From: a virus
Length of the DNA stretch: 64,000 bases
IMG/VR virus record: IMGVR_UViG_3300025617_000007
Location: 74,594-138,593 of that record
Direction: 5' to 3' (one strand)
Below, in pieces: positions 1 through 64,000 of this stretch. The translations under genes and the position numbers were made by a program. Within the stretch, counting starts at the first letter, position 1; the number at the start of each line of letters is the position of its first letter. The notes beneath the pieces were generated by a model, which saw only the letters and a list, made by a program, of their open reading frames with translations, ran no database searches and had not been told where the DNA came from.

Positions 1-1
1 A

Positions 2-829
2 ATCGATGAGGTTAAAAAAGTTAAAACAATTATTACCGAAGGAGCGAGTGCGGGTTGTAATAGAAGTCAGGTTCAGAACTATAGAAGATTATTTAATACT
101 AACCCTCAAATTAAAAAGAAATTTATGTTCACCATTATGGACATACTTAAAGAGGTTTTTTCAGAGTACTGGTACGAAAAAAATCAATACGATAAAGGTC
201 AAATGTCAGGGATTTATGATTACGAACAAAAAGGTCGTTCAGTAATTAATAAACTTAACACAAATTACACCGCATTTTGTACTTTAGTAAACGATGTAAA
301 TCAATTTTTAAGAAAATACGGTATAGATGCAATCAATTTTAATAACAAAAATAATCAACAACAAATAAAAGAAGTTGAAAAATTAAATAAATATTTAATT
401 GAGTTACGGTACAGAATATTCGACTCAGAGTCACCCACCTTTAAAACGTTAATGGCAGGTTTAGATAAGACAAATAAATTTGGAGACAAAAGAGAAGTTG
501 ATGCGGTTGTAGGGTTAAAAGATATTTTTAAAACTGATAAGGTAACTAAAGTCGGTGAATTAGGTGGTGTTGATGATATGATAGGTGGAGTTGATGCCAT
601 TGTAGAATTACCTGAAGGGACGAAAACAATGCAAATAAAACCATTTAACAATACCAAAAATACTAATGGGAAGATAACTGTTTTTGGGACTGGTAATGTT
701 AAACCCTACAAAACTGACTATTTAGTTTTTCACAATAACAAATTAGGTACGTTAGTGTTTGAAAACTCTAATACGAAAATTATTGACGGGAGATATGTTT
801 TTGATGAGACATCCCAATACGTAAAGTAA
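2..829 (+). CDS. 5'-truncated protein with PD-(D/E)XK nuclease-like C-terminal motif
   Basis: Frame is open from position 2 (IDEVKKVKTIITEG...), so the gene starts before the window. Motif GGVDDMIGGVDAIV...TMQIKPF resembles D..D..(E/Q)xK. Confidence 0.45.
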   Translation: MDEVKKVKTIITEGASAGCNRSQVQNYRRLFNTNPQIKKKFMFTIMDILKEVFSEYWYEKNQYDKGQMSGIYDYEQKGRSVINKLNTNYTAFCTLVNDVNQFLRKYGIDAINFNNKNNQQQIKEVEKLNKYLIELRYRIFDSESPTFKTLMAGLDKTNKFGDKREVDAVVGLKDIFKTDKVTKVGELGGVDDMIGGVDAIVELPEGTKTMQIKPFNNTKNTNGKITVFGTGNVKPYKTDYLVFHNNKLGTLVFENSNTKIIDGRYVFDETSQYVK

Positions 830-848
830 AGAAATGTTGTTTTCTTAA

Positions 849-856
849 TATTTATA
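849..856 (+). promoter_or_regulatory. TATTTATA motif, candidate phage late promoter
   Basis: Lies 13 nt before the neck gene ATG; the same motif recurs upstream of about 20 genes. Confidence 0.6.
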
Positions 857-869
857 TAGAAAACAAAGT

Positions 870-1982
870 ATGTCAGTAATTAACGAACCTCAAAGAACAA
901 AACTTTACACAAGAGTAAAACACCTTTTAGGTGCACCCATTCGTAGTATAGAAATAGAAGATGAAATGATGGATTCCTTATTGGAATTATCGATTCAAGA
1001 TTATGCACAATACGTAAATGATTGGTTAATTGAATCTCAGTGGACTTCACTCTATGGGATGAACTTAGATGAACAATCTGTAACTCGAGCATTTACTACG
1101 CGTTCTTTAGATTGGGAAACACAATATACTTATGCCTATTCTAAAATTGTCGGATTACAAGCTGGTGGTGACTATGTACTTAAGAAAGACTACATTACTT
1201 TAGTACCTGGACAACAGATATATGAAATACCTAAAGGTCGTGAATTAAATGAACTTTTATGGTTTACACGTGCAGAATTAGATGCGGCTTTCTTTGACCC
1301 ATTTATGGGTGGTTTTGGAGGTATGGGTGGTGTTGGATTAGGTGGAGGTGCTGGATTCTCACAAATGGGTACTACAGGTAATTACTTTGTAACTCCGGCA
1401 TTCGACATTCTACTTAGAATGCAAGACATTAATGTTAAAAGAAGAATCATTTCAGGAGAGTTAACTTATCGTGTTACTGCACTTCCAGACGGTAAAAAGG
1501 CTGTACACTTAATGAATGTTCCCGGTGGAAAATTTGATTTTGGTAATATACAACATAACGAATATAAAGTATGGTATTGGTACTACGAAACTGATGACCG
1601 TGAAGATTGTTTAGCTAAAAATCCTGATATTGTTCGTTTACCTTCAGATATTCCTATTGATGAAATGAAATGGGATGAACTTAATAGTCCCGCACAGACA
1701 TGGGTTAGAAAATGGTTCGTTTCATATGTTAAAGAAACTTTAGGTAGAGTAAGAGGTAAATTTAGTGGTAATTTAAAAACACCTGACTCGGAATTACAAC
1801 TAGAATATGATTCTTTATTAACTGAAGCTAAAGATGAAAAATCTAAGTTATCTGAAGAGTTAACACAAAAACTTGAAAGGTTAAGACCTGAAAAAATGAT
1901 GGAAAGAGAAGCGAATGTTGCTGAAAATCTAAATAAATCATTACAATTCCGTGCTATGCCACGACAGATATATGTAATATAA
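870..1982 (+). CDS. Neck protein, T4 gp13-like
   Basis: VKHLLGAPIRSIEIEDEMMDSLLELSIQDYAQY matches the gp13 N-terminal pattern; C-terminal LGRVRGKFSG. Confidence 0.75.
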   Translation: MSVINEPQRTKLYTRVKHLLGAPIRSIEIEDEMMDSLLELSIQDYAQYVNDWLIESQWTSLYGMNLDEQSVTRAFTTRSLDWETQYTYAYSKIVGLQAGGDYVLKKDYITLVPGQQIYEIPKGRELNELLWFTRAELDAAFFDPFMGGFGGMGGVGLGGGAGFSQMGTTGNYFVTPAFDILLRMQDINVKRRIISGELTYRVTALPDGKKAVHLMNVPGGKFDFGNIQHNEYKVWYWYYETDDREDCLAKNPDIVRLPSDIPIDEMKWDELNSPAQTWVRKWFVSYVKETLGRVRGKFSGNLKTPDSELQLEYDSLLTEAKDEKSKLSEELTQKLERLRPEKMMEREANVAENLNKSLQFRAMPRQIYVI

Positions 1983-1984
1983 TT

Positions 1985-2317
1985 ATGGGTATAATTAAAT
2001 CATACCCTGTTACTAAAATAGTTGCAGGTAAAGAAATTAAAACATCTGATAGTATCTTATGTACTAGTAAGTCATATACCACTAATGGTGAAAGTGCAAT
2101 TGTAATTAAATCTAAAGAAGAGTGTGTGTTAACTTTAGATGAAACTACTACTGACCACGTAACTATTAAAGCAATGTCTGATGTTAAAATCGTTTCTGAA
2201 AAACTCATAGATGATGAGTTTGAAGAAATATTACTTGAAAAATACGCGTCAGTAGAATTACGTTACATTGTAAATAGTTGGTATGTTATGTCGTCTGATG
2301 GTCTAAAGAACTCATAA
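1985..2317 (+). CDS. Hypothetical protein, probably virion-associated
   Basis: 110-aa ORF starting 2 nt after the neck gene. Confidence 0.6.
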   Translation: MGIIKSYPVTKIVAGKEIKTSDSILCTSKSYTTNGESAIVIKSKEECVLTLDETTTDHVTIKAMSDVKIVSEKLIDDEFEEILLEKYASVELRYIVNSWYVMSSDGLKNS

Positions 2318-5117
2318 TCTTAAGATTCTTTTCTACATACTCAGTATCTACTAAATCCATAGTGTCTTCTAGATACATATAGTATGGATTAATTCCGACT
2401 TTATTCCAAAAAGTTACCTCAGTGTCAGAAAGAGTTAATACCTCATCCAAATTATCTTGGTCACCATCTCTACGTGGATATCCTCTAACTAATTCCGTTT
2501 GTGTTTTAGTGAAGAAAGGACGGTCCTTAGGGTCTTCAATTAAAATCTCAGGTCTAATCTCAGGGTCGAAAACTACCAATAGTGGTTCAATACGTTTGTT
2601 AAATGATGCTAAGTAACGAGGAACGTTGTATTCACCTAACATATCAGGTGTCTCAGTAATCATCTTCTCATCCACGTGGTAACAGTTAAGTACAATCTCC
2701 ACACTATCAGGTGGCATCGGTTTACCGTTGTCTACTGCGTATTGTCTCTTCTCAGCTGCAGTTGCATTCCATTTATTTTTCTTTTGTACATCACCGTGTG
2801 ACTTTCTCTCACCATTATTAACATAGTAGATGGTATCACCTAAACCAACAGGTAAGTTGTGTTTAATAGCTAATTCCATATGTGCCTGACGAGACATAAG
2901 TGAACCCGATTTGGTTTTTTTAGTTATATGTTTTTTATACTCCACAATACTTTGTTTTACCCTCGATTTGTTGGCAATCTTAGAGATTGGAATCTGCCTA
3001 TCATAAATCTGTTGAACATAGTCATAGTAGTGTTCTAAGAACTCGTGACCTTTACCATCCAATAACATTCTTAGACCTTTATCCAAAAACTCCGCAACAT
3101 ATGTAGGTAACTTCTTAGACTTAATAGTGTTACCTGTTAGTTTTACTTTTCCTGTGTCGGTAAGAAGAGCATAGTTTTTACGGGCCACGTTAATCGTTGA
3201 CGGCCAAACACCATCAGTATCGAGACCCATCTCACCCCTCATAAAGATATCATTATACTCAGCAACATCAGCTTCAGTACCATAATAGGTTTTACCTTCT
3301 TCAACCAAACCATTAAGTCCCTTACCCACGTAAGTATGTTCTTCACGACCAGGAGGGGATGAGAAGTTCACACCATCCGTATCCATTACTAATGCTTTGT
3401 AACCACGGTCCATAAACCACATAATCATCTGACGTAAGTATTGACGACCTGTACAAGTAATCTGTTCACCCATATCCATATCACCCCATGGAAATACGTG
3501 AGGTGCTGACAATGAACCGAAGAATGCGTTAATAAAAATCTTAATCGGTAACTGTTTACGGTTATATTTCTTAGACTCTTTTGGGTCTGAAGTATAAAGG
3601 TCGGCAGCCAACTTCTTATATTTAATACGTGTGTCACGAAAATGTTTCAACATACTCTTCATTGCACCTGTGACATCACATTTAGGGAATACATCATGAA
3701 CCAACTGAATAGACGGGTATAGTGATGAGTAATCGAGTTTTAGTACATTTGTTGAATAACCTACCGCTAAAAGACGTGATAAACCACCTGTGAATGGTCG
3801 TTTTTCACCTTTCTTAGGGATTGCTAAGTTATGTTTGTAAGACCAAGCAGCCATAATCATTTTCCATAATGTGGCAGTACCCATTGTTGATAGTCTCTCA
3901 TATGTTGTCGGAACTAACTTTGCAAGTAAGAAGTTTGCCTGATTAAACTCCTCATCAACAACCATGGTTTCCCAAATATCATCATATAGGTATCTTTCAA
4001 TAATATAATTACCATTAACTTTTTCATAGTGTCCCGGGTATTTCTCCATAAGACCTTCAGTTCCTGGTGACCCAATTTCTTTATATTTACCCGATTTAGG
4101 GTTGAAGTAATAGTCTTTATTATCAAAATAAATTTTACCAATTTTATCTCCCTCAACATACACACGGTTTTCTTTCTCCGCACCAATAAATTGTGTAATA
4201 TATTTAAGACCCCAACTCTTAATATCTGAGTTGATTGCTTGTGCTCTACGAACTGCATGTGCAATATCAACAATGTTATATCCCCACATCATCGTCTGAG
4301 TATATGGTTCCATTTCATTTGCTAATTTAAGCATACCTTCCTTTTGTCTTAGAGGTCTTTGAGGGTTAAGAGTTTTTGAAATCTTTTTTGGGTCAAGTCC
4401 CAAGATTTCAGCTCGTCTTAATATAAATGGAAAATCAAAGAATGCTGAGTTATAACCACCAATTAGTGTAGGTTTTAAATACGCTATCGTATCAAAGAAA
4501 TCGATTATAATTTTTCTCTCCTCTTCTTCATTTTCGGCAGCAATAACTTTTTCAAAACCTTTATTATCTTTCATTCCGATAAGGAATATTTGACTTTCTT
4601 CAGGTGAAAGACCTGTGGTTTCAATATCGAATACAAAACGGTGAACCTCATCGTATTCATCAAATCCTTTAAATAGTCTTTTATTTTTTTGAACTAAGTA
4701 TTGTTCAGTTGGAGGTAGAATCATTATGTGTTCTGAATTACCCATACCCCATGGGTCTAACCCTCCTGATTTAAAAAAGTTAACTAAGTTGTTGTATGAC
4801 TTAGTTGTTTTAACCATATACTTAAGTCCGTTTTCCATTCTCTCATCACCATGAGTATCTAACTTATCGATAATTATTCCATTTTCGGACATTGCTTGTT
4901 TTTGAGCGGCTTTAGAACCTCTATAGAAGTTAAGACCTCTTAGGTCACCTACCCACGCAAATGGAATGAATGTGTCTGATTTAATTACTTTACCCTGTTC
5001 AGGATGTTGAATTACTTTAAAAATTTTCCCTGATGGATAGTCATATTCTAATGCTACTATGTACTTTTCAGGGTCCTCTCCAGTGAGGAATTCTTCGATT
5101 TCTTTTTGTGATACCAT
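2286..5117 (-). CDS. Family B DNA polymerase
   Basis: Exonuclease motifs FDIETTGL, GYNSAFFDFPF, YLYDD; polymerase motifs LDYSSLYPS, KIFINAFFG, MDTDGV. Confidence 0.95.
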   Translation of the reverse strand: MVSQKEIEEFLTGEDPEKYIVALEYDYPSGKIFKVIQHPEQGKVIKSDTFIPFAWVGDLRGLNFYRGSKAAQKQAMSENGIIIDKLDTHGDERMENGLKYMVKTTKSYNNLVNFFKSGGLDPWGMGNSEHIMILPPTEQYLVQKNKRLFKGFDEYDEVHRFVFDIETTGLSPEESQIFLIGMKDNKGFEKVIAAENEEEERKIIIDFFDTIAYLKPTLIGGYNSAFFDFPFILRRAEILGLDPKKISKTLNPQRPLRQKEGMLKLANEMEPYTQTMMWGYNIVDIAHAVRRAQAINSDIKSWGLKYITQFIGAEKENRVYVEGDKIGKIYFDNKDYYFNPKSGKYKEIGSPGTEGLMEKYPGHYEKVNGNYIIERYLYDDIWETMVVDEEFNQANFLLAKLVPTTYERLSTMGTATLWKMIMAAWSYKHNLAIPKKGEKRPFTGGLSRLLAVGYSTNVLKLDYSSLYPSIQLVHDVFPKCDVTGAMKSMLKHFRDTRIKYKKLAADLYTSDPKESKKYNRKQLPIKIFINAFFGSLSAPHVFPWGDMDMGEQITCTGRQYLRQMIMWFMDRGYKALVMDTDGVNFSSPPGREEHTYVGKGLNGLVEEGKTYYGTEADVAEYNDIFMRGEMGLDTDGVWPSTINVARKNYALLTDTGKVKLTGNTIKSKKLPTYVAEFLDKGLRMLLDGKGHEFLEHYYDYVQQIYDRQIPISKIANKSRVKQSIVEYKKHITKKTKSGSLMSRQAHMELAIKHNLPVGLGDTIYYVNNGERKSHGDVQKKNKWNATAAEKRQYAVDNGKPMPPDSVEIVLNCYHVDEKMITETPDMLGEYNVPRYLASFNKRIEPLLVVFDPEIRPEILIEDPKDRPFFTKTQTELVRGYPRRDGDQDNLDEVLTLSDTEVTFWNKVGINPYYMYLEDTMDLVDTEYVEKNLKIMSSLDHQTT

Positions 5118-5186
5118 AATATTTGTTTTTTCATCTGAGATATTATACTCACATATAGTATGTGATTACTCTTGACATTCAAACAA

Positions 5187-5215
5187 ATAATAATGGATAA
5201 TATAGTTTAAGTCAA
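5187..5215 (-). promoter_or_regulatory. Sigma70-like promoter for the DNA polymerase
   Basis: Minus strand TTGACT-N17-TATTAT, 70 nt upstream of the ATG. Confidence 0.45.
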
Positions 5216-5258
5216 ACTATTGGTTTTGATTTTTTCTACTTATATCTACACCCATAAG

Positions 5259-5612
5259 TTAAATTATGTTTATGTATAAATTATCTTTAATCGGCGCAAT
5301 TAACTCTCCCATTGAGTTCACTATATGAAACTCCCCGATAAACCGACCCTTTTTCTTGGTATCCCTCTTAGACCACTTATAAAAAATGTAATATTCTTTC
5401 GGCGCATCAGGATTTTGTTGTATCTTTTCTGTGATATATGCGTTGTTCATTAATATTTTAGGTATCCCATTACTTTCATCCTTCATAGTAAAACGAATGG
5501 TTGCAGTATCTAAGTCGGCATCAAAAATTTTATTAGAGTTTGTTCTTCCGTCTTTTACTACCTGCATCTTTAAGATGGGTAACTCACTATTTTGTTTAAT
5601 AAAAAATTCCAT
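5259..5612 (-). CDS. Stand-alone BppU-like beta-sandwich domain protein
   Basis: MEFFIKQNSELPILKMQVVKDGR...GRFIGEF is a clear paralog of the N-terminus of the adjacent 1515-aa ORF. Confidence 0.6.
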   Translation of the reverse strand: MEFFIKQNSELPILKMQVVKDGRTNSNKIFDADLDTATIRFTMKDESNGIPKILMNNAYITEKIQQNPDAPKEYYIFYKWSKRDTKKKGRFIGEFHIVNSMGELIAPIKDNLYINII

Positions 5613-5626
5613 ATTCTATAAATACA

Positions 5627-8600
5627 TTATATTAAAGTAACAGTAACATATCCATTACCTGTGTTATAAGTTCCTAAATTGGTGATTGAATTACCACCAA
5701 AAGTTGAACTGTTATTATATTGCCCATCCGTTGTTGATACATTAGTAAGTCCTGATATTAAATAAGAACCAGCACCTCCACCACCGTCAGAACGAGGATT
5801 ACCGTTTCTATATGAACCTCCACCACCGGAGTATCCACCACCACCTCCACCACAGATAGGAGCACCTCCACCAGCACCACCAAATCCACCATCGGAGCCT
5901 TGTGTATGAGTGGAAGAACGTGCCCCTCCACTTAAACCTGCAGAATATGTTCTACCAGCCCCTCCGTCTTGAGAAGTTGCAGCGCCACCTGAAGTACCAT
6001 CACCATTTTCACCGTCAGTTAAGAAACCTGCACCTGAGCCACTATCATATGTGTTTGTAGATACAATTGTACCGTTTGTGTGTGATTCTCCACCATTACC
6101 GTTAGTACCACCAGGGGCACCAAATACTGATGTAGTACCGCTAATATTAGTAACAGCATCATTACCATTATAAAGTGTTCCTGACTCGGAACCATTGTAT
6201 GCTCCATCACCACCACCTCCACCAGCTACGATTAATGGTGTACCACTTAACACAACAAATGAACCACCACCCCCACCAGCTCCGTTATATTGTGTAGCAT
6301 TAACCACTGCAGCCCCTTGTTGTCCGACAATAATCTCAACAACATCACCTCTATTGAAAGAATATCTACCTTTCATTATTACACCTCTACCACCTGTGGA
6401 TGAAGAAGGGTATGTGACTGAGGAGGCTTGTGCACCTGCCACTTCAAACTCGTAAGTTCCTGTTTGTGGAACCGTCCATTCTTGGTAACCATTTGTTGTT
6501 ACATCAAGGTAACTAGTGTTTTGTGTCCACGATTCACCACTATAAGCACTTTGTACTTGGGCTAACGTTGGACCTGTTCTACCTACTAAACTTGCGGACG
6601 TAAATGTAAACGAACTAAATGAATATAGGTTAGTTGGTGTAGTCGATGGTGTTGGTGTTATTGATGGAGTAACGCTATTTGACGGAGTAATACTTGGAGT
6701 TATTGTTGCTGTAGGTGTAATTGACGGTGTTACTGATGGAGTAGCGCTACTTGTAGGTGTTGGGGTTATAGGTGATGATGACGATGAAGGTGTAACGGTA
6801 GTTGTTACCGATGGAGTTGGTGTTGGTGTTATACTTGGACATGTTATAGTTTCAACACTAATATAAACAATGTCACCAATCACCCATTGTGTTGATGCCG
6901 ATTGAACTAACTGTATTTGATTATTACCATCACCTCTAAAGTAATATCCCGTTCCTTCAGTACCTCCTGTCCATCCTCCGTATGGTAAACCTGCGCCTCC
7001 GACATCCTCTAACGTTCCGTCATATATCGCGGTACTACCATTTTGAGAAATCGTCAAACGAACACAATTACCCACAAAAGACGAATAGTAAGAATCTCTA
7101 TCTACACCATTTTCATCGATTGCATTCCAATATATTCCATCCATCTGAGGACCATCATTGAATGAGTTTGGATTAGTAGAGCCACTAGATACGCCACCGT
7201 TACCATTACTAATAATTGTATTACCTGAAGTTGGAACCTGATATGGTGTTGATACTAAATTATAACCATAACCTGTTGTCGGTACTGGCGATGGTGTAAC
7301 TGATGGTGTAATTGTTGGAGTAACACTACTTGTTGGAGTGATAGTAGGAGTTACTGATGGTGTAATCGTTGGTGTTGGTGTGATTGAACTTGTCGGTGTT
7401 AATGAAGATGTCGGAGTAATAGATGGGGTAACGGTAACTGATGGTGTTACACTTACAGATGATGTAGGTGTTACAGTATTTGTTGGTGTAACTGAAACGG
7501 TAGGAGTTACTGATGGAGTTACACTTACTGAACCACTTGGAGTAATTGATGGTGTAGGTGTTTCTGTAGACCTCGGAGTTGCAGACGGTGTTGACGTTGG
7601 TAAAGGAGATATTCCCGGTTGTGCACTCGTATCAAAACAGAACAAGTTTTGTTGGTGACAATTTACTGGTGAGACACTAACAGTTCCCGAAACGTAACTT
7701 ACCCCCACAATCCAATAATCTCCAGGAGAGGCGTTGGTAAAACTGTTTACAGTATACGTGGCAATTTGATTACCTAATTTCACATCTAGTGAGTTACCTG
7801 TTGTTAATGGGAATAAATTATTAATGTCATATCCACTACATAATATATCTGACAAATACCACTCAGTAATCGATGACGGAGTTGCACTATTTGCGTATGC
7901 AACACCTGTTGCTGACGAACTAGGAACTGCTCCCGTTCCGTACCAGTTATAAGGAATACAAATCTCAGAGGACTGAGGTTCCGTTGGTGACGGACTTACC
8001 GTTAACGTAGGTGTTGGAGTTGGTGTTTGTGTTTGTGTTGGAGTTGGTGTTTGTGTTTGAGTTTGTGTTGGTGTTGGACTAACCTCAGGACATGGATAAT
8101 CATTAATACAAGTTGCACAATCACTGTAAGTTTCTTTTACTGCAAGTGGACCACCAGCAGGTGGATTGATTAAAGTTACCTGGTGACACTGATTATTATG
8201 AATCAAGAAATCTCCGACAATGATACTGTCATAAGTTGTTAAAACTACATCTGCACCGTCACAACATCTTGTTGTTGCCGCTCTTGTTAAAACTGATGGT
8301 GTTGATGTTGGTGTAGGTGTTGGTGTTTCTGTCTGTGTTTGTGTCATCGTTGGAGTTGGTGTTTGTGTGTTGGTTTGAGTCACCGTAGCGGTAGGAGTTG
8401 GAGTAGGACAATTACATGTTCCTGATGGTGTTGCAGAGGCGTTACATATAGGTGCATTATTATCTTCAACATATATAGCACATATGACAACAGTATCAAG
8501 TTGATTGACAACTACTGTGGATATGTTATCATCACAATCGGTAACAATAAATTCGGCAGGTGAACCACACGTACCATCACCACCATATAGAGTCCATGTA

Positions 8601-10174
8601 TCACAACATGGCGTAGTTGATGTTGGGGTAACTGACAAAGTTGGTGTAACTGATGGAGTTAATGTTACCGATGAGGTAGGAGTTATACTATTAGTTGGTG
8701 TTATTGACGGAGTAGGTGTGACAGATGCAGTAGGAGTAATTGAAGGTGTAGATGTAGCACTACTAGTTGGTGTGATAGATGTTGTAGGAGTAATTGAAGG
8801 TGTAGGTGTAATGGTCGGTGTTGGAGTAATACTTGAAGTCGTTGTTATACTCGGAGTACTAGTTACTGTCGGAGTAATAGATACACTTGGAGTAATAGTA
8901 GGTGTAGGAGTAACCGACAAAGCAGGACTAACACTTACTGTTGGTGTTATTGACGATGTAGGAGTAACACTTGAAGTTGGCGTAATAGATGGAGTAACAC
9001 TTATCGATGGTGTTACGGTTTGTGTTGGAGTTACCGATGGTGTTGGTGTTACAGGTAATGATGAAGGAGTAACGGTAGTTGTTACCGATGGTGTTGGTGT
9101 CGGTGTCTGAGTTTGTGTTAATGTTGGAGTATTACTTATACCCGCAGTTGGGCTCTGAGTTATCGTTTGAGTCGGTGTCATTGTCACAGTTGCCGTTTGT
9201 GTCAATGTCGGAGTGTGAGTTGGTGTAATAGATGAAGTTGGTGTGTTAGTCGGTGTTAACGATATTGTTGGAGTGTTAGATGTTGTTACGCTTGGTGTTG
9301 GCGTATATGTAGGTGTTACACTCGGAGTTGGCGTGTTAGTTGGTGTAACTGATGGTGTTGGTGTAGTTGACGGTGTTGTACTTACACCTGCGGTTACTGA
9401 CGGAGTAGGTGTTACCGTAACACTTGGTGTGACAGACGGTGTTGAAGTAATTGTTATACTTGGAGTCGGCGTAATAGTTACTGAAGGTGTAATTGAAGAA
9501 CTAGGCGTTATACTTGGTGATGGAGTAATTGAAACACTTGGAGTAACTGAAGAAGTAGGTGTAATAGTTACTGAAGGTGTAACTGAAGATGTGGGTGTGA
9601 TAGACACAATAGGAGTTACTGAAATGGTTGGGGTAATCGAACTGGTCGGAGTGATAGATGGTGTAGGGGTAGTAGAAGTGGTTGGTGTTATCGTAACTGA
9701 AGGAGTAATAGAAATAGTTGGTGTTATCGTTACTGAAGGGGTAGGTCTAGGCGTTTCAGATGGTAATACAATAGCGTCTTGACCCCTATTTGGTTTACAA
9801 CATAAGTCAGGAATACTTATTGAGTCCCTAACATTTATCACTAACTTTTCTCTTAAAGGTAATGTTATCTCACCCTGATTATTTGTGATTTTAAATTCGC
9901 CAATATAACCGCCAGGTTTTCTTGTTTCGTGTGATGATAGTTGATAATAAACATAATAGTCAATATCAGGACTATCTCCGTTAGATTCCTTTACCATTAT
10001 TTGTGCGGCTTTGTTCATAACATAATATCGATTAGTTTCCTCATCTCTCATTGAAAAAGTAATGGTTGAGTTATTTGTTAATTCATCGAATTCGCGAAAA
10101 TCGACTCTGCCGTCCTTTATAATTTGGACCTTAATTATTGGTAATGTGCTATTTTTTCTAATAAAAAATTCCAT
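5627..10174 (-). CDS. Large mucin-like Thr/Pro/Ser-rich virion surface or fibre protein with C-terminal glycine-rich domain
   Basis: BppU-like N-domain, five TP-rich tracts separated by Cys-containing globular segments, and a C-terminal GGGGG-rich domain (GTYEFEVAGAQ...GQQG...GGGGGSFV...LIVAGGGGG) resembling the ALK/LTK Gly-rich fold. Confidence 0.7.
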   Translation of the reverse strand: MEFFIRKNSTLPIIKVQIIKDGRVDFREFDELTNNSTITFSMRDEETNRYYVMNKAAQIMVKESNGDSPDIDYYVYYQLSSHETRKPGGYIGEFKITNNQGEITLPLREKLVINVRDSISIPDLCCKPNRGQDAIVLPSETPRPTPSVTITPTISITPSVTITPTTSTTPTPSITPTSSITPTISVTPIVSITPTSSVTPSVTITPTSSVTPSVSITPSPSITPSSSITPSVTITPTPSITITSTPSVTPSVTVTPTPSVTAGVSTTPSTTPTPSVTPTNTPTPSVTPTYTPTPSVTTSNTPTISLTPTNTPTSSITPTHTPTLTQTATVTMTPTQTITQSPTAGISNTPTLTQTQTPTPTPSVTTTVTPSSLPVTPTPSVTPTQTVTPSISVTPSITPTSSVTPTSSITPTVSVSPALSVTPTPTITPSVSITPTVTSTPSITTTSSITPTPTITPTPSITPTTSITPTSSATSTPSITPTASVTPTPSITPTNSITPTSSVTLTPSVTPTLSVTPTSTTPCCDTWTLYGGDGTCGSPAEFIVTDCDDNISTVVVNQLDTVVICAIYVEDNNAPICNASATPSGTCNCPTPTPTATVTQTNTQTPTPTMTQTQTETPTPTPTSTPSVLTRAATTRCCDGADVVLTTYDSIIVGDFLIHNNQCHQVTLINPPAGGPLAVKETYSDCATCINDYPCPEVSPTPTQTQTQTPTPTQTQTPTPTPTLTVSPSPTEPQSSEICIPYNWYGTGAVPSSSATGVAYANSATPSSITEWYLSDILCSGYDINNLFPLTTGNSLDVKLGNQIATYTVNSFTNASPGDYWIVGVSYVSGTVSVSPVNCHQQNLFCFDTSAQPGISPLPTSTPSATPRSTETPTPSITPSGSVSVTPSVTPTVSVTPTNTVTPTSSVSVTPSVTVTPSITPTSSLTPTSSITPTPTITPSVTPTITPTSSVTPTITPSVTPSPVPTTGYGYNLVSTPYQVPTSGNTIISNGNGGVSSGSTNPNSFNDGPQMDGIYWNAIDENGVDRDSYYSSFVGNCVRLTISQNGSTAIYDGTLEDVGGAGLPYGGWTGGTEGTGYYFRGDGNNQIQLVQSASTQWVIGDIVYISVETITCPSITPTPTPSVTTTVTPSSSSSPITPTPTSSATPSVTPSITPTATITPSITPSNSVTPSITPTPSTTPTNLYSFSSFTFTSASLVGRTGPTLAQVQSAYSGESWTQNTSYLDVTTNGYQEWTVPQTGTYEFEVAGAQASSVTYPSSSTGGRGVIMKGRYSFNRGDVVEIIVGQQGAAVVNATQYNGAGGGGGSFVVLSGTPLIVAGGGGGDGAYNGSESGTLYNGNDAVTNISGTTSVFGAPGGTNGNGGESHTNGTIVSTNTYDSGSGAGFLTDGENGDGTSGGAATSQDGGAGRTYSAGLSGGARSSTHTQGSDGGFGGAGGGAPICGGGGGGYSGGGGSYRNGNPRSDGGGGAGSYLISGLTNVSTTDGQYNNSSTFGGNSITNLGTYNTGNGYVTVTLI
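8610..9765 (-). repeat. Degenerate ~18-bp (6-aa) tandem repeat encoding TP(T/S)(P/S)S(V/I)
   Basis: About 380 aa of TPTPSV/TPTSSI-type units. Smaller tracts near 8290-8410, 7980-8080, 7280-7600 and 6630-6840 (approximate limits). Confidence 0.9.
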
Positions 10175-10176
10175 AG

Positions 10177-12258
10177 TTAATTTGATTCATTAATTATATT
10201 AAAGTTAGGGTCGCAATCAGATTCAGTAATGTTAAATCCAAAATCACAAGTGATTTCATTAGTTACAAAATCAAAATCACATGCAGGTTTTGCCACTTCA
10301 AAATTAAAGAAACATCCTAACAAACAAGGGTAACAATTTGAACACCAAAAATCGTATAGGTCAAACTTATCTTTTAATTGTCTAAAATTATGTTGTAATT
10401 GAGGAGTACCTAATGGTTCGGTATACATTCTAAATTGTGATATACCACCCATAAATGTTCCTCCAAAATTAGGTTCTAATAATATGTCCGTAGTTAACCC
10501 AGAAAGTGAAGTCCCTGATAATGTTTCATTTGACATAGATTCCGGGTCCTGAATGTATAATCCGTCAGTTGATGTACATCCACTAAACATTAAACTTTCT
10601 CTAAGACCTTGTGTACCTCCACCCCAACTAATGTTAAATGGTACACCTAATTGTTTTTCTTTTTGAGTATTTAATTCACGAGGTATAATCTCTTCAAAAT
10701 CTTCAATTACCATAAAAAGATATCCGTTAACATATAACTTCAATAGTCCCTTTCGTTTATCTTTTTCTCTTAACCATTTTCTATTAAGTTCGGTTATGTT
10801 TGTTAATTTTTCTTTAGTCGAACCGGGATGTGTTTGTGGAGGTACAATAAGATTTGGTGATGCACCGTTAATTGATGATGGGTATAGTAACTCTCGTATA
10901 TCTCCTAAACCTCCCCAATTAATTAAATCACAATCCTCTAAACTTTCATATCTCTCAAATACTGTGGATATCATAACCCATCTTTCTTCAGTATTTGCGG
11001 TGTAACAAATTAAACTTTCATAGTCACAACTATCATATATCCCTTTAACGGAACATATTTCGTTAACACAATATCCTGATGAATATGTTGTACCTGTAAC
11101 GTCACAATTTACTTCAGTGACACAGTCACCAGTTAATTTTATATATTTAACACATAGTTTAGGATTCTTAGGGTCACCATCTAACCTAATTGACATCGCA
11201 TTAGAAAATACATCTTTACCTGGGTCGACAGGTGGATTTACAACCTCAGAATCATACCCACAATTAATTCCTATATTATGCTGAACAGTTGTTGCTGTTG
11301 TGGGGAAAACATTAAAACAATCTGAATTGGTTACTCCTGTATTGGAACATGCACAAGTTTTAATACAAGTTGTTAAACCTGACGTTACCCTTTTATAATT
11401 CCACTCACTAACACTACCAACAATATCAACATCAAAATTACATTTAAACGTCTCTATTGATTGGACATCTCCTGATGCTGGATGGTAATATTTATTTTCT
11501 GCCCTTGTACCGAAGAAAAAGAATGTACCGGAGTTTTCAGGATAAACATCATTTAAGTAAACTTCAGAAGGTTGTATTTCAAACTCTTCTCTTTGTCTAG
11601 GTTTTATTAATGTTTCCATTGTCCAACCCTTATTTACTCTTTCAGGAAATACTTCGTAATCGTACCCATATAACTTATAAAACCCTTGATAAAATCCACC
11701 ATATAATTCATTATAATAACCTTTATATTGGTCATCTTTAGAAACTATATTATACACCGTTTTAGTGTTTCCTGAAAATCTATGATTTGGCCAATTTGCA
11801 TATGAGGTGACAGGATGTAATTTTAACCTTCTATCGTAATAATAGGGATTAAACTTTTCAAAATCATTTATACCCATAGTAAAAGTTAATGATTGTCCCG
11901 ACATTTTATCATATAATCCATTATCTGTACCTGTTAACCCTATATCACATAAAGTAGTTGCGGTTTCACAATTTAAATCTTCATTGTTCGGATTATAGTA
12001 ATTTTTTGATATTAGAGTGTTACCTGAATAATTTACGTTCCATAATAATCTTAGTTTTTGATTAGATAATGATGAATTTAAATCGATACTAACAGGTAAT
12101 CGATTACCGTCATTTTCGGCAATAATATTATTTGAGAAAACGACTTCTTCATCGTAATCTTTTTCATCAGACGCTAATGTAAGGTCAAAATTACTACTAT
12201 AATCTAACCTAATGTCGTACCTATTGAAATAATAATTATTGATATTCTGACTTGGCAT
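10177..12258 (-). CDS. Cys-rich virion protein with LamG/ConA-like domain
   Basis: GWTMETLIKPR, LKLYVNG, NISWGGG, FMGGISQFRMYTEPL resemble LamG strands; C-terminal 11-aa CDFxF repeats. Confidence 0.6.
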   Translation of the reverse strand: MPSQNINNYYFNRYDIRLDYSSNFDLTLASDEKDYDEEVVFSNNIIAENDGNRLPVSIDLNSSLSNQKLRLLWNVNYSGNTLISKNYYNPNNEDLNCETATTLCDIGLTGTDNGLYDKMSGQSLTFTMGINDFEKFNPYYYDRRLKLHPVTSYANWPNHRFSGNTKTVYNIVSKDDQYKGYYNELYGGFYQGFYKLYGYDYEVFPERVNKGWTMETLIKPRQREEFEIQPSEVYLNDVYPENSGTFFFFGTRAENKYYHPASGDVQSIETFKCNFDVDIVGSVSEWNYKRVTSGLTTCIKTCACSNTGVTNSDCFNVFPTTATTVQHNIGINCGYDSEVVNPPVDPGKDVFSNAMSIRLDGDPKNPKLCVKYIKLTGDCVTEVNCDVTGTTYSSGYCVNEICSVKGIYDSCDYESLICYTANTEERWVMISTVFERYESLEDCDLINWGGLGDIRELLYPSSINGASPNLIVPPQTHPGSTKEKLTNITELNRKWLREKDKRKGLLKLYVNGYLFMVIEDFEEIIPRELNTQKEKQLGVPFNISWGGGTQGLRESLMFSGCTSTDGLYIQDPESMSNETLSGTSLSGLTTDILLEPNFGGTFMGGISQFRMYTEPLGTPQLQHNFRQLKDKFDLYDFWCSNCYPCLLGCFFNFEVAKPACDFDFVTNEITCDFGFNITESDCDPNFNIINESN

Positions 12259-12313
12259 ATTGGTTTTTATAGATAAATACTTTGTTTGTAGTATTTATAG
12301 TAAAAAACAAACT

Positions 12314-13054
12314 ATGAAGTCATATCTTTATAAAACAGAAGAAGGTGCGAAGAATGCCTCCAAAGAGTTAGGATGTAAAGGTTTTCACAAACACAAAAGA
12401 AAAACTTTTATGCCTTGCTCAACACATAAGGAGTTTTTAGATAAAAGTAAATCTCAAAAACCCGAAGGTGAAATAGATGAATTAATTGATTATGATGGTA
12501 CAATGTTAAATTCAAAAGTACCTATTCTCGACCCTCACGTAACTGCTAAAGGTGATGATACTATGGATAAAACGGTTGCAATGGCTCGTATCACCCAAGA
12601 CCCACTAACTAGAGGTTATAGAGTGTACTATGGAGAATCAGTAGTAAGAGAAGAAGATATGGAAGACGCTTTTGGTTTTGAGGAAACTAAGTTTATGGAT
12701 GCCGAAGAAACTGTAGATTACTTCATGAGTGAATTAGGTTTTGACGAAATTGATGCTGAAGGTAGGGCAGAGGAAATGGGAAAAGACCCTAAATTAGATG
12801 ATAGCTCTCAATATAAAAGTAAGAAAAACTTTGTAATGAAAGGTCGTTTAACGGAAAAAGGTAAAGTATTAAGTAAAGAAGAAATATTAAAAATGGGTGA
12901 AGACTCTTTAGTTGGTAAAACAGATAGTAGAGATATTAAAATGACAAAAGAAATTTCACCAATACTTAAAAGAAATATTAAAGCACTTAAGAAATTGGCA
13001 GTTATGGACGGAGTATCTACCAACGAATTAATTAAGATGTTAAAAAATGAATAA
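12314..13054 (+). CDS. Hypothetical late protein
   Basis: Start chosen at MKSYLYK, 14 nt after TATTTATA (12292-12299); contains a GCKGFHKH...MPCSTH module. Confidence 0.65.
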   Translation: MKSYLYKTEEGAKNASKELGCKGFHKHKRKTFMPCSTHKEFLDKSKSQKPEGEIDELIDYDGTMLNSKVPILDPHVTAKGDDTMDKTVAMARITQDPLTRGYRVYYGESVVREEDMEDAFGFEETKFMDAEETVDYFMSELGFDEIDAEGRAEEMGKDPKLDDSSQYKSKKNFVMKGRLTEKGKVLSKEEILKMGEDSLVGKTDSRDIKMTKEISPILKRNIKALKKLAVMDGVSTNELIKMLKNE

Positions 13055-13511
13055 AGATTTATACGATAAAAAAGTTAAGTTACCTGACTCATTAAAAAGT
13101 CATCTTTCAAAAAGTTTTGAAATGGTTGAGGCTGATAGTAACACTGAAGGGTTCAATAGAAATAAAGAACTTAGAGATAGTGGTATTATGACTTACCAAC
13201 AACTTAAAAGAGTAAAAAACTGGTTTGATGGTTATGATGGGGATAAAAAAGACGCCCCTTTTATATTAAATGGTGGCGAAAGAATGCAAAAATGGTGTAG
13301 TCACGTATTGGACCATTGGAGGAATACCATTGAGAGTGGTAAAAAAGCCAAATCTGAAACGGGTATGGAAAATGAATATATTCAAAATCATACTAAAGAT
13401 GGAATAGTTGTTAACCCTAATGATAAACACGAAAAAGGTATTAACAAATACGACACTGCAGTGACGGAACAAATTAAACAAATAAACTCAATAATGAAAA
13501 CATTATTATAA
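13047..13511 (+). CDS. Hypothetical protein (RxKxWFD...GG...W module)
   Basis: Overlapping start/stop with neighbours; module shared with the C-terminus of 33657-34205. Confidence 0.65.
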   Translation: MNKDLYDKKVKLPDSLKSHLSKSFEMVEADSNTEGFNRNKELRDSGIMTYQQLKRVKNWFDGYDGDKKDAPFILNGGERMQKWCSHVLDHWRNTIESGKKAKSETGMENEYIQNHTKDGIVVNPNDKHEKGINKYDTAVTEQIKQINSIMKTLL

Positions 13512-13804
13512 TGGCAAAACAAAACGATAAAATACAATTTGACCAGCCAGACAATAGTTTGTCTGCAATTGCTGAAGCGGAAAGAAGTAAACTATTTCCG
13601 AAAAATGATTTTTCACCTAAAAGTGATGCGTACTCACCACAACACCCTGATGCTATGGCTGATGGAGATGGGATAGGTAGAGGTACTGCTAAGTTCTTAG
13701 ATGTGTACAACGAAAACGCTGGTACATCGACAGATATTCAAGAAAGAATAGGTGATATTAAGATTAATAAATTTAATTCAAGTAAGACATACCCTAACTT
13801 TTAA
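13511..13804 (+). CDS. Hypothetical protein
   Basis: 97-aa ORF, translationally coupled within the operon. Confidence 0.6.
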   Translation: MAKQNDKIQFDQPDNSLSAIAEAERSKLFPKNDFSPKSDAYSPQHPDAMADGDGIGRGTAKFLDVYNENAGTSTDIQERIGDIKINKFNSSKTYPNF

Positions 13805-14190
13805 TGAAACTTTTAGAAACATTTCGAGGACTTATTAATGAGGTTGCGTCCCTTAACGATATACAAAAATCGATTAAGGACAGAAATGTTACGACTATAT
13901 ATTACGATGGTGACAATCCTGGAGGTACAGGTATTAGAGAAATTGAACCTGTTTGTGTTGGTTACAGTAAAGCAGGTAATTTAGTATTAAGAGCGTGGGA
14001 CCTCGAAGGTGCGTCCCACACTGCCACAATCGGAGAAAAACCCTTACCGGGTTGGAGACTTTTCCGTGTAGACAAAATCTTTACTTATAAACCAACTATG
14101 GATACATTTAATGAACCTAGACCTGGTTATAACCCTAATGGTGATAAAAGTATGTCTAGCGTAATTTTAAACGCAAAATTTAACACATAA
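13804..14190 (+). CDS. WYL-domain-like protein
   Basis: TIYY...REIEPVCVGY...VLRAW...WRLFRVDKI. Confidence 0.7.
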   Translation: MKLLETFRGLINEVASLNDIQKSIKDRNVTTIYYDGDNPGGTGIREIEPVCVGYSKAGNLVLRAWDLEGASHTATIGEKPLPGWRLFRVDKIFTYKPTMDTFNEPRPGYNPNGDKSMSSVILNAKFNT

Positions 14191-14194
14191 GATA

Positions 14195-14788
14195 ATGAGT
14201 AATTTAATGGAAAAATTAGCCATATCTAAAAAGATAATGGACAAACATAACGAAGTTCCAAGAAGTGGGATGTCAGGTGATTTACCTATGAATGATAACG
14301 TAAATGCAACATATAATATCCCTGATAGTGTTATGGAGCAGACTCAACAACCTATTAAACAACCTATTAATAATACAGTCCAAATGAATCAACCGGTAAG
14401 TGAAGATGCAATTAAAAATTCTAAACTACCTGATGAGATTAAAAAATTAATGATGGAAAATCCTATCTCCCAACCACAAATGGGTGGACCTGTATTATCT
14501 GATGAACTTATAGAGGGAGCAACTAGATTAATGGGAACATCTAAAAATCCTATTAATGAAACACAAAGACCTAATCATACTACTCAAACTAATACGAGCA
14601 ATTCTGATTTAAAACAAATGATTAGGGATGTTGTGAGAGACACGGTAAGAGATGTGATTAAAGAAGAATTACAAAGTGCAGGTTTAATATCTGAATCATC
14701 ACAAAAAACAAACGAAACATTATCACTTAGAGTAGGTAAACACGTATTTGAAGGAAAAGTTTTAAAGATTAAAAAAGTAAAACAGTAA
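14195..14788 (+). CDS. Hypothetical protein
   Basis: 197-aa ORF in the operon. Confidence 0.6.
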   Translation: MSNLMEKLAISKKIMDKHNEVPRSGMSGDLPMNDNVNATYNIPDSVMEQTQQPIKQPINNTVQMNQPVSEDAIKNSKLPDEIKKLMMENPISQPQMGGPVLSDELIEGATRLMGTSKNPINETQRPNHTTQTNTSNSDLKQMIRDVVRDTVRDVIKEELQSAGLISESSQKTNETLSLRVGKHVFEGKVLKIKKVKQ

Positions 14789-14845
14789 TAGACCTTTTCT
14801 TATCCTATTTTTTTACTTATACTTTGTCTAAAACTTATTAAGTAT

Positions 14846-16051
14846 ATGGCAAAGATTAAAATATTAGTATTACCCTCAGACAGGACTGGGGTTGGTAAGT
14901 TTCGTTCCGTTGAACCACATATCTTCTTACAAAACAAATATCCTGAAGACTTTCATGTAGATATAGACTACGAACCAAAAATTGATGACGATAATTATTG
15001 GAAGAATTACGACATCGTTCATTTCCACAGAACAATAACAAAAGATTATGATAGTACTCCCGCACTTTTAGAGAAACTAAATAAATGGGGAATTACTACT
15101 ATTGGTGATATTGATGATTATTGGTTACCTTCTCGTGAACATCCTGCACATGCAATGATAATGAATAGTAAACTTCATTTAAAGATTGTTAAAAATTTAA
15201 AATCCGCACAATACGTTACTACCACAACCCCATTGTTTGCTCAGGAAATCAAAAAAATTAATAAAAATGTAATTGTATTACCAAATGCGATTAACCCTAA
15301 TGAACCTCAATTTCAAGAAAAAACAAAACCTTCAGATAAGTTACGATTCGGATGGTTAGGTGGTTCATCACACTTACATGATTTAAAATTATTGGGTGGT
15401 ACTTTTGGACTTCTTTCATCATTAAAAGACCAATACGACTTATATCTATGTGGGTTTGACACTAGAGGTACTGTTACCGAAATAGATAATAGAACAGGTC
15501 AACAAAGACAAAGACCTATTAAACCTGAGGAAACTGTATGGGCACAATACGAACAAATATTTACAAGTAATTATAAGTTAATTGATGAAGACTACAAAAA
15601 GTTTCTTTTAAATTATACACAGGGACAATACCCTAATGAGAAATTTTATCATAGAGTTTGGACCGCACCTGTAACTTCATATGCTAAGAATTATTCTAAG
15701 TTTGATGTATCGTTAGCACCAATCAAGAACCACTTATTCAATAGAATGAAATCACAACTTAAAGTGATTGAGGCAGGTTTTTATAAAAAAGCAATTATAG
15801 CTTCAAATGTCGGACCTTACACGATAGATTTGACACATTCATTGAAAAATGGTAACTTTGTTGATGGAAATGCTTTATTGGTAAACGAAACAAGAAATCA
15901 CGGAGATTGGTCTAAGTTTATGAAAAAACTCATAAACAACCCTTCATGGGCTGAAGATTTGGGTGAAAGATTATATGAGACCGTTAAAGATACTTATGAC
16001 TTAAATAACGTAACCGATACAAGAGCACAATTTTATAAATCCTTAATATAA
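14846..16051 (+). CDS. Glycosyltransferase (GT-B, GT4-like)
   Basis: DIDDYW, FGWLGGSSH, DVSLAPI...KSQLKVIEAG...IIASNVGPY. Confidence 0.85.
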   Translation: MAKIKILVLPSDRTGVGKFRSVEPHIFLQNKYPEDFHVDIDYEPKIDDDNYWKNYDIVHFHRTITKDYDSTPALLEKLNKWGITTIGDIDDYWLPSREHPAHAMIMNSKLHLKIVKNLKSAQYVTTTTPLFAQEIKKINKNVIVLPNAINPNEPQFQEKTKPSDKLRFGWLGGSSHLHDLKLLGGTFGLLSSLKDQYDLYLCGFDTRGTVTEIDNRTGQQRQRPIKPEETVWAQYEQIFTSNYKLIDEDYKKFLLNYTQGQYPNEKFYHRVWTAPVTSYAKNYSKFDVSLAPIKNHLFNRMKSQLKVIEAGFYKKAIIASNVGPYTIDLTHSLKNGNFVDGNALLVNETRNHGDWSKFMKKLINNPSWAEDLGERLYETVKDTYDLNNVTDTRAQFYKSLI

Positions 16052-16056
16052 TATAT

Positions 16057-16758
16057 ATGATTAATTTACCTTTAAATAAACTTTTATTTTTCGATTTAGA
16101 AACTGTTGGTATTGAGAAAGATTTACCAACATTAAAAAAGAATAGACCAGAATTAGCAAGACTTTTTGATAGTTATGTGGATTGGTTTAAGAAAAAATAC
16201 CCTGACCAAATTGATAATACACCTGAGGAAATTTTTATTAATAAAGCGGCTTTAGTTGCTGAGTTCTCTAAAATTATTGTCGCTTCATTCTCATTTATAA
16301 CCCCAAAGAACGAGATTCATACTCAAACAATTGCTGAGGATGATGAAAAAGAGCTATTGATACAGGTTAGAGAATTATTAGATAAGGTAGATAAGTTCGA
16401 TTTTTACCTATGTGGTCACAATATCAAATTTTTTGATATACCCACATTAGGTAAGAGATTTTTAACTAATAATATTTTACCTCCAAAAATATTACCAAAT
16501 TACGATACTAAACCATGGGAAATCAAAGCGGTAGATACCAAAGAAGTGTGGCAATTTGGTAATAACTTTGGTATATCATCATTAGATTTAATGTGTGTAT
16601 CAATGGGTGTTGATAGTCCTAAAACAGGTGAAGTGTCGGGTAACTTAGTTCATGATACGTATTGGAACGCAAACGGGTTATCACCAATTGCAGATTACTG
16701 TGAGAAAGACGTTACAGTTTTAATTGAATTAATGAGAAAAATTTATAATTTAAAATAG
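16057..16758 (+). CDS. DEDD 3'-5' exonuclease, PolB-exo-like
   Basis: FFDLETV, GHNIKFFDIP, YCEKDV. Confidence 0.85.
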   Translation: MINLPLNKLLFFDLETVGIEKDLPTLKKNRPELARLFDSYVDWFKKKYPDQIDNTPEEIFINKAALVAEFSKIIVASFSFITPKNEIHTQTIAEDDEKELLIQVRELLDKVDKFDFYLCGHNIKFFDIPTLGKRFLTNNILPPKILPNYDTKPWEIKAVDTKEVWQFGNNFGISSLDLMCVSMGVDSPKTGEVSGNLVHDTYWNANGLSPIADYCEKDVTVLIELMRKIYNLK

Positions 16759-16761
16759 AAT

Positions 16762-17361
16762 ATGTTTAATAAGATAAAAGATTTTAAGGATAGCATGTCC
16801 AAATTAGGTGAATTAAAAGAAAAATTAGGTTCAGTTGACATGACGGACCCTAAAACAATGATGGATTCTTTCGGTATTGATTATGAAGAGTTAGAAAAAA
16901 ACTTTGAAGAACAGTATTATAAGACTCCTGAGATTGAATATGTTTATAAATCGGTAAATCCTGAACCTAAGTACCACTACGGTAGTGATTCAGGATTTGA
17001 CTTAAGAGCTAACGAAAAAGTAACACTAAAACCATTAGAAAGGGCTTTAGTGTCAACAGGTTTACATATAAACGTACCTGCTAGACATGAAGTACAGGTA
17101 AGACCTAAGAGCGGATTGGCAATTAAGAAAGGTTTAACTGTCCTTAACACACCAGGTACTGTTGATGAAGGGTATACAGGTGAAATAAAAGTTATACTGA
17201 TTAATCTAAGTCAAGAAACTCAAGTAATTGAATTGGGTGACAAAATTGCACAAGCGGTTATCTGTCCTGTAGTTCAAGGAAGAGATGTTATCTTGAAAAG
17301 AGTATTAGAAATAAAAGAAAAAGATAGAAACGAAAATGGATTTGGTTCAACTGGAAACTAA
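16762..17361 (+). CDS. dut: Trimeric dUTPase with N-terminal extension
   Basis: SGFDL, RPKSGLA, GTVDEGYTGEI, RNENGFGSTG. Confidence 0.95.
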   Translation: MFNKIKDFKDSMSKLGELKEKLGSVDMTDPKTMMDSFGIDYEELEKNFEEQYYKTPEIEYVYKSVNPEPKYHYGSDSGFDLRANEKVTLKPLERALVSTGLHINVPARHEVQVRPKSGLAIKKGLTVLNTPGTVDEGYTGEIKVILINLSQETQVIELGDKIAQAVICPVVQGRDVILKRVLEIKEKDRNENGFGSTGN

Positions 17362-17740
17362 TACAAGTCCTGTATTAACAGACGAAAGAAAGAATTATTT
17401 GATTGACATTGATGGGACCATCACCGATGATGTACCCAACGAAGAACCTGAAAGAATGGTAACCTGTTTACCTTATAAAGGGTCCGTTGAGTTGATTAAT
17501 GATTGGTATAGTGAGGGTCACGTTATAACTTTTTTTACTTCAAGAACTGAAGAACATAGAAGAGTTACCGAAGAGTGGTTACAGAAACATGGATTCTTTT
17601 ACCATAATTTGTTAATGAACAAACCGAGAGGTGGAAATTATCATTGGATTGATAATCATATCGTAAGAGCAACACGATATAATGGTAAATGGACACCACT
17701 TACCGAAAAAGAAACTAAAATACAAGTATTTGACGATTAA
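17336..17740 (+). CDS. HAD-superfamily phosphatase
   Basis: LIDIDGTI, FFTSR, MNKPRGG...WIDN. Confidence 0.8.
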   Translation: MDLVQLETNTSPVLTDERKNYLIDIDGTITDDVPNEEPERMVTCLPYKGSVELINDWYSEGHVITFFTSRTEEHRRVTEEWLQKHGFFYHNLLMNKPRGGNYHWIDNHIVRATRYNGKWTPLTEKETKIQVFDD

Positions 17741-19923
17741 TGATAACAATAGGATATAGCACAAAGAAAATAGACTCTGAATTTAGAGAGTATATCGAGA
17801 AATCATGTGGATTAAAAAACGTTGAGGTAATCCCATTTGAAAACCCTGGCACTCATTCATTGACCGAAGCATATAATATCATTCTTGAGAAATCGAGCAA
17901 TGATATTGTTGTTTTATGTCATGATGACATCTACTTCGAGAAAAATAATTGGGGTAACAAAATATTAAAACATTTTAAAAGAAATCCTGAATACGGTATT
18001 ATTGGTGCTGCTGGTTCCAAATATATGCCGAGAACGGGGATGTGGTGGGAAGTTCAATCCGAAATGATTGGTATTGTTAATCACGAACACGAAGGTAAAA
18101 AATGGACATCAAAATATAGTGAATCCAAAGGAAATAAATTAGACGATACTGTAATTGTTGACGGTCTTTTTATGGTGGTTAATAAACCAAATCTAAAGGT
18201 AAATTTTAATGAAGATGTTAAAGGGTTTCACTTTTACGAAGTAGATTTTTGTTTTAGGAACTTTTTAGAAGGTGTTAGAGTAGGTGTTTTTTATGACGTT
18301 AGGATTACTCATAAATCTATCGGTATGACTAATGAACAGTGGGAGAAAAACCGGCAACAATTTGCTAAAACTTATAAAGATAATCTTCCTGTTTTATTAC
18401 CCACATCATTTACAAAAAAAGATGTTAAAAAGAATGAGCCATTAGTAACATTAGCAATGCCAATTTACAATTACGCAAAAAGATTAAACCCAACCCTACA
18501 TTCTGTTTTTAATCAAGATTACACCAATTTTGAAATTACATTGGTGAATGATGGTTCTGATGATGAATATTGCTTAATGAAGTTGGATTCTTTAAAAGAC
18601 CATGACTCAATTCGAGTTATACATAAAGAAAATACAGGAGTGTCTGATACTCGTAACCGAGCGGTTAAAGAGGGTAAAGGGGAATATATTTTACCTCTTG
18701 ATGCTGATGATATGATATTGCCAGGTTATCTTAAAACCGCAGTAAACATTATTAAGAACAATCCAAAGATTAGTCCCGTATATTGTGATACAATACACAT
18801 TGGTGAGATGCAAGGATTGGAAAAAAGACCTGAGTGGAGTAAAGACCAGCTTATGAGAGGTCCTTTCATCGTCAATAGTTCAATGTACTCTCGTGAATCA
18901 TATGAGTATGTGGGTGGGTACGATACCACACTTCAAGGTTGGGAGGACTATGATTTTTGGATTAGAATGTCAAAAGAAGGATATGAAGGTAAACATATAC
19001 CAAAAGGGTTATTTGTTTATTTCCATCATGAAAAAGATGGTTCAGTATCGACTAAAGCAAATGAAAATCAACAAAAACTATACTCTGCAATTATGAATAA
19101 AAACTTTAACACCAAAAATACTTATACTTTTAATAATAGAGTAATAACACCTGATAATACAATGAATTGGGGTGATTTAGTACCATTTAATATAATTGAT
19201 AATATATTTGAACATAATATTAAAAAAGAAGATGTTTTTAATGTTAAACAACCTAACGGTAACTATAACATATATTCAACTGGTAGTGTTATGTTATTCA
19301 CAAAACCAAACAGTATTGTTTGGGGGACAGGATGTATCGATAAGGGGATGATAGGTCAAAAACCGTCCAAAGTTTACGCAGTTAGAGGACCTTTAACTCG
19401 TGAAGAACTTATTAAAAAAGGTATTGAATGTCCTGAAGTATATGGTGACCCGGCATTATTATATCCTCGTTTCTATAATCCTAAAGTTGAGAAGAAATAT
19501 AAGTGGGGAATCATACCACACTATATAGAGTTTGAATCGTCAAGAGATAGGGAAGTCCTTAAAAACTTAGAAGAACAAGGAGTTAGAATCATTGATATCT
19601 GTTCAGGAGAAAAAGAGTTTATTAATGAGTTATTAGAAGTTGAAAATGTTCTATCATCTAGTCTACATGGATTAATAATGGCCGACGCGTACGGGATACC
19701 GAATGCGAGAGTTAACATATCAAATAAACTAATTGGTGGACATTTTAAATTTAAAGATTACTATTTATCTATTAATAGAAAAATAGATTTAGGTCTACAA
19801 TTAAGTAAACACACTAAAATTAAAGATATTGAAAAACTATATTTTAATACCTCAATTGACTTTGATGGTGATAAATTAATTAACTCGTCCCCTTGGACTC
19901 AAAAAAAAATAACTTATGTATAA
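17740..19923 (+). CDS. Tri-domain protein: GT2-like + GT2 + polysaccharide pyruvyltransferase
   Basis: LCHDD...VDGLF...FHFYEVDFC; VNDGSDD...LDADD...WEDYDFW; NWGDLV...AVRGPLT...GDPALL...SLHGLIMADAYGIP. Confidence 0.85.
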   Translation: MITIGYSTKKIDSEFREYIEKSCGLKNVEVIPFENPGTHSLTEAYNIILEKSSNDIVVLCHDDIYFEKNNWGNKILKHFKRNPEYGIIGAAGSKYMPRTGMWWEVQSEMIGIVNHEHEGKKWTSKYSESKGNKLDDTVIVDGLFMVVNKPNLKVNFNEDVKGFHFYEVDFCFRNFLEGVRVGVFYDVRITHKSIGMTNEQWEKNRQQFAKTYKDNLPVLLPTSFTKKDVKKNEPLVTLAMPIYNYAKRLNPTLHSVFNQDYTNFEITLVNDGSDDEYCLMKLDSLKDHDSIRVIHKENTGVSDTRNRAVKEGKGEYILPLDADDMILPGYLKTAVNIIKNNPKISPVYCDTIHIGEMQGLEKRPEWSKDQLMRGPFIVNSSMYSRESYEYVGGYDTTLQGWEDYDFWIRMSKEGYEGKHIPKGLFVYFHHEKDGSVSTKANENQQKLYSAIMNKNFNTKNTYTFNNRVITPDNTMNWGDLVPFNIIDNIFEHNIKKEDVFNVKQPNGNYNIYSTGSVMLFTKPNSIVWGTGCIDKGMIGQKPSKVYAVRGPLTREELIKKGIECPEVYGDPALLYPRFYNPKVEKKYKWGIIPHYIEFESSRDREVLKNLEEQGVRIIDICSGEKEFINELLEVENVLSSSLHGLIMADAYGIPNARVNISNKLIGGHFKFKDYYLSINRKIDLGLQLSKHTKIKDIEKLYFNTSIDFDGDKLINSSPWTQKKITYV

Positions 19924-20773
19924 TTTTAATTACCTCTTAAACAAGATAAAAAACTCTGAGTTCATTAAAGAACCTTTTGAACATTTGGATATTCGAAACT
20001 TTTTAAGTGACGAACACTTATCCATTTTAAAAAATAATAAACAAATACATTTTGAAGAGTGCTCTACTCAAGAGCAATTAAGGTCTAACCTAAACAGTAA
20101 TGGGTTTACTCCGACACCATTTCCTGGATGTACAACAAATGAAAACTTATATTTTTCACTACTTAAAGAAAATAAATTAAATCAAATACAAACTGAAGGG
20201 GATTCAGAAGGTGTCGGTATAGCATATGTTTTGAATAAGGTCAATGATGAATTTGTAAAATCTCTATTGAGATTTTTAAATGGTGAAGAGTTTCACAATA
20301 CACTTAAAGAAAAGTTTAATATCACCGAACAGACTAGGGTAACCACGAAAATTCAAAAATATTTAACAGGTTATGAAATATCTCCACATCCTGATATTCG
20401 ACAAAAATCTTTAACATATCTATTAAATATCAATAAAGACAATCATAGTGAAAATGACCAAATACATACCGATTTATTATCATTAAAAGAAGATTATAAA
20501 TTTATTTATGATTATTGGGAGAAAAACCCAAGAGAAAATCGTGCATGGGTATCATGGAAATGGTGTGATATAAAAAAGACTATGAGGGAAAATAATAGTA
20601 TTGTAATTTTCAAACCTTCTAACTATTCGTTACACGCTATCAAGTTAAACTATGACCATAAGAAATATCAGAGAACACAAATATATGGTAACCTTATGTT
20701 TACTAAACCAAAACAATATACACCACAAAAGATTGATAAATTTATTAAGATGATTAATGAAAGTAAAAAATAA
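19916..20773 (+). CDS. 2-oxoglutarate/Fe(II)-dependent oxygenase
   Basis: ISPHPD (HxD), distal SLHAIK, and RTQIYG. Confidence 0.75.
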   Translation: MYNFNYLLNKIKNSEFIKEPFEHLDIRNFLSDEHLSILKNNKQIHFEECSTQEQLRSNLNSNGFTPTPFPGCTTNENLYFSLLKENKLNQIQTEGDSEGVGIAYVLNKVNDEFVKSLLRFLNGEEFHNTLKEKFNITEQTRVTTKIQKYLTGYEISPHPDIRQKSLTYLLNINKDNHSENDQIHTDLLSLKEDYKFIYDYWEKNPRENRAWVSWKWCDIKKTMRENNSIVIFKPSNYSLHAIKLNYDHKKYQRTQIYGNLMFTKPKQYTPQKIDKFIKMINESKK

Positions 20774-21350
20774 ACACATATATTTAATACACATAAATAA
20801 ATGTGGAGGTACGTCAATGAAAGGTATTATGTCCAATAAAGACAATGTTACAATACCTAAAAATGATGATATTATTGAACTTAAGAAAAAAGATAAGTGG
20901 AAAAACTCAATTAAAGTTACAATAACACGTAATCCTTATCATCGGATACTTTCATTACATTCAATGTTAATAAGAGATGGAGTTGGAATCACTTTACAGG
21001 AGGTTATTGATATAATTACTGATGATAGTATTAAATATAAAGTTAAAAATGGTGGACTAAATAAAGGAACTAAACAACATGTCAAAAGACACGGTTTACC
21101 AATGACTCACAAGCATTATGGTGTGGTTAATGAAGACTTGTCCTTGGATGTTGATTATGTATTTAAACTTGAGGAATTACATGACAAGTGGGATGAGTTT
21201 AAGGAATTAACTGATATTCATTCAGAAATAGTGATACGTAATAAGTCAAATAACAAAAACGATATTACTATATTCAGTGGAGAACAAATTAAAAAAATTA
21301 ACGAACACTATTATAATGATTTTATTTGTTTTAAATATGAAATGATATGA
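20757..21350 (+). CDS. Sulfotransferase (Sulfotransfer_2-like)
   Basis: PAPS-binding motifs IHINKCGGTS and TRNPYHRILS. Confidence 0.8.
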   Translation: MKVKNKHIYLIHINKCGGTSMKGIMSNKDNVTIPKNDDIIELKKKDKWKNSIKVTITRNPYHRILSLHSMLIRDGVGITLQEVIDIITDDSIKYKVKNGGLNKGTKQHVKRHGLPMTHKHYGVVNEDLSLDVDYVFKLEELHDKWDEFKELTDIHSEIVIRNKSNNKNDITIFSGEQIKKINEHYYNDFICFKYEMI

Positions 21351-22243
21351 GATTAATAACAGGGAACGGATTAGTTGGGTCAGCATTAGATGGTGACGTT
21401 AAAATATCGTCAGGGCATTTTGATTTAAGAAATACGGAGAGCGTTAAGTCAATGTTTAAATTTTATCAACCAACAGAGGTAATCCACACAGCAGCAAAAG
21501 TAGGTGGATTGGGTTCAAACATGAAATATAAAGGAGAATACTTTTATGATAACATAATGATGAATACAAATGTCATCGAACAATCAAGACAATCGGGTGT
21601 TAAAAAATTGGTGTCATTTTTATCCACATGTGTATTTCCTGATGATGTTGAATATCCCTTAACTGAAAAGAAAATACATTTAGGTGAACCTCACTTTTCA
21701 AACAACGCATATGCATATGCGAAAAGAATGGTAGATGTCCAAATCAGGGCATATCGAGAACAATATGGTTTAGAATATAAATCAGTTATACCAACAAACA
21801 TATATGGACCAAACGATAACTTTTCACTAACTCACGGACATGTCATGCCAATGTTAATACATAAAATGTATTTAGCTCAAAAAAACAACACCCCTTTTGA
21901 AGTTTGGGGTTCAGGTAAACCACTTAGAGAGTTTATTTATTCTAAAGATGTTGCAAAACTTACCGAATGGGTTATGAATAATTACGATGAAGATGAACCA
22001 ATCATACTATCCACTTCTCAAGAAATATCAATACGAGATTTAGTTGATTTATTAGTTCAAGAGTTTAACTTTAAAGGCGAAGTAATTTTTGATGGGTCAA
22101 AGCCTGATGGTCAATTTAGAAAACCATCAGATAACTCAAAAATCAAAAACTACTTACCTGACTTTAAATTCACACCAATAGAGGAAGGTATAAAGGAAAC
22201 GGTAAATTGGTTTATTGAAAATTATGAAACAACAAGAAAATAA
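21347..22243 (+). CDS. fcl: GDP-L-fucose synthase
   Basis: ITGNGLVGS, AAKVGG, LSTCVFP, YAYAK, PTNIYGPND, VWGSGKPLREF. Confidence 0.95.
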   Translation: MRLITGNGLVGSALDGDVKISSGHFDLRNTESVKSMFKFYQPTEVIHTAAKVGGLGSNMKYKGEYFYDNIMMNTNVIEQSRQSGVKKLVSFLSTCVFPDDVEYPLTEKKIHLGEPHFSNNAYAYAKRMVDVQIRAYREQYGLEYKSVIPTNIYGPNDNFSLTHGHVMPMLIHKMYLAQKNNTPFEVWGSGKPLREFIYSKDVAKLTEWVMNNYDEDEPIILSTSQEISIRDLVDLLVQEFNFKGEVIFDGSKPDGQFRKPSDNSKIKNYLPDFKFTPIEEGIKETVNWFIENYETTRK

Positions 22244-23222
22244 AGTTGCACTAATTACAGGTATTAACGGACAGGACGGTTCATATTTAACAGAATTTTT
22301 ATTAGAAAAAGGATATGAAGTTTGGGGGACGATAAAAAGAAATTCTGTTTCTGAGAACCAAACAAATCGATTAGGTGAGACCTACTATAAAATTAAAGAT
22401 AATTTGGAGTATGTGGATATGACCGACTTATCTTCACTTCTCAGGATTATTCAAAAATGTAAACCTAATGAGATATACAATCTAGCTGCACAATCACACG
22501 TAAGAATATCTTTTGACCAACCAATATATACCGCAAACGTCACAGGTATGGGTTCGTTGAATCTATTGGAGGCAGTTAAATTAATCGACCCAACCATTAA
22601 AATATATCAAGCATCATCTTCTGAAATGTTTGGTAATAATATAGATGAGGACGGATATCAGCGAGAGACGACACCGATGGACCCAGTATCCCCATATGGA
22701 TGTTCTAAGGTGTTTGCATATAACATTAGTAGAAATTATCGTAATTCATACGGTATGTTTATTTCAAACGGAATATTATTTAATCACGAATCCCCAAGAC
22801 GAGGTAGTAACTTTGTAACTAATAAAGTTGTTAAAACTGCTGTGGAGATTAAGAAGGGTTTAAGGGACGATTTAGTATTAGGTAATATGGAAGCAACTAG
22901 AGACTGGGGACATGCTAAAGACTATGTTGAGGCTATGTGGTTAATTCTACAACAAGATGAACCTGACGATTACGTATGTTCTACAGGAATCTCACATTCA
23001 GTAAAAGATTTAGTTACTTATGTTTTTAATAAGTTACATTTAGATATAGATAAACATGTTAAAACAAATAACAAATACTTTAGACCTGAAGAGTTAAAAG
23101 ACTTAAAAGGTGATAGTAGTAAATTAAGGAGTAAAACAGGATGGGTACCTAACTATACTTTTGAGAGTATGTTAGATGAAATGATAGATTATTGGATGAA
23201 AAAATTGCCAAGCTTAATTTAA
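22224..23222 (+). CDS. gmd: GDP-mannose 4,6-dehydratase
   Basis: ALITGINGQDGSYL, YNLAAQSHV, YQASSSE, SPYGCSK, FNHESPRRG, RDWGHAKDYV; ATG start at 22224 preferred. Confidence 0.97.
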   Translation: MKQQENKVALITGINGQDGSYLTEFLLEKGYEVWGTIKRNSVSENQTNRLGETYYKIKDNLEYVDMTDLSSLLRIIQKCKPNEIYNLAAQSHVRISFDQPIYTANVTGMGSLNLLEAVKLIDPTIKIYQASSSEMFGNNIDEDGYQRETTPMDPVSPYGCSKVFAYNISRNYRNSYGMFISNGILFNHESPRRGSNFVTNKVVKTAVEIKKGLRDDLVLGNMEATRDWGHAKDYVEAMWLILQQDEPDDYVCSTGISHSVKDLVTYVFNKLHLDIDKHVKTNNKYFRPEELKDLKGDSSKLRSKTGWVPNYTFESMLDEMIDYWMKKLPSLI

Positions 23223-23235
23223 ATAAAAAAAATAC

Positions 23236-23952
23236 ATGACAAATAGAACCAAAAAAACAGAAAATAAAGGTAGTAATATGCCTCGTAAAGATTTAATAAA
23301 CTCAATTATTGGTAAAAAACCAAGAAAGAAGTTTTTATCTGAAAGTCAAAAGGAATATTACGATGTCTTAACTAAAAGTGAAATTACGGTATGTACAGGA
23401 CCTGCAGGTGTTGGTAAATCGTTTATCGCAATGAAAGCGGCGGTAGAATTACTAATGGACCCTAAGAATTCTTATGAGAAGATTATTATTGTAAGACCAG
23501 CGGTAGAAGCTGAAGAAAAACTTGGTTCACTACCAGGTAACTTGGAGGAAAAATTAGACCCTTATATTTTTCCATCATATTACTTATTAAATAAAATTAT
23601 AGGTAAAGAGGCAAGAGAGAAATTAAAAGAAAACGATATTATTGAAGTATTTGCATTGGCATACATGAGAGGTATGAATATCGACAACTCTATATTAATT
23701 TTTGAAGAAGCTCAAAACTCGACACCGTCACAGATGAAACTTCTATTGACAAGAATTGGGTTTAATAGTAAGTTTTTTATATCAGGAGATATTGAACAAA
23801 CTGATAGGTACAAAGATAAAACACAATCAGGTCTTTACGATGCGGTTCACAGGTTTCAACAATTAGATGGTGTTGGAACATATTCATTCAATACCGATGA
23901 CGTAATACGAAATCCTTTGATTAGTAAAATATTAAAAAGATACGAAGAATGA
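23236..23952 (+). CDS. phoH: PhoH-like ATPase
   Basis: GPAGVGKS, RPAVEAEEKLGSLPG, AYMRG, EEAQN, GDIEQTD. Confidence 0.92.
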   Translation: MTNRTKKTENKGSNMPRKDLINSIIGKKPRKKFLSESQKEYYDVLTKSEITVCTGPAGVGKSFIAMKAAVELLMDPKNSYEKIIIVRPAVEAEEKLGSLPGNLEEKLDPYIFPSYYLLNKIIGKEAREKLKENDIIEVFALAYMRGMNIDNSILIFEEAQNSTPSQMKLLLTRIGFNSKFFISGDIEQTDRYKDKTQSGLYDAVHRFQQLDGVGTYSFNTDDVIRNPLISKILKRYEE

Positions 23953-24602
23953 GAATAGCATTTGACATAAATGGAGTTTTAAGAGACACTTTTTTAAAGG
24001 CGGAACAACTATATCAAAAATTCTATATTGACGAGTTTGAGGAAGAAAAAACCTCATCTTTTAATGAAGATACTGAGGAGTTTACCGAAGAAGTTATGGT
24101 GGACGATTTTACTTATGAATTAAATCTACCCGTAAAATCTTTAGACAATTTAGAGGATTATTTTAAGTTTAAAACTAAAGACGATTTATTTAACTTTTTT
24201 TATGTGGATTTCCCTATGCAAATTTTTGGTCATTCCCCATCAATGTCGGTATCAACCTTTAATGTGTTAAATGAAATTTATGAAGAATTAAGGAATGAAC
24301 ACGAAATTTTGATTGTTTCGGACGAAATACAAAAATCAAAACCCGCGTCATTATTTTTCCTTTCAAAATACGGATGTTTGGTTGAAAAGATTTTATTTTA
24401 CTCAAATATAACATTAGATAATATGTGGGATGAAGTAGATGTATTAATTACTGCAAATCCCAACCACATATTAAACAGACCAAAAGATAAAATAACTATA
24501 AAATATAAAACCACATATAATGAAAATATTGAGTCAGAGTATGAAATATCAGATATCTCGGAAATAAGAGAATTATATGAAAAATTAAAGATAGCGAAAT
24601 GA
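23949..24602 (+). CDS. HAD-like 5'-nucleotidase family protein
   Basis: N-terminal RIAFDINGVLRD motif; degenerate second Asp. Confidence 0.55.
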   Translation: MRIAFDINGVLRDTFLKAEQLYQKFYIDEFEEEKTSSFNEDTEEFTEEVMVDDFTYELNLPVKSLDNLEDYFKFKTKDDLFNFFYVDFPMQIFGHSPSMSVSTFNVLNEIYEELRNEHEILIVSDEIQKSKPASLFFLSKYGCLVEKILFYSNITLDNMWDEVDVLITANPNHILNRPKDKITIKYKTTYNENIESEYEISDISEIRELYEKLKIAK

Positions 24603-24907
24603 TAGAATTATTAGGAGAAAATTATTATGTTGACTTTACTGAGTTGGAAGAGAATATTAATATCCCGAAGACCGAAAAAGAAGTTAATCAAGAAGAAACA
24701 GAGGTTGATGTGGAACTTCAAGGTGACGACACTCAACATATTAGTATTGTAAAATACGAAACAATAAAAATGATGTTAGAGGTAGTTTTAACAGAAAGAG
24801 AAGAATTAGATGAAAATTTAGGAGTATATAATACTAAAAATTTAAGCCTTCCCTTTAAGATAGCTTTTAATACATTATTAAAACATGGTATAATAAAACA
24901 CTTATAG
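24599..24907 (+). CDS. Hypothetical protein
   Basis: 102-aa coupled ORF. Confidence 0.6.
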   Translation: MIELLGENYYVDFTELEENINIPKTEKEVNQEETEVDVELQGDDTQHISIVKYETIKMMLEVVLTEREELDENLGVYNTKNLSLPFKIAFNTLLKHGIIKHL

Positions 24908-24910
24908 AAT

Positions 24911-25975
24911 ATGGATACACAATTATTACAAAAAGTTGAACAATCAGTTAAGAATTTAGAGGATAAGTCGGTAAGACTTTATTTTTTAGTTCAAGACACT
25001 AAGGGTAATGCCCGAGCAAGTGTTAGACACACATACGATATGGCTCTAACACTGAAAAATAACGGATTTAATCCGATTATTATTCACGAAAATAAAGAAT
25101 ATACAGGAGTTTCTGAATGGTTAGGTGAAAAATATATGGAATTACCTCACGAATCGATTGATGGTGAAAACTTAAAAATATCACCTGAAGATTTTATTTT
25201 TGTACCTGAAATTTACGGACATGTATTGGAGCAAGTTTCTAATTTACCTTGTGGTAAAGTAGTTATTTGTCAAGCATATGACCATATGTTGGAAACTTTA
25301 CAACCTGGTACTTCATGGTCCCAATATGGATTTTTAAAGGCTATCACGACAAATCAGAATCAAGTAGATTACATTAAAGGAATTATGAAAAATGTAACTA
25401 TCGATAAAATCGAACCTTTTATTCCTGAGATTTTTACAGAAAAAGATAAACCATCGAAACCAATTATCTCGATTCATACTCGCGAACAAAGAGATACTAT
25501 GAAAATTATTAAAACTTTCTACTTAAAGTATCCTCAGTTTAGGTGGGTTACTTTCCGTGACATGAGAGGTTTGAACCAAGAAGAATTTTCTAAGTACTTA
25601 AAAGATTCTTTTGTTTCTGTTTGGGTTGACGATACTTCAGGTTTTGGGACATTTCCTATTGAGTCTATGGCTAGTAGAACACCCGTTATCGGTAAAGTCC
25701 CGAATATGAAACCTGAGTGGATGCAAGACGATAATGGTGTGTGGACATATGAACTAAACCAAATGCCTGATATAATTGCAGAATTTACTCAGAATTGGTT
25801 AGAAGATAATATCTCTTCAGGTCTTTATCAATCAGGTTTAGAAACATCTTCTAAATATCAAAATAGAGGCGAGTTCGAAAGTAATGTTGTATCGACATTT
25901 GAAAATTACTTAAACGTTAGAAAACAATCGTTTGAGTCACAATTAGATAAACTTAAAGTAGTAGAAGAAAAATAA
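24911..25975 (+). CDS. Glycosyltransferase (GT-B-like)
   Basis: FVPEIYG...CQAYD; SGFGTFPIESMASRTPVIG. Confidence 0.7.
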   Translation: MDTQLLQKVEQSVKNLEDKSVRLYFLVQDTKGNARASVRHTYDMALTLKNNGFNPIIIHENKEYTGVSEWLGEKYMELPHESIDGENLKISPEDFIFVPEIYGHVLEQVSNLPCGKVVICQAYDHMLETLQPGTSWSQYGFLKAITTNQNQVDYIKGIMKNVTIDKIEPFIPEIFTEKDKPSKPIISIHTREQRDTMKIIKTFYLKYPQFRWVTFRDMRGLNQEEFSKYLKDSFVSVWVDDTSGFGTFPIESMASRTPVIGKVPNMKPEWMQDDNGVWTYELNQMPDIIAEFTQNWLEDNISSGLYQSGLETSSKYQNRGEFESNVVSTFENYLNVRKQSFESQLDKLKVVEEK

Positions 25976-25980
25976 GAATT

Positions 25981-26787
25981 ATGGAAGATAAATTAAATGT
26001 ATCGGTTATTTTACCGATTAACTCATCAAAAAACAAAAATTTTGAGACTTTTTTTGAAAGTTGTATCACTTCTATTCAAAACCAATCAACACCAATTAAT
26101 GAAGTTGTAATAGTACATAGCGATGAAGAATCTTTAGTATCTATGTTAGATAACTATAATTTTAGTGGTCTAACAGTTAATAGAGTACTAAATAAAGGTG
26201 ATGTTGATTTCGCTACTCAAGTGAATTTGGGAGTTGAGAACGCAAAAAGTGATTGGATTTCAATTATTGAATTTGATGATGAATATGCCACTATATGGTT
26301 TAAAAACGTTAAACGTTATATGGAGTCGTATCCTGAAATATCAGGTTTTTTACCGTTAGTTATTGATGTGGACGATAAAGGTGTTTTTGCAGGGTTCACC
26401 AATGAAGCAACCTTTGCCGCAAATATGAATACTGAAATTGGTTACTTAACTAATGAGGTGTTATTAAATTATCAAAACTTTCAAACTAGTGGTATTGTAA
26501 TTAAAAAAGATACTTTTCAACAGTTTGGAGGTATTAAAAAATCTATGAAGCTAACATTCGTATATGAGTTCCTATTAAGATTAACATATAACTCAGTTGA
26601 GTTAATGACAATCCCTCGAATAGGTTATAAACACATGAATATGAGAGAAGGTTCTATATTTTGGAACTACAAATTTGGAGAGAATAAGATAACTGAAGAT
26701 GAGGTAGCTTTTTGGATTGACTCAGCAAAGAAAGAACACTTTTTTATTGAAAATAGGGACATAAATTATCAACCCGAAAATGTTTAA
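25981..26787 (+). CDS. Glycosyltransferase (GT2-like)
   Basis: VSVILPI...SCITSIQNQ; VNLGVENAKSDWISIIEFDD. Confidence 0.75.
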   Translation: MEDKLNVSVILPINSSKNKNFETFFESCITSIQNQSTPINEVVIVHSDEESLVSMLDNYNFSGLTVNRVLNKGDVDFATQVNLGVENAKSDWISIIEFDDEYATIWFKNVKRYMESYPEISGFLPLVIDVDDKGVFAGFTNEATFAANMNTEIGYLTNEVLLNYQNFQTSGIVIKKDTFQQFGGIKKSMKLTFVYEFLLRLTYNSVELMTIPRIGYKHMNMREGSIFWNYKFGENKITEDEVAFWIDSAKKEHFFIENRDINYQPENV

Positions 26788-27548
26788 TGTTTTTAGAATC
26801 GTTAAGTGCTACTTCGACAAACTCTGAATCAGTAGAAAAGAAAAAAAGAGGTAGAAAACCGAAGTCAAATAATTATTTTGCAGAAAGAGAAGAAGGTGCG
26901 GTTAGAATGTTTCTAACTGCATCTACTTTTAATGAAAAAAATCAAATATATAATGAGTATTTGCGTGCTCCGTTAGATAAAATGATAGAATCCATAATAC
27001 GAAGATATAAGTTATATCGTAAGGATATGGATTTTCGTGAGATACATCACGACACACATTCATTTCTTATAACTAAAGTTGAGAAGTTCAAACCTTCCAA
27101 AGGTAAAAAAGCGTACTCTTATTTTGGTACTATTTGTAAAAATTATTTAATGGGTCAAATCATTAAAGACCAAAAAGAACAAAATAGAAAAATATCATAT
27201 GAAGATATCACTACTAAGTTAGAAAGTAGACCTGATATGATTTACTATATTGAAAATGAAAAAATAGAACCTACAGAAATCATTTCACAGTTTATTAAAG
27301 AATTAGAAGATTTTATTGAGAATAGTAATTTAAATAATAATGAGTTAAAGTTAGGATACGCTTTAGCTGAGTTATTTGAAAATTATAATGAGATATTCAT
27401 AGGTACTGATAATAATAAATTCAATAAAAATATCATACTTCTATCTTTAAGAGAAATGACAAATATGACTACCAAAGAGATTAGAACGTCTATGAGGAAA
27501 TTTAAAAAGTTGTATTACGAACTCACGAACAAATTAAACAATTTATAA
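26787..27548 (+). CDS. Phage sigma factor, T4 gp55 (late sigma)-like
   Basis: KFKPSKGKKAYSYFGTICKNYL resembles the gp55/sigma region 2 pattern F(D/K)P.K...(F/Y).Y.T..C.N. Confidence 0.65.
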   Translation: MFLESLSATSTNSESVEKKKRGRKPKSNNYFAEREEGAVRMFLTASTFNEKNQIYNEYLRAPLDKMIESIIRRYKLYRKDMDFREIHHDTHSFLITKVEKFKPSKGKKAYSYFGTICKNYLMGQIIKDQKEQNRKISYEDITTKLESRPDMIYYIENEKIEPTEIISQFIKELEDFIENSNLNNNELKLGYALAELFENYNEIFIGTDNNKFNKNIILLSLREMTNMTTKEIRTSMRKFKKLYYELTNKLNNL

Positions 27549-27578
27549 AAAAATTAGTCAGTAAATATTTATAATATT

Positions 27579-27953
27579 ATGGCAAGACCTAAGAAAAAAG
27601 AAATAGTATTAAGTAAAGACTCAGTTCTTTCTCTATTACAAGAAATCTACAATGAATTAGTAGAACAAAGAGCGACTGCCGTAAGAATTCAAAACAAAAT
27701 GTTGGCAATGTTAAAGGACCCTGAAGATATGACGGTTATTGGTCCTGTAATTAAAGAACAACAAAAGATTATAAATGACACCATAGAAAAGAAATTAACT
27801 TTATCTAAATTACAGTCAACAATATGGGAGAAGTCGAATAGTAATACTGAAGAAAGTTTTAGTTTATCCGATATGGATGATGATGTATTACAATCACTAA
27901 TTCAAAAAGATTTAGATAATGATAATAAAAATGATGGTTATAAATTAGATTAA
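27579..27953 (+). CDS. Hypothetical protein
   Basis: 124 aa, preceded by TATTTATA at 27566. Confidence 0.65.
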   Translation: MARPKKKEIVLSKDSVLSLLQEIYNELVEQRATAVRIQNKMLAMLKDPEDMTVIGPVIKEQQKIINDTIEKKLTLSKLQSTIWEKSNSNTEESFSLSDMDDDVLQSLIQKDLDNDNKNDGYKLD

Positions 27954-27965
27954 ATATTAACCATT

Positions 27966-29921
27966 ATGTCAGACAAAGATTCTAAATTAAAAAAAATAAA
28001 GACTAAAACTAAGTCCTTTGTTACTACAAAACAAACTCAAACTGACGAGTTAAAAATCAAAAAACAAAACTTAGCAGACAACTTTGCACAAACCAAAAGT
28101 GAGTCGTTAAAACAACTTAACGCAATGGGTGATATTAAACAAAGAGCCCAACAACAAGTAAAAACCACTTTTGATGAATTAGTTGACATATTCAAAGAAA
28201 CAGTACCTAACCCAAAAAATTCAGGTTCTAGTACGATTGATTTCTTAATTAAACAAGTATTAACTGCCAGTGAGAATACCAAAAGTCGAATGAATGAAAT
28301 AGTTGCGGACGAGGTATTACACGTTGCAGGTTGTTCTGAAGAACAAACATTCAACTCACAACAAAAATTATACATTAAAGTTTCAGAAATTGATTTAAGA
28401 GGTTTATTAAAAAACTCTCCTGATTCTGAACCTTGGAGTTTAAAGTACGAATCCTCACCAATAAGTGTGGGTCAGACTCCATTTTCGATGGATAAGGAGC
28501 TTTATAATAGGTTACAGAACCAAGGGGTTTCATTTAACCAAGAATATGGTAACAAATATATTGGTGCATCAGGGAGTGGAATTTTCGACATTAAATACGT
28601 TAATAGTTATGTTGATGGTGGTACGACATTTTATGGTGATTTTTATGAAGTCGCTTTAGATAATAGAATTAAAGGTAACAATGTTGGTGATTTTTTAAGG
28701 GACTATTATGGGTCAATCGATATTGTTAATTTTGATATGGTTTCTGTTGAGATTATGAATCTTTTAACAAACTTTATTGACATATCGGGAGGAATATCTC
28801 TTGAAAAGAAAGAGGACCAAAGTAGAATGTCTATAATATTACAAAGAATATTAGGTCTATGTTTTGACAATACAAAAGAGATTGATGTTCAAGGTACCGC
28901 GAAGGTCGGCCAATTAGATAATTTGGACCAATCGTTTTTTGAATTAAGCCCGACAGATTTAAAGAATATAGAAACCGAAATTAATAATGTTGTTGAGGGT
29001 ATTACAGAGTTTACCGATTGTGATAATGTTAAATTTCCAGTAAATACCGAATCTATAATATCTTCAATGAAGAAAATTAGGGACGAGGATAAGAACGCCA
29101 ATAAAAAAATAGACGAATTAATGAAGGCTGTTAATGACATGTCTAAAGACCAAGATTGGAAATTAAATTTACCTTCAGGTGTTAATTTTAATTTGAATGT
29201 TGCAATAAACAACGATTTTTTAAAGATTATACCTAAAGGTTTAATGTTATCTATTCTATCACCAAAAATGTTATTAGGGTTATTCATCGTGTTAAAGTCA
29301 GTAAATCCTAGTTTTTCATTAAGTTTAAATATAGATGACTTCAAATCATTTTTAGCCAAGTTTGGTAAATTTGTGGTCAATCTAATGAGTAAAATTGCCG
29401 CGATTTTTATTGAAGAATTGTTTGAGTTAATTAAAAAAAATATTAGATTATTAGTCGAAACTCTATTACTGGAAATTGTTAAAGAATCTAAAGATAAAAT
29501 AGCTGTCATTATTAGTTCTGTAATTTTTATCTTAATACAAACAGTTTCAGGTGTAATTGATTATAGAGAATGTAATAGTTTAGTTGATGAAATATTAAAA
29601 TTATTGAATTTGGGTGCTGCAGTTTTAGGGGTTTCAATACCTTCATTTGCATTAGCTGCGAGTTCATTACTTGGTGGTTTTTCACCGACAAGGGCAATGG
29701 CAGAAGTTACAGAAAGGTTACAAGGATTAGGTGTACCAACAGGGGACTTACCAAGTGGAGCACCTAATATTGCATTACCTGCAATCGCTCAACAAATAAA
29801 AGGTACTTATCAAGAACAATTAGCAAATGGTAAAGTTGAGGTATTTGTACCTCCATTAGCGGTTCCACCAGTTGTTGCGGGTTCTACAGTACCTGCAAAG
29901 GCATCGGGTAAATTCTTTTAA
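27966..29921 (+). CDS. Hypothetical structural protein with hydrophobic C-terminus
   Basis: 651-aa ORF upstream of the spike-like gene. Confidence 0.6.
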   Translation: MSDKDSKLKKIKTKTKSFVTTKQTQTDELKIKKQNLADNFAQTKSESLKQLNAMGDIKQRAQQQVKTTFDELVDIFKETVPNPKNSGSSTIDFLIKQVLTASENTKSRMNEIVADEVLHVAGCSEEQTFNSQQKLYIKVSEIDLRGLLKNSPDSEPWSLKYESSPISVGQTPFSMDKELYNRLQNQGVSFNQEYGNKYIGASGSGIFDIKYVNSYVDGGTTFYGDFYEVALDNRIKGNNVGDFLRDYYGSIDIVNFDMVSVEIMNLLTNFIDISGGISLEKKEDQSRMSIILQRILGLCFDNTKEIDVQGTAKVGQLDNLDQSFFELSPTDLKNIETEINNVVEGITEFTDCDNVKFPVNTESIISSMKKIRDEDKNANKKIDELMKAVNDMSKDQDWKLNLPSGVNFNLNVAINNDFLKIIPKGLMLSILSPKMLLGLFIVLKSVNPSFSLSLNIDDFKSFLAKFGKFVVNLMSKIAAIFIEELFELIKKNIRLLVETLLLEIVKESKDKIAVIISSVIFILIQTVSGVIDYRECNSLVDEILKLLNLGAAVLGVSIPSFALAASSLLGGFSPTRAMAEVTERLQGLGVPTGDLPSGAPNIALPAIAQQIKGTYQEQLANGKVEVFVPPLAVPPVVAGSTVPAKASGKFF

Positions 29922-29923
29922 TT

Positions 29924-30121
29924 ATGGATATTGAAAAAGTAAAAAAAGTAATAGTAGATTATGAAAGTAGACCTAATAAAGATTTACTTGAAGTGATGGA
30001 TTTCCTTCAAAATGATTTTGAAGAAACTAAAAAGACTCTTATTGAGTTAACGAGACATTTAGACGGGACAGAAACTGTCTATAATAAGATTTTGAAAGAA
30101 TATAAAAAAAGAACTAAGTAA
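29924..30121 (+). CDS. Small coiled-coil hypothetical protein
   Basis: 65-aa coupled ORF. Confidence 0.55.
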   Translation: MDIEKVKKVIVDYESRPNKDLLEVMDFLQNDFEETKKTLIELTRHLDGTETVYNKILKEYKKRTK

Positions 30122-31680
30122 TGAATCAAAATAATTTACCATACAATAATAGAGTATTTTATTATGGAGAATGTATAGATAATAAAGACCCTGATGGTTT
30201 AGGTCGTATTCGTGCAATTTTAAAAAGTGAAAATACTGCAGATAGAGAATTAAGTACAGGTCAGGGTAATGGTTTACAAAAAAAAGATGAGTGGACTAGT
30301 AAAGACCCTTTTGTTATTAGACCTTTATTACCTGTATTTGTAAATACGATTCCTAAAGAAAAAGAATTCGTACACTTAATTTATTCTAATTCTGATGACA
30401 AGTCAAACAAGGATAAATTTTACATCGGTGGTGTACACTCAAGTTTGACGACATTAAATCAAGAACCTTATGAGTCTGCAGTGAAGAACGCAAACTTAGG
30501 TAGTCGTGATAAAGATAGAAAAAAATATAGAAATAAGTTAACAGGTGAAGAGACTGACCCTAAGACTAAAGGAGTTTATTCAAAACCTAACGATATTTCT
30601 ATTAATGGTAGAGGGAGTGCAGATATTATAATTCAAGATGATAGTGTTTTATTAAGAGCCGGTAAATTTAACACCAACCCAACACCTAACGTTTATCCTA
30701 TTGGTAACGACAACAGAGCCTTTTTACAATTAAGTAAATATAATGAAAAGATAGTTTACGGGGAACCTAAAAAATTTAAAAAGTTCAAGTTTGAGGACAA
30801 ACCAATAAAATTACTTATTGAGTACAATATTCAAAACCCTGAAAATAACTCAGATAGTTATACAGGTCAACTTTTTATTTACACATTACAACCCACAGAA
30901 AAAACAGGAACTCAAAACTTTACAATATCTTCGGATGTTGAGGCTGAGAAAAGTTTGTTTAAAACTTTTTCATTTAACGCTTTAAGTAAAAGTAAAATAA
31001 CTGAGTTGGTAAATGCTGTTTTACAAGGCATTTGTGAAGGTTTAATACCTTATATGAAAGATATTAGTCCATCCATACAACCTGAAGGTCCGTTTGGTAT
31101 AGATAAAGGATTAAGTTTTCCTTTTTACTTTAGACCTCAACAATCACTTTATGATAAATTAAAATCCGATACCACTCCCACGTCTGAAAAATTATTCATA
31201 ACTAACCTTATGTCAGGGATTAAGATTAACGAATCTGACGCAAATGGGGGTTATGGTTTGGTTTACGATGACACTAAGAGGACTACGGTACCTTACGTTG
31301 CCGAAGATAATAATGTGATACCAAAAAATGTATTACCTATTAATAATACTGCGGCTCTAATGGGTGGTGATTATCTTTATCTATTATCTCATAAATCAAG
31401 TAATTCAGGTGGACAAATTAATTTAAGTGATACTTTATATGGGGTTGGAAATAGAATTGTTAGTGATGAAATTGAACCAAAAACTTCATCAATGGTAAGA
31501 GGTGAGGAACTTATAGAATTACTTGACTTGATTGTTCAATTTTTAGTGGGACATGTTCACCCTTGGCATGGTATGATACCTGATGGTACTTCAGTTAATG
31601 GAGTCAGTGTTGAAAACATACTTAAGGAATTAAGAAATGCAAATCAAAAGATATTAAACAAGTATATTCGTATAAACTAA
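30121..31680 (+). CDS. Baseplate hub/central spike, gp5/gpV-like
   Basis: OB-fold start YYGECIDNKDPDGLGRIRA; C-terminal RGEEL...GHVHP metal-binding tip motif. Confidence 0.65.
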   Translation: MNQNNLPYNNRVFYYGECIDNKDPDGLGRIRAILKSENTADRELSTGQGNGLQKKDEWTSKDPFVIRPLLPVFVNTIPKEKEFVHLIYSNSDDKSNKDKFYIGGVHSSLTTLNQEPYESAVKNANLGSRDKDRKKYRNKLTGEETDPKTKGVYSKPNDISINGRGSADIIIQDDSVLLRAGKFNTNPTPNVYPIGNDNRAFLQLSKYNEKIVYGEPKKFKKFKFEDKPIKLLIEYNIQNPENNSDSYTGQLFIYTLQPTEKTGTQNFTISSDVEAEKSLFKTFSFNALSKSKITELVNAVLQGICEGLIPYMKDISPSIQPEGPFGIDKGLSFPFYFRPQQSLYDKLKSDTTPTSEKLFITNLMSGIKINESDANGGYGLVYDDTKRTTVPYVAEDNNVIPKNVLPINNTAALMGGDYLYLLSHKSSNSGGQINLSDTLYGVGNRIVSDEIEPKTSSMVRGEELIELLDLIVQFLVGHVHPWHGMIPDGTSVNGVSVENILKELRNANQKILNKYIRIN

Positions 31681-31701
31681 GTATTTATATTAAAAGAATA
31701 T

Positions 31702-33171
31702 ATGTCAGTTTATAAATCATATTTTAGTAGAAACAATACCTTAGTTTATAATTCTTACGCAAACACGGGTAAAAATCCTATCGTAGAGTTATTTTTCGGT
31801 AGAGTAGATAACGTATTATTACCTAAAGGTTTTAGTCGTTTTATTTTCGATATAGATTTAGAATCTTTAACAAAAAAAGTTAACGATGGTGAAATATCAA
31901 TAGAGTCAGGTTGTACTCGTAATATGACACATAAACTAAAAATGGTTAATTCTTCAGCATTTGATAAAGAATTGTTAAATGATAAGTGGTCAAACGGAAG
32001 ACGTAGAGCAACATCATTTGATTTAGTATTATTCAGAATACCTAAATCTTTAGGTAATGAAGGTAATCCACAACCATGGGACGAAGGTGTAGGTTATGAC
32101 TACTATAACTTTAACCAATTGCCTACCGACAAATCTTACTCTGACAGACCATCAAATTGGTTTGAGGCTAAAACTGTGAATAATTGGTCATTACCTGGTT
32201 TATACGATAATGAAAACAATCAATCGACTTCAGGTCTTAACTTTTCAGGGTTAAATATTATCGATACTCAACACTTTGAATTTGGTAATGAAGATATTGA
32301 GTTCGATATGACAGATGAGATTAATAATATCTTAACAGGGTCAACAACAGGTGTTACAGGATGGGGAATAGCATTCTATCCTGAAGTTGAAAATATTACA
32401 GGTTTAACCGAAAATTATTCTGTAGGTTTTTTCTCTCGACACACACAAACATTCTACGAACCATATTTAGAGACTAATTACGATGACTTAATTCAAGATG
32501 ACCGTAATATATTTTACACTGAAAAATCTAATAAATTATATCTTTATAGTTACAAATTTGGAATACCTCAAGACTTCGATGAAAACCCTACTGTTGACAT
32601 ATTAAAATCCGATGGTTCTCCTTTATTAGTTAATTTAGAAACTTGTAAGGTAACTAATGGTGTTTATGAAGTTGAGGTTAGTGGAATTACTTCCACTTCA
32701 ACCCCTTGTATGTATTATGACGTATGGAAAGGATTAATTATTGATGGTACGACCATAAACTCAGTTGAAAATGAATTTGTACTTAACGATTTATCTGAAC
32801 TATATCAAATAGGTTCAACAACTAATGAACCGTCAATATATGGATTTGATTTCTACGGTATCAAACAAGATGAAAAGATTTTAGGGTCAGATACTCGTAA
32901 AGTTAGTGTAATAATTAAAAAGGCATATACGACTAATGAAGTTTTAAGTAAAGTTAAAGCATATTATAGGATTTATGTTAGAGAAGGAAAAACAGAAGTC
33001 CAAGTTCAAGATTGGACACTACTTAACCGAACACCTGATGGGTATTATTTCATTTTTAATACTGACGATAAGATACCAAATGAATATTTTATTGATTTAA
33101 AAGTAGTTACAGATAGAGAAGTGAATACTTATAAAAGAGAACTTAAGTTCCAAATAGTAAATAGAAAATAA
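31702..33171 (+). CDS. Putative virion structural protein
   Basis: 489-aa beta-rich ORF after TATTTATA (31682), next to the spike gene. Confidence 0.55.
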   Translation: MSVYKSYFSRNNTLVYNSYANTGKNPIVELFFGRVDNVLLPKGFSRFIFDIDLESLTKKVNDGEISIESGCTRNMTHKLKMVNSSAFDKELLNDKWSNGRRRATSFDLVLFRIPKSLGNEGNPQPWDEGVGYDYYNFNQLPTDKSYSDRPSNWFEAKTVNNWSLPGLYDNENNQSTSGLNFSGLNIIDTQHFEFGNEDIEFDMTDEINNILTGSTTGVTGWGIAFYPEVENITGLTENYSVGFFSRHTQTFYEPYLETNYDDLIQDDRNIFYTEKSNKLYLYSYKFGIPQDFDENPTVDILKSDGSPLLVNLETCKVTNGVYEVEVSGITSTSTPCMYYDVWKGLIIDGTTINSVENEFVLNDLSELYQIGSTTNEPSIYGFDFYGIKQDEKILGSDTRKVSVIIKKAYTTNEVLSKVKAYYRIYVREGKTEVQVQDWTLLNRTPDGYYFIFNTDDKIPNEYFIDLKVVTDREVNTYKRELKFQIVNRK

Positions 33172-33431
33172 TGAAAATAAAAATAACTGAACAGGAATTG
33201 ATGGAGATTATAACTCGTGTTATCAACGAGAAGAAAAAATCTAAGAAGAAAAAATCTAAGAAGAAAAAATCTAAAAAAGACACTACTCTTTGTTCGAGAG
33301 GTAAAAATGCCGCAAAGGCCAAATATGACGTGTATCCGTCCGCATACGCTAATGGATACGCGGTTCAAGTGTGTAAAGGTAAAATGCCGGGACTGGATGG
33401 TGAAAAAAGATGTTCGGGTAAGTATTGTTAG
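33171..33431 (+). CDS. Small basic protein with ITE/INE leader and Cys module
   Basis: MKIKITEQEL...VINE; KKKSK x3; KYDVYPSAYANGYAVQVC. Confidence 0.65.
   Translation: MKIKITEQELMEIITRVINEKKKSKKKKSKKKKSKKDTTLCSRGKNAAKAKYDVYPSAYANGYAVQVCKGKMPGLDGEKRCSGKYC
33231..33275 (+). repeat. 15-bp tandem repeat x3 (KKKSK)
   Basis: AAGAAAAAATCTAAG three times; last base of copy 3 differs. Confidence 0.9.
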
Positions 33432-33474
33432 ATTAAAAAATATTATCTACATTTGTAATATAAAACTAATTAAG

Positions 33475-33660
33475 ATGAACCAAACGATATACCAATTAAT
33501 TAAAGTTAAAAAAGACAATACTGAAAAAATTGTTTTAGAAACAGGCGCATCATCAATAGAGAGAGCTATGGATTATTTTTATTTTGAAAAACCAAGGGCT
33601 TATTCTAATAAGAAATATAGAATATCCATCAAACAAGAGGAACATAAAATAGTTAGTTAG
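33475..33660 (+). CDS. Small hypothetical protein (61 aa)
   Basis: Start MNQTIYQL, preceded by TTG-N20-TACATTTG (33425-33455). Confidence 0.55.
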   Translation: MNQTIYQLIKVKKDNTEKIVLETGASSIERAMDYFYFEKPRAYSNKKYRISIKQEEHKIVS

Positions 33661-34205
33661 GTTAATTTACTAATCACCCATTTATAACCAACATCACCAC
33701 CGTGAGATAACCAATCAACATACTCGGTATGTTTTTCAGGTCTACCCTTAAATCCCTCGTTAAGTGTTACAGAAGTCTTTTTAGAATCAAAAAAACTTTT
33801 TAATCTCATCATCTCTTCTTTGGTTATAACTTTCTTATCAATCAATTTAAGAGAAAATTTATTGACATTTTTAGACTTTTTACCGTAAAAAATACCCTTC
33901 TTCATCTCATTTATAACAATTTTAGGTATTAGGTATTTATCATTATTTTCAAATACGACTATTTTAAGGTCGTCAGAACCTTTAATTACTCTATGGTATG
34001 TCTCTTTAGGTATAAAGTATTTTTCACCTTCTCGTAGGACCTGAGGTATCTCCTCGTCCATTTGTAGTCTCCATTCACTTCCTGACTCAACAAAAACTAT
34101 ACGGTCAAATTTGTCTTTATGCCATTTTAACTCATCGTTATCTACAGATTCAGAAAACACTCTTCTGAATTTATTATGTGATATATTTTCTTGTGTATAA
34201 ATCAT
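33657..34205 (-). CDS. Cupin-like domain fused to RxKxFFD...GG..W module
   Basis: LKWHKD...W.LQMD...YFIPKETYHRVIKG; C-terminal MRLKSFFD...DWLSHGGDVGYKW. Confidence 0.55.
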   Translation of the reverse strand: MIYTQENISHNKFRRVFSESVDNDELKWHKDKFDRIVFVESGSEWRLQMDEEIPQVLREGEKYFIPKETYHRVIKGSDDLKIVVFENNDKYLIPKIVINEMKKGIFYGKKSKNVNKFSLKLIDKKVITKEEMMRLKSFFDSKKTSVTLNEGFKGRPEKHTEYVDWLSHGGDVGYKWVISKLT

Positions 34206-35086
34206 TACCAATATCTCCCCGATACATTTTTACCAAAATCTTTATGTGCTCTACACGCCCAATAACCCGCCTTTGTCTTATCCTTTTTCTTAGCACATTG
34301 GTGTCTCGCAGCAAATGATTTACGAGCAGCAGGGTCATTCCATTTGGCGGTCATCACAGGAGAACCATAAGATACCTTCTTAATCTTACCTGTCTTAGGA
34401 TTACGTACATATACATACCATTTCTTTGAACCACCTGATTTAGGTTTGTTCAATTCAACGTCCTTACCCTGATACTCCGCTTCATTAATCATCGGATAAT
34501 CCAAAGGTAATCTCTCACCTTCATAGATAAAGAACTTACCCAAATCACTTTCTAAAAGTCTGTTATCTTTTTCTCTATTATAATGTCCTTTCTCCTTGAG
34601 TTCTCTCGCCTCATTAATGACGGAGAAGTATTTATCACTACCTCTACGGAAAATATTTTCAGATAAAGAAATGCCGTTATCAATATGGTACTGCAATTCT
34701 TCGGAAACTTCATACTTTATTTCGTTATATTCTTTTAATATTTTTTTAATAATATTAGTGTCGACTGATTCTTTTTTGTAATTTTTAACTTTAATTCGTG
34801 TAGGCTTTTGACCTTTACCTGTTTGAGGGTCCTTTTTTTCTTTTTCCCTCTTTCTACGACAAGCAGAATCTTTTTCTTTTTGAGACATTTTACCAGCAAC
34901 ACCTGCACCTCGACATACAGGGTAACCTCCTTTATCCGCATCTTTACGACCACAAGGAGGGTGACCTCCACCTTTTTTCTTTTTACAAATGTTTACCCAC
35001 GGTCCTTTAGGTTGTGAAGAACCTTTCTTCTTTTTTTTCTTACCAAACCATACTGATAAATCTTCTGATAAAATATATTCACTCAT
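34205..35086 (-). CDS. Basic multi-module head-associated protein
   Basis: LSE|DLSVWF...GPWVNIC...PPCGR; INE|AEYQGKDVELNKP...ARHQC...AGYWAC. Confidence 0.6.
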   Translation of the reverse strand: MSEYILSEDLSVWFGKKKKKKGSSQPKGPWVNICKKKKGGGHPPCGRKDADKGGYPVCRGAGVAGKMSQKEKDSACRRKREKEKKDPQTGKGQKPTRIKVKNYKKESVDTNIIKKILKEYNEIKYEVSEELQYHIDNGISLSENIFRRGSDKYFSVINEARELKEKGHYNREKDNRLLESDLGKFFIYEGERLPLDYPMINEAEYQGKDVELNKPKSGGSKKWYVYVRNPKTGKIKKVSYGSPVMTAKWNDPAARKSFAARHQCAKKKDKTKAGYWACRAHKDFGKNVSGRYW

Positions 35087-35165
35087 ACTTGATTATTATA
35101 ATACTTTTATTATCTATTAGATAAATATAACTGAGAATAAACTTTTCACTTAAATAAGAAAGAAA

Positions 35166-35567
35166 ATGGCAAGAGCAAAAAAAACAGAAGAGTCGGAAGA
35201 GACAAAAAAACCGACAACACGTAAGACAAGAACTAAATCAACAGAGAAAAAACCTGTTGAGGAAGTAGTAAATGAAGTATTGGAAGATAAACCTGATGAG
35301 AATACATCTTCTGAGGACCAACCTCAACCAATTGGGTCTTTATTTAATACAATCAATTACAATAACACTGCGGATTTAGACCGTTTCATTAGTGACCTAA
35401 CACCTGACCAAGCACTATACTGTGTTGTACAGGCCGCAAGAGCTGCTCACCAAAGAAGTGCGTATGGAATTGAAGAATCTGAAGTTATTTCAAAAGCAAT
35501 CAGAGTGTTAACAACACCTCAAGAACCTCAACAAGATGTTCCTGAACCTGAAGTTCACAAAGCTTAA
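35166..35567 (+). CDS. Hypothetical protein with basic N-terminal tail
   Basis: 133-aa ORF followed by a terminator. Confidence 0.6.
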   Translation: MARAKKTEESEETKKPTTRKTRTKSTEKKPVEEVVNEVLEDKPDENTSSEDQPQPIGSLFNTINYNNTADLDRFISDLTPDQALYCVVQAARAAHQRSAYGIEESEVISKAIRVLTTPQEPQQDVPEPEVHKA

Positions 35568-35584
35568 TTAATTAAACTTTATTG

Positions 35585-35610
35585 AAGGGGACTTAATTGT
35601 CCCCTTTTTT
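35585..35610 (+). terminator. Rho-independent terminator
   Basis: AAGGGGAC-TTAATT-GTCCCCTT followed by a T run. Confidence 0.8.
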
Positions 35611-35814
35611 ATGCAAAAAACTATGGATATAAAAGATATAAGTTCAAGAATTTATAAATTATCGTCAGAAATTACAAAGGCAGTCATAAATGGTCATAAA
35701 GCACACGACCATGATAAATTTAGAGAACATCGTAGAGAGTTGGTTGAATTACGGTGTCAGTATTTTGGTAAGGATTCTAAACTATGTAAAAATGAAAGAA
35801 AAAATTTTAGGTAG
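35611..35814 (+). CDS. Small hypothetical protein
   Basis: 67-aa ORF. Confidence 0.45.
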   Translation: MQKTMDIKDISSRIYKLSSEITKAVINGHKAHDHDKFREHRRELVELRCQYFGKDSKLCKNERKNFR

Positions 35815-36363
35815 TTAATTATAAAAGAAATAACCAAAATCAATTATATCAATTGAAACGTAGTAATTGTTTTCGTTCTCAATTACATATGTTCCCATAA
35901 TCATAGTATGTCCTTTAGTGTCTGAATTTGTGTTGAAAAGTATTTCATTATGTTGTTCTGAAGATTTAAAACTATTAATTACCTGATTAACAAACTTATC
36001 ATAACTCTCAAAACCCCACACATCTACACACACTTCACCAATACCATATTTTAATCTAGTGGTATCAATATTGTTAATCAATCCATACTCTACTCTAATA
36101 GAGTTAATAATATCTTTTACGTCACTTTTTGGTATGTTTGGGTGAAACAGACTATCTTCTTCCGAGATAATAGTGGAAACTTTTTTACTATACCCTAAAC
36201 CGAAGTCTAATGAGAGGGATAGGGTATCAACACCATTTTGAATACGAATTTGATTAACCTTTTTTACAAGTAATTTAGAAAATACAACATTATCGAACGT
36301 ATTTTGGGAGTATACATTTAGACCGAATAATAAAGTTGTTAAGATTAATAGTATTTTTTTCAT
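35815..36363 (-). CDS. Secreted CAP (SCP)-domain-like protein
   Basis: Signal peptide MKKILLILTTLLFGLNVYSQ; VNQIRIQNGVDTL...FKSSEQHNEIL. Confidence 0.6.
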   Translation of the reverse strand: MKKILLILTTLLFGLNVYSQNTFDNVVFSKLLVKKVNQIRIQNGVDTLSLSLDFGLGYSKKVSTIISEEDSLFHPNIPKSDVKDIINSIRVEYGLINNIDTTRLKYGIGEVCVDVWGFESYDKFVNQVINSFKSSEQHNEILFNTNSDTKGHTMIMGTYVIENENNYYVSIDIIDFGYFFYN

Positions 36364-36367
36364 ATAA

Positions 36368-36398
36368 CAAATATACGAAAAATAATGTAAACCACAAA
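36368..36398 (-). promoter_or_regulatory. Bacteroidota-type primary sigma promoter
   Basis: Minus strand TTTG-N19-TATATTTG. Confidence 0.7.
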
Positions 36399-36401
36399 AT
36401 A

Positions 36402-37919
36402 TTATGCGATGTTAAGGTCTTTAATTCTTCCATAAATAGTTCCAGCAGGAACCCCTTTATTTCTGTAATCGTTGTCCTCATTCTTAAAGAATAAGTCAAA
36501 AATATCAAAGAATTTCTTCAAATCAATTCTTACATCACCATACATATCACCATTTCTTATGGTTTTATTACGTATTTTATTTTTTCTAGGACCACCATTT
36601 CTCCACAAATCATATTTTTGTAACATTGGAAATGCTGATGAATATATATCTTCTAAGCTAATACTTTTTATGTAATCAAATTTTTCTCGTCTATTATTAA
36701 TTGATTTTACCTTTTTAATTACATCACCTAAGTTACTCGCGATTGGTAATAAATCACCAACATCGTTTAATAACATTTGTTTAGTATCATCTTTACTATC
36801 ATCAATACGCGGTAATTTCCCCTTTTTATACATCTGCAATCTACTACTTACCAACGATTCTCTTTCTTGTTGAACGGTACTAGGTCTAATAACTACTTTA
36901 TTATCCACTACTTTATCACCACAAGCATCTAAAGTTAATAATAACCCATCATTTTTACCTGGTTTATTATCATAAACCACCTCACCATTTTTAACTATTT
37001 TAACTCTTGGTAAATCTTTATGTGCTCGACTAGTGACAGATATAAACCATATGTTAATAAGTCCTTTACCTTGTTTAACAATATTTTTTGATTGTTCATT
37101 TGTAACTGTAAATGTATCAACCCTTGTGCCCTTAATGTCACCATCTTTATTTGACCCATATTTTTTACTTATGTAACCATACGCAGGATTAACTAACTGA
37201 GCAGGTAATTTAGGTTTACCTGAAATGTTGTGATATGTTATATTAGTGTCCGCGTTATTTAAATTAGCCGTTTTACCACCCTCACCATTTAATAACAATG
37301 TATCGTTGGCAAATAAGAAAAATTCAGCATTATTACACTCGTGAGATGGGACCCAAACCTTTATTTCAAGTCCTGTAACACAATCTAGTGTTATTATAGA
37401 GACAGGCTTTTTTTCACCTATCGCCTTTATTGTAAAATTTGAAAATTGTTCTTCTGTGTAATTATCATCTCTAGGATTGTCTTCACCTTGAGTATATTTA
37501 GTTGAACCTATAACTGGTTCATTAACTACTATTTTAACATCTTGTAGAATATCAGACGCATTTTTTTCTAAATAGTTTTTTAATGTTTCGGCTCTTTTTT
37601 TAGATAAATAACCTGGGTCGACTTTTTTCTTTGGAGTTACCTCAGCATCGTAGTTAGTTACCTGTGATTCCCCTGAATTAATTTCAACTTGTATAACACT
37701 ACCTTTATTCTTTTCTTTAAATGTTCTAATTTTTTGAATTGCATCATCAATTTTTTTAACATTCTCAGGTATTTTCCATTTACCCGATTGAAAAGTATCC
37801 GCAATGTCTATTTGTTCAGTGGGTTTATCTTGTTCAGTGGGTTTATCTTGTTCAGTAATAATTCTACGAACAATATTTTCTAAATCTGACTCAGTTAGAC
37901 GTATTATTTTTTTAGACAT
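36402..37919 (-). CDS. RLTESDL-leader protein with OmpA-C-like domain
   Basis: MSKKIIRLTESDLENIVRRIITEQ; TFQSG...VEINSGES...LSKKRAETLKNYL. Confidence 0.55.
   Translation of the reverse strand: MSKKIIRLTESDLENIVRRIITEQDKPTEQDKPTEQIDIADTFQSGKWKIPENVKKIDDAIQKIRTFKEKNKGSVIQVEINSGESQVTNYDAEVTPKKKVDPGYLSKKRAETLKNYLEKNASDILQDVKIVVNEPVIGSTKYTQGEDNPRDDNYTEEQFSNFTIKAIGEKKPVSIITLDCVTGLEIKVWVPSHECNNAEFFLFANDTLLLNGEGGKTANLNNADTNITYHNISGKPKLPAQLVNPAYGYISKKYGSNKDGDIKGTRVDTFTVTNEQSKNIVKQGKGLINIWFISVTSRAHKDLPRVKIVKNGEVVYDNKPGKNDGLLLTLDACGDKVVDNKVVIRPSTVQQERESLVSSRLQMYKKGKLPRIDDSKDDTKQMLLNDVGDLLPIASNLGDVIKKVKSINNRREKFDYIKSISLEDIYSSAFPMLQKYDLWRNGGPRKNKIRNKTIRNGDMYGDVRIDLKKFFDIFDLFFKNEDNDYRNKGVPAGTIYGRIKDLNIA
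37812..37856 (-). repeat. 18-bp tandem repeat x2.5 (TEQDKP)
   Basis: TTGTTCAGTGGGTTTATC repeated. Confidence 0.9.
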
Positions 37920-37952
37920 AATATATTTGTTTAATTATAAATATCTGTAAAT

Positions 37953-37980
37953 AAAAAAAGGGGACCAAATGGTCCCCTTT
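37953..37980 (-). terminator. Terminator after the major capsid gene
   Basis: AAAGGGGACC-AAAT-GGTCCCCTTT with an A run on the left. Confidence 0.85.
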
Positions 37981-38000
37981 AATATTGGAATTAAGATATA

Positions 38001-39743
38001 TTATCTTAATGAGTTCAAATCAAATGTTCTAACTCCATCAACGATGATTCTTCCGTAGAATCTGTTGTTCACCATCTTCTTAGCGTATCTGGTCATGATA
38101 CCTTTGATTGGTGTAAAGTTGAATGGGTTATACATTGTTGGTGTCAACTGTAATGGTACGTATGGTGCGTAAACGTAACCTGTATCCAATAGAGAAGAAC
38201 CTTTATGACCCATCAATACAGTGTTTGGTGGGAAGTAAGGGTCACGGTAAACTTGATATCTACCTGATAACGTACCTACTCTCTCAATACCCATGTTGTA
38301 TTGGTCTTGGTCTGGTGCTGCGTTTGATACGTGGAAGTATTCCAAGTCATCAAAGATTGCTGAAATTTCAGAAGAAACTACAATCCAGTTAGCTCCACCT
38401 CTTAATGTTGATTTGTGAATTTGAGCTGAGATTTGGTTAATCGCAGTAATTAACGTTTGGTTCCAATCTTTTTGGTTGTAATTTACTGACCCGTTAGCCA
38501 CTCTTTTCCAACCGTTGTAATCCCAACGTAATGTCCATGCTGCACCTTTTCTCAAGTCTCTTAAGATTTCACGGTCAATTTCTGCCGCAACTTGTTCAGA
38601 CAATAAAGCTGTCAATTCAGCTTCAGCGTCGATGTTGTGGAATGCAGAAACGTCTTGTGCTAATTCTGGAGACCATTGTGCTCTTAGTTTTCTTTCTGTT
38701 ACAGAAACTGTTACTGACTCAAGGTCAAATGAAACTTCACCGATTCTATCTTCGAACTCCATATCTTTGTAGATTCTGTAAGTTGCGTTGAATGAAGGTG
38801 CTCCACCTGTGTAAGATACTCCTTCGTAACCATCTAATGATGTTGTTCCAATTGCCACTGGTGAAGATACGTCAACTGATAAATAAATTTTACCATCAGC
38901 AGTACAGATATCATCATACTTACCACCAGGGAATGCTGTAGGAGCTTCCTGACCGTATTGTACGATACCTTTACCGTATTTCTGAGTAACAACATTAAAG
39001 TTATAGAAAGTAGAACCCGCTTTAACTTGTAATGAAGATAAGAACTCTTCAGTATCCATTTCGTTACCGTTAGGTCCGATTAATTTACCTGCTCCGTCAG
39101 ATTGGAAATTTGATAATTCAACCAATACCGCTCTAACTTCAGTTTGTGCAGTGTAGAATGCATTAGCACCTGTATCAGTTAATGAAGAACCGTCCCAAAT
39201 CACATTAGTTAAACCCGTTGTGATTGCAGAATATGCACCTTTAGAGTAGTCGAATAAACCTGCTGGGTCTTCAGCTGGTTCAGCACCTTCGTAGAAACGG
39301 TCATACAAGTTTTTATCACCTGCACTGTAACCTGCCTCAGTACTACCTGTGTTACCAGGTGCACCGTAAGGTTGATAGTGACTGGATAAACCATCGACAG
39401 TCGTTCTGTTTTGAATTTTAGGTACGAAGTAGAACAATTTACCGATTGGTAAGTTCATAGCTTGTACTGATACGATATCATTAGCTAATAATTTAGAGAA
39501 AACTCTTCTAATGATAGGGAAAACAACTGTTTCAAATGAACCTGAGTTATCTGATGCAGATGCTTCGTTGATTAAGTGAGATGCTTGGTTTTCATACAAT
39601 TGTGCCATGTTCTCTTTAGTGTGACCTTTAAGTCCTTCTAGGAATCCTAATTTATCCCATTTGTTGATTGTGTCTTCTTTGATAACTTTCAAGTGCTTAA
39701 GACCGATGTTACCAACTAGACCTGATTCTAATAATGCTCCCAT
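38001..39743 (-). CDS. Major capsid protein, T4 gp23-like
   Basis: VSVQAMNLPIGKLFY, TERKLRAQWSPELAQD, EIDREI, YAPYVPL, GIMTRY; predicted cleavage LINE60|A61. Confidence 0.95.
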   Translation of the reverse strand: MGALLESGLVGNIGLKHLKVIKEDTINKWDKLGFLEGLKGHTKENMAQLYENQASHLINEASASDNSGSFETVVFPIIRRVFSKLLANDIVSVQAMNLPIGKLFYFVPKIQNRTTVDGLSSHYQPYGAPGNTGSTEAGYSAGDKNLYDRFYEGAEPAEDPAGLFDYSKGAYSAITTGLTNVIWDGSSLTDTGANAFYTAQTEVRAVLVELSNFQSDGAGKLIGPNGNEMDTEEFLSSLQVKAGSTFYNFNVVTQKYGKGIVQYGQEAPTAFPGGKYDDICTADGKIYLSVDVSSPVAIGTTSLDGYEGVSYTGGAPSFNATYRIYKDMEFEDRIGEVSFDLESVTVSVTERKLRAQWSPELAQDVSAFHNIDAEAELTALLSEQVAAEIDREILRDLRKGAAWTLRWDYNGWKRVANGSVNYNQKDWNQTLITAINQISAQIHKSTLRGGANWIVVSSEISAIFDDLEYFHVSNAAPDQDQYNMGIERVGTLSGRYQVYRDPYFPPNTVLMGHKGSSLLDTGYVYAPYVPLQLTPTMYNPFNFTPIKGIMTRYAKKMVNNRFYGRIIVDGVRTFDLNSLR

Positions 39744-39770
39744 TTTAGTATTTTTTAATTAATTTTAATT

Positions 39771-41138
39771 TTATTTTTGAATTTTACCCATCAAATCCTT
39801 CATTCTTAAGAATTGTGGATTCTCATAAGTTTTATTTTCAATAAGGTTAGTCGCGGAACCTTTAGACGGTGATTTCTGAACTTTAGATGTTACCGATTCA
39901 GTAACAACTGAAGAACCTGATTTCGAATCTAAATCTTCTTTGATTGTTTTGTAAAGACCTTTAGATTCTTTGATTGTTTCTGCAGAATCAAAACGTCTTA
40001 AAATGTTTATTTTTTCTTGTTTTGTTGTCGAATGCTCAGTGAACAGTCGAGTTGCATATGCTAGATTTGAATTGAAAACTGCAACCTCGTTAAGTTTTTC
40101 TTTAAAGATGTTAAGTGCCTTACGGTACTCTTCATTTTTTTCTCTTAACTGAGAAACTTCTTTTTCTAAAGATTCGTTTCTCTGTGCCGGTCTCTTTAAA
40201 GACTTAGGGAAGTTCTGAGGTTTTTTGTTAGTGATACGACCATTAACATTTGAACGAACAGAGGATTCTTTATATTCACCTTCCATTTCTTCACCTTCTT
40301 CCATTTGGTCCATACTCATATCTCCTGAATATTTTTTCTTACCCATAGACTTTTCCATTCCTTCACTTTCTTTTCTTCTATCAGCGAAAGATTGTTTCAT
40401 TTTTCTACCGCGGTCTTTCATACCTAATGAATCATCAAGGTCATCATCGTAACCTTCACCCATTTCTTCTTCAGATTCGTCTTCATCACCAAGTTCGATT
40501 TCATAAACAATTTCATCTTCTAATTCCATTCCTTCACCCATTTCATCGTCCATTACATCTTCTTCTTCGTCACCCTCTGTTTGAATTTGATATTCAACGT
40601 CAGCTTCCTCGTCTTTTAAGTGAATCTCATCACCGTCTTGTGTTACCACAATACCGTCTTCTTCACCCATAGCTTTGAAAACCTTAAGGATTTCTTCGTC
40701 AGAAGCACCTGTAAGGTCAAGAGGTAAAAGAATTTCTTCTTCGTCATCAACTTCTAAATCATCACCTGGTAAATCCATCATAAGCATTTCATCAGAATCC
40801 ATTTCCATATCATCTTCATCTTCCATTTCGTCAGACTCGTCTTCAAATTCCATTTCATCTTCTTCGTCATCCATATCCTCAATTTCCATGTCCAGCTCTT
40901 CTTGTTCTTTCATTTCGGTACCCATATCGTGGTCCCCTTTTTCTTTTTCTTCGCTTTCCATTTCTTCTGATGACATTTCTTCAATCTCTTTATCTGATAG
41001 AGATTCTTTTACTAATTCACTGATTTCTTCCTTCATAGTAGAAGCAAGTATTCCTTTTGCATTCTCCGTTACGGCTTCCTCCAAATTCTTCATTTGTAGT
41101 AGTGCCTCTTCAACTAAATTTTGTTTTTTTTCTGCCAT
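39771..41138 (-). CDS. Prohead core/scaffold protein, gp22-like
   Basis: Highly acidic coiled-coil ORF between protease and capsid genes. Confidence 0.75.
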   Translation of the reverse strand: MAEKKQNLVEEALLQMKNLEEAVTENAKGILASTMKEEISELVKESLSDKEIEEMSSEEMESEEKEKGDHDMGTEMKEQEELDMEIEDMDDEEDEMEFEDESDEMEDEDDMEMDSDEMLMMDLPGDDLEVDDEEEILLPLDLTGASDEEILKVFKAMGEEDGIVVTQDGDEIHLKDEEADVEYQIQTEGDEEEDVMDDEMGEGMELEDEIVYEIELGDEDESEEEMGEGYDDDLDDSLGMKDRGRKMKQSFADRRKESEGMEKSMGKKKYSGDMSMDQMEEGEEMEGEYKESSVRSNVNGRITNKKPQNFPKSLKRPAQRNESLEKEVSQLREKNEEYRKALNIFKEKLNEVAVFNSNLAYATRLFTEHSTTKQEKINILRRFDSAETIKESKGLYKTIKEDLDSKSGSSVVTESVTSKVQKSPSKGSATNLIENKTYENPQFLRMKDLMGKIQK

Positions 41139-41227
41139 TCTATTTTTTTTTATTGCAAAAGTTTATTTATAGATTTACTAATAAATATATCGAAATGAAA
41201 AAAAACACCTTTTTCTAAGTAATAAGC

Positions 41228-41256
41228 AAAAAAAAATCGGGTATTAACCCGATTTT
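41228..41256 (-). terminator. Rho-independent terminator
   Basis: AAAATCGGGT-ATTA-ACCCGATTTT with an A run on the left. Confidence 0.75.
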
Positions 41257-41299
41257 ATAATTTATCAGGTATAACCTGATTTAAGTATTTAGTTAGTTT

Positions 41300-41509
41300 T
41301 TATTCAAAAACTTCATCAATTTTACTTTCAACACATGCGGTTATTCTCCACTCGTGAGGAAATCCTTCAAACGCTTTAGTTACTTTAGCCTCAACATCTG
41401 TGACATTAATACCTTTAACTAATTTTTCTTCTCTGATTTTTTTAATCTTTCCTGAATTTTCATCAGGTAAGTCATAACTGACTTTCGCTACAAAATATTT
41501 TTCATCCAT
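41300..41509 (-). CDS. DUF4494-like small protein
   Basis: YFVAKVSY...KKIREEKLV...TDVEAKV...I.EVF resembles the Bacteroidota DUF4494 pattern. Confidence 0.5.
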   Translation of the reverse strand: MDEKYFVAKVSYDLPDENSGKIKKIREEKLVKGINVTDVEAKVTKAFEGFPHEWRITACVESKIDEVFE

Positions 41510-41522
41510 AATTTAAGTTTTT

Positions 41523-42245
41523 TTAATTTCCTAAATAATCGGAAAGTTTTCTCATTAAGTCAAGTGATTTGTCCATACCTTTTGAAGATTCTACTGAAGA
41601 ACCTTTATGTTTCGTTTCTTCTTCAATGTTTTCATCGTACTTTGTTCTATCATCTTGATTTAAGAATAAGTAAGCTCCTGGTGTTGATGGGGAAGATACT
41701 AAATCAAAACATATCAATTCAAAATCTTCTTGTACTTCATTCTTTTCACCTTTTTTTACTAATGAACCCACACCACGAGATGAAACTCCCATAGTAACAC
41801 CCTGTCTCATAAGATTAGCTGCTTGGTCACCAGGGCAAGATACTACACCTTTTTCGTGGAAACCTGGTGATGTTAGTAATTTTAATTTACCCATAAGTAC
41901 ATTACCTTCCCACCACATATCAGTAATTAAATGCGATACACGGTCTAAATCGATTAGAGATGACTCAGGATGGTTAAGTTCAGATATTGATAACCCTTTC
42001 TTTATTGCTCCTTGATACTTATCAGCCTCTCTTTTTAAAATCTTTTCAGGGTAGATACGTCCGTTTCTATTCGGCGTATCGTATTTCTGTAATACAGCAT
42101 AAAACTCAAAGGGTTTAGAGTGGTCTAATTGACCATAGGATTCTTTAATTACCTCAGCGTTTCTAGTATCGTTGGGATTTATAAATCCAGCATCCCATTC
42201 TATTAATATACCTTTACCTGTATCGTTCGGTCCTAATATTTTCAT
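41523..42245 (-). CDS. Prohead protease, T4 gp21-like
   Basis: NRNGRIYP, ELNHP, GVSSRGVGSL, FDLVSSPS. Confidence 0.92.
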   Translation of the reverse strand: MKILGPNDTGKGILIEWDAGFINPNDTRNAEVIKESYGQLDHSKPFEFYAVLQKYDTPNRNGRIYPEKILKREADKYQGAIKKGLSISELNHPESSLIDLDRVSHLITDMWWEGNVLMGKLKLLTSPGFHEKGVVSCPGDQAANLMRQGVTMGVSSRGVGSLVKKGEKNEVQEDFELICFDLVSSPSTPGAYLFLNQDDRTKYDENIEEETKHKGSSVESSKGMDKSLDLMRKLSDYLGN

Positions 42246-42264
42246 AATCTTTTATTTATAAATA

Positions 42265-42648
42265 TTACGGAATGCCAAGTACGACATCCCATTCACTTAT
42301 TTGGATGGGGGTTAACCTTAATATTTTGTTTATTTTATCTACAATAAAATCTTTATATTGATAAGCTAATTCACTATCGTTCCCCTCTCCCGACCAAAAA
42401 ACATAGTTATTTGCAAAATCAGTAACGTCTTTCCCGTCATACATAACCTCACCAATGGCTACATGAACAGTTATATCCTCATCTTCTATACTACCCTCCA
42501 TAAAAACACTATCAGGTATAATAACTGAATTTCTATACCCAAATTTATATGAGTAATCTTTAGGTTTTATCATATTGTTAAGGTTATCCAAAACAGTATT
42601 TGATTCGAATAACCTTCTCATTTGATTTTCTTTTATGATAATTTTCAT
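42265..42648 (-). CDS. Hypothetical protein with IKE leader
   Basis: MKIIIKENQMRRLFES; TATTTATC motif 13 nt upstream. Confidence 0.6.
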   Translation of the reverse strand: MKIIIKENQMRRLFESNTVLDNLNNMIKPKDYSYKFGYRNSVIIPDSVFMEGSIEDEDITVHVAIGEVMYDGKDVTDFANNYVFWSGEGNDSELAYQYKDFIVDKINKILRLTPIQISEWDVVLGIP

Positions 42649-42671
42649 TTGGTCGTTTTAAGATAAATATA

Positions 42672-43109
42672 TCAGACCTTCTCTTTTTTTGTTTTGTGTA
42701 ATGTGAAATAATCTGAACCCATTAAAGGAAACCCATAAACCGTTTTAACTATACTTTTTATTTTATCTCTCAAAATGAGGGATTTAAATTCCGTATGTTC
42801 TTTTAAAAAAAGAGTTACTTCTAAATTCATGAAACTTCTTTTACCTATTTGTATTCCACTACTTCTTAAGTCCAAATCAACAATATTGTGTTTTTCAAAA
42901 AATAATGGGTCAACAACATCTAAAAGATGATGTTTAATGTCTCTTTCTAACATACCCGTAACTCTTTTCCAATTATTAACTTCCTTTATGGGTTCTACCC
43001 AACTTTGAATTACGATATATATCGATTTTAATTCTTTCGCATCTACGGTTCCGTAACTACACTTTGCATTCTCAAATCCTTTTAACTGAGACGTTTTTCC
43101 TTTTTTCAT
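42672..43109 (-). CDS. Hypothetical protein
   Basis: 145-aa ORF, divergent from rpsU. Confidence 0.65.
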   Translation of the reverse strand: MKKGKTSQLKGFENAKCSYGTVDAKELKSIYIVIQSWVEPIKEVNNWKRVTGMLERDIKHHLLDVVDPLFFEKHNIVDLDLRSSGIQIGKRSFMNLEVTLFLKEHTEFKSLILRDKIKSIVKTVYGFPLMGSDYFTLHKTKKEKV

Positions 43110-43145
43110 ATAATTTTTTAATCATACTCGTTTATTTTTACATAA

Positions 43146-43174
43146 ATTATAAACAATAAAAGGGTCTATGTCAA
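43146..43174 (-). promoter_or_regulatory. Perfect canonical sigma70 promoter
   Basis: Minus strand TTGACA-N17-TATAAT, 36 nt upstream of the 145-aa ORF. Confidence 0.6.
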
Positions 43175-43217
43175 AATATTGATTATTTCGGTATATTTAT
43201 TTATAATAAAAGAAGTT

Positions 43218-43409
43218 ATGATAATAATAAAAGTAGGAAAAAACGAAAATATTGAAAAGGCACTTAAGCGTTATAAGTTTAAAGTGTATAAGACAAAACA
43301 GATTGACGAGATTCGTAATAGGAAAGAATATGTGAAAAAATCTGAAAAAAAAAGAAAGCAAAAACAAAAAGCCAAATATGTTCAAAAAATAAAGGGTTCA
43401 GAAATCTGA
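43218..43409 (+). CDS. rpsU: Ribosomal protein bS21 (phage-encoded)
   Basis: MIIIKV..NENIEKALKRYK.K..KT...EIR.RK.YVK.S..KR....KA.Y; TATTTAT motif at 43194. Confidence 0.9.
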   Translation: MIIIKVGKNENIEKALKRYKFKVYKTKQIDEIRNRKEYVKKSEKKRKQKQKAKYVQKIKGSEI

Positions 43410-43419
43410 ACCCTTTTTT
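43391..43419. terminator. Bidirectional terminator between rpsU and the convergent gene
   Basis: AAAGGGTTCAG-AAAT-CTGAACCCTTT with flanking A and T runs. Confidence 0.8.
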
Positions 43420-43443
43420 ATTTAGTAGTTAATTAGTTAAGTG

Positions 43444-44178
43444 TTATAACCCTTGTTCTAATTGTCTTAATTTATATAGGGAAGATAATGTGTTTTCAGA
43501 ATCGTTGATTTTTTGAATGGTCATCTCAACCTTACTTTTTAAATCTTCATCATTTGACTCAGTTAACGTACTTTGTAGTTTATTTAATACTATTAGTTTA
43601 GATTTGTCAATCTCCTCAGACAATTGAGTTTTATTTAATGACAGTAAATCTTTTAATTCTTTTTTCTCTTCTTCAGATATATTACTAAACTCTTTATTAA
43701 ATGTAAATGTTGCAATTTTTAACATTGAACTTAAGGGTATGTTAAGTGACTCTGAAACCACTTTATTTACTACAACTTCAGAGATGTTATTTTTTATTCT
43801 GTTCTTAGATTCTAATATTTTTTCCAAATCTTTAACTGATGAATTATAAACAACGATATCAATGTCAGAGTAATGGTTATCTTTATTTTCTTTTAGGTTT
43901 TCAGAAACCCACATATCAATCTCTTTAATCTTTTTTGATTCAGAAGTTATAATACTTTTTAATGTTTCAATACTTTCATTAACGTAATCATCCACAATAT
44001 CCTTAGACATTCCTTTTTTATTACTTAATTCATTATATAAGTAATAAGCTTCAGAAATTTTTTTATTGTTTAAAACATTCTTTTTAAAAGACTTCATGTG
44101 AGTCTTAAATGAAGGTTTACCATATGATTTTGTCAATAGAGACTCAATACCGGATTTTATTTGGCCAAATTTATTCAT
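43444..44178 (-). CDS. Hypothetical head-module protein
   Basis: 244-aa helical ORF downstream of the portal. Confidence 0.65.
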   Translation of the reverse strand: MNKFGQIKSGIESLLTKSYGKPSFKTHMKSFKKNVLNNKKISEAYYLYNELSNKKGMSKDIVDDYVNESIETLKSIITSESKKIKEIDMWVSENLKENKDNHYSDIDIVVYNSSVKDLEKILESKNRIKNNISEVVVNKVVSESLNIPLSSMLKIATFTFNKEFSNISEEEKKELKDLLSLNKTQLSEEIDKSKLIVLNKLQSTLTESNDEDLKSKVEMTIQKINDSENTLSSLYKLRQLEQGL

Positions 44179-44198
44179 AATGTTTTTTATTATAAATA

Positions 44199-46073
44199 TT
44201 AGTCATTTAGCAATGTGTTGAGTTTTTCTTCAATTTCACTTAAAGATTTACGACCTTTTGATAAGTCTAATTCTGATTTACCTGTAATCATATCATCCTC
44301 TAAGATTAAGTTAAGGTCTTTTTCTTTAGTACTTTCAGGGGTAATATCAGCATCACCACCTTCAGGTGCTCCCCCAACATCTCCACCAGTATCTCCACCG
44401 ATGTCACCTCCAATATCACCACCTAAGTCTACACCTCCGAAGTCTCCACCTCCACCAAAGTCGGAACCTCCTCCAAATCCCGTGTCAGATGGTTCTGTAG
44501 TTTCACCTTCAGGGGTATCACCTTCACCAGGTTTGTTTCCGTATAACTTATCAATATTAGCGAAGATACCTGTTTTAGATATAACTTCAGGTGTTTTTTC
44601 AAGCTCAGCTCCGACAGCTTTCTCAATTCGTTGTTGTTGTAAATCAAGTTTAATTTCCTCGTCAGAAAAACCAAGAATATGTTTCTTAGCCCACGATGTT
44701 GATACAGGTTGTATCCCGTTTCCTGGGTCTGAGACGGCATCTCTATATAGTTGTATTTTACTTTGCCATTGCTCAACTTTAAGTAGGTCAGCCTGTGTTG
44801 ATGGGTTAGTCAAACCTAATGTAAAGTTATTTAACTCATCTTCAAAACCTAAGACGTATAAATGTATAATTGCAATTTTATTTAACTCTTGAATCATCGA
44901 TTTTTGAATTCTATTGATAGTACGGGCAAAACGAATATCCTGTAAAGCCAAATTTTTACCGTCACCGACAACTTCCTCAAAACCTAAAAACGCTTTAGGT
45001 ACTCTAAGGGCAGTTAATAATTTCTTTTGGATATATTCGATATCTGCAATCTCTGATAAGTTCTGAGCACCTGGTAAGGTATCTATTGGGTTTGGTGCGT
45101 TAGGGTCACGAACAGGAATGAAATAATCTTGGTCAACAGCCATTTGATTATATCTTAAATCCACATTTCCATTTTGTGGGTCCGCAACTTGGTCACGTTT
45201 AAACTTATTGGCAACACGTTGTACGTACGGTTCAACATCTTTGTCATCCATATTTCCTACAAATACTTTGAATACCCTTCGTTCAGGTGCTCGTGACGTT
45301 CTATAAATTAACATTGCATCTTCAGAAAGAATAAGTTGTTTCCATATTCTTCTAGCCTTCTCTAACATAGAAGTACCGTAAGGAAGTTTACGGTCATCAC
45401 CTAATAATCTAAAGTGAGCCACCTCCCATGTGTTAAATTCAATATCCTTAGTTTGCCATAAGAATTTTAACGCATCATTTTCAGTATCCGTTGAGTTTCT
45501 CTCAGGTTTAATTTTCATACCTCGTTCTTGACGAGTAATTTCAATATTAGGTAATTGCTGTACCCCCATAACACCCTTTTCAGGGTCTAACTTTAAGTAA
45601 ACAAAGTTATCCCCATACTTACAAGTATTTCTTGTCCACATAGGTAAATTAGTACTAATGTCGAGTCTATTGTTAAATAAGTCTCCCAAGACTGATTTAA
45701 TTCGTTTACTCTCAGAAAAAATTTGTAATATAAATCCATCTTCATTTGTTGTTGTTGATTCTTCAGCATATATGTCAAGAGCAGCAGATATTTCAGGAGT
45801 ATACTCCATACTTTCATAATCATAAAAAGACGCTAATCGAGTTGGTTCATAATAAACCGCCTGACTGTAAAGATTATTTTCAATCTTCTGCCATTGTTGA
45901 CCTAAGTAAAGTGTTTGTTGTGCCTGTAATTTCTCTCTTTCGTATTCTTGTTTGTTAGGTGTTTTTAATAACTCCTTTTTATCAAACTTAAAGACAGGGG
46001 CTTGTTGGTCCAGTGTAGAATCGGGACCAAAAACTTTTGTAAGTCTTTGCCATATAGTATAATTGTCTTCCAT
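44199..46073 (-). CDS. Portal protein, T4 gp20-like
   Basis: EISAALDIYAEE, EDAMLIYRTSRAPERRVFKVFVGNM, DYFIPVR, IDTLPGAQNL, ALRVP. Confidence 0.93.
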   Translation of the reverse strand: MEDNYTIWQRLTKVFGPDSTLDQQAPVFKFDKKELLKTPNKQEYEREKLQAQQTLYLGQQWQKIENNLYSQAVYYEPTRLASFYDYESMEYTPEISAALDIYAEESTTTNEDGFILQIFSESKRIKSVLGDLFNNRLDISTNLPMWTRNTCKYGDNFVYLKLDPEKGVMGVQQLPNIEITRQERGMKIKPERNSTDTENDALKFLWQTKDIEFNTWEVAHFRLLGDDRKLPYGTSMLEKARRIWKQLILSEDAMLIYRTSRAPERRVFKVFVGNMDDKDVEPYVQRVANKFKRDQVADPQNGNVDLRYNQMAVDQDYFIPVRDPNAPNPIDTLPGAQNLSEIADIEYIQKKLLTALRVPKAFLGFEEVVGDGKNLALQDIRFARTINRIQKSMIQELNKIAIIHLYVLGFEDELNNFTLGLTNPSTQADLLKVEQWQSKIQLYRDAVSDPGNGIQPVSTSWAKKHILGFSDEEIKLDLQQQRIEKAVGAELEKTPEVISKTGIFANIDKLYGNKPGEGDTPEGETTEPSDTGFGGGSDFGGGGDFGGVDLGGDIGGDIGGDTGGDVGGAPEGGDADITPESTKEKDLNLILEDDMITGKSELDLSKGRKSLSEIEEKLNTLLND

Positions 46074-46120
46074 GTTCTTTTTTACATAAATAGTAAGTTT
46101 ATTATAATTAAACTAAAGAT

Positions 46121-47893
46121 TTAAAAACTTCCAAATAACCAGGAATTATTCTTATAATCATCACGAGTAGGATTACTACCTGTTCTGTGGTGGTTAATTC
46201 CACCTGGTATTGAAGGCATTCCGGGGTTGAAATCGTTAGAAGTATTTTTAACAGGAGTTTCATTAACCATCCAACTTTCCATCATCGCTTTTGTCTGTTC
46301 GGTAACTTTCTCTAATTGTGTGAATGAGTTTTCACCTACATAGATTGCCATAGCTATTGCCATAATAAGGTCATCATGTTGACCTTTTTGGTGGTCAGGT
46401 CTACCGTTTATATAAACAAAAGTATTTAATTCGTTCAATAATCTAGAAGAACGTATTGCGAAATTATGTCTCAACGACTCTTCAAATGATGCGACAATCT
46501 GAACTCGTTTACTATTAAAGTTCAAACCTGGTATTTTTTCTTGTAAATTAGGATTATACTTCCACTTGTCGGCAGCGTTCGTACCTTCGACATAAAGGTT
46601 TTTATAACCCATTTCCTGTAGTTTTCTAGATGTTGAAACGCCCATACCTCCAGTTATATCTATAACGATAAACGCACTATACATAGTCGCCCATTTATAT
46701 GCAATTTCTGCAACAACATCGGGAGGTACTTTACCTAAATATTCTAATACTTGCTCCCTCTCATCAAAATCAATAATCGTAAATGTGGTAAAATCTTCAC
46801 TATCTCCACGAGATACATCAATACCCATAATATATTTATGTCCCGGTATTGGCTCTTTCCATTGCCATAACGCCCCACCCATAAATTTGTTTTCAGGGTT
46901 CCTTATAAATTTTTCTTTGATGATTTCAATTGTGTCATTTGGGATGACATTATCCCCTGAACCAAGGAAGTTACACTCCAATTCCTGAGCAATTTTTCTT
47001 CTGTCGAATTTGAGTTTTTTAGCCATTCCTTCAAACCAAGGAGAATATGCTTTGTATCCATCTAATAATTTTTCTTTTATTTCAACATAATCCCTTTTAC
47101 GAGGGTGTATATGTGAATAATCTATAATAATTTCGTCATCGTTATAATCTTCACGGTTCAATAAATAATGAACTATATCCTTACACTTAATTAATTTAAA
47201 GTCTTTAGCATATCGAGGGTCACGATACCAAAACATTTCAGTAATTTTAAAATCGTTCATACCTCTTAAGGCTTGGTCATAGATAGTGTAGTAAATTGGG
47301 TCAAAACCATTAGGGGTTGAGATTACAATCACTTTACCACCCGTAGAAAGTGAAGCCATACATGCAGACCAAAAATCGTCATCTGCATCGATAAATGCAG
47401 CTTCATCAAATATTAATATAGTTGGAGTATAACCACGTAGGGCATCTTTAGATGTTGCAACTGCCTTTACCTCACATCCGTTAGATAATTTAAAATGTCG
47501 TTGTGAGTTTTTTTCAGCTGAAAATGTTATACCAAACCATGCGGGCCATTGGTCAACAAAGGACCTGACTTTATTTGCGAACTCCATTGAAGTGTCCAAT
47601 TTATTCGCAATAATAAGTACTTTTTCAGGTTTCTTTTTAGATGCCGTTACAACTTTTTTAGATGCCCAAGCAGCGGTCACTGTAGACACACCAGCTTGTC
47701 GATACTTTAATGCAATATTTTCTTCGTGATTGTCGTAATCGTTAATTAGATTAACTTGGTCGGGAAATAACTCTAAAGGTACATATTGTGATTGGGTATT
47801 ATCGTAAGTTTGTAGGTATGTCTTTAATGCGTAAGGAGTATCCTTTACACATTTCGCATACTCCAATAAAACTTGTTCTCTTGATAATCCCAT
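46121..47893 (-). CDS. Terminase large subunit, gp17-like
   Basis: LKYRQAGVST, LIFDEAAF, ISTPNG, IDVSRGDSED, HDDLIMA. Confidence 0.93.
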   Translation of the reverse strand: MGLSREQVLLEYAKCVKDTPYALKTYLQTYDNTQSQYVPLELFPDQVNLINDYDNHEENIALKYRQAGVSTVTAAWASKKVVTASKKKPEKVLIIANKLDTSMEFANKVRSFVDQWPAWFGITFSAEKNSQRHFKLSNGCEVKAVATSKDALRGYTPTILIFDEAAFIDADDDFWSACMASLSTGGKVIVISTPNGFDPIYYTIYDQALRGMNDFKITEMFWYRDPRYAKDFKLIKCKDIVHYLLNREDYNDDEIIIDYSHIHPRKRDYVEIKEKLLDGYKAYSPWFEGMAKKLKFDRRKIAQELECNFLGSGDNVIPNDTIEIIKEKFIRNPENKFMGGALWQWKEPIPGHKYIMGIDVSRGDSEDFTTFTIIDFDEREQVLEYLGKVPPDVVAEIAYKWATMYSAFIVIDITGGMGVSTSRKLQEMGYKNLYVEGTNAADKWKYNPNLQEKIPGLNFNSKRVQIVASFEESLRHNFAIRSSRLLNELNTFVYINGRPDHQKGQHDDLIMAIAMAIYVGENSFTQLEKVTEQTKAMMESWMVNETPVKNTSNDFNPGMPSIPGGINHHRTGSNPTRDDYKNNSWLFGSF

Positions 47894-47913
47894 CTATACA
47901 CGATAATAGTATT

Positions 47914-49188
47914 TTATGTTAAAGAAATACCTAAATCGCCTAAAAGTCCTTCAAGACCTCCATAGTCATCATCATCGTCATCATCACTATACTGAGACAT
48001 CGCATCATCGTATTCTTCTTGACGTAATTCCTCAATGATTTCATCAACCATTTTAGAAACAATTTCTTTACCTTTTTCTGAACCTGAAAGAATCATCTTA
48101 GCAACATCGAAAAACTCTTCAGTGTTAAGTGCTGAGAAACGTGAGAATAGATAATTTTGAATTTCTCTCATATCGTCCTCATATAATTTTTCAGGATACG
48201 ATTCCATAAATTTTTCCCAAATCACAGGACCTAAACGTAAGTCCCATATTTCATATGGTAAAGTATCTTGTGAAGCCATAACCATTTCTGCGGCTTTAGG
48301 GTCGTCAGGTAGACCTTGTGTACCCATAACTTCATAAACACCTTTCACTAATTCGTGAACTAAAATAGGGAAAAATAATCCTTTAGCTCTAATAGTTGGT
48401 GGGTCTGTGGTCTCGTCTACTTCTTCTTTACCTTCCATACCTTGACCGCTTTGAGCGGCATTCATAACCATTTGGTCAGGTAAAATCCAATATAGTAAGT
48501 CGTTTACTGACATTAATACACCATAAAGGTTCAATAAACGAGGATTAAGATTGTTTAACTGCTCTTCAACTAAGTGGAACATATAATGACCTTTTTTTGA
48601 TGCTCCTTGAATAAGTGAGTTAATAAATCTTCTTTTTGCCTTCTCTAAGTCAAACTTTTCAAAAGCAACCATAAAGTTTTCTAAATCGTCTTCGGCTTCA
48701 TCTTCAGATACTCCAAATTGTTCAATAACATCTTCATCTTCAGGTTCCTCAGAATCACTTTTCATTCCTGACATATCAATCTGTCCCGGCATTGAGGTTA
48801 TCTCAACATCGTATTGAAAAGCATCGTCAGGAATTGACATTTCTTGTTTTACTAAGTCAACAGCTAATTGTTCGAGGTAACCTTCATTGTTCGATTCAAT
48901 TTGTTTTACTTCTTGGACTGCACTCATCATCATCATTTGTAAGTTCATCAATTGATTTTGACTTACTTCTTGAACTCCTGTATATCTTTTAACCTTTTCA
49001 ACAACATCTTTAAATCTTTTAGATGCGATAAGTTGTTCAAAAGAATTATCAAACTCATCTTCATCCTTACGTGGTAATCCAGGATTATCCGACATAGGTG
49101 TCTCACCTTTTTCTAATTTTGACTGAATTGATGGGTCCATTCTTTCAGGTCCATCATATTCTATTTGTTCTTTTACTTTCTTACTCAT
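47914..49188 (-). CDS. Hypothetical protein
   Basis: 424-aa acidic ORF in the head operon. Confidence 0.65.
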   Translation of the reverse strand: MSKKVKEQIEYDGPERMDPSIQSKLEKGETPMSDNPGLPRKDEDEFDNSFEQLIASKRFKDVVEKVKRYTGVQEVSQNQLMNLQMMMMSAVQEVKQIESNNEGYLEQLAVDLVKQEMSIPDDAFQYDVEITSMPGQIDMSGMKSDSEEPEDEDVIEQFGVSEDEAEDDLENFMVAFEKFDLEKAKRRFINSLIQGASKKGHYMFHLVEEQLNNLNPRLLNLYGVLMSVNDLLYWILPDQMVMNAAQSGQGMEGKEEVDETTDPPTIRAKGLFFPILVHELVKGVYEVMGTQGLPDDPKAAEMVMASQDTLPYEIWDLRLGPVIWEKFMESYPEKLYEDDMREIQNYLFSRFSALNTEEFFDVAKMILSGSEKGKEIVSKMVDEIIEELRQEEYDDAMSQYSDDDDDDDYGGLEGLLGDLGISLT

Positions 49189-50275
49189 CTCTAAATGTTA
49201 TGTTTAAATTATTGAACTTAAGGAAATCCGGCATTTCAGTACCTGCCTTAGGTGCCGGTTTATGTTTTGGTTTGTAAGGACTTTTTCTGTCAGGTTTAGA
49301 AGGTGTTTTTGTTGGAGTTTTAACAGGGGCTTCTTTGGTTCCTTGTTCCAATAAATCTTTTTTAGTCATTGTCGGTTTCTTATAATTTCTCAACAAAGAT
49401 ACTAAACTTTCTTCAATTTTACTAACTTTCCTCTGAAAAGATTCGTTCTGTTTTTTTACATCTCTTACACAACGCTCGAATTTTTCATTTTCTTTCTTAG
49501 TGTAATCATCTTTTTCTTTACCTTCAAGACCTAATGATGACGTACATACCGCCCATGGGTTATATTTTTCTTTTTTCTTATCCTCAAACATACCTAACGT
49601 AGTGATTGGTGTTTTCATCTTAACACTTTTCTTTTTAGTTTCAGAAATACCCATACCGTCATTGGCTTTCATATTGTCAGAAGGACCGTCTTCATTACCT
49701 TCAGGGTTTGGGTCCTCATTAGGGTCAATACCTGCAATTTTATTCAAATCATTAGTCATTTGATTCTCATCTAATTCGATATCAACATCATATGGGTCAA
49801 CCTCTTTAACTGGTTCGAACATCCTAACCATAGCGTAGAATGTTTCGGGAAAATATCGTCTAAGATATCTTCTTTTAGCATCATCAATAAGACCTTCTCT
49901 ATCTGTTTCATACTCTTCCCAATCATCCCAATAAAAATCTACGGCGTCTTCAGCTGCGGATTCTAACTCAGAAGAAAATGGACTTGGCATACTTTGAGGT
50001 TCACCTAAATCCCTGTGAATAGAATCATTCATAATACTTTGGTCCGAAGAACCCCATTCATTTAATTCTTCCTCACCTAATTCTTGTGATATTTTTTGAA
50101 CTAAGTCATTTGCCTGATTTAAATCATTTTTAATTTTTTCAGTCTTATCCGTAGTACTTTGTTCATTAACAATTTTTTTATGTAAAACATTGATTTGTTT
50201 TTCATTAAGGTTTTTAAGAGTTTTAATCGTAAAACCTTCTTTCATTAATTCCATTAATTTATTCTTGGTGCTCAT
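49181..50275 (-). CDS. Hypothetical head-associated multi-module protein
   Basis: Many xxE sites; NPWAVCTSS...ERCV module; PxK-rich tail. Confidence 0.65.
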   Translation of the reverse strand: MSTKNKLMELMKEGFTIKTLKNLNEKQINVLHKKIVNEQSTTDKTEKIKNDLNQANDLVQKISQELGEEELNEWGSSDQSIMNDSIHRDLGEPQSMPSPFSSELESAAEDAVDFYWDDWEEYETDREGLIDDAKRRYLRRYFPETFYAMVRMFEPVKEVDPYDVDIELDENQMTNDLNKIAGIDPNEDPNPEGNEDGPSDNMKANDGMGISETKKKSVKMKTPITTLGMFEDKKKEKYNPWAVCTSSLGLEGKEKDDYTKKENEKFERCVRDVKKQNESFQRKVSKIEESLVSLLRNYKKPTMTKKDLLEQGTKEAPVKTPTKTPSKPDRKSPYKPKHKPAPKAGTEMPDFLKFNNLNITFRDE

Positions 50276-50675
50276 CTTCTATAAAACTTTTTTCGTAATC
50301 TAATACAATATCTCTTTCGTAAATTTTATCTTCAACAGATTTTACACTGTCTCCGTAATGGAAAACTAATCTAGTGAGCTTTTCATTAACAATCGCTTCA
50401 CTATCTTCGTCTTCCCATGCTAAGGCAATAACCCCGTCAATTGAGTCATATACCCCAAAAAAATCAGAATTTTGAATTAAATGTAACTCAATACCTGAAT
50501 TTCTAAGGACTCCAACTTTCTTTATAAACTGAATATGGGGTGGTGAAGGGTTCCCATTAGCTGGTTGCGAGTCCCATTCATCACCCCATACATCGTTATC
50601 ATCTGAAAAGATGAATTCATATATGTTATCACCCTTAAAATTGGGTCCTAGTTCATTTACATAAACTAATTTCAT
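50259..50675 (-). CDS. Hypothetical protein
   Basis: 138-aa coupled ORF. Confidence 0.65.
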   Translation of the reverse strand: MKLVYVNELGPNFKGDNIYEFIFSDDNDVWGDEWDSQPANGNPSPPHIQFIKKVGVLRNSGIELHLIQNSDFFGVYDSIDGVIALAWEDEDSEAIVNEKLTRLVFHYGDSVKSVEDKIYERDIVLDYEKSFIEDEHQE

Positions 50676-51904
50676 AGTAACTCACCTTTTGGAGATACTT
50701 TATATTGTTTACCGTCAGCTTCAAAAACTAAATTACTCTTATTTGTTTTTCCTAAAAATTTGATATTATCGTTTTCTTTAACTAAAAACTCAGAAGTTAA
50801 TTCTTGTTCGATAGTTTCTGACAATCTTTTTATTTCTTTTTTAACTGTAATGTTTTGTACTTTTTCAGTTAAAAATTTTTTAATTTTTTTTCCTTCATTA
50901 ATTTGTTTTTCATCTTCAGAAATAACAAAGTATTTTTCCAAAACTTTATCTATTTTAGATTCTTTGAATAACTCATCAACCATATATTTCATAGAATCCC
51001 CTTCTGCCATTTCACCTTCAGGTTCAGCCATTTCTTCATCTTCGAAATCTAAGTCTAAATCTAAGTCTAAATCTTCTTCACCTGCATCTACATCTATATC
51101 AACGTCACCGTCCATACCGTAATCGATTTCATCTTCCTCAAAATTATCTAAAATATCTTCTTTATCTTCTTCAGATAGTTTTTCTAATTCAACGGCAGAA
51201 ATTATTGAATTTAAAACATACTTAATATCTTCAGAAGAAAGTCCTTGATTTTTATCAAACATTCTAAGTTTTTGACCTAACTTACCTGTTAATTTTTGAA
51301 TAGCCTTAAACGAGCCTTCTTCTTCGTCTTCTTCACCATCCATAGGTTCTTCATCACCCATACCCATTTCTTCACCATCCATAGGTTCTTCATCACCCAT
51401 ATCTAAATCCAAATCTAAGTCTAACTCTTCACCACCCTCATCAGATGGTTCTTCAACACTCATATCTAAATCTAATTCAGGTTCCATAGCCGGTACCTCA
51501 ACTTCAGGTTCTACCTCAGGTTTAGGTGTTTTTAATACAAATTTCTTTTGTTCACCAATTAAGTTAATGCCTTCTTCATTTTCATGAATTCTATTTAACT
51601 CACCCGCAAGTAAATTAATTTTCTTCATTGCTTGAGAATAAGATTTATGGTATTTTCTATTCTTCATAGGTTCAATGTAATCAAACTCTGATTCATTAAT
51701 TCCTTTCTTAACAATATAACCTAATTTTTCTTTTACAATTCCATAGTAGTTACCGTCCGCCAGTTGAATTGAATAATCAGCTGAGGAAGTTTTACTTTCA
51801 TTTACGGTAGATGGTTTTGAACCATAATTAGCTATTTCAAGAATTCTACTAATTTTTTCTTGACCTTCTAATTTTTCACTACCTAGAGGATTTAAATCTG
51901 CCAT
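50672..51904 (-). CDS. Acidic hypothetical (core-like) protein
   Basis: 410 aa; internal 39-bp duplication at 51329-51401 (MGDEEPMDGEE x2). Confidence 0.65.
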   Translation of the reverse strand: MADLNPLGSEKLEGQEKISRILEIANYGSKPSTVNESKTSSADYSIQLADGNYYGIVKEKLGYIVKKGINESEFDYIEPMKNRKYHKSYSQAMKKINLLAGELNRIHENEEGINLIGEQKKFVLKTPKPEVEPEVEVPAMEPELDLDMSVEEPSDEGGEELDLDLDLDMGDEEPMDGEEMGMGDEEPMDGEEDEEEGSFKAIQKLTGKLGQKLRMFDKNQGLSSEDIKYVLNSIISAVELEKLSEEDKEDILDNFEEDEIDYGMDGDVDIDVDAGEEDLDLDLDLDFEDEEMAEPEGEMAEGDSMKYMVDELFKESKIDKVLEKYFVISEDEKQINEGKKIKKFLTEKVQNITVKKEIKRLSETIEQELTSEFLVKENDNIKFLGKTNKSNLVFEADGKQYKVSPKGELL

Positions 51905-51928
51905 TTCTATATTTTTTAATTTAATTTT

Positions 51929-52075
51929 TTAGTTGTATACACCATTACCACCAAGTTTAACAGTTCCACATTGAATGGATTCGGCACCATCTGCTTCACT
52001 ATAAATTGCGTGTGGAGTTTCCGTTCCACCCGTATAAATTATATATTCATTATCTGTACATGCTGTAATTGCCAT
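51929..52075 (-). CDS. 48-aa small protein absent from the ORF track
   Basis: MAITACTDNEYIIYTGGTETPHAIYSEADGAESIQCGTVKLGGNGVYN*; TATTTATT motif 13 nt upstream. Confidence 0.6.
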   Translation of the reverse strand: MAITACTDNEYIIYTGGTETPHAIYSEADGAESIQCGTVKLGGNGVYN

Positions 52076-52152
52076 AATAGTTTTTTATAATAAATATATC
52101 ATAAGTTAAGAATTTCCATTTTTTCTTATCTTACGTGATAATTATACTTTAT

Positions 52153-52899
52153 TTATTGGGACAATGATAGTCGGTCATCCATTACTTTATTTTGAAAATC
52201 AAATAACTTTTGAATGTATCCATTTCTCCTTAAGAATTTAAAAACTAAATTTTCGTATGAGTATTCACCATCACCCTCTAATCCTGATTGCCTATACTTT
52301 TTTAACCTATCTTTAAGTTTGTCTATTTTTTCGTTTGATTTTTCCAAATCTTCATCACCGTTCTCAATATCTTCAATAACCGCATCAATCATATCTTCCC
52401 ACTGACCAACCTTTTCTTTAATGATTTCATTATTAATTTCGACCTCCTCTTTAGATGGTTCAATTATCCATTCATCATATAAGACAGAATATACTCCTGT
52501 GGATATGTGGGGTTCATTTGTGTCCTGGACATATAATTCAACTTCATAACCTTTAACTGTTATATCGTGAGTTGAGTTAAATAAAGTTTTTTTCAATTTA
52601 AATAAATCTTGAAATAATTCTTTTTCAGGTCCAGATTCATTAAAGTCATACATCACATGTAAATCGATATCTGAAAACTCAGACCAATTATAATTTGATA
52701 GTGAACCTGTCATAGTAATATCTTGTATGAAAATTTCATACCCTAAAAATTCAATGAATTTTTCAGATATTTCAATAAGTCTTAGACGTATTTCTTCTTT
52801 CATTTTGGCATCAGAAGACGAGTCAGGGTTTTCCCATATTGTAGGGTTTAACTCGTCTTTAACGTTAAAGCTTGAAAGTATCTTACCAAAGTTCTCCAT
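52153..52899 (-). CDS. Pol-beta-superfamily nucleotidyltransferase
   Basis: TGSLSNYNWSEFSDIDLHV...GYEVELYVQD. Confidence 0.8.
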   Translation of the reverse strand: MENFGKILSSFNVKDELNPTIWENPDSSSDAKMKEEIRLRLIEISEKFIEFLGYEIFIQDITMTGSLSNYNWSEFSDIDLHVMYDFNESGPEKELFQDLFKLKKTLFNSTHDITVKGYEVELYVQDTNEPHISTGVYSVLYDEWIIEPSKEEVEINNEIIKEKVGQWEDMIDAVIEDIENGDEDLEKSNEKIDKLKDRLKKYRQSGLEGDGEYSYENLVFKFLRRNGYIQKLFDFQNKVMDDRLSLSQ

Positions 52900-52921
52900 G
52901 TATTATAAATAGTGTAAAGAA

Positions 52922-53170
52922 TTACTTTGTGATTTTTTTGTATTTGTATTTCTTGGATATCTCAATATTAAAGAATTTTCCTTGAGATTCTGCCATTCTA
53001 AATTTAGTATAAACATTATGTGGTACTTTTTCGTACTCATACTCTATACCGTTTTTAAAGGTGGCGGTTAGTTTCTCCTCACCCGTATCATAAACTGTTT
53101 TCATTAAGTTTGATGATTCAATTTCATTGATGATTAATTTACCATCGATTTTTTCACTCTTAATAGCCAT
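52922..53170 (-). CDS. KTSC-domain protein
   Basis: ESSNL...YD...L.ATFKNG..YEY..VP..VY..F..AESQGKFFN..I. Confidence 0.85.
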   Translation of the reverse strand: MAIKSEKIDGKLIINEIESSNLMKTVYDTGEEKLTATFKNGIEYEYEKVPHNVYTKFRMAESQGKFFNIEISKKYKYKKITK

Positions 53171-53209
53171 AACATATTTTTTAGATAAGTATAAGAATTA
53201 TTGTAAAAT

Positions 53210-53236
53210 AAAAAACCCCTCTTTGTGGGGGGTTTT
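53210..53236 (-). terminator. Terminator, copy 1 of a repeated hairpin
   Basis: AAAACCCCTC-TTTGT-GGGGGGTTTT. Confidence 0.75.
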
Positions 53237-53256
53237 GTTTAAAATATTATATTATG

Positions 53257-54075
53257 TTAAGATTGAGGTATTATAACCCATGGACCTTTGTATGGGGTAG
53301 TTACTTTAATCATAACCTTACCTCCTTCACATTTCCAATTACCCTTAACTTCTATTGATTCTGTTGATTCTAAAATTGCAAATCTATTATTGTCAAAGAA
53401 TATATAATCAATACCCTGTATTAATTTAGGTACTCCTCCCTTTACTTTAGAGTTTACCTTTGAGTCGTCAAATTGGTCTAAACATTTTTTCATCTCACCG
53501 ATATCTCCACCTGGTACGTTACCGTCTCCTGATGAACCTGAAGTTCCTGATGAACCATCTGTACCGTCCGTACCTTCTTCACTTCCTTGGTCACCTGATT
53601 GGTCTTTAGTTTTGTCGTCACAAAGTTCAGGGAACATCTTACACCAAGTAATATCTCCAACAATACCATCGTCTTTGATTTTTTGTTCTCTTTGGTACTC
53701 TTTTAATTTAGTTAATGTATCGTTACCGAAAATTCCGTCAGGATTTAACCCTAACTTACATTGGATAACATTAATAACATCAATAACACCTTTATATACA
53801 TCTTTTTCGGCCAATTTTTGACCACCTCTTCTGATTGTCCATTTCGCAGGGCCTGTGATTTTTTCAATCCAGTTCTTAACTTCAGGTTTTTCTAAAACTT
53901 CGTTAATTTTTTCACAGTCAAAAACAACTTCTTCGTTTTCGGTTTGACCTGTTTGTGAACCATCAGTAGTTTCTTCCTCTTCTTGTTCTTTTAAATATTG
54001 TTTAGTAGTGGCGGTTTTATGCATACCTAAAATTCTATTTTTTTCTGATTCGTCTATTCTAAATAATCTTTTCAT
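53257..54075 (-). CDS. Peptidoglycan-binding (PGBD-like) protein with IDE leader
   Basis: IQCKLGLNPDGIFGNDT...EYQ....IKDDGIVGDITW; leader MKRLFRIDESEKNRILGMH. Confidence 0.75.
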   Translation of the reverse strand: MKRLFRIDESEKNRILGMHKTATTKQYLKEQEEEETTDGSQTGQTENEEVVFDCEKINEVLEKPEVKNWIEKITGPAKWTIRRGGQKLAEKDVYKGVIDVINVIQCKLGLNPDGIFGNDTLTKLKEYQREQKIKDDGIVGDITWCKMFPELCDDKTKDQSGDQGSEEGTDGTDGSSGTSGSSGDGNVPGGDIGEMKKCLDQFDDSKVNSKVKGGVPKLIQGIDYIFFDNNRFAILESTESIEVKGNWKCEGGKVMIKVTTPYKGPWVIIPQS

Positions 54076-54111
54076 AATTAAATTCTTTTACATATAAATA
54101 TATTATAAAGT

Positions 54112-54139
54112 AAAAAAACCCCTCTTTGTGAGAGGGGTT
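54112..54139 (-). terminator. Terminator, copy 2 of the repeated hairpin
   Basis: AACCCCTCT-TTGTG-AGAGGGGTT; shares 18 bp with 53210-53227. Confidence 0.75.
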
Positions 54140-54144
54140 AATAA

Positions 54145-54594
54145 TTAGGATTCAAGTTTTTTAATTTGGTCTCTTAGTTTAATAGACTCTTCAAAGTCCT
54201 CATTTTCAATCGACTCTTTAAGTTTTTGTTTCAAATCGTCAATCTTTTCTTGGTTTACCTCAAGACTTTTTATCTTGTCCCTTAATTCCGCAGCCTTCTC
54301 AAACTCTTGTGAATCAACCGAAATTTTCAACTCAGACTTCAATTCTTGTAGTTTATTATTTGAATTTTGTGTTTTACTACCATTGACATTGTTTCTAATT
54401 AAAGTTGTAATTATATACGTCCCATCATCAGAAACAAAACTTTCTTTGGTCCACTCACCATCTTCATCCACACCATTCTCAACGTCACGTTTCCCTATGA
54501 CGTATAACGGTTTATTATCAAAGATTGAATTCATTTCATTAAACATAGAGTCTAAATCTCCAAAAAGGTTATTAAATTTTCTTTTTCCAAACAT
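54145..54594 (-). CDS. Tandem UVR (UvrB/UvrC motif) protein
   Basis: [14 protein letters not shown] and EDFEESIKLRDQIK; start at MFGKRKF preferred. Confidence 0.75.
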   Translation of the reverse strand: MFGKRKFNNLFGDLDSMFNEMNSIFDNKPLYVIGKRDVENGVDEDGEWTKESFVSDDGTYIITTLIRNNVNGSKTQNSNNKLQELKSELKISVDSQEFEKAAELRDKIKSLEVNQEKIDDLKQKLKESIENEDFEESIKLRDQIKKLES

Positions 54595-54651
54595 TTTTTT
54601 AGGTTTTTTAAAATTATTGTTTATCTTTGTATCGACAAATATACAAAAGTA

Positions 54652-54743
54652 TGCCAACTATCTAAAAATGTCATTTTTACAAATTTTGTTGAGTTGTTGT
54701 GACAATATGTCATTAGATAAAATAAATTTATGTCAAAATGACA
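54652..54743. promoter_or_regulatory. Cluster of TG(A/C)CA/TGTCA half-sites, candidate operator
   Basis: TGCCA 54652, TGTCA 54669, TGACA-ATA-TGTCA 54700-54712, TGTCA-AAA-TGACA 54731-54743. Confidence 0.5.
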
Positions 54744-54747
54744 AATG

Positions 54748-54778
54748 TTTGATAATTACATTATTTTTGTTATATTTG
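54748..54778 (+). promoter_or_regulatory. Bacteroidota-type promoter of clpC
   Basis: TTTG-N19-TATATTTG. Confidence 0.75.
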
Positions 54779-54803
54779 AAATGTTAAAACTAAAAAAATA
54801 ATT

Positions 54804-56822
54804 ATGATAGAATCAGTAGACCCTAATGAAAAAGGTGGACGTAAGTCTAAAGATGTAAGTAATTCTAAAACACCTGTTTTAGATAACTTTTCACGTGACT
54901 TGATTAAACATGCGGAACAGGGTAAGTTAGACCCAGTGGTTGGTCGTGAACGAGAGATTAACCGAATCGCACAAATTCTTTCTCGTAGGAAGAAAAATAA
55001 CCCTATTATTATTGGGGAACCTGGTGCAGGTAAGACAGCAATTGTTGAAGGTCTTGCTATGAAAATTTTTGAGGGTGATTGTCCTCAAAATCTATGTGAT
55101 AAAAGAATAGTATCATTAGATATGACTTCGATTGTTGCGGGGACCAAATATCGAGGACAATTCGAAGAACGACTTAAAGTGATTTTGGATGAACTATACG
55201 AAAATCCTGATATTATTGTTTTTATCGATGAGATTCACACTATTATAGGTGCTGGAAATTCTTCAGGTTCTTTAGATGCCTCTAATATCTTTAAACCCGC
55301 ATTGGCACGTGGAGAACTTCAATGTATCGGAGCAACGACTATCGATGAGTATCGTGAGAATATTGAGAAGGATGGAGCTCTTGAGCGTCGTTTTCAAAAA
55401 GTAGTTGTGGATGGTGCAACTCCTGATGAAACAATGGAAATCTTACAAAACTTAAAGTCTCGTTACGAAGAACACCACAAAGTTTCTTACTCGGATGAAT
55501 CGTTACAGGCGTGTGTATCCTTAGCGGATAGATATATTACAGATAGAGAATTCCCTGATAAGGCAATTGACATTATGGATGAGGTAGGAGCAAGAGCACA
55601 GATTAATGTTAAATTACCAGAGTCGATTGAGAAATTAAAAGAAGAAGCGTCTTTAATTAAAGATGAGAAAATACAGGTAGTTAAGTCTCAAAAATATGAA
55701 AAGGCAGCTGAGTTACGTGATAAGGAGAAGAAAATTCTTAAGAAACTTGAAGATGAGAAACTAAGGTTTGAGAAAGAGAAAAACAATAGTCGTAAACCGA
55801 TTACTGAAGATATGGTATATGACGTAGTTGCAACTATGACTAAAATACCCGTCAATAAATTAAACTCGGATGATAAGGAATCACTACTTAGTTTAGAAAA
55901 TAATCTAAACAGTAAAGTTATCGGACAGGAAGGTGCAGTTAAAAAGATTTCAAAGGCAATCCGTAGAAACCGAGTAGGTATTAAGGACCCTAACCGTCCA
56001 ATCGGTTCATTCATCTTCTTAGGTTCAACGGGTATTGGTAAAACTCACTTGGCCAAGCAATTGGCGAAAGAAATCTTCGGAGATGAAGAATCACTTATCC
56101 GTATGGATATGAGTGAATACCAAGAGAAATACACAATGTCTCGTTTGATTGGTTCTCCTCCGGGATATGTAGGTCACGACCAAGGGGGGCAACTTACCGA
56201 AGCGGTTAAAAACAAACCTTACTCAGTGGTATTGTTTGATGAGATTGAAAAGGCAAATAAAGACATCTTCTCATTGTTACTTCAGATGATGGACGATGGT
56301 CACTTAACCGATAGTTTCGGTCGTAAAATCAACTTCAAGAACTGTTTGATTATTATGACATCTAACTTAGGTGTGAAGAAACTACAGGACTTTGGAACAG
56401 GAGTTGGTTTTGACACTAATAATAGAATGTCAAACGATGAAGAGATGAAAAAGACGCTCTTACAAAAAGAGTTAAAGAATCATTTCACTCCTGAGTTTTT
56501 AAACCGTGTGGACGAAGTAGTAGTATTTAATCCACTTAAAGAAACTGAGGTTCGTAAGATTGTTGACATTGAATTGATGAAACTAACTGACCGATTAGAG
56601 AACATGAACTATAACATTACTATTTCGGATGAAGTTAAAGATTTCATATCAAAAGTAGGGTTTGATGAGAAGTATGGGGCAAGACCTATCAAGAGAGCGA
56701 TTCAAGAGAAGATTGAAGACCTAATTTCTGAGGAAGTGTTAAGAGGTACCATTAGTGAAGAACAATCATTTACGGTGGTAATGAAAGATGATGAAGAGTT
56801 AGAAATAAAAGAAGGGAATTAA
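54804..56822 (+). CDS. clpC: ClpC-type AAA+ unfoldase lacking the N-terminal Clp repeat domain
   Basis: Two AAA modules ([13 protein letters not shown]; [14 protein letters not shown]), UVR-type M-domain (YEKAAELRD), ClpP-docking VGF loop. Confidence 0.85.
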
Positions 56823-56888
56823 TTTCCTTCTTTTATTAGGAAAGTCCTAATAAAACCTTTATATTTGTTGACTAATAAAATTATAAAC

Positions 56889-57944
56889 ATGGAAAAAACA
56901 CAACTTAACAGACTCAAAGACGTATTGTCCGTACCGACAAAAACATATCAGGAAGATAATATGGTTAACTATATACGAGAAGTATTAGATACTATTCCTG
57001 GTGTAAAATATTACACAGATGATATGGATAATGTATATGCCACTAAAGGGGTGTTAAGTGAAAGCGAATACTATCCAATGTTTATCGCACATACAGATAC
57101 CGTTCATCAATTAGTTGACCAAATTATAGTCAAAGAAGAGATGTTAATTAAACCGAATACTTTTGGGGTTAAATTTAATGACCAATCTTTTTTATCTTTA
57201 AAGGGTTACACCTCCGATGATAACCCAACAGGTATTGGTGGTGATGATAAATGTGGCGTGTTTTTGGCCTTAGAATTACTTCTTACATTACCTAAAGTAA
57301 AGGTAGGTTTATTTGTGTCTGAGGAAACTGGTTGTCACGGGTCTAGCAAATGTGACCCTAACTTTTTAAAAGATGTTGGTTACGCAATTCAATTTGACGC
57401 ACCAGGTAATTCTTTAATAACTGAAGTGTGTTCGGGAACAAGACTGTATGAGAAAGATGGGGAGTTCATTAACCTAATTAAACCCTTATTTGAGGAATCT
57501 ATGGAGGTCGTATCAGATGAACAATCACACCCATATACGGATGTTTCACAAATTAAAAGAAAGGGTGATTTTAGTTGTATTAACTTCTCTTGTGGGTATT
57601 ACAATATGCACACCAAAGATGAGTTTGTAGTTGTCGATGATATGGAACGAGCACTCGCTTTTGCAATAGAATCTGTATCAGTATTAGGTCTTAATAAATA
57701 CCGATACGAATACCAACAACCTACATGGAAGTCGTATGGGGATTTGTTTGATGTTAATGATTTTGACGATGACACTCTATTTGAAGATGAAATCGACATG
57801 GAAAGACTAACCGTTACTACCTCAGATGAGGGTATGACAATCGAATCAAAGTTTACTGGAGATATGGTTATGTTAGATAATGAAGAAATGTTAGAGATAT
57901 ATGAAGTTATTAGGGACCAACTAATTAGTAAATTAACTTATTAA
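56889..57944 (+). CDS. Zinc metallopeptidase, M20/M28/M42 clan
   Basis: AHTDTV, GGDDKCG, EETGCHG, QFDAPG, GYYNMHT; TATATTTG at 56860. Confidence 0.8.
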   Translation: MEKTQLNRLKDVLSVPTKTYQEDNMVNYIREVLDTIPGVKYYTDDMDNVYATKGVLSESEYYPMFIAHTDTVHQLVDQIIVKEEMLIKPNTFGVKFNDQSFLSLKGYTSDDNPTGIGGDDKCGVFLALELLLTLPKVKVGLFVSEETGCHGSSKCDPNFLKDVGYAIQFDAPGNSLITEVCSGTRLYEKDGEFINLIKPLFEESMEVVSDEQSHPYTDVSQIKRKGDFSCINFSCGYYNMHTKDEFVVVDDMERALAFAIESVSVLGLNKYRYEYQQPTWKSYGDLFDVNDFDDDTLFEDEIDMERLTVTTSDEGMTIESKFTGDMVMLDNEEMLEIYEVIRDQLISKLTY

Positions 57945-59845
57945 TCCTCAAAAGGGTCAAATAATTGGTAATTTGTCAGTAATTGTTGAATTGTCTTTAG
58001 TTTGGCCCTTCCTTTTTTAAATCCATAATTATTACCTCTTCTTAATAATTCAAATGATATTTTATTATCTTCAGGGTGTACTTGTTTTAATTGTAAAAAG
58101 ACATCCCCATCGGTTGTTTCGACAGGTATGGGGACGTTGAACCCGTAATTGTTTTCTACGTAACTATATATCGTTTTAAACTCATCTATAGATTTATAAT
58201 CTACATTGTTCTCTAATTTTTCAATTAAATTATCAAGAGCAGTATCCATATCATCATCGAAATGATATTTAAAAGTTTCTTCATCCCTTTCCTCATATCC
58301 CATCTCTCTTGGGTCCCTAACAAAAGTAACTTTAGATTCTACATAACTCTTTAATAATTGGTCTAAGGTGTATCCTGAATAATAATCTAAATTATCCTCA
58401 TACATCTCAATTAGTCTATCTGTAGATATTTTATATTCAGTAAAACAAGTTGAATTTTCTTCTTTTACGAACCCTATGTCTGAATATATGTTACATAATT
58501 CTTCATTTAAGGCATTACTCACCCCTTTTGCCATTGATTCATCTTCCGCAGTGGAATATGCGTACTCGAATCTATCTATAAAGTCAGAGTCAAAATTTAA
58601 TAAGTATTTTCCTATTTTTTCTTCGCAATTTGTTATTTTTAATTTATAAAGGTCATAGAAATCTTTCTCATCATTACTTTTTTGAATATATTTTTTTAAA
58701 GATTCTTTATCCATTGCCGGTGCCGTTACACTAAAACAATTAATTAATTCAGAACCCATGATTTTAAACACTTGTCTAAGTTTTTTAAGATGAGATTGAT
58801 TAAACGCATACATTGGGTAACCTTCACTCATATCATCACCAAATTGATATGTGTCATAATAATTTCCTTCATACCCATAAGGTTGTTCTAACGCATATTC
58901 AACATTTTTTAATTCATATTCATCCACTTCTTCTGAAAATAAATTTAAATATTCTTCGACATCACTAAATGACAAATAAACATACTCACTATCCATACTT
59001 TCAAAATAAGGTGCCGAAAGTTTTTGAGATTTAGATGAACGAGTATCGTTTTTAACCTTTTTCAATTTTTGATAGTCGTCATCTCCCTGAATTAATTTTT
59101 TAAGTAAGTCTGATATAGGTTCAAAACGGCCCAACATAAAATCAATACCTCGATTATTATCCTGTTGGTCCCAAGCACTTGTGATACCATCATTATCAAT
59201 ATGTAACGCCATTTTTCCTAAGGTTGAGTGACCTGTGGCGGATTTATCTATGATATAGTAAAGTCTACCTTCTTTGGTGTATCTTTTAAAGTACGAATCA
59301 TCATTTTTACTTGTAGTACACCATTTTGTGTTTCGACCATAATAACATGATGCCCCGTGAGTGTATGGTTGAACAATTAAAAATCTATTGTCTTCATATA
59401 TCCTATCAGACTCGTTTTTGGCTCCCCTCTCTTTTTCTTTTTGAACATTTCTTAAATATACTGCGTTTAAAACCGCTTGAAGTCCCCAAATAGAATCGTA
59501 TTTATTAATATCTTTAGGTCCTGTCAGAATCTTATTACCATTTACCAATGATGAGGTAGTCTCGGCATATGTAATATCTTCAGGTGTAATGGATGATGAC
59601 AACTTATGGAACTTTTCAATAAGTTCAATGAAAAGATTTACATTGTCGGCAATTGAATATGTTAATCGGGACCCCAAACCAATCATTTGCTTAATCATCC
59701 ACTCAGAGTATTTCTTAGTGGGTGAAGGGTCACCATCAATAAGTTTTTCTAATAATTCAATTGCATCTGCAAACGTTTCACTATCTTTGTACTTATCAAT
59801 TAGAGTTTCTTTCTTACCCTCGAGTAAAATATTAAGGAATTTCAT
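57941..59845 (-). CDS. Hypothetical protein with ASCYYGxNTKWCT motif
   Basis: 634 aa; MKFLNILLEG leader; TATTTATA 14 nt upstream. Confidence 0.65.
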   Translation of the reverse strand: MKFLNILLEGKKETLIDKYKDSETFADAIELLEKLIDGDPSPTKKYSEWMIKQMIGLGSRLTYSIADNVNLFIELIEKFHKLSSSITPEDITYAETTSSLVNGNKILTGPKDINKYDSIWGLQAVLNAVYLRNVQKEKERGAKNESDRIYEDNRFLIVQPYTHGASCYYGRNTKWCTTSKNDDSYFKRYTKEGRLYYIIDKSATGHSTLGKMALHIDNDGITSAWDQQDNNRGIDFMLGRFEPISDLLKKLIQGDDDYQKLKKVKNDTRSSKSQKLSAPYFESMDSEYVYLSFSDVEEYLNLFSEEVDEYELKNVEYALEQPYGYEGNYYDTYQFGDDMSEGYPMYAFNQSHLKKLRQVFKIMGSELINCFSVTAPAMDKESLKKYIQKSNDEKDFYDLYKLKITNCEEKIGKYLLNFDSDFIDRFEYAYSTAEDESMAKGVSNALNEELCNIYSDIGFVKEENSTCFTEYKISTDRLIEMYEDNLDYYSGYTLDQLLKSYVESKVTFVRDPREMGYEERDEETFKYHFDDDMDTALDNLIEKLENNVDYKSIDEFKTIYSYVENNYGFNVPIPVETTDGDVFLQLKQVHPEDNKISFELLRRGNNYGFKKGRAKLKTIQQLLTNYQLFDPFED

Positions 59846-59875
59846 TTAAAAACTTTTATTATAAATACTTGATAG

Positions 59876-59907
59876 TTTGGATAATTCATGATTTATCCGT
59901 ATATTTG
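59876..59907 (+). promoter_or_regulatory. Bacteroidota-type promoter
   Basis: TTTG-N20-TATATTTG. Confidence 0.75.
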
Positions 59908-59928
59908 AATTATAAACAAATACACCAT

Positions 59929-60444
59929 ATGAAAAAAATAATCTTAATATTACTTTTATTGCCTTTATCGGTATTCTCACAATCAGATGAAATGATTGAC
60001 TCTGTTAATTACTACTTTGGTATTTTACTAAACAATGAAAGAGATAGTGTAAATCAACACAATTCAAGTGACAAATCTTTCAAAAAATTAAACATGTTAA
60101 AGGTTGAGACTGATAAACGTAAGTTTATTAACCCAACTAAACATATTAATTATTTAGTACGTACTATATCAAATCCGAAATCCAAAACATATCGTCCACA
60201 TTCAACAACAAATTTTGAGAATACTTTAATAGAGTTCTGGTGGTCCCCTGAGGAAGACCCAAAAACTACGGCTAAAATGTTTTTTGATACATGGAAAAAA
60301 TCACACGGCCATTATATATTAATGATAAATGGTGAGAAATGGTCAAATAGTCATTTTGATACTTTCAAAATACTTTATAAGTCAGAGATAAATGTCGGTA
60401 AGGGCCAATATCCATTCTTAGTTGCCACTTACACAGTGTTTTGA
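59929..60444 (+). CDS. Secreted CAP-domain-like protein
   Basis: Signal peptide MKKIILILLLLPLSVFSQ; LLNNER...FDTWKKSHGHYILM. Confidence 0.6.
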   Translation: MKKIILILLLLPLSVFSQSDEMIDSVNYYFGILLNNERDSVNQHNSSDKSFKKLNMLKVETDKRKFINPTKHINYLVRTISNPKSKTYRPHSTTNFENTLIEFWWSPEEDPKTTAKMFFDTWKKSHGHYILMINGEKWSNSHFDTFKILYKSEINVGKGQYPFLVATYTVF

Positions 60445-60462
60445 TTATATAGTGACTATAAT

Positions 60463-60492
60463 AAAAAAAAGGAGGTAGACCTCCTTTTTTTT
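60463..60492. terminator. Bidirectional terminator
   Basis: A8-GGAGGTAGACCTCC-T8 between convergent genes. Confidence 0.85.
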
Positions 60493-60513
60493 ATTTAATA
60501 TGCTGTATGATTA

Positions 60514-61773
60514 TTAAAATATTGGACACAATGTAGTACCTACATTTTTCGAACTACCACCTTTAAATCTAAACGTTGGTGGTATAAATTTAATTTTAGT
60601 CTTACCTCTCTTATAAGCCGAAACAGTAATTATAAACCCATCACCTCCACTAATTGTAGGTTGTGATGTAATGTCGTCCGATTCTTTGATTCTAGGTATA
60701 ACTGCAAATGTTATGATGACTTTAGCTTGTTGAGCATCTAAGTAATCTTTATGTTGTGAACCTTTATTCCTGTCCCAATCAGGTCCTGATGTTCCATCAC
60801 CATTCTCACCTTTAGCATTGATACTCTCAGTGAAGTCTTTTGCTATTACTATGTTTTTAGAGTTACTATCAAGGTATTTCTTAACCATATTCATCATAGA
60901 TTTAGCTCTATCTTCAGAAAGTCTTAAGAAACCTTCAGTATCGTTAGGGTCTTTAGGGTTAGTAGTGTACGGTGCAGGTAATTTACTTTGTGGGACTTTT
61001 GACGATGATGACACTATAGTAATATCCTTTATTAAGTATCTACCAGGAAATGTAACACTACTATCGGTGTTATTTTTTATCATAGATTTTCTATTCTCTT
61101 CTAATATTTTTGTAAATATTGAATCAAACTGAGCAATATACTCAGTTTTTAAGTTAGGTGAACCCGTTGCAAATTTATTACCTAAAGGTATGTCTGAATC
61201 TGAAAACACCATTTTAGGTACTTCCACTTGTCCACCTGGTTTCGCTTCTGACTTTTGAGTTTTAGTGTTATCTACTATAACCGAACGAGTATCACGTTTA
61301 GTACGTTCAAATGCATCCATTAGACTTTCTGATGATTTAACAACATAAGCGTAAAATGCTGGATTAATCTCTTTTGAACTATCCATAATCGATTTAGACT
61401 CCTCATCCATCATACTATATAGTTTATTAAACATTTTAAGTCTTTTCTTACCTAAATCAGTGGTAACTAACTTATACTCTTTAAGTCCTTCTGAATTTTT
61501 AGTACCACTTTCTGAAGAAATATATATTTGAGCCGTGTAAAGTGCCCACTGTAACTCTGTTGGCTCTGGCGATATCACAGCACTTTTATCGTCCCATTTT
61601 TGTTTTTTAACCGCAATTTTATCAACAAGTTTGTCGTAATTATCGTCTTCGGTACTTCTGGTTCTATCCATGTCATAACCACCTCGAGTTGTTTTTTTGA
61701 AACTCTGTTCCTTTATTACGTTTTTAACGATAATCTTTAAATCGTTTTCAGTTAACCTTATAACATTTTTCAT
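60514..61773 (-). CDS. RLTENDL-leader protein with OmpA-C-like domain
   Basis: MKNVIRLTENDLKIIVKNVIKEQ; KFATGS...ITIVSSSS...LSEDRAKSM...YL. Confidence 0.55.
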   Translation of the reverse strand: MKNVIRLTENDLKIIVKNVIKEQSFKKTTRGGYDMDRTRSTEDDNYDKLVDKIAVKKQKWDDKSAVISPEPTELQWALYTAQIYISSESGTKNSEGLKEYKLVTTDLGKKRLKMFNKLYSMMDEESKSIMDSSKEINPAFYAYVVKSSESLMDAFERTKRDTRSVIVDNTKTQKSEAKPGGQVEVPKMVFSDSDIPLGNKFATGSPNLKTEYIAQFDSIFTKILEENRKSMIKNNTDSSVTFPGRYLIKDITIVSSSSKVPQSKLPAPYTTNPKDPNDTEGFLRLSEDRAKSMMNMVKKYLDSNSKNIVIAKDFTESINAKGENGDGTSGPDWDRNKGSQHKDYLDAQQAKVIITFAVIPRIKESDDITSQPTISGGDGFIITVSAYKRGKTKIKFIPPTFRFKGGSSKNVGTTLCPIF

Positions 61774-61801
61774 ATTTTCTTATTTTTACTATTATAAATA
61801 G

Positions 61802-61832
61802 TTGTTTACTACAAAAAAAGTATTTATATTTG
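61802..61832 (+). promoter_or_regulatory. ssrA promoter region
   Basis: TTG-N20-TATATTTG, overlapped by TATTTATA at 61821-61828. Confidence 0.6.
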
Positions 61833-61956
61833 TATTCAGAAACAAAGGTTCTTTGAAATTATGGGGGTGAATGGAATTGATTGGCAGGGTCAGTTGCACG
61901 GGGCACGTAGTGAGATGTTATCTATCACTTTAATCTATGATGGCAATTTTGTAATC

Positions 61957-62022
61957 GGCGAAACTTTCGCAAAACTTCAGGCAGTAGGTCTCCTACGTAC
62001 TGAAGAAGTAGCTGTAGCGTAA
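61957..62022 (+). other. tmRNA tag reading frame GETFAKLQAVGLLRTEEVAVA*
   Basis: Resume context TGTAATC|GGC GAA ACT resembles the WATARNY consensus and Bacteroidota GE(T/N) tags; an alternative resume at GGC 61942 is in the same frame. Confidence 0.75.
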
Positions 62023-62231
62023 GACGTTAACAGTGAATCGGGTCGGTCAGGACATGTACCTATGAACAGAAGTCCGTTGTTGTGGTGGAAAAACGATTAA
62101 ACCCTAAATTGAGTCGTACATCTATTGGTGATGGAGGATGTAAAAATTCAATCACATATTTCGGAACATTGTGAACTAATGTTGACCTAAACGTGTAGTC
62201 CTTTGTAGGTGGACTGAACAAGACGCGGGTT

Positions 62232-62456
62232 TAACAGGGGACCCATTCAATAGTGATATTGAATTAAAAATCGGATGAATTGCTGGAACGCTAAGTCGGA
62301 AACGATACGCCAATCAGCAGCCAAGTCTAAGATACATCTTAGAAAGGTTCAGAGACTAGTGGAGAGATAGAGTTCTCTTAATAACCACATTAGCGTCCGA
62401 CATCTCAATGAGATGATGATATAGTCCATACAGTATAGAAATATATTGAGTATATG
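62232..62456 (+). ncRNA. ORF-less group I intron (IA-like, 225 nt) in the tmRNA T-loop
   Basis: P1 GGGTT/GACCC with U.G at the 5' splice site; P AATTGCTGGAA, Q AATCAGCAG, R TCAGAGACTA, S GATATAGTCC; P3 TCGGATG/CGTCCGA; P8 CATCTC/GAGATG; extra hairpin between P7 and P3'; terminal G. Confidence 0.93.
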
Positions 62457-62474
62457 CGAAACCCGCCACCTCCA

Positions 62475-62879
62475 CTACTGGGAGAAGAAGGATAAAACCA
62501 TCTTCTCCCTTTTTTCTTTCATGTCGTCAGTATACTTACCATTTCTTGGTGTCAGTTTAATGTACTGTTCGGTAACTATCGTTTTCCTATGTTTCTTTTT
62601 AGGATGATAACTATTGACATGTTTTATAACCGATAATGCGCTGTTATATTTGTAAGTTAAATCATAACTGTCTGAATGGGTTTCTTTTCTTGCCGGTTTC
62701 TTAACTATATGTCCTTTAACGTTAATTTCCAATAATATAAAATCTCTAATAGATTCTAATAATTCTTTTTCTACGTTAGTGAACCCAACGACTACTGTCT
62801 TATTTTTATTTTTATTCGGACTAACCATTGTGATATAACCATCAGCATCAAAAAATCCAGATATATAATTCCAATTCAT
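62475..62879 (-). mobile_element. Free-standing single-motif LAGLIDADG homing endonuclease gene
   Basis: YISGFFDADGYI; beta-strand VVVGFTN; 134 aa; its TAG stop occupies the tmRNA CCA position; TATTTATA at 62893-62900. Confidence 0.85.
62480..62515 (+). terminator. ssrA terminator embedded in the 3' end of the endonuclease gene
   Basis: GGGAGAAGA...TCTTCTCCC followed by T6. Confidence 0.75.
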
Positions 62880-62944
62880 AATAATATTTTATTATAAATA
62901 TGTGGAGGTGAAGTAAATTACTAACTTCTCTAAAAAATATTATT

Positions 62945-62975
62945 TTTGTGGTTTAAATAAAAAAAACTATATTTG
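62945..62975 (+). promoter_or_regulatory. Bacteroidota-type promoter (tandem copy 1)
   Basis: TTTG-N19-TATATTTG. Confidence 0.65.
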
Positions 62976-63058
62976 TAATGGTGCCTTTATAAATTCTATA
63001 TTTTTTCGTTTTATTTAAACATAAATAGAAATTACAGTTGATTATTCCAATAATAATG

Positions 63059-63089
63059 TTGTGGATTTATAAAATTTACCTTATATTTG
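63059..63089 (+). promoter_or_regulatory. Bacteroidota-type promoter (tandem copy 2)
   Basis: TTG-N20-TATATTTG. Confidence 0.65.
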
Positions 63090-63130
63090 TATTGTCAATA
63101 AGGACATAAACCACTAAAAAAAAATAAATC

Positions 63131-63880
63131 ATGACAGTAACGGGAATCAACATCGAGGAAAAAGTAAGAAACTACCAAGGACAGAGTAATTTTATCAACA
63201 ACCTAAAGACAGGTCTACAAAAGTACGGTCGTCTAACACCAAAACAATTTGAAGCTGCAAAAAAAGTAATTATGAACGATGAGCGTAAAAAAGACATTAA
63301 TATCGAAGAACTTCCAACTAACCTTAGAGCAATTGTTGAGTACACAGGAGAGTCTAATTTTGTTAACGACTTAAAAATGAAGTACAAAAAGTACCGTCAG
63401 CTTACTGAAAAACAAATATCTGCAGGTTACAAAGCTATTGACCGTGAAATTCAAAAAGACTCACAAAAAGACTTAAACCTTCGATTAGTAGGGAATACTA
63501 TCAAAATCGGACGTAAAGTCGCAATGGGTATCAAAGAGAATTACGACTTAGATTTCCACCCAATTTTGGTTGATGTTACTGAAGTGATGACCATCTCAAA
63601 TAAAGCTTTCAAATTGAAGGCGAAACTCACAAAAGAAAACGGTGGTATTTGTCGTTGTTGCGGTAGAACTCTTACAGACGAAATGTCTCAGGTTACAGGA
63701 ATCGGACCGGTATGTGCTAGATATGTTGGAGTTAAACACCCAAAAAATGTGAAAGAAGTTGAAAAATTCAAAGAAGACATGTCAAACAAAATTGACGAAA
63801 TCGGAGAATTTGAGTTTTGGATTCCAAAAAGAGCAATTGTACAGTGGAACGGAACGGCAGGTGTCATGATGAGATGGTAA
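63131..63880 (+). CDS. Protein with DUF6011-like zinc ribbon
   Basis: CRCCGRTLTDEMSQVTGIGPVCA; duplicated N-terminal F(I/V)N(N/D)LK...KY..LT.KQ helix module. Confidence 0.65.
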   Translation: MTVTGINIEEKVRNYQGQSNFINNLKTGLQKYGRLTPKQFEAAKKVIMNDERKKDINIEELPTNLRAIVEYTGESNFVNDLKMKYKKYRQLTEKQISAGYKAIDREIQKDSQKDLNLRLVGNTIKIGRKVAMGIKENYDLDFHPILVDVTEVMTISNKAFKLKAKLTKENGGICRCCGRTLTDEMSQVTGIGPVCARYVGVKHPKNVKEVEKFKEDMSNKIDEIGEFEFWIPKRAIVQWNGTAGVMMRW

Positions 63881-63885
63881 AAATG

Positions 63886-63911
63886 AATGGGGGTCAATGA
63901 CCCCCATTTTT
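63886..63911 (+). terminator. Rho-independent terminator
   Basis: AATGGGGGTC-AAT-GACCCCCATT followed by T residues. Confidence 0.75.
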
Positions 63912-64000
63912 AATTTACACATTAGTGGTGGTTATAATTGGTTAAAATTATATGAGCACCATTACAAATATAGTTTTTTTTTATTTAAATCACAAAAATA

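Follow-up and report, generated by a model that had tools for sequence, protein, structure and literature searches.

Collaborative homing, in which a free-standing endonuclease mobilises a neighbouring intron, has been proposed as a route by which mobile group I introns originate. To our knowledge, it rests on very few examples, those of S-PM2 psbA and T4 nrdB. The psbA intron of S-PM2 is partnered by the free-standing endonuclease F-CphI (Zeng, Bonocora and Shub 2009; reviewed in PMC3984707 and PMC6083498), whose target is the intron insertion site, so that intron-plus alleles are immune (PMC3984707, PMC6083498). Trans homing is likewise described for T4 mobE and I-TevIII, as is the intronless homing of free-standing endonucleases (PMC2790892, PMC3984707). 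A separate literature concerns introns in structural RNA genes. According to the accessible part of PMC11915505 and a 2002 report cited there, group I introns interrupt the T-loop of tmRNA at subsites 2, 3, 7 and 8, with subsite 3 used in Bacteroidia, and some of these introns carry LAGLIDADG open reading frames (ORFs) after P9. The same accessible part mentions neither antisense ORFs nor free-standing ORFs in the flank, and no intron-bearing phage examples, and the corresponding part of its supplement holds no phage rows. In nuclear rDNA, group I introns are described with His-Cys box endonuclease ORFs in either the sense or the antisense orientation (PMC9548176, as far as its accessible text goes).

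Here, we describe a phage locus that brings several of these elements together. The window, which is the whole stretch of DNA analysed, comprises the final 64 kb of a 138.6-kb IMG/VR record with an estimated completeness of 46%. In the whole record, the group I intron and the endonuclease gene each occur once. The two lie at the 3' end of an ssrA (tmRNA) gene, where the following features are found:

61825-61832, plus strand: promoter-like motif TAnnTTTG, Bacteroidota-type -7, about 30 nt upstream of the tmRNA 5' end (a reading of the sequence)
61863-62474, plus strand: phage ssrA (tmRNA) gene, called by ARAGORN after in-silico splicing (61863 to 62475)
61863-62231, plus strand: ssrA exon 1, with the acceptor 5' strand, tag frame, pseudoknot region, T-stem 5' strand and T-loop bases 1-2
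62232-62456, plus strand: ORF-less group I intron of 225 nt (RF00028), with U at -1, a terminal G and an assembly fork
62457-62474, plus strand: ssrA exon 2, with the five final T-loop bases, T-stem 3' strand, acceptor 3' strand and discriminator A
62475-62879, minus strand: free-standing single-motif LAGLIDADG homing endonuclease gene, 134 aa, ATG start, convergent to ssrA
62480-62519, plus strand: ssrA intrinsic terminator, a hairpin (62480-62509) followed by a U-run, antisense to the endonuclease C-terminal codons
62893-62900, minus strand: TATTTATA, a start-proximal motif of a candidate phage promoter class, 13 nt upstream of the endonuclease ATG
62478-63070, no strand assigned: insertion of about 600 bp with respect to enzyme-less relatives, right boundary approximate

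The intron hides the tmRNA from standard tools. On the raw 64-kb window ARAGORN makes no tRNA or tmRNA call, and the Rfam tmRNA models are likewise blank on the unspliced sequence. Excision of exactly 62232-62456 restores a standard tmRNA with a 21-residue tag, and a one-base shift at either splice boundary abolishes this call; once the intron is removed, the acceptor, the T-arm and the internal tag frame of a tmRNA are all present. The intron itself matches RF00028 on the plus strand at 62222-62448 (101.4 bits against a gathering score of 50; model positions 1-253), and the ORF list shows no frame of more than 45 aa inside it. It lies between T-loop bases 2 and 3, which is subsite 3 in the published scheme. 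The final U of exon 1 stands opposite the internal-guide G in P1, and the intron ends in a G at 62456. These results bear out the earlier note on this DNA, which had seen an ORF-less intron splitting the ssrA T-arm. The ribozyme core is 78.5% identical to that of the S-PM2 psbA intron across 161 nt. Contigs from a DNA run of independent format span exon 1, the intron, exon 2 and the end of the ORF with zero differences, and because they bridge all of these parts the arrangement is no assembly artefact. The TAnnTTTG motif upstream of the gene is assigned a promoter role from general knowledge of Bacteroidota promoters. Similar motifs are also seen at 63082-63089, upstream of a gene for a DUF6011 protein, and at 62968-62975.

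The endonuclease gene is packed closely against the tmRNA gene. Exon 2 (62457-62474) separates the ribozyme from the ORF, which starts 18 nt past the 3' splice site, and the gene is thus free-standing. The window ssrA does not encode the 3' terminal CCA, which is encoded in L003, L066 and other relatives; CTA occupies 62475-62477 instead. This is the complement of the TAG stop of the endonuclease, and it is because it directly abuts discriminator A62474 that no CCA is encoded. The earlier note had stated that the endonuclease ends at the tmRNA 3' end and contains the ssrA terminator, and it was right on both counts. The terminator hairpin folds at -17.9 kcal/mol (z -3.0) within the last codons of the ORF, and the C-terminal codons of the endonuclease therefore double, on the opposite strand, as the terminator of ssrA. 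A simple terminator scan missed it in the window, since its loop, taken as a plain stem-loop, exceeds the 3-8 limit of the scan. The hairpin is common to most antisense relatives, and a clear U-run after it is found only in those whose ORF lies outside the intron.

At the other end of the gene, TATTTATA was described in the earlier note as a candidate late motif. Since 14 of the 17 copies that the window contains are 4-19 nt upstream of the ATG of an ORF of at least 63 aa, this is reasonable as a positional class, although the total count in the window shows no enrichment. The emphasis placed on a palindrome in the intronless allele fared less well: the spliced T-arm does form a near-palindrome of 17 nt (7 of 8 arm pairs), but such symmetry is generic to any T-arm hairpin and nothing special here. 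Known sites of homodimeric LAGLIDADG enzymes are even-centred, while the T-arm palindrome is odd-centred; symmetry alone therefore predicts little. Separately, a 9-bp inverted repeat flanks the ORF (62468-62476 in the acceptor 3' strand and its complement at 62902-62910). An origin as an exon-2 relic or inversion scar was considered and rejected, since the distal copy resembles a Shine-Dalgarno motif and is met again in L003, L009 and L010; the motif is also found twice in the sibling L103, there upstream of a gene.

The protein is a member of the LAGLIDADG family. Its motif is intact, acidic residue included, and the 134-aa ORF exceeds the cut-offs of two Pfam models, LAGLIDADG_3 (PF14528; 33.7 bits, cut-off 22.5) and LAGLIDADG_1 (PF00961; 24.9 bits, cut-off 23.1). 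Motif residues 6-14, with G8-G14 among them, are invariant across 29 relatives, as are N35 and K95. A sequence search against solved structures returned nothing significant for the endonuclease, and a fold search was needed for this reason. The AlphaFold2 model, built with the 29 relatives in the alignment, has a mean pLDDT of 94.3 and an alpha-beta-beta-alpha-beta-beta-alpha topology, and its best Foldseek matches are all LAGLIDADG enzymes (I-OnuI halves, I-TnaI, I-CreI, I-MsoI and I-Vdi141I). When two copies were modelled, the score was 0.74 versus 0.00 for the best of three controls. Of the proteins solved as one-chain pairs, 20 of 30 attain this mark, compared with 1 of 23 among those solved as single chains. 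Between the dimer runs, at least 96% of contacts are shared and the partner pLDDT is at least 88, and the interface is formed by the LAGLIDADG helix (residues 1-14). As structures of LAGLIDADG homodimers exist, this pass may reflect likeness to solved dimers. The dN/dS values of 0.10-0.26 between the endonuclease and its relatives indicate that the gene is maintained and not decaying. The intact motif, invariant N35 and K95, confident fold, purifying selection and predicted dimer together make it likely that the enzyme is active.

Relatives of the enzyme were found at 44 viral and 14 Bacteroidota genome loci, with many further protein clusters in metagenomes, and about 150 related loci were compared in all. 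The placement of each ORF was typed from an intron-core profile, T-arm pairing logic and ARAGORN calls on in-silico spliced sequence; the 3' exons of L028, L034 and L063 were left unplaced. Relatives above roughly 37% identity lie, where the contig permits, nearly all at an ssrA T-loop intron whose excision restores a tmRNA. The introns occupy subsites 2, 3, 7 and 8, and the spliced sites share a conserved 27-nt consensus across the family. Some relatives are housed in ssrA genes of Bacteroidota hosts, the tags of which are of host type. The element family is tied to the ssrA T-loop introns of Bacteroidota and their phages, and within it the ORF takes four placements:

In the intron, antisense: 16 resolved loci, introns of 657-768 nt
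In the intron, sense: 9 resolved loci, stop codon 0-7 nt from the 3' splice site
Outside, downstream, sense: L051, L052 and L054
Outside, downstream, antisense: the clade of the window

The presence of all four placements among relatives identifies the intron and the enzyme gene as separable partners, repeatedly rearranged around exon 2. The enzyme tree unites the window with L003 (97/89) inside a clade made up entirely of outside antisense forms (92/64), and the ORFs of the outside clade are intact at 133-134 aa. Several loci retain additional copies of their surroundings. In L051 exon 2 is found on both sides of the ORF, and the distal copy, perfect over 16 nt, is preceded by a stop codon plus G, the junction typical of in-intron forms. 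A second exon 2 beyond the ORF is also present as a decayed copy in L054 and as a 10-nt copy in L036. The native ssrA 3' end and native terminator, as they occur in enzyme-less relatives, persist past the enzyme cassette in L010, and in L195 the cassette is followed by some 100 nt from the 3' end of an intronless ssrA. Judged from their sequences, these copies and remnants look like traces of rearrangement and invasion around exon 2, and for L051 a change from inside to outside is the favoured direction. The splice sites of L010 are ambiguous, as ARAGORN accepts subsite 7 while P1 pairing and homology to L103 favour subsite 3, under which an A replaces the intron-terminal G. L103 has the intron and lacks this enzyme; at the equivalent position it carries a different endonuclease gene, for which Pfam is blank and PHROGs points to an Endo VII/HNH-like protein.

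The distribution of the two elements among phages with a similar tmRNA is informative. An exact-pattern scan on the tag end gave 119 viral stretches, about 95 of which carry the tmRNA type of the window, and extra enzyme-plus relatives were added through exact-protein look-ups; no relatives were found through the upstream 419-aa neighbour. For the tallies, duplicates were collapsed and L195, whose functional T-arm is truncated by the end of its contig, was excluded. Both elements are absent from most members of this phage-tmRNA family. In the enzyme-less L156 and L139, ssrA, its own terminator and the DUF6011 gene lie about 130 nt apart, and the synteny of the window, enzyme gene included, is repeated in L184-L190. 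L066 has a T-arm and acceptor identical to those of the spliced window, and both the intron and the enzyme gene are absent from it.

The 13 enzyme-plus lineages divide into seven with the intron (six with a canonical arm, and the ambiguous L010) and six without. All six intronless lineages are non-canonical, three through an 8-nt loop, as in L008, and three through a changed third stem pair, as in L186, L193 and L196 (p = 0.0047); among canonical T-arms only, the enzyme-plus lineages comprise 6 with an intron and 0 without, versus 1 with and 23 without among the enzyme-minus lineages (p 1.2e-5); and an uninterrupted canonical T-arm is found in 0 of 13 enzyme-plus versus 23 of 66 enzyme-minus lineages (p 0.016), all of these Fisher p-values being indicative only, since the lineages are related and independence is overstated. 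The enzyme gene stands beside an uninterrupted ssrA in at least six lineages of its own clade, and in L036 as well. As these carriers in at least six lineages have non-canonical T-arms, the intron is not the sole route to coexistence with the enzyme, and we assume that the intronless enzyme-plus lineages are resistant to it. The 8-nt T-loop (L008, L009) was considered as an enzyme-specific immunity mutation and rejected: more than 20 enzyme-less relatives have an 8-nt loop, which makes it a lineage trait and no mark of the enzyme.

Intron-plus and intronless alleles also coexist within a single marine sample. The assembly graph of DNA run X1 contains a 2.4-kb contig whose last position is 62231 and which forks there to an intron-plus branch (depth 12.4) or an intronless branch (5.7), the latter consisting of exon 2 with a different 3' flank and one changed T-loop base; it is this fork at 62231/62232 that shows the coexistence. 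At the RNA level, contigs from three metatranscriptome studies cover 61871-62211, within exon 1, at a depth of 63-103; the RNA runs that contain exon 1 include X15, X16 and X18. The depth of the intron in RNA run X15 is 3.3 versus 63-103 for exon 1, and this drop fits removal of the intron. Among the RNA contigs there is no ligated exon-exon junction, and neither the enzyme gene nor 62365-62950 is covered, absences that carry no weight either way.

We consider it probable that the intron and the enzyme form a collaborative (trans) homing pair at a phage tmRNA gene. Several lines of evidence converge on this as the best explanation: the anatomy of the locus, a family dedicated to the T-loop, the statistics of association, recipient alleles that coexist with the intron-plus form, and traces of invasion. 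The protein would pair as an I-CreI-like homodimer and cut uninterrupted ssrA DNA within the conserved T-arm (three G-C pairs, the TTCGA loop and the acceptor strand). In the carrier, the intron would split the target site and leave it uncut, and excision of the intron from RNA by the ribozyme would preserve tmRNA function. During mixed infection, a break in an intronless, enzyme-less relative would be repaired from the carrier copy and, as intron and enzyme gene are only about 20 bp apart, both would be copied across. In the standard homing model, the in-intron relatives must target the intron insertion site. The position of the cut, immunity through either the intron or a variant arm, self-splicing and co-conversion are what we infer from these data.

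This reading was also that of the earlier note, which proposed asking whether intron and endonuclease co-occur in related phages. They do: the association is strong (6/0 versus 1/23), alleles without either element exist (L066, X1) and the exceptions have altered T-arms, all of which largely supports collaborative homing, as do the recipient alleles and a family that resides at T-loop introns. The simple form of the proposal, in which the intron gives immunity, has to accommodate an enzyme that is also found beside at least six intronless ssrA lineages. We find no support for the further suggestion that the enzyme cuts host tRNA genes; the sole related evidence is the occurrence of element relatives in Bacteroidota host ssrA.

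It can also be imagined that the ORF is a stranded relic, once encoded by the intron and left outside when exon 2 was duplicated and a new 3' splice site came into use, which no longer cooperates with the intron and persists by linkage or moves alone. Such a history is suggested by the in-intron position of the family ORFs in most relatives, by the two copies of exon 2 that flank the ORF of L051, the distal one with an in-intron-type junction, and by the decayed distal copy of L054. As a description of the present state it is nonetheless unlikely, given that the outside-clade ORFs are intact at 133-134 aa with dN/dS of 0.10-0.26, that the endonuclease has a promoter-class motif of its own and that the presence of the enzyme predicts an intron or an altered T-arm within the family. 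Moreover, a relic origin in the past is compatible with cooperation today.

The association of the enzyme with an intron or an altered T-arm also bears on whether it homes, without the intron, to some other target near its insertion point (for example the acceptor strand, the ssrA 3' flank or the DUF6011 gene), the intron being an unrelated passenger of ssrA. Several observations would suit this arrangement. The cut sites of free-standing phage endonucleases usually lie no more than a few hundred bp from the gene that encodes them (PMC3984707), the enzyme is present in several intronless lineages, and at the equivalent position L103 has a nuclease of another family. We judge it quite improbable, however, because it leaves unexplained both the canonical-arm pattern of 6/0 versus 1/23 and the altered T-arms of all the enzyme-plus intronless genomes, and because the in-intron relatives are expected to target the T-loop. 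The protein might instead have been domesticated, either as a maturase for splicing the tmRNA intron or as an anti-host nuclease directed against host ssrA or tRNA genes, with no role in homing. LAGLIDADG maturases are known from organelles, and the relatives in Bacteroidota host ssrA make host alleles plausible substrates. Yet the catalytic motif shows complete conservation, some genomes have the protein but no intron for it to splice, nothing bears on the cutting of host tRNA genes, and a polymorphism of presence and absence between sibling phages is what a selfish element typically shows; we regard domestication as very improbable.

A broader picture may also be drawn, which we offer as a doubtful but possible extension. 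The family might be an association/dissociation series of a homing endonuclease gene and a ribozyme, with the ORF moving in and out of the intron on either strand and the duplicated exon 2 as the intermediate. Pressure from the enzyme might have driven T-arm diversity, the 8-nt loop (about one third of members) and the third-pair changes of carriers being resistance alleles spread by co-conversion, and the element might be exchanged between the ssrA genes of Bacteroidota and those of phages.

Several components of this system are already described, namely tmRNA T-loop introns with four subsites and LAGLIDADG ORFs within them (PMC11915505, in its accessible part), collaborative homing itself, and rDNA-intron ORFs in sense and antisense. 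What appears to be new is a phage-borne case of a tmRNA intron with its endonuclease, a free-standing convergent ORF whose end is shared with the 3' end of the tmRNA and with its terminator, and the occurrence of four placements, with duplicated-exon intermediates, in one enzyme-intron family. The locus adds a probable example of collaborative homing in a structural-RNA gene with a LAGLIDADG enzyme. The four ORF placements and the duplicated-exon-2 intermediates open the pathway to comparative study and to testing at the bench. Phage tmRNA genes, which are abundant in marine metatranscriptomes, emerge as a site of conflict among selfish elements, and this conflict may shape a normally invariant RNA loop. 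Finally, as scaffolds for meganucleases, small homodimeric enzymes directed at a near-universal RNA-gene sequence have practical interest.

Compared with known systems, the locus combines traits that have been seen apart. Like nuclear rDNA introns, the family has one intron type with an endonuclease ORF on either strand; the rDNA introns differ in being eukaryotic and nuclear, in using another nuclease family and in that outside forms are undescribed in the accessible text of PMC9548176. With the homodimeric enzymes I-CreI, I-MsoI, I-TnaI and I-Vdi141I the window enzyme shares a single motif, the same fold, a predicted symmetric dimer formed via the motif helix, and a proposed target in a conserved structural-RNA gene. 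It is only 10-19% identical to them and shorter at 134 aa, and its gene lies beyond the intron, on the strand opposite to that of the gene it would target. The tmRNA introns of PMC11915505 have the same insertion region and the same four subsites as the present family, whereas their endonuclease genes are described, in the accessible part of that source, only inside introns and in bacterial genomes. As with mobE and I-TevIII of T4, a free-standing nuclease would mobilise an adjacent intron or flank by cutting the allele without it, and as in intronless homing, carriers would be protected through sequence differences at the cut site; the nuclease family and the target gene are different from those of T4, and the present family has both kinds of carrier, those with an intron and those with a variant target site. 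A close parallel is the psbA locus of S-PM2, to which the window is linked by its ribozyme core (78.5% over 161 nt). There the target is a protein gene and F-CphI is of the Endo VII type, whereas here the proposed target is an RNA gene (the ssrA T-loop), the enzyme is predicted to be of the LAGLIDADG homodimer type, and its gene is convergent and overlaps the ssrA 3' end and terminator. The sibling L103 has an Endo VII/HNH-like gene at the equivalent position.

Exon 1 of the window's tmRNA (61871-62211) is assembled at a depth of 63-103 in metatranscriptomes from three separate studies, and these assemblies derive from this phage or a near-identical one. Such depth suggests that the phage tmRNA is strongly expressed in the sea. 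At its 3' end the terminal CCA is unencoded, the genome carrying CTA at 62475-62477 in its place, and CCA addition must therefore be post-transcriptional.

The T-loop that the intron splits is itself variable in this family of phage tmRNAs. About one third of the members have a non-canonical loop of 8 nt where a 7-nt loop of the TTCGA type is usual; the carriers are the related loci L008, L009 and L194 and, within the set L065-L183, about 22 loci that lack the enzyme gene (L085, L113 and L140 are examples). The T-stems of these tmRNAs show compensatory changes, and ARAGORN called none of the family's tmRNA genes with an 8-nt T-loop. This loop may be a candidate resistance allele against the endonuclease.

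The related loci L195 and L051 carry second copies of 3' parts of ssrA.

L195:813-905, minus strand: partial second ssrA 3' end, past the endonuclease cassette.
L051:2435-2450 and 2907-2922: two copies of exon 2, one on either side of a sense-strand endonuclease ORF.

The copy in L195 comprises about 100 nt plus the T-arm, acceptor and native terminator, resembles the family members L155 and L177, lacks the intron and carries a C-to-A substitution in the middle of the T-loop. L051 is a bacterial ssrA (from a Vicingaceae MAG) in which a terminator hairpin follows each copy of exon 2, and ARAGORN takes either copy as the 3' exon. It is possible that L051 represents an intermediate linking the in-intron and free-standing forms of the endonuclease.

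Within the window intron (62232-62456), compared by eye with those of the related loci L003, L004, L005 and L010, P4-P6 looks similar to the L004/L005/S-PM2 kind and P8-P9 to L003 and L010. Since the two regions resemble different types, the comparison suggests that this intron could be a product of recombination between intron lineages. From homology to the intron of L103, a sibling phage, and from P1 pairing, the L010 intron should lie at subsite 3; if so, its last base on the tmRNA strand, in the 3' splice region, is A instead of G, and it may be splicing-defective or use another site.

Upstream of the endonuclease start, about 250 bp (62880-63130) are free of ORFs up to the DUF6011 gene, and two motifs fall within this gap.

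Window 62902-62910: Shine-Dalgarno-like motif, with no start codon after it.
Window 62968-62975: second TAnnTTTG-like motif.

TATTTATA occurs 17 times in the 64-kb window against 13 expected, which is no over-representation by count.

Window 849, 12292, 31682, 43198, 59867, 61800 and 62900: examples among the 17 TATTTATA sites.

Because 14 of the 17 copies stand close before an ORF, with the ATG 4-19 nt downstream, TATTTATA suggests a promoter class giving very short leaders.

In L103, an ORF-less intron homologous to that of the window interrupts ssrA at subsite 3, and the LAGLIDADG gene is absent.

L103:3267-3809, minus strand of the locus (the tmRNA's strand): 180-aa nuclease-like ORF directly past the ssrA terminator.

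Its PHROG matches are to endonuclease (1.8e-21), endonuclease VII (4e-16) and HNH (8.6e-14) families, and the same niche downstream of ssrA is therefore held by a second nuclease family. S-PM2 with its F-CphI is a parallel to this.

Follow-up and report, generated by a model that had tools for sequence, protein, structure and literature searches.

Can a tmRNA gene carried by a phage be interrupted in its T-loop by a self-splicing intron and still give rise to a functional RNA? This question is raised by a locus in an IMG/VR virus record of 138.6 kb (~46% complete according to CheckV), the last 64 kb of which were analyzed here and are referred to below as the window. A preliminary description, made from the sequence alone, had placed a group I intron at positions 62232-62456, in the T-loop of a phage tmRNA gene. 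These coordinates proved to be exact, as judged by Rfam (101.4 bits), by ARAGORN and by comparison with L014, a related viral contig that carries the gene uninterrupted. Judging from the locus and its relatives, we regard a functional, spliced phage tmRNA of the intron form as its probable product (probability roughly 0.85). The features of the locus are as follows.

61825..61834, + strand: promoter-like motif TATATTTGTA, 29 nt upstream of the mature 5' end; promoter role presumed
61863..62231, + strand: tmRNA exon 1 with 5' acceptor strand GGGGGUG, tag frame, pseudoknot region, 5' half of the T-arm and T-loop UU (ARAGORN on the spliced sequence)
61957..62022, + strand: tag frame GGC...GCG TAA, encoding GETFAKLQAVGLLRTEEVAVA* (ARAGORN)
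62232..62456, + strand: ORF-less group I intron of 225 nt with P7.1/P7.2 extensions (Rfam, helices, covariation, absence from L014)
62457..62477, + strand: tmRNA exon 2 with T-loop CGAAA, 3' strand of the T-stem, acceptor CACCUCC, discriminator A62474 and CUA
62475..62879, - strand: free-standing gene for a single-domain LAGLIDADG homing endonuclease of 134 aa, convergent with the tmRNA gene (Pfam)
62480..62515, + strand: terminator-like hairpin followed by a U run
62523..63055, no strand assigned: block of 533 bp absent from L014, containing most of the endonuclease gene (blastn)

The interrupted tmRNA gene

In the raw window, ARAGORN detected neither a tRNA nor a tmRNA. With the Rfam tmRNA model (RF00023), the unspliced window likewise gave nothing, even at E values up to 10. 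The preliminary description had proposed to apply both tools to the spliced sequence. With 62232-62456 excised, ARAGORN indeed reported a 388-nt tmRNA starting at 61863 with the tag GETFAKLQAVGLLRTEEVAVA. For the tmRNA model the outcome was mixed, as the score obtained (71.5 bits, cut-off 47) is that of the intron-less orthologue L014, versus none for the unspliced window. A complete T-arm, GCGGG-UUCGAAA-CCCGC (5-bp stem, 7-nt loop), is present only once 62232-62456 is excised. This restoration had been claimed before and was confirmed by direct inspection of the sequence: exon 1 ends ...GACGCGGGTT at 62231, and exon 2 begins CGAAACCCGCCACCTCCA at 62457 and can be aligned to the 3' ends of relatives that lack the intron.

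The acceptor stem consists of 7 bp (GGGGGUG, 61863-61869, with CACCUCC, 62467-62473), contains a G3.U70 pair and is followed by the discriminator A at 62474. G3.U70 is the alanine identity pair. The 3' end encoded in the gene is CUA (62475-62477) and not CCA, which is found in L014; note that CCA addition can be enzymatic, so an encoded CCA is no strict requirement. Downstream of exon 2, the hairpin at 62480-62515 folds at -17.9 kcal/mol (z -3.4) and is conserved in L014. It was missed by a simple terminator scan owing to one internal mismatch.

The motif TATATTTGTA upstream of the gene is enriched in the window (5 copies observed versus 0.9 expected; none of 100 shuffles reached 5). The copies start at 61825, 62645, 62968 and 63082 on the + strand and at 63963 on the - strand, and they include sites upstream of the tmRNA gene and of the ORF starting at 63131. 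The -7 promoter box of Bacteroidota is TAnnTTTG; TATATTTGTA resembles it and is a putative promoter element.

The group I intron

The Rfam Intron_gpI model (RF00028) matches at 62222-62448 on the + strand with 101.4 bits (cut-off 50, E 4e-25), so the covariance model that had been suggested as a check does fit. Helices P1, P2, P3, P4, P5/5a, P6/6a, P7, P7.1/7.2, P8 and P9 can all be drawn. The intron lies at internucleotide subsite 3 of the T-loop (UU|CGAAA). U62231, the last base of exon 1, forms a wobble pair with G62240 in P1, and the terminal base of the intron is G62456. Eight bases separate the end of the Rfam alignment (G62448) from G62456, and only the latter rebuilds the 7-nt T-loop; as no alternative choice does so, the intron boundaries are unique. 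P10 is restricted to a single pair, and no convincing pairing could be drawn for it.

The fold was examined in an alignment of 13 related phage tmRNA introns, with the pairing partners slid by 1-3 columns as control. Standard pairs occupy 88.3% of the paired cells (32-43% in the slid controls), 33 of 69 pairs are changed on both sides (9-18 in the controls), and the covariation score is 0.331 compared to at most 0.103. Pairing is complete (100%) in P4 and P6a, where four and five pairs, respectively, are changed on both sides; it reaches 98.7% in P8, and P7 does not vary. The P1 U.G pair, P3, P4, P7, P8, P9 and the terminal G, which the preliminary description had listed, could all be mapped, and the helices are supported by covariation. 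As read from this alignment, the compensatory changes show selection on the predicted ribozyme fold. The U.G wobble involves the second U in the nine subsite-3 introns (UU|CGAA) and the first U in the four subsite-2 introns (U|UCGAA). It thus shifts by one base together with the 3' splice site, i.e., the 5' and 3' splice sites move together.

In two members of the family, L071 and the intron of the GenBank phage LR756501.1 (L030, ~718,150-718,400), the last intron base maps as A and not as G. Decay of these introns is one possible explanation, use of a non-canonical 3' splice site another.

Intron-less alleles and verification of the assembly

Intron-less relatives were found by scanning viral contigs for the exon-2 sequence; another pattern, written for intron-less alleles, also matches the 3' halves of tRNAs. 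The intron-less loci L014, L002, L008, L009 and L015 score 71-98 bits with the Rfam tmRNA model. These alleles align across both whole exons and break exactly at 62231|62457. L014 and the window share 85% identity in the promoter region plus exon 1 and 90% in exon 2 plus the terminator, and positions 2628 and 2627 of L014 are adjacent where the window carries the 225-nt insert. As this related viral contig has the gene uninterrupted, the insertion is exact to the base. According to blastn, 62457-62522 of the window correspond to 2627-2559 of L014 and 63056-63864 to 2543-1734. In L014, the terminator is directly followed by the homologue of the ORF at 63131-63880, and both the intron and the block 62523-63055 are missing.

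In a DNA sequencing run (X1), a 318-nt contig (62202-62519) crosses both intron junctions without differences, which excludes misassembly. A second branch of lower depth departs from exon 1 at 62231 and continues CGAATCCCGCCACCTCCACCA. As this run contains intron-bearing and intron-less branches at 62231, an intron-less relative co-occurs in the sample. The two alleles differ in exon 2, which is CGAAACCCGCCACCUCCACUA in the window and CGAAUCCC...CCA in the co-occurring intron-less allele.

The neighboring LAGLIDADG endonuclease

The gene convergent with the tmRNA gene encodes a LAGLIDADG enzyme (Pfam LAGLIDADG_3, 33.7 bits, cut-off 22.5; LAGLIDADG_1, 24.9 bits, also above its cut-off). The motif ISGFFDADG is invariant in five homologues, and a profile built from these five matches only LAGLIDADG enzymes in the PDB. 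The AlphaFold model (pLDDT 91) has an alpha-beta-beta-alpha-beta-beta-alpha fold, for which Foldseek retrieved single domains of I-OnuI, the homodimeric I-CreI, I-MsoI and I-TnaI, and also I-Vdi141I (probability 1.00, query TM 0.5-0.73). The PHROGs label of 62475-62879 is 'HNH endonuclease', which we regard as a naming error. The preliminary description had not connected the intron with this gene. The stop codon TAG of this gene is the complement of the terminal CUA of the tmRNA gene, and the change from CCA (as in L014) to CUA closes the nuclease frame.

All five homologues among the fetched loci (L023-L026 and L154) lie inside or directly after tmRNA T-loop introns. In L023, the intron is at subsite 2 and the nuclease gene is free-standing downstream, as in the window. 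In L024, L025 and L026, the introns are at subsites 3, 7 and 8, respectively, and the nuclease gene is located inside the intron, after P9 and in antisense. The same arrangement is found in the subsite-2 intron of L154, a contig of an Anaerolinea metagenome-assembled genome (MAG). The family thus exists in two states, intron-internal and antisense (L024-L026, L154) or free-standing after the gene (the window, L023 and a remnant in the Bacteroidia genome G057, see below). The antisense position inside an intron is an unusual orientation for intron-borne homing endonuclease genes. Furthermore, four other intron-bearing phage loci (L010, L108, L048 and L059) have an endonuclease of the Endo VII/HNH type (phrog_3322) directly after the tmRNA gene. 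No nuclease gene but ordinary genes follow the tmRNA gene in the intron-less loci L014, L002 and L008, and the intron-bearing L082 and L098 have no nuclease nearby. At 62902-62910, upstream of the nuclease gene, 9 nt of the tmRNA 3' end recur in inverted orientation; this copy was dismissed as being at chance level in an A+T-rich stretch.

In collaborative homing, a free-standing nuclease targets the site that is occupied by an ORF-less intron (PMC3984707, PMC2790892, PMC6083498). Examples are the psbA intron of cyanophage S-PM2 with the free-standing F-CphI (PMC6083498) and mobE of T4 with the nrdB intron (PMC2790892); they are reviewed in PMC3984707. By analogy, the nuclease gene and the ORF-less intron of the window suggest collaborative homing, as the nuclease gene adjoins the interrupted gene and, like the intron, is absent from L014. 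In contrast to the S-PM2 and T4 pairs, the host gene is here a structural RNA gene and not a protein gene, and the nuclease is a LAGLIDADG enzyme; the Endo VII/HNH-type nucleases of the four sister loci are like F-CphI. The LAGLIDADG enzyme would cut the T-arm region of intron-less tmRNA alleles in co-infecting relatives, and repair templated on the phage genome would copy the intron and the nuclease gene across. As the intron splits the target site, the phage's own genome would be protected.

As the relatives found are consistently associated with tmRNA T-loop introns, we predict the T-arm to be the target, and we think it somewhat more probable than an even chance that the enzyme recognizes the T-arm and drives or maintains the intron. 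Alternatively, the intron and the nuclease gene may be unrelated neighbors, the nuclease homing into an intergenic site after the tmRNA gene and not into the T-arm. The many intron-bearing loci without a LAGLIDADG nuclease would fit this view. However, every relative of the nuclease among the fetched loci is situated in or after a tmRNA T-loop intron, as is the remnant in G057, and the gene lies within the intron itself in three of the phage loci and in L154 from the Anaerolinea MAG. We therefore consider independent homing into the intergenic region unlikely.

The tag and the fate of the RNA

The tag comprises 21 residues and ends with VAVA, which is atypical. The relatives have related tags (GETFAKLQAVGLLRTEEVTVA, GNTIDKLQAVGLLRTEEVTVA and others), and the differences in the alignment include synonymous ones; the frame is conserved as protein. 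The resume codon, the frame and the stop are conserved among the relatives, which argues for translation of the tag.

On the strength of the gene's sequence, we infer splicing and trans-translation to proceed in the following way. Transcription would start at ~61835 and extend to the hairpin at 62480-62515. Guanosine would attack after U62231, at the P1 U.G wobble, and G62456 would mark the 3' splice site, so that the 225-nt ribozyme would excise itself; ligation of UU to CGAAA would then rebuild the T-loop. End trimming, CCA addition (CUA being encoded) and charging with alanine through G3.U70 would fall to enzymes of the host. Together with host SmpB, the tmRNA would rescue stalled ribosomes and add the 21-residue tag. 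No match to SmpB (PF01668) was found anywhere in the 138-kb record (~46% complete), and this partner is presumably supplied by the host. Other phage tmRNAs (e.g., the mycobacteriophage entries of the tmRNA database) are likewise carried by the phage and rely on the SmpB of the host. The phage tmRNAs named in the literature examined are standard or tag-less, whereas that of the window is of the intron form.

A ClpC/ClpA-type double-AAA ATPase (AAA, AAA_2, ClpB_D2-small and UVR motif) and an M42-like peptidase are encoded at 54804-57944, 5-7 kb upstream of the tmRNA gene. This unfoldase of the phage might read the long VAVA-ended tag. The spliced RNA could therefore serve a purpose other than classical rescue and degradation, either competing with the host tmRNA or routing tagged products to the phage ATPase. 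The atypical tag and the position of the ATPase gene 5 kb upstream are in line with such a role, as is the tmRNA-like RNA of phage DS6A, which inhibits the host tmRNA as cited in the tmRNA database paper (PMC11915505). Against it speak the conserved resume codon, frame and stop, and the fact that no ClpP was found in the 138-kb record. We give a non-classical role a low probability, about one chance in five, and prefer a tmRNA that acts in ribosome rescue.

Three RNA libraries of marine or estuarine origin, from three studies, contain contigs near-identical to exon 1. When the contigs of three metatranscriptome runs were compared with positions 61700-62600, they covered exon 1 and ended at 62211 or earlier, and one low-depth contig (X11) extended from 62204 into the intron. 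The ligated junction GGGUU|CGAAA, for which the preliminary description had suggested to look, was not found, as no contig of the three runs joins 62231 to 62457. Note that these data are contigs, and missing intron coverage or a contrast in depth counts neither for nor against splicing.

Could the intron have lost its activity, leaving the tmRNA gene a pseudogene disabled by a selfish insertion? This view draws on the missing junction among the RNA contigs, on the weak P10 and on the A at the last intron position of L071 and L030, which implies that decay occurs in the family. The core helices are, however, all intact, and the Rfam score of the intron is as high as any in its family. Moreover, the compensatory changes speak for selection on the fold, the exons, acceptor stem, G3.U70 pair and tag frame are conserved compared to the intron-less relatives, and exon 1 is present in RNA libraries. 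We therefore regard a dead intron as very improbable and an intron that splices as the far better reading.

Distribution and origin

Among the phage genes of the window are those for a portal protein and a phage-type DNA polymerase, and the genes flanking the tmRNA show synteny with other viral contigs. The 419-aa ORF at 60514-61773, which flanks the tmRNA gene, had no relatives in a search of viral contigs. The source of the tmRNA locus is a large marine phage, in agreement with the phage origin assumed at the outset, which is borne out by the IMG/VR record and by the portal and polymerase genes.

Relatives were searched for with a strict pattern comprising the 3' strand of P7, up to 33 nt, and the 3' half of the T-arm with the acceptor strand. 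A looser version (GATATAGTC...CGAWWCCC) had been abandoned for this tightened one, as ~70 of the 80 loci fetched with it were chance matches. The strict pattern occurs in 28 IMG/VR contigs besides that of the window. Among the 14 newly fetched contigs, 13 have an Intron_gpI match above the cut-off at the expected place, and the fourteenth is cut by the end of the locus. Of the relatives that were spliced in silico, most are called as tmRNAs by ARAGORN and have related long tags. Many viral contigs contain members of this tmRNA clade, whose long tags follow ...GLL...V.VA, often next to phage tRNA arrays. The GenBank uncultured phage LR756501 (735 kb) also carries an intron-form tmRNA, which is not annotated. 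When the locus was compared by blastn with GenBank phages, the intron part alone matched, mostly to introns of protein or tRNA genes (terminase, psbA, tRNA-CAU); the closest is the psbA intron of S-PM2 (78.5% identity over 161 nt), the classic case of collaborative homing.

A similarly strict pattern gave two true cases in 185,579 bacterial and archaeal species, represented by one genome each. The first is the Anaerolinea MAG contig L154. The second (L177, JBBACR010000001.1) is a contig of 425,361 bp with a subsite-3 intron-form tmRNA, which is filed in a 'Candidatus Pacearchaeota' MAG. IMG/VR lists a contig of this length as viral (IMGVR_UViG_3300035208_004923, L204), and the MAG contig probably belongs to a huge phage that was assigned to an archaeon in binning. 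The Anaerolinea MAG (G004; loci L154 and L187) has a standard tmRNA on one contig, and the subsite-2 intron form with the antisense LAGLIDADG gene on a separate 6-kb contig, which may come from a phage or from another organism.

Among 401 Bacteroidia genomes searched with the intron of the window, one (G057) has a homologous subsite-3 intron. BLAST matched 156 nt of it to the intron of the window at 73% identity, and the two introns can be aligned throughout their length. The G057 intron interrupts the only above-cut-off tmRNA match of the genome, so this tmRNA can mature only if the intron is removed. The opposite strand past the terminator contains a remnant of 43 codons with 46% identity to the C-terminus of the window's endonuclease, and no intact nuclease gene is present there.

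That the stretch is bacterial, the contig being misclassified or chimeric and the tmRNA gene that of a host, can be considered most implausible: although subsite-3 introns are catalogued in Bacteroidia only (PMC11915505) and the homologous intron of G057 is accompanied by what is left of the same nuclease, the portal and polymerase genes in an IMG/VR record, the long-tag clade in viral contigs near phage tRNA arrays, the synteny of the flanking genes and the 28 viral contigs versus two species genomes all contradict it.

Two further observations concern RNA genes in phage genomes. GOLLD RNA genes (288-321 bits) are located within a few kb of the intron-form tmRNAs on the viral contigs L206, L208 and L212. 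In Escherichia phage Turkey5 (PQ471516.1, ~289,050-289,350; L027), an unannotated tRNA(CAU) gene has a group I intron in the anticodon loop and is followed by an annotated HNH homing endonuclease gene.

Relationship to known intron-form tmRNAs

The preliminary description had named the T-loop intron of Clostridium botulinum tmRNA as the known precedent. This was correct, but the background is far larger. The tmRNA database of 2025 (PMC11915505) contains 883 intron-form sequences, every one of which carries its intron in the T-loop, at subsites 7 (the main one), 8, 2 and 3; the C. botulinum intron is cited there as the original case. The C. botulinum intron and the main subsite-7 class are likewise T-loop group I introns and differ from that of the window by the subsite (7, not 3) and by their occurrence mostly in Bacillota. 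Subsite 3 is recorded in Bacteroidia only, with 9 instances (PMC11915505, Supplementary Table 2). This form shares with the window the position of the intron between T-loop nucleotides 2 and 3, the U at -1 in a U.G wobble, the terminal G and the rebuilding of the T-loop by splicing. The gene of the window differs in being phage-borne and in its 21-residue tag, compared to the usual short tags of Bacteroidota. Furthermore, its nuclease gene is intact, whereas that of G057 is a remnant.

RefSeq viruses were screened for the database as well, and its text gives the intron forms by bacterial phylum, without mention of phage ones (PMC11915505). Our literature search found no paper describing an intron-form tmRNA in phages, in keeping with the earlier remark that no phage ssrA intron was known. 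The gene is therefore a phage-borne member of a catalogued gene form, and the novelty lies in its occurrence in phages, not in tmRNA. A Bacteroidota host fits the data, as the gene is closest, among the known kinds, to the subsite-3 intron form of Bacteroidia and TATATTTGTA, an enriched motif, lies upstream of the gene.

Implications for phage tmRNAs

As both ARAGORN and the Rfam tmRNA model miss the gene, the tmRNAs of phages are underestimated, with LR756501 as an example. The predominance of viral contigs over species genomes, one of the two latter being listed in IMG/VR as viral, alters the reading of the entries in the bacterial catalogue. The homologous intron and the nuclease remnant in a Bacteroidia chromosome provide a possible link to the host. 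With a single-domain LAGLIDADG gene that is still intact, next to a small structural RNA gene whose intron contains no ORF, the locus offers a compact natural system for studying collaborative homing and the idea of protection by introns.

Taken together, these data may be read, if only tentatively and at somewhat less than even odds, as showing the T-arm of phage tmRNA to be a battleground of selfish nucleases. It would be the target of two or more unrelated families (LAGLIDADG, Endo VII/HNH type), and the related group I introns at subsites 2, 3, 7 and 8 would represent a protection that is made harmless by splicing. On this view, tmRNA introns at subsites 2 and 3 would have their main reservoir in phages and not in bacteria, and the few cases in Bacteroidia would be spill-over between phage and host. 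This wider picture, with phages as the main home of these introns and several nuclease families gathered at the T-arm, is testable.
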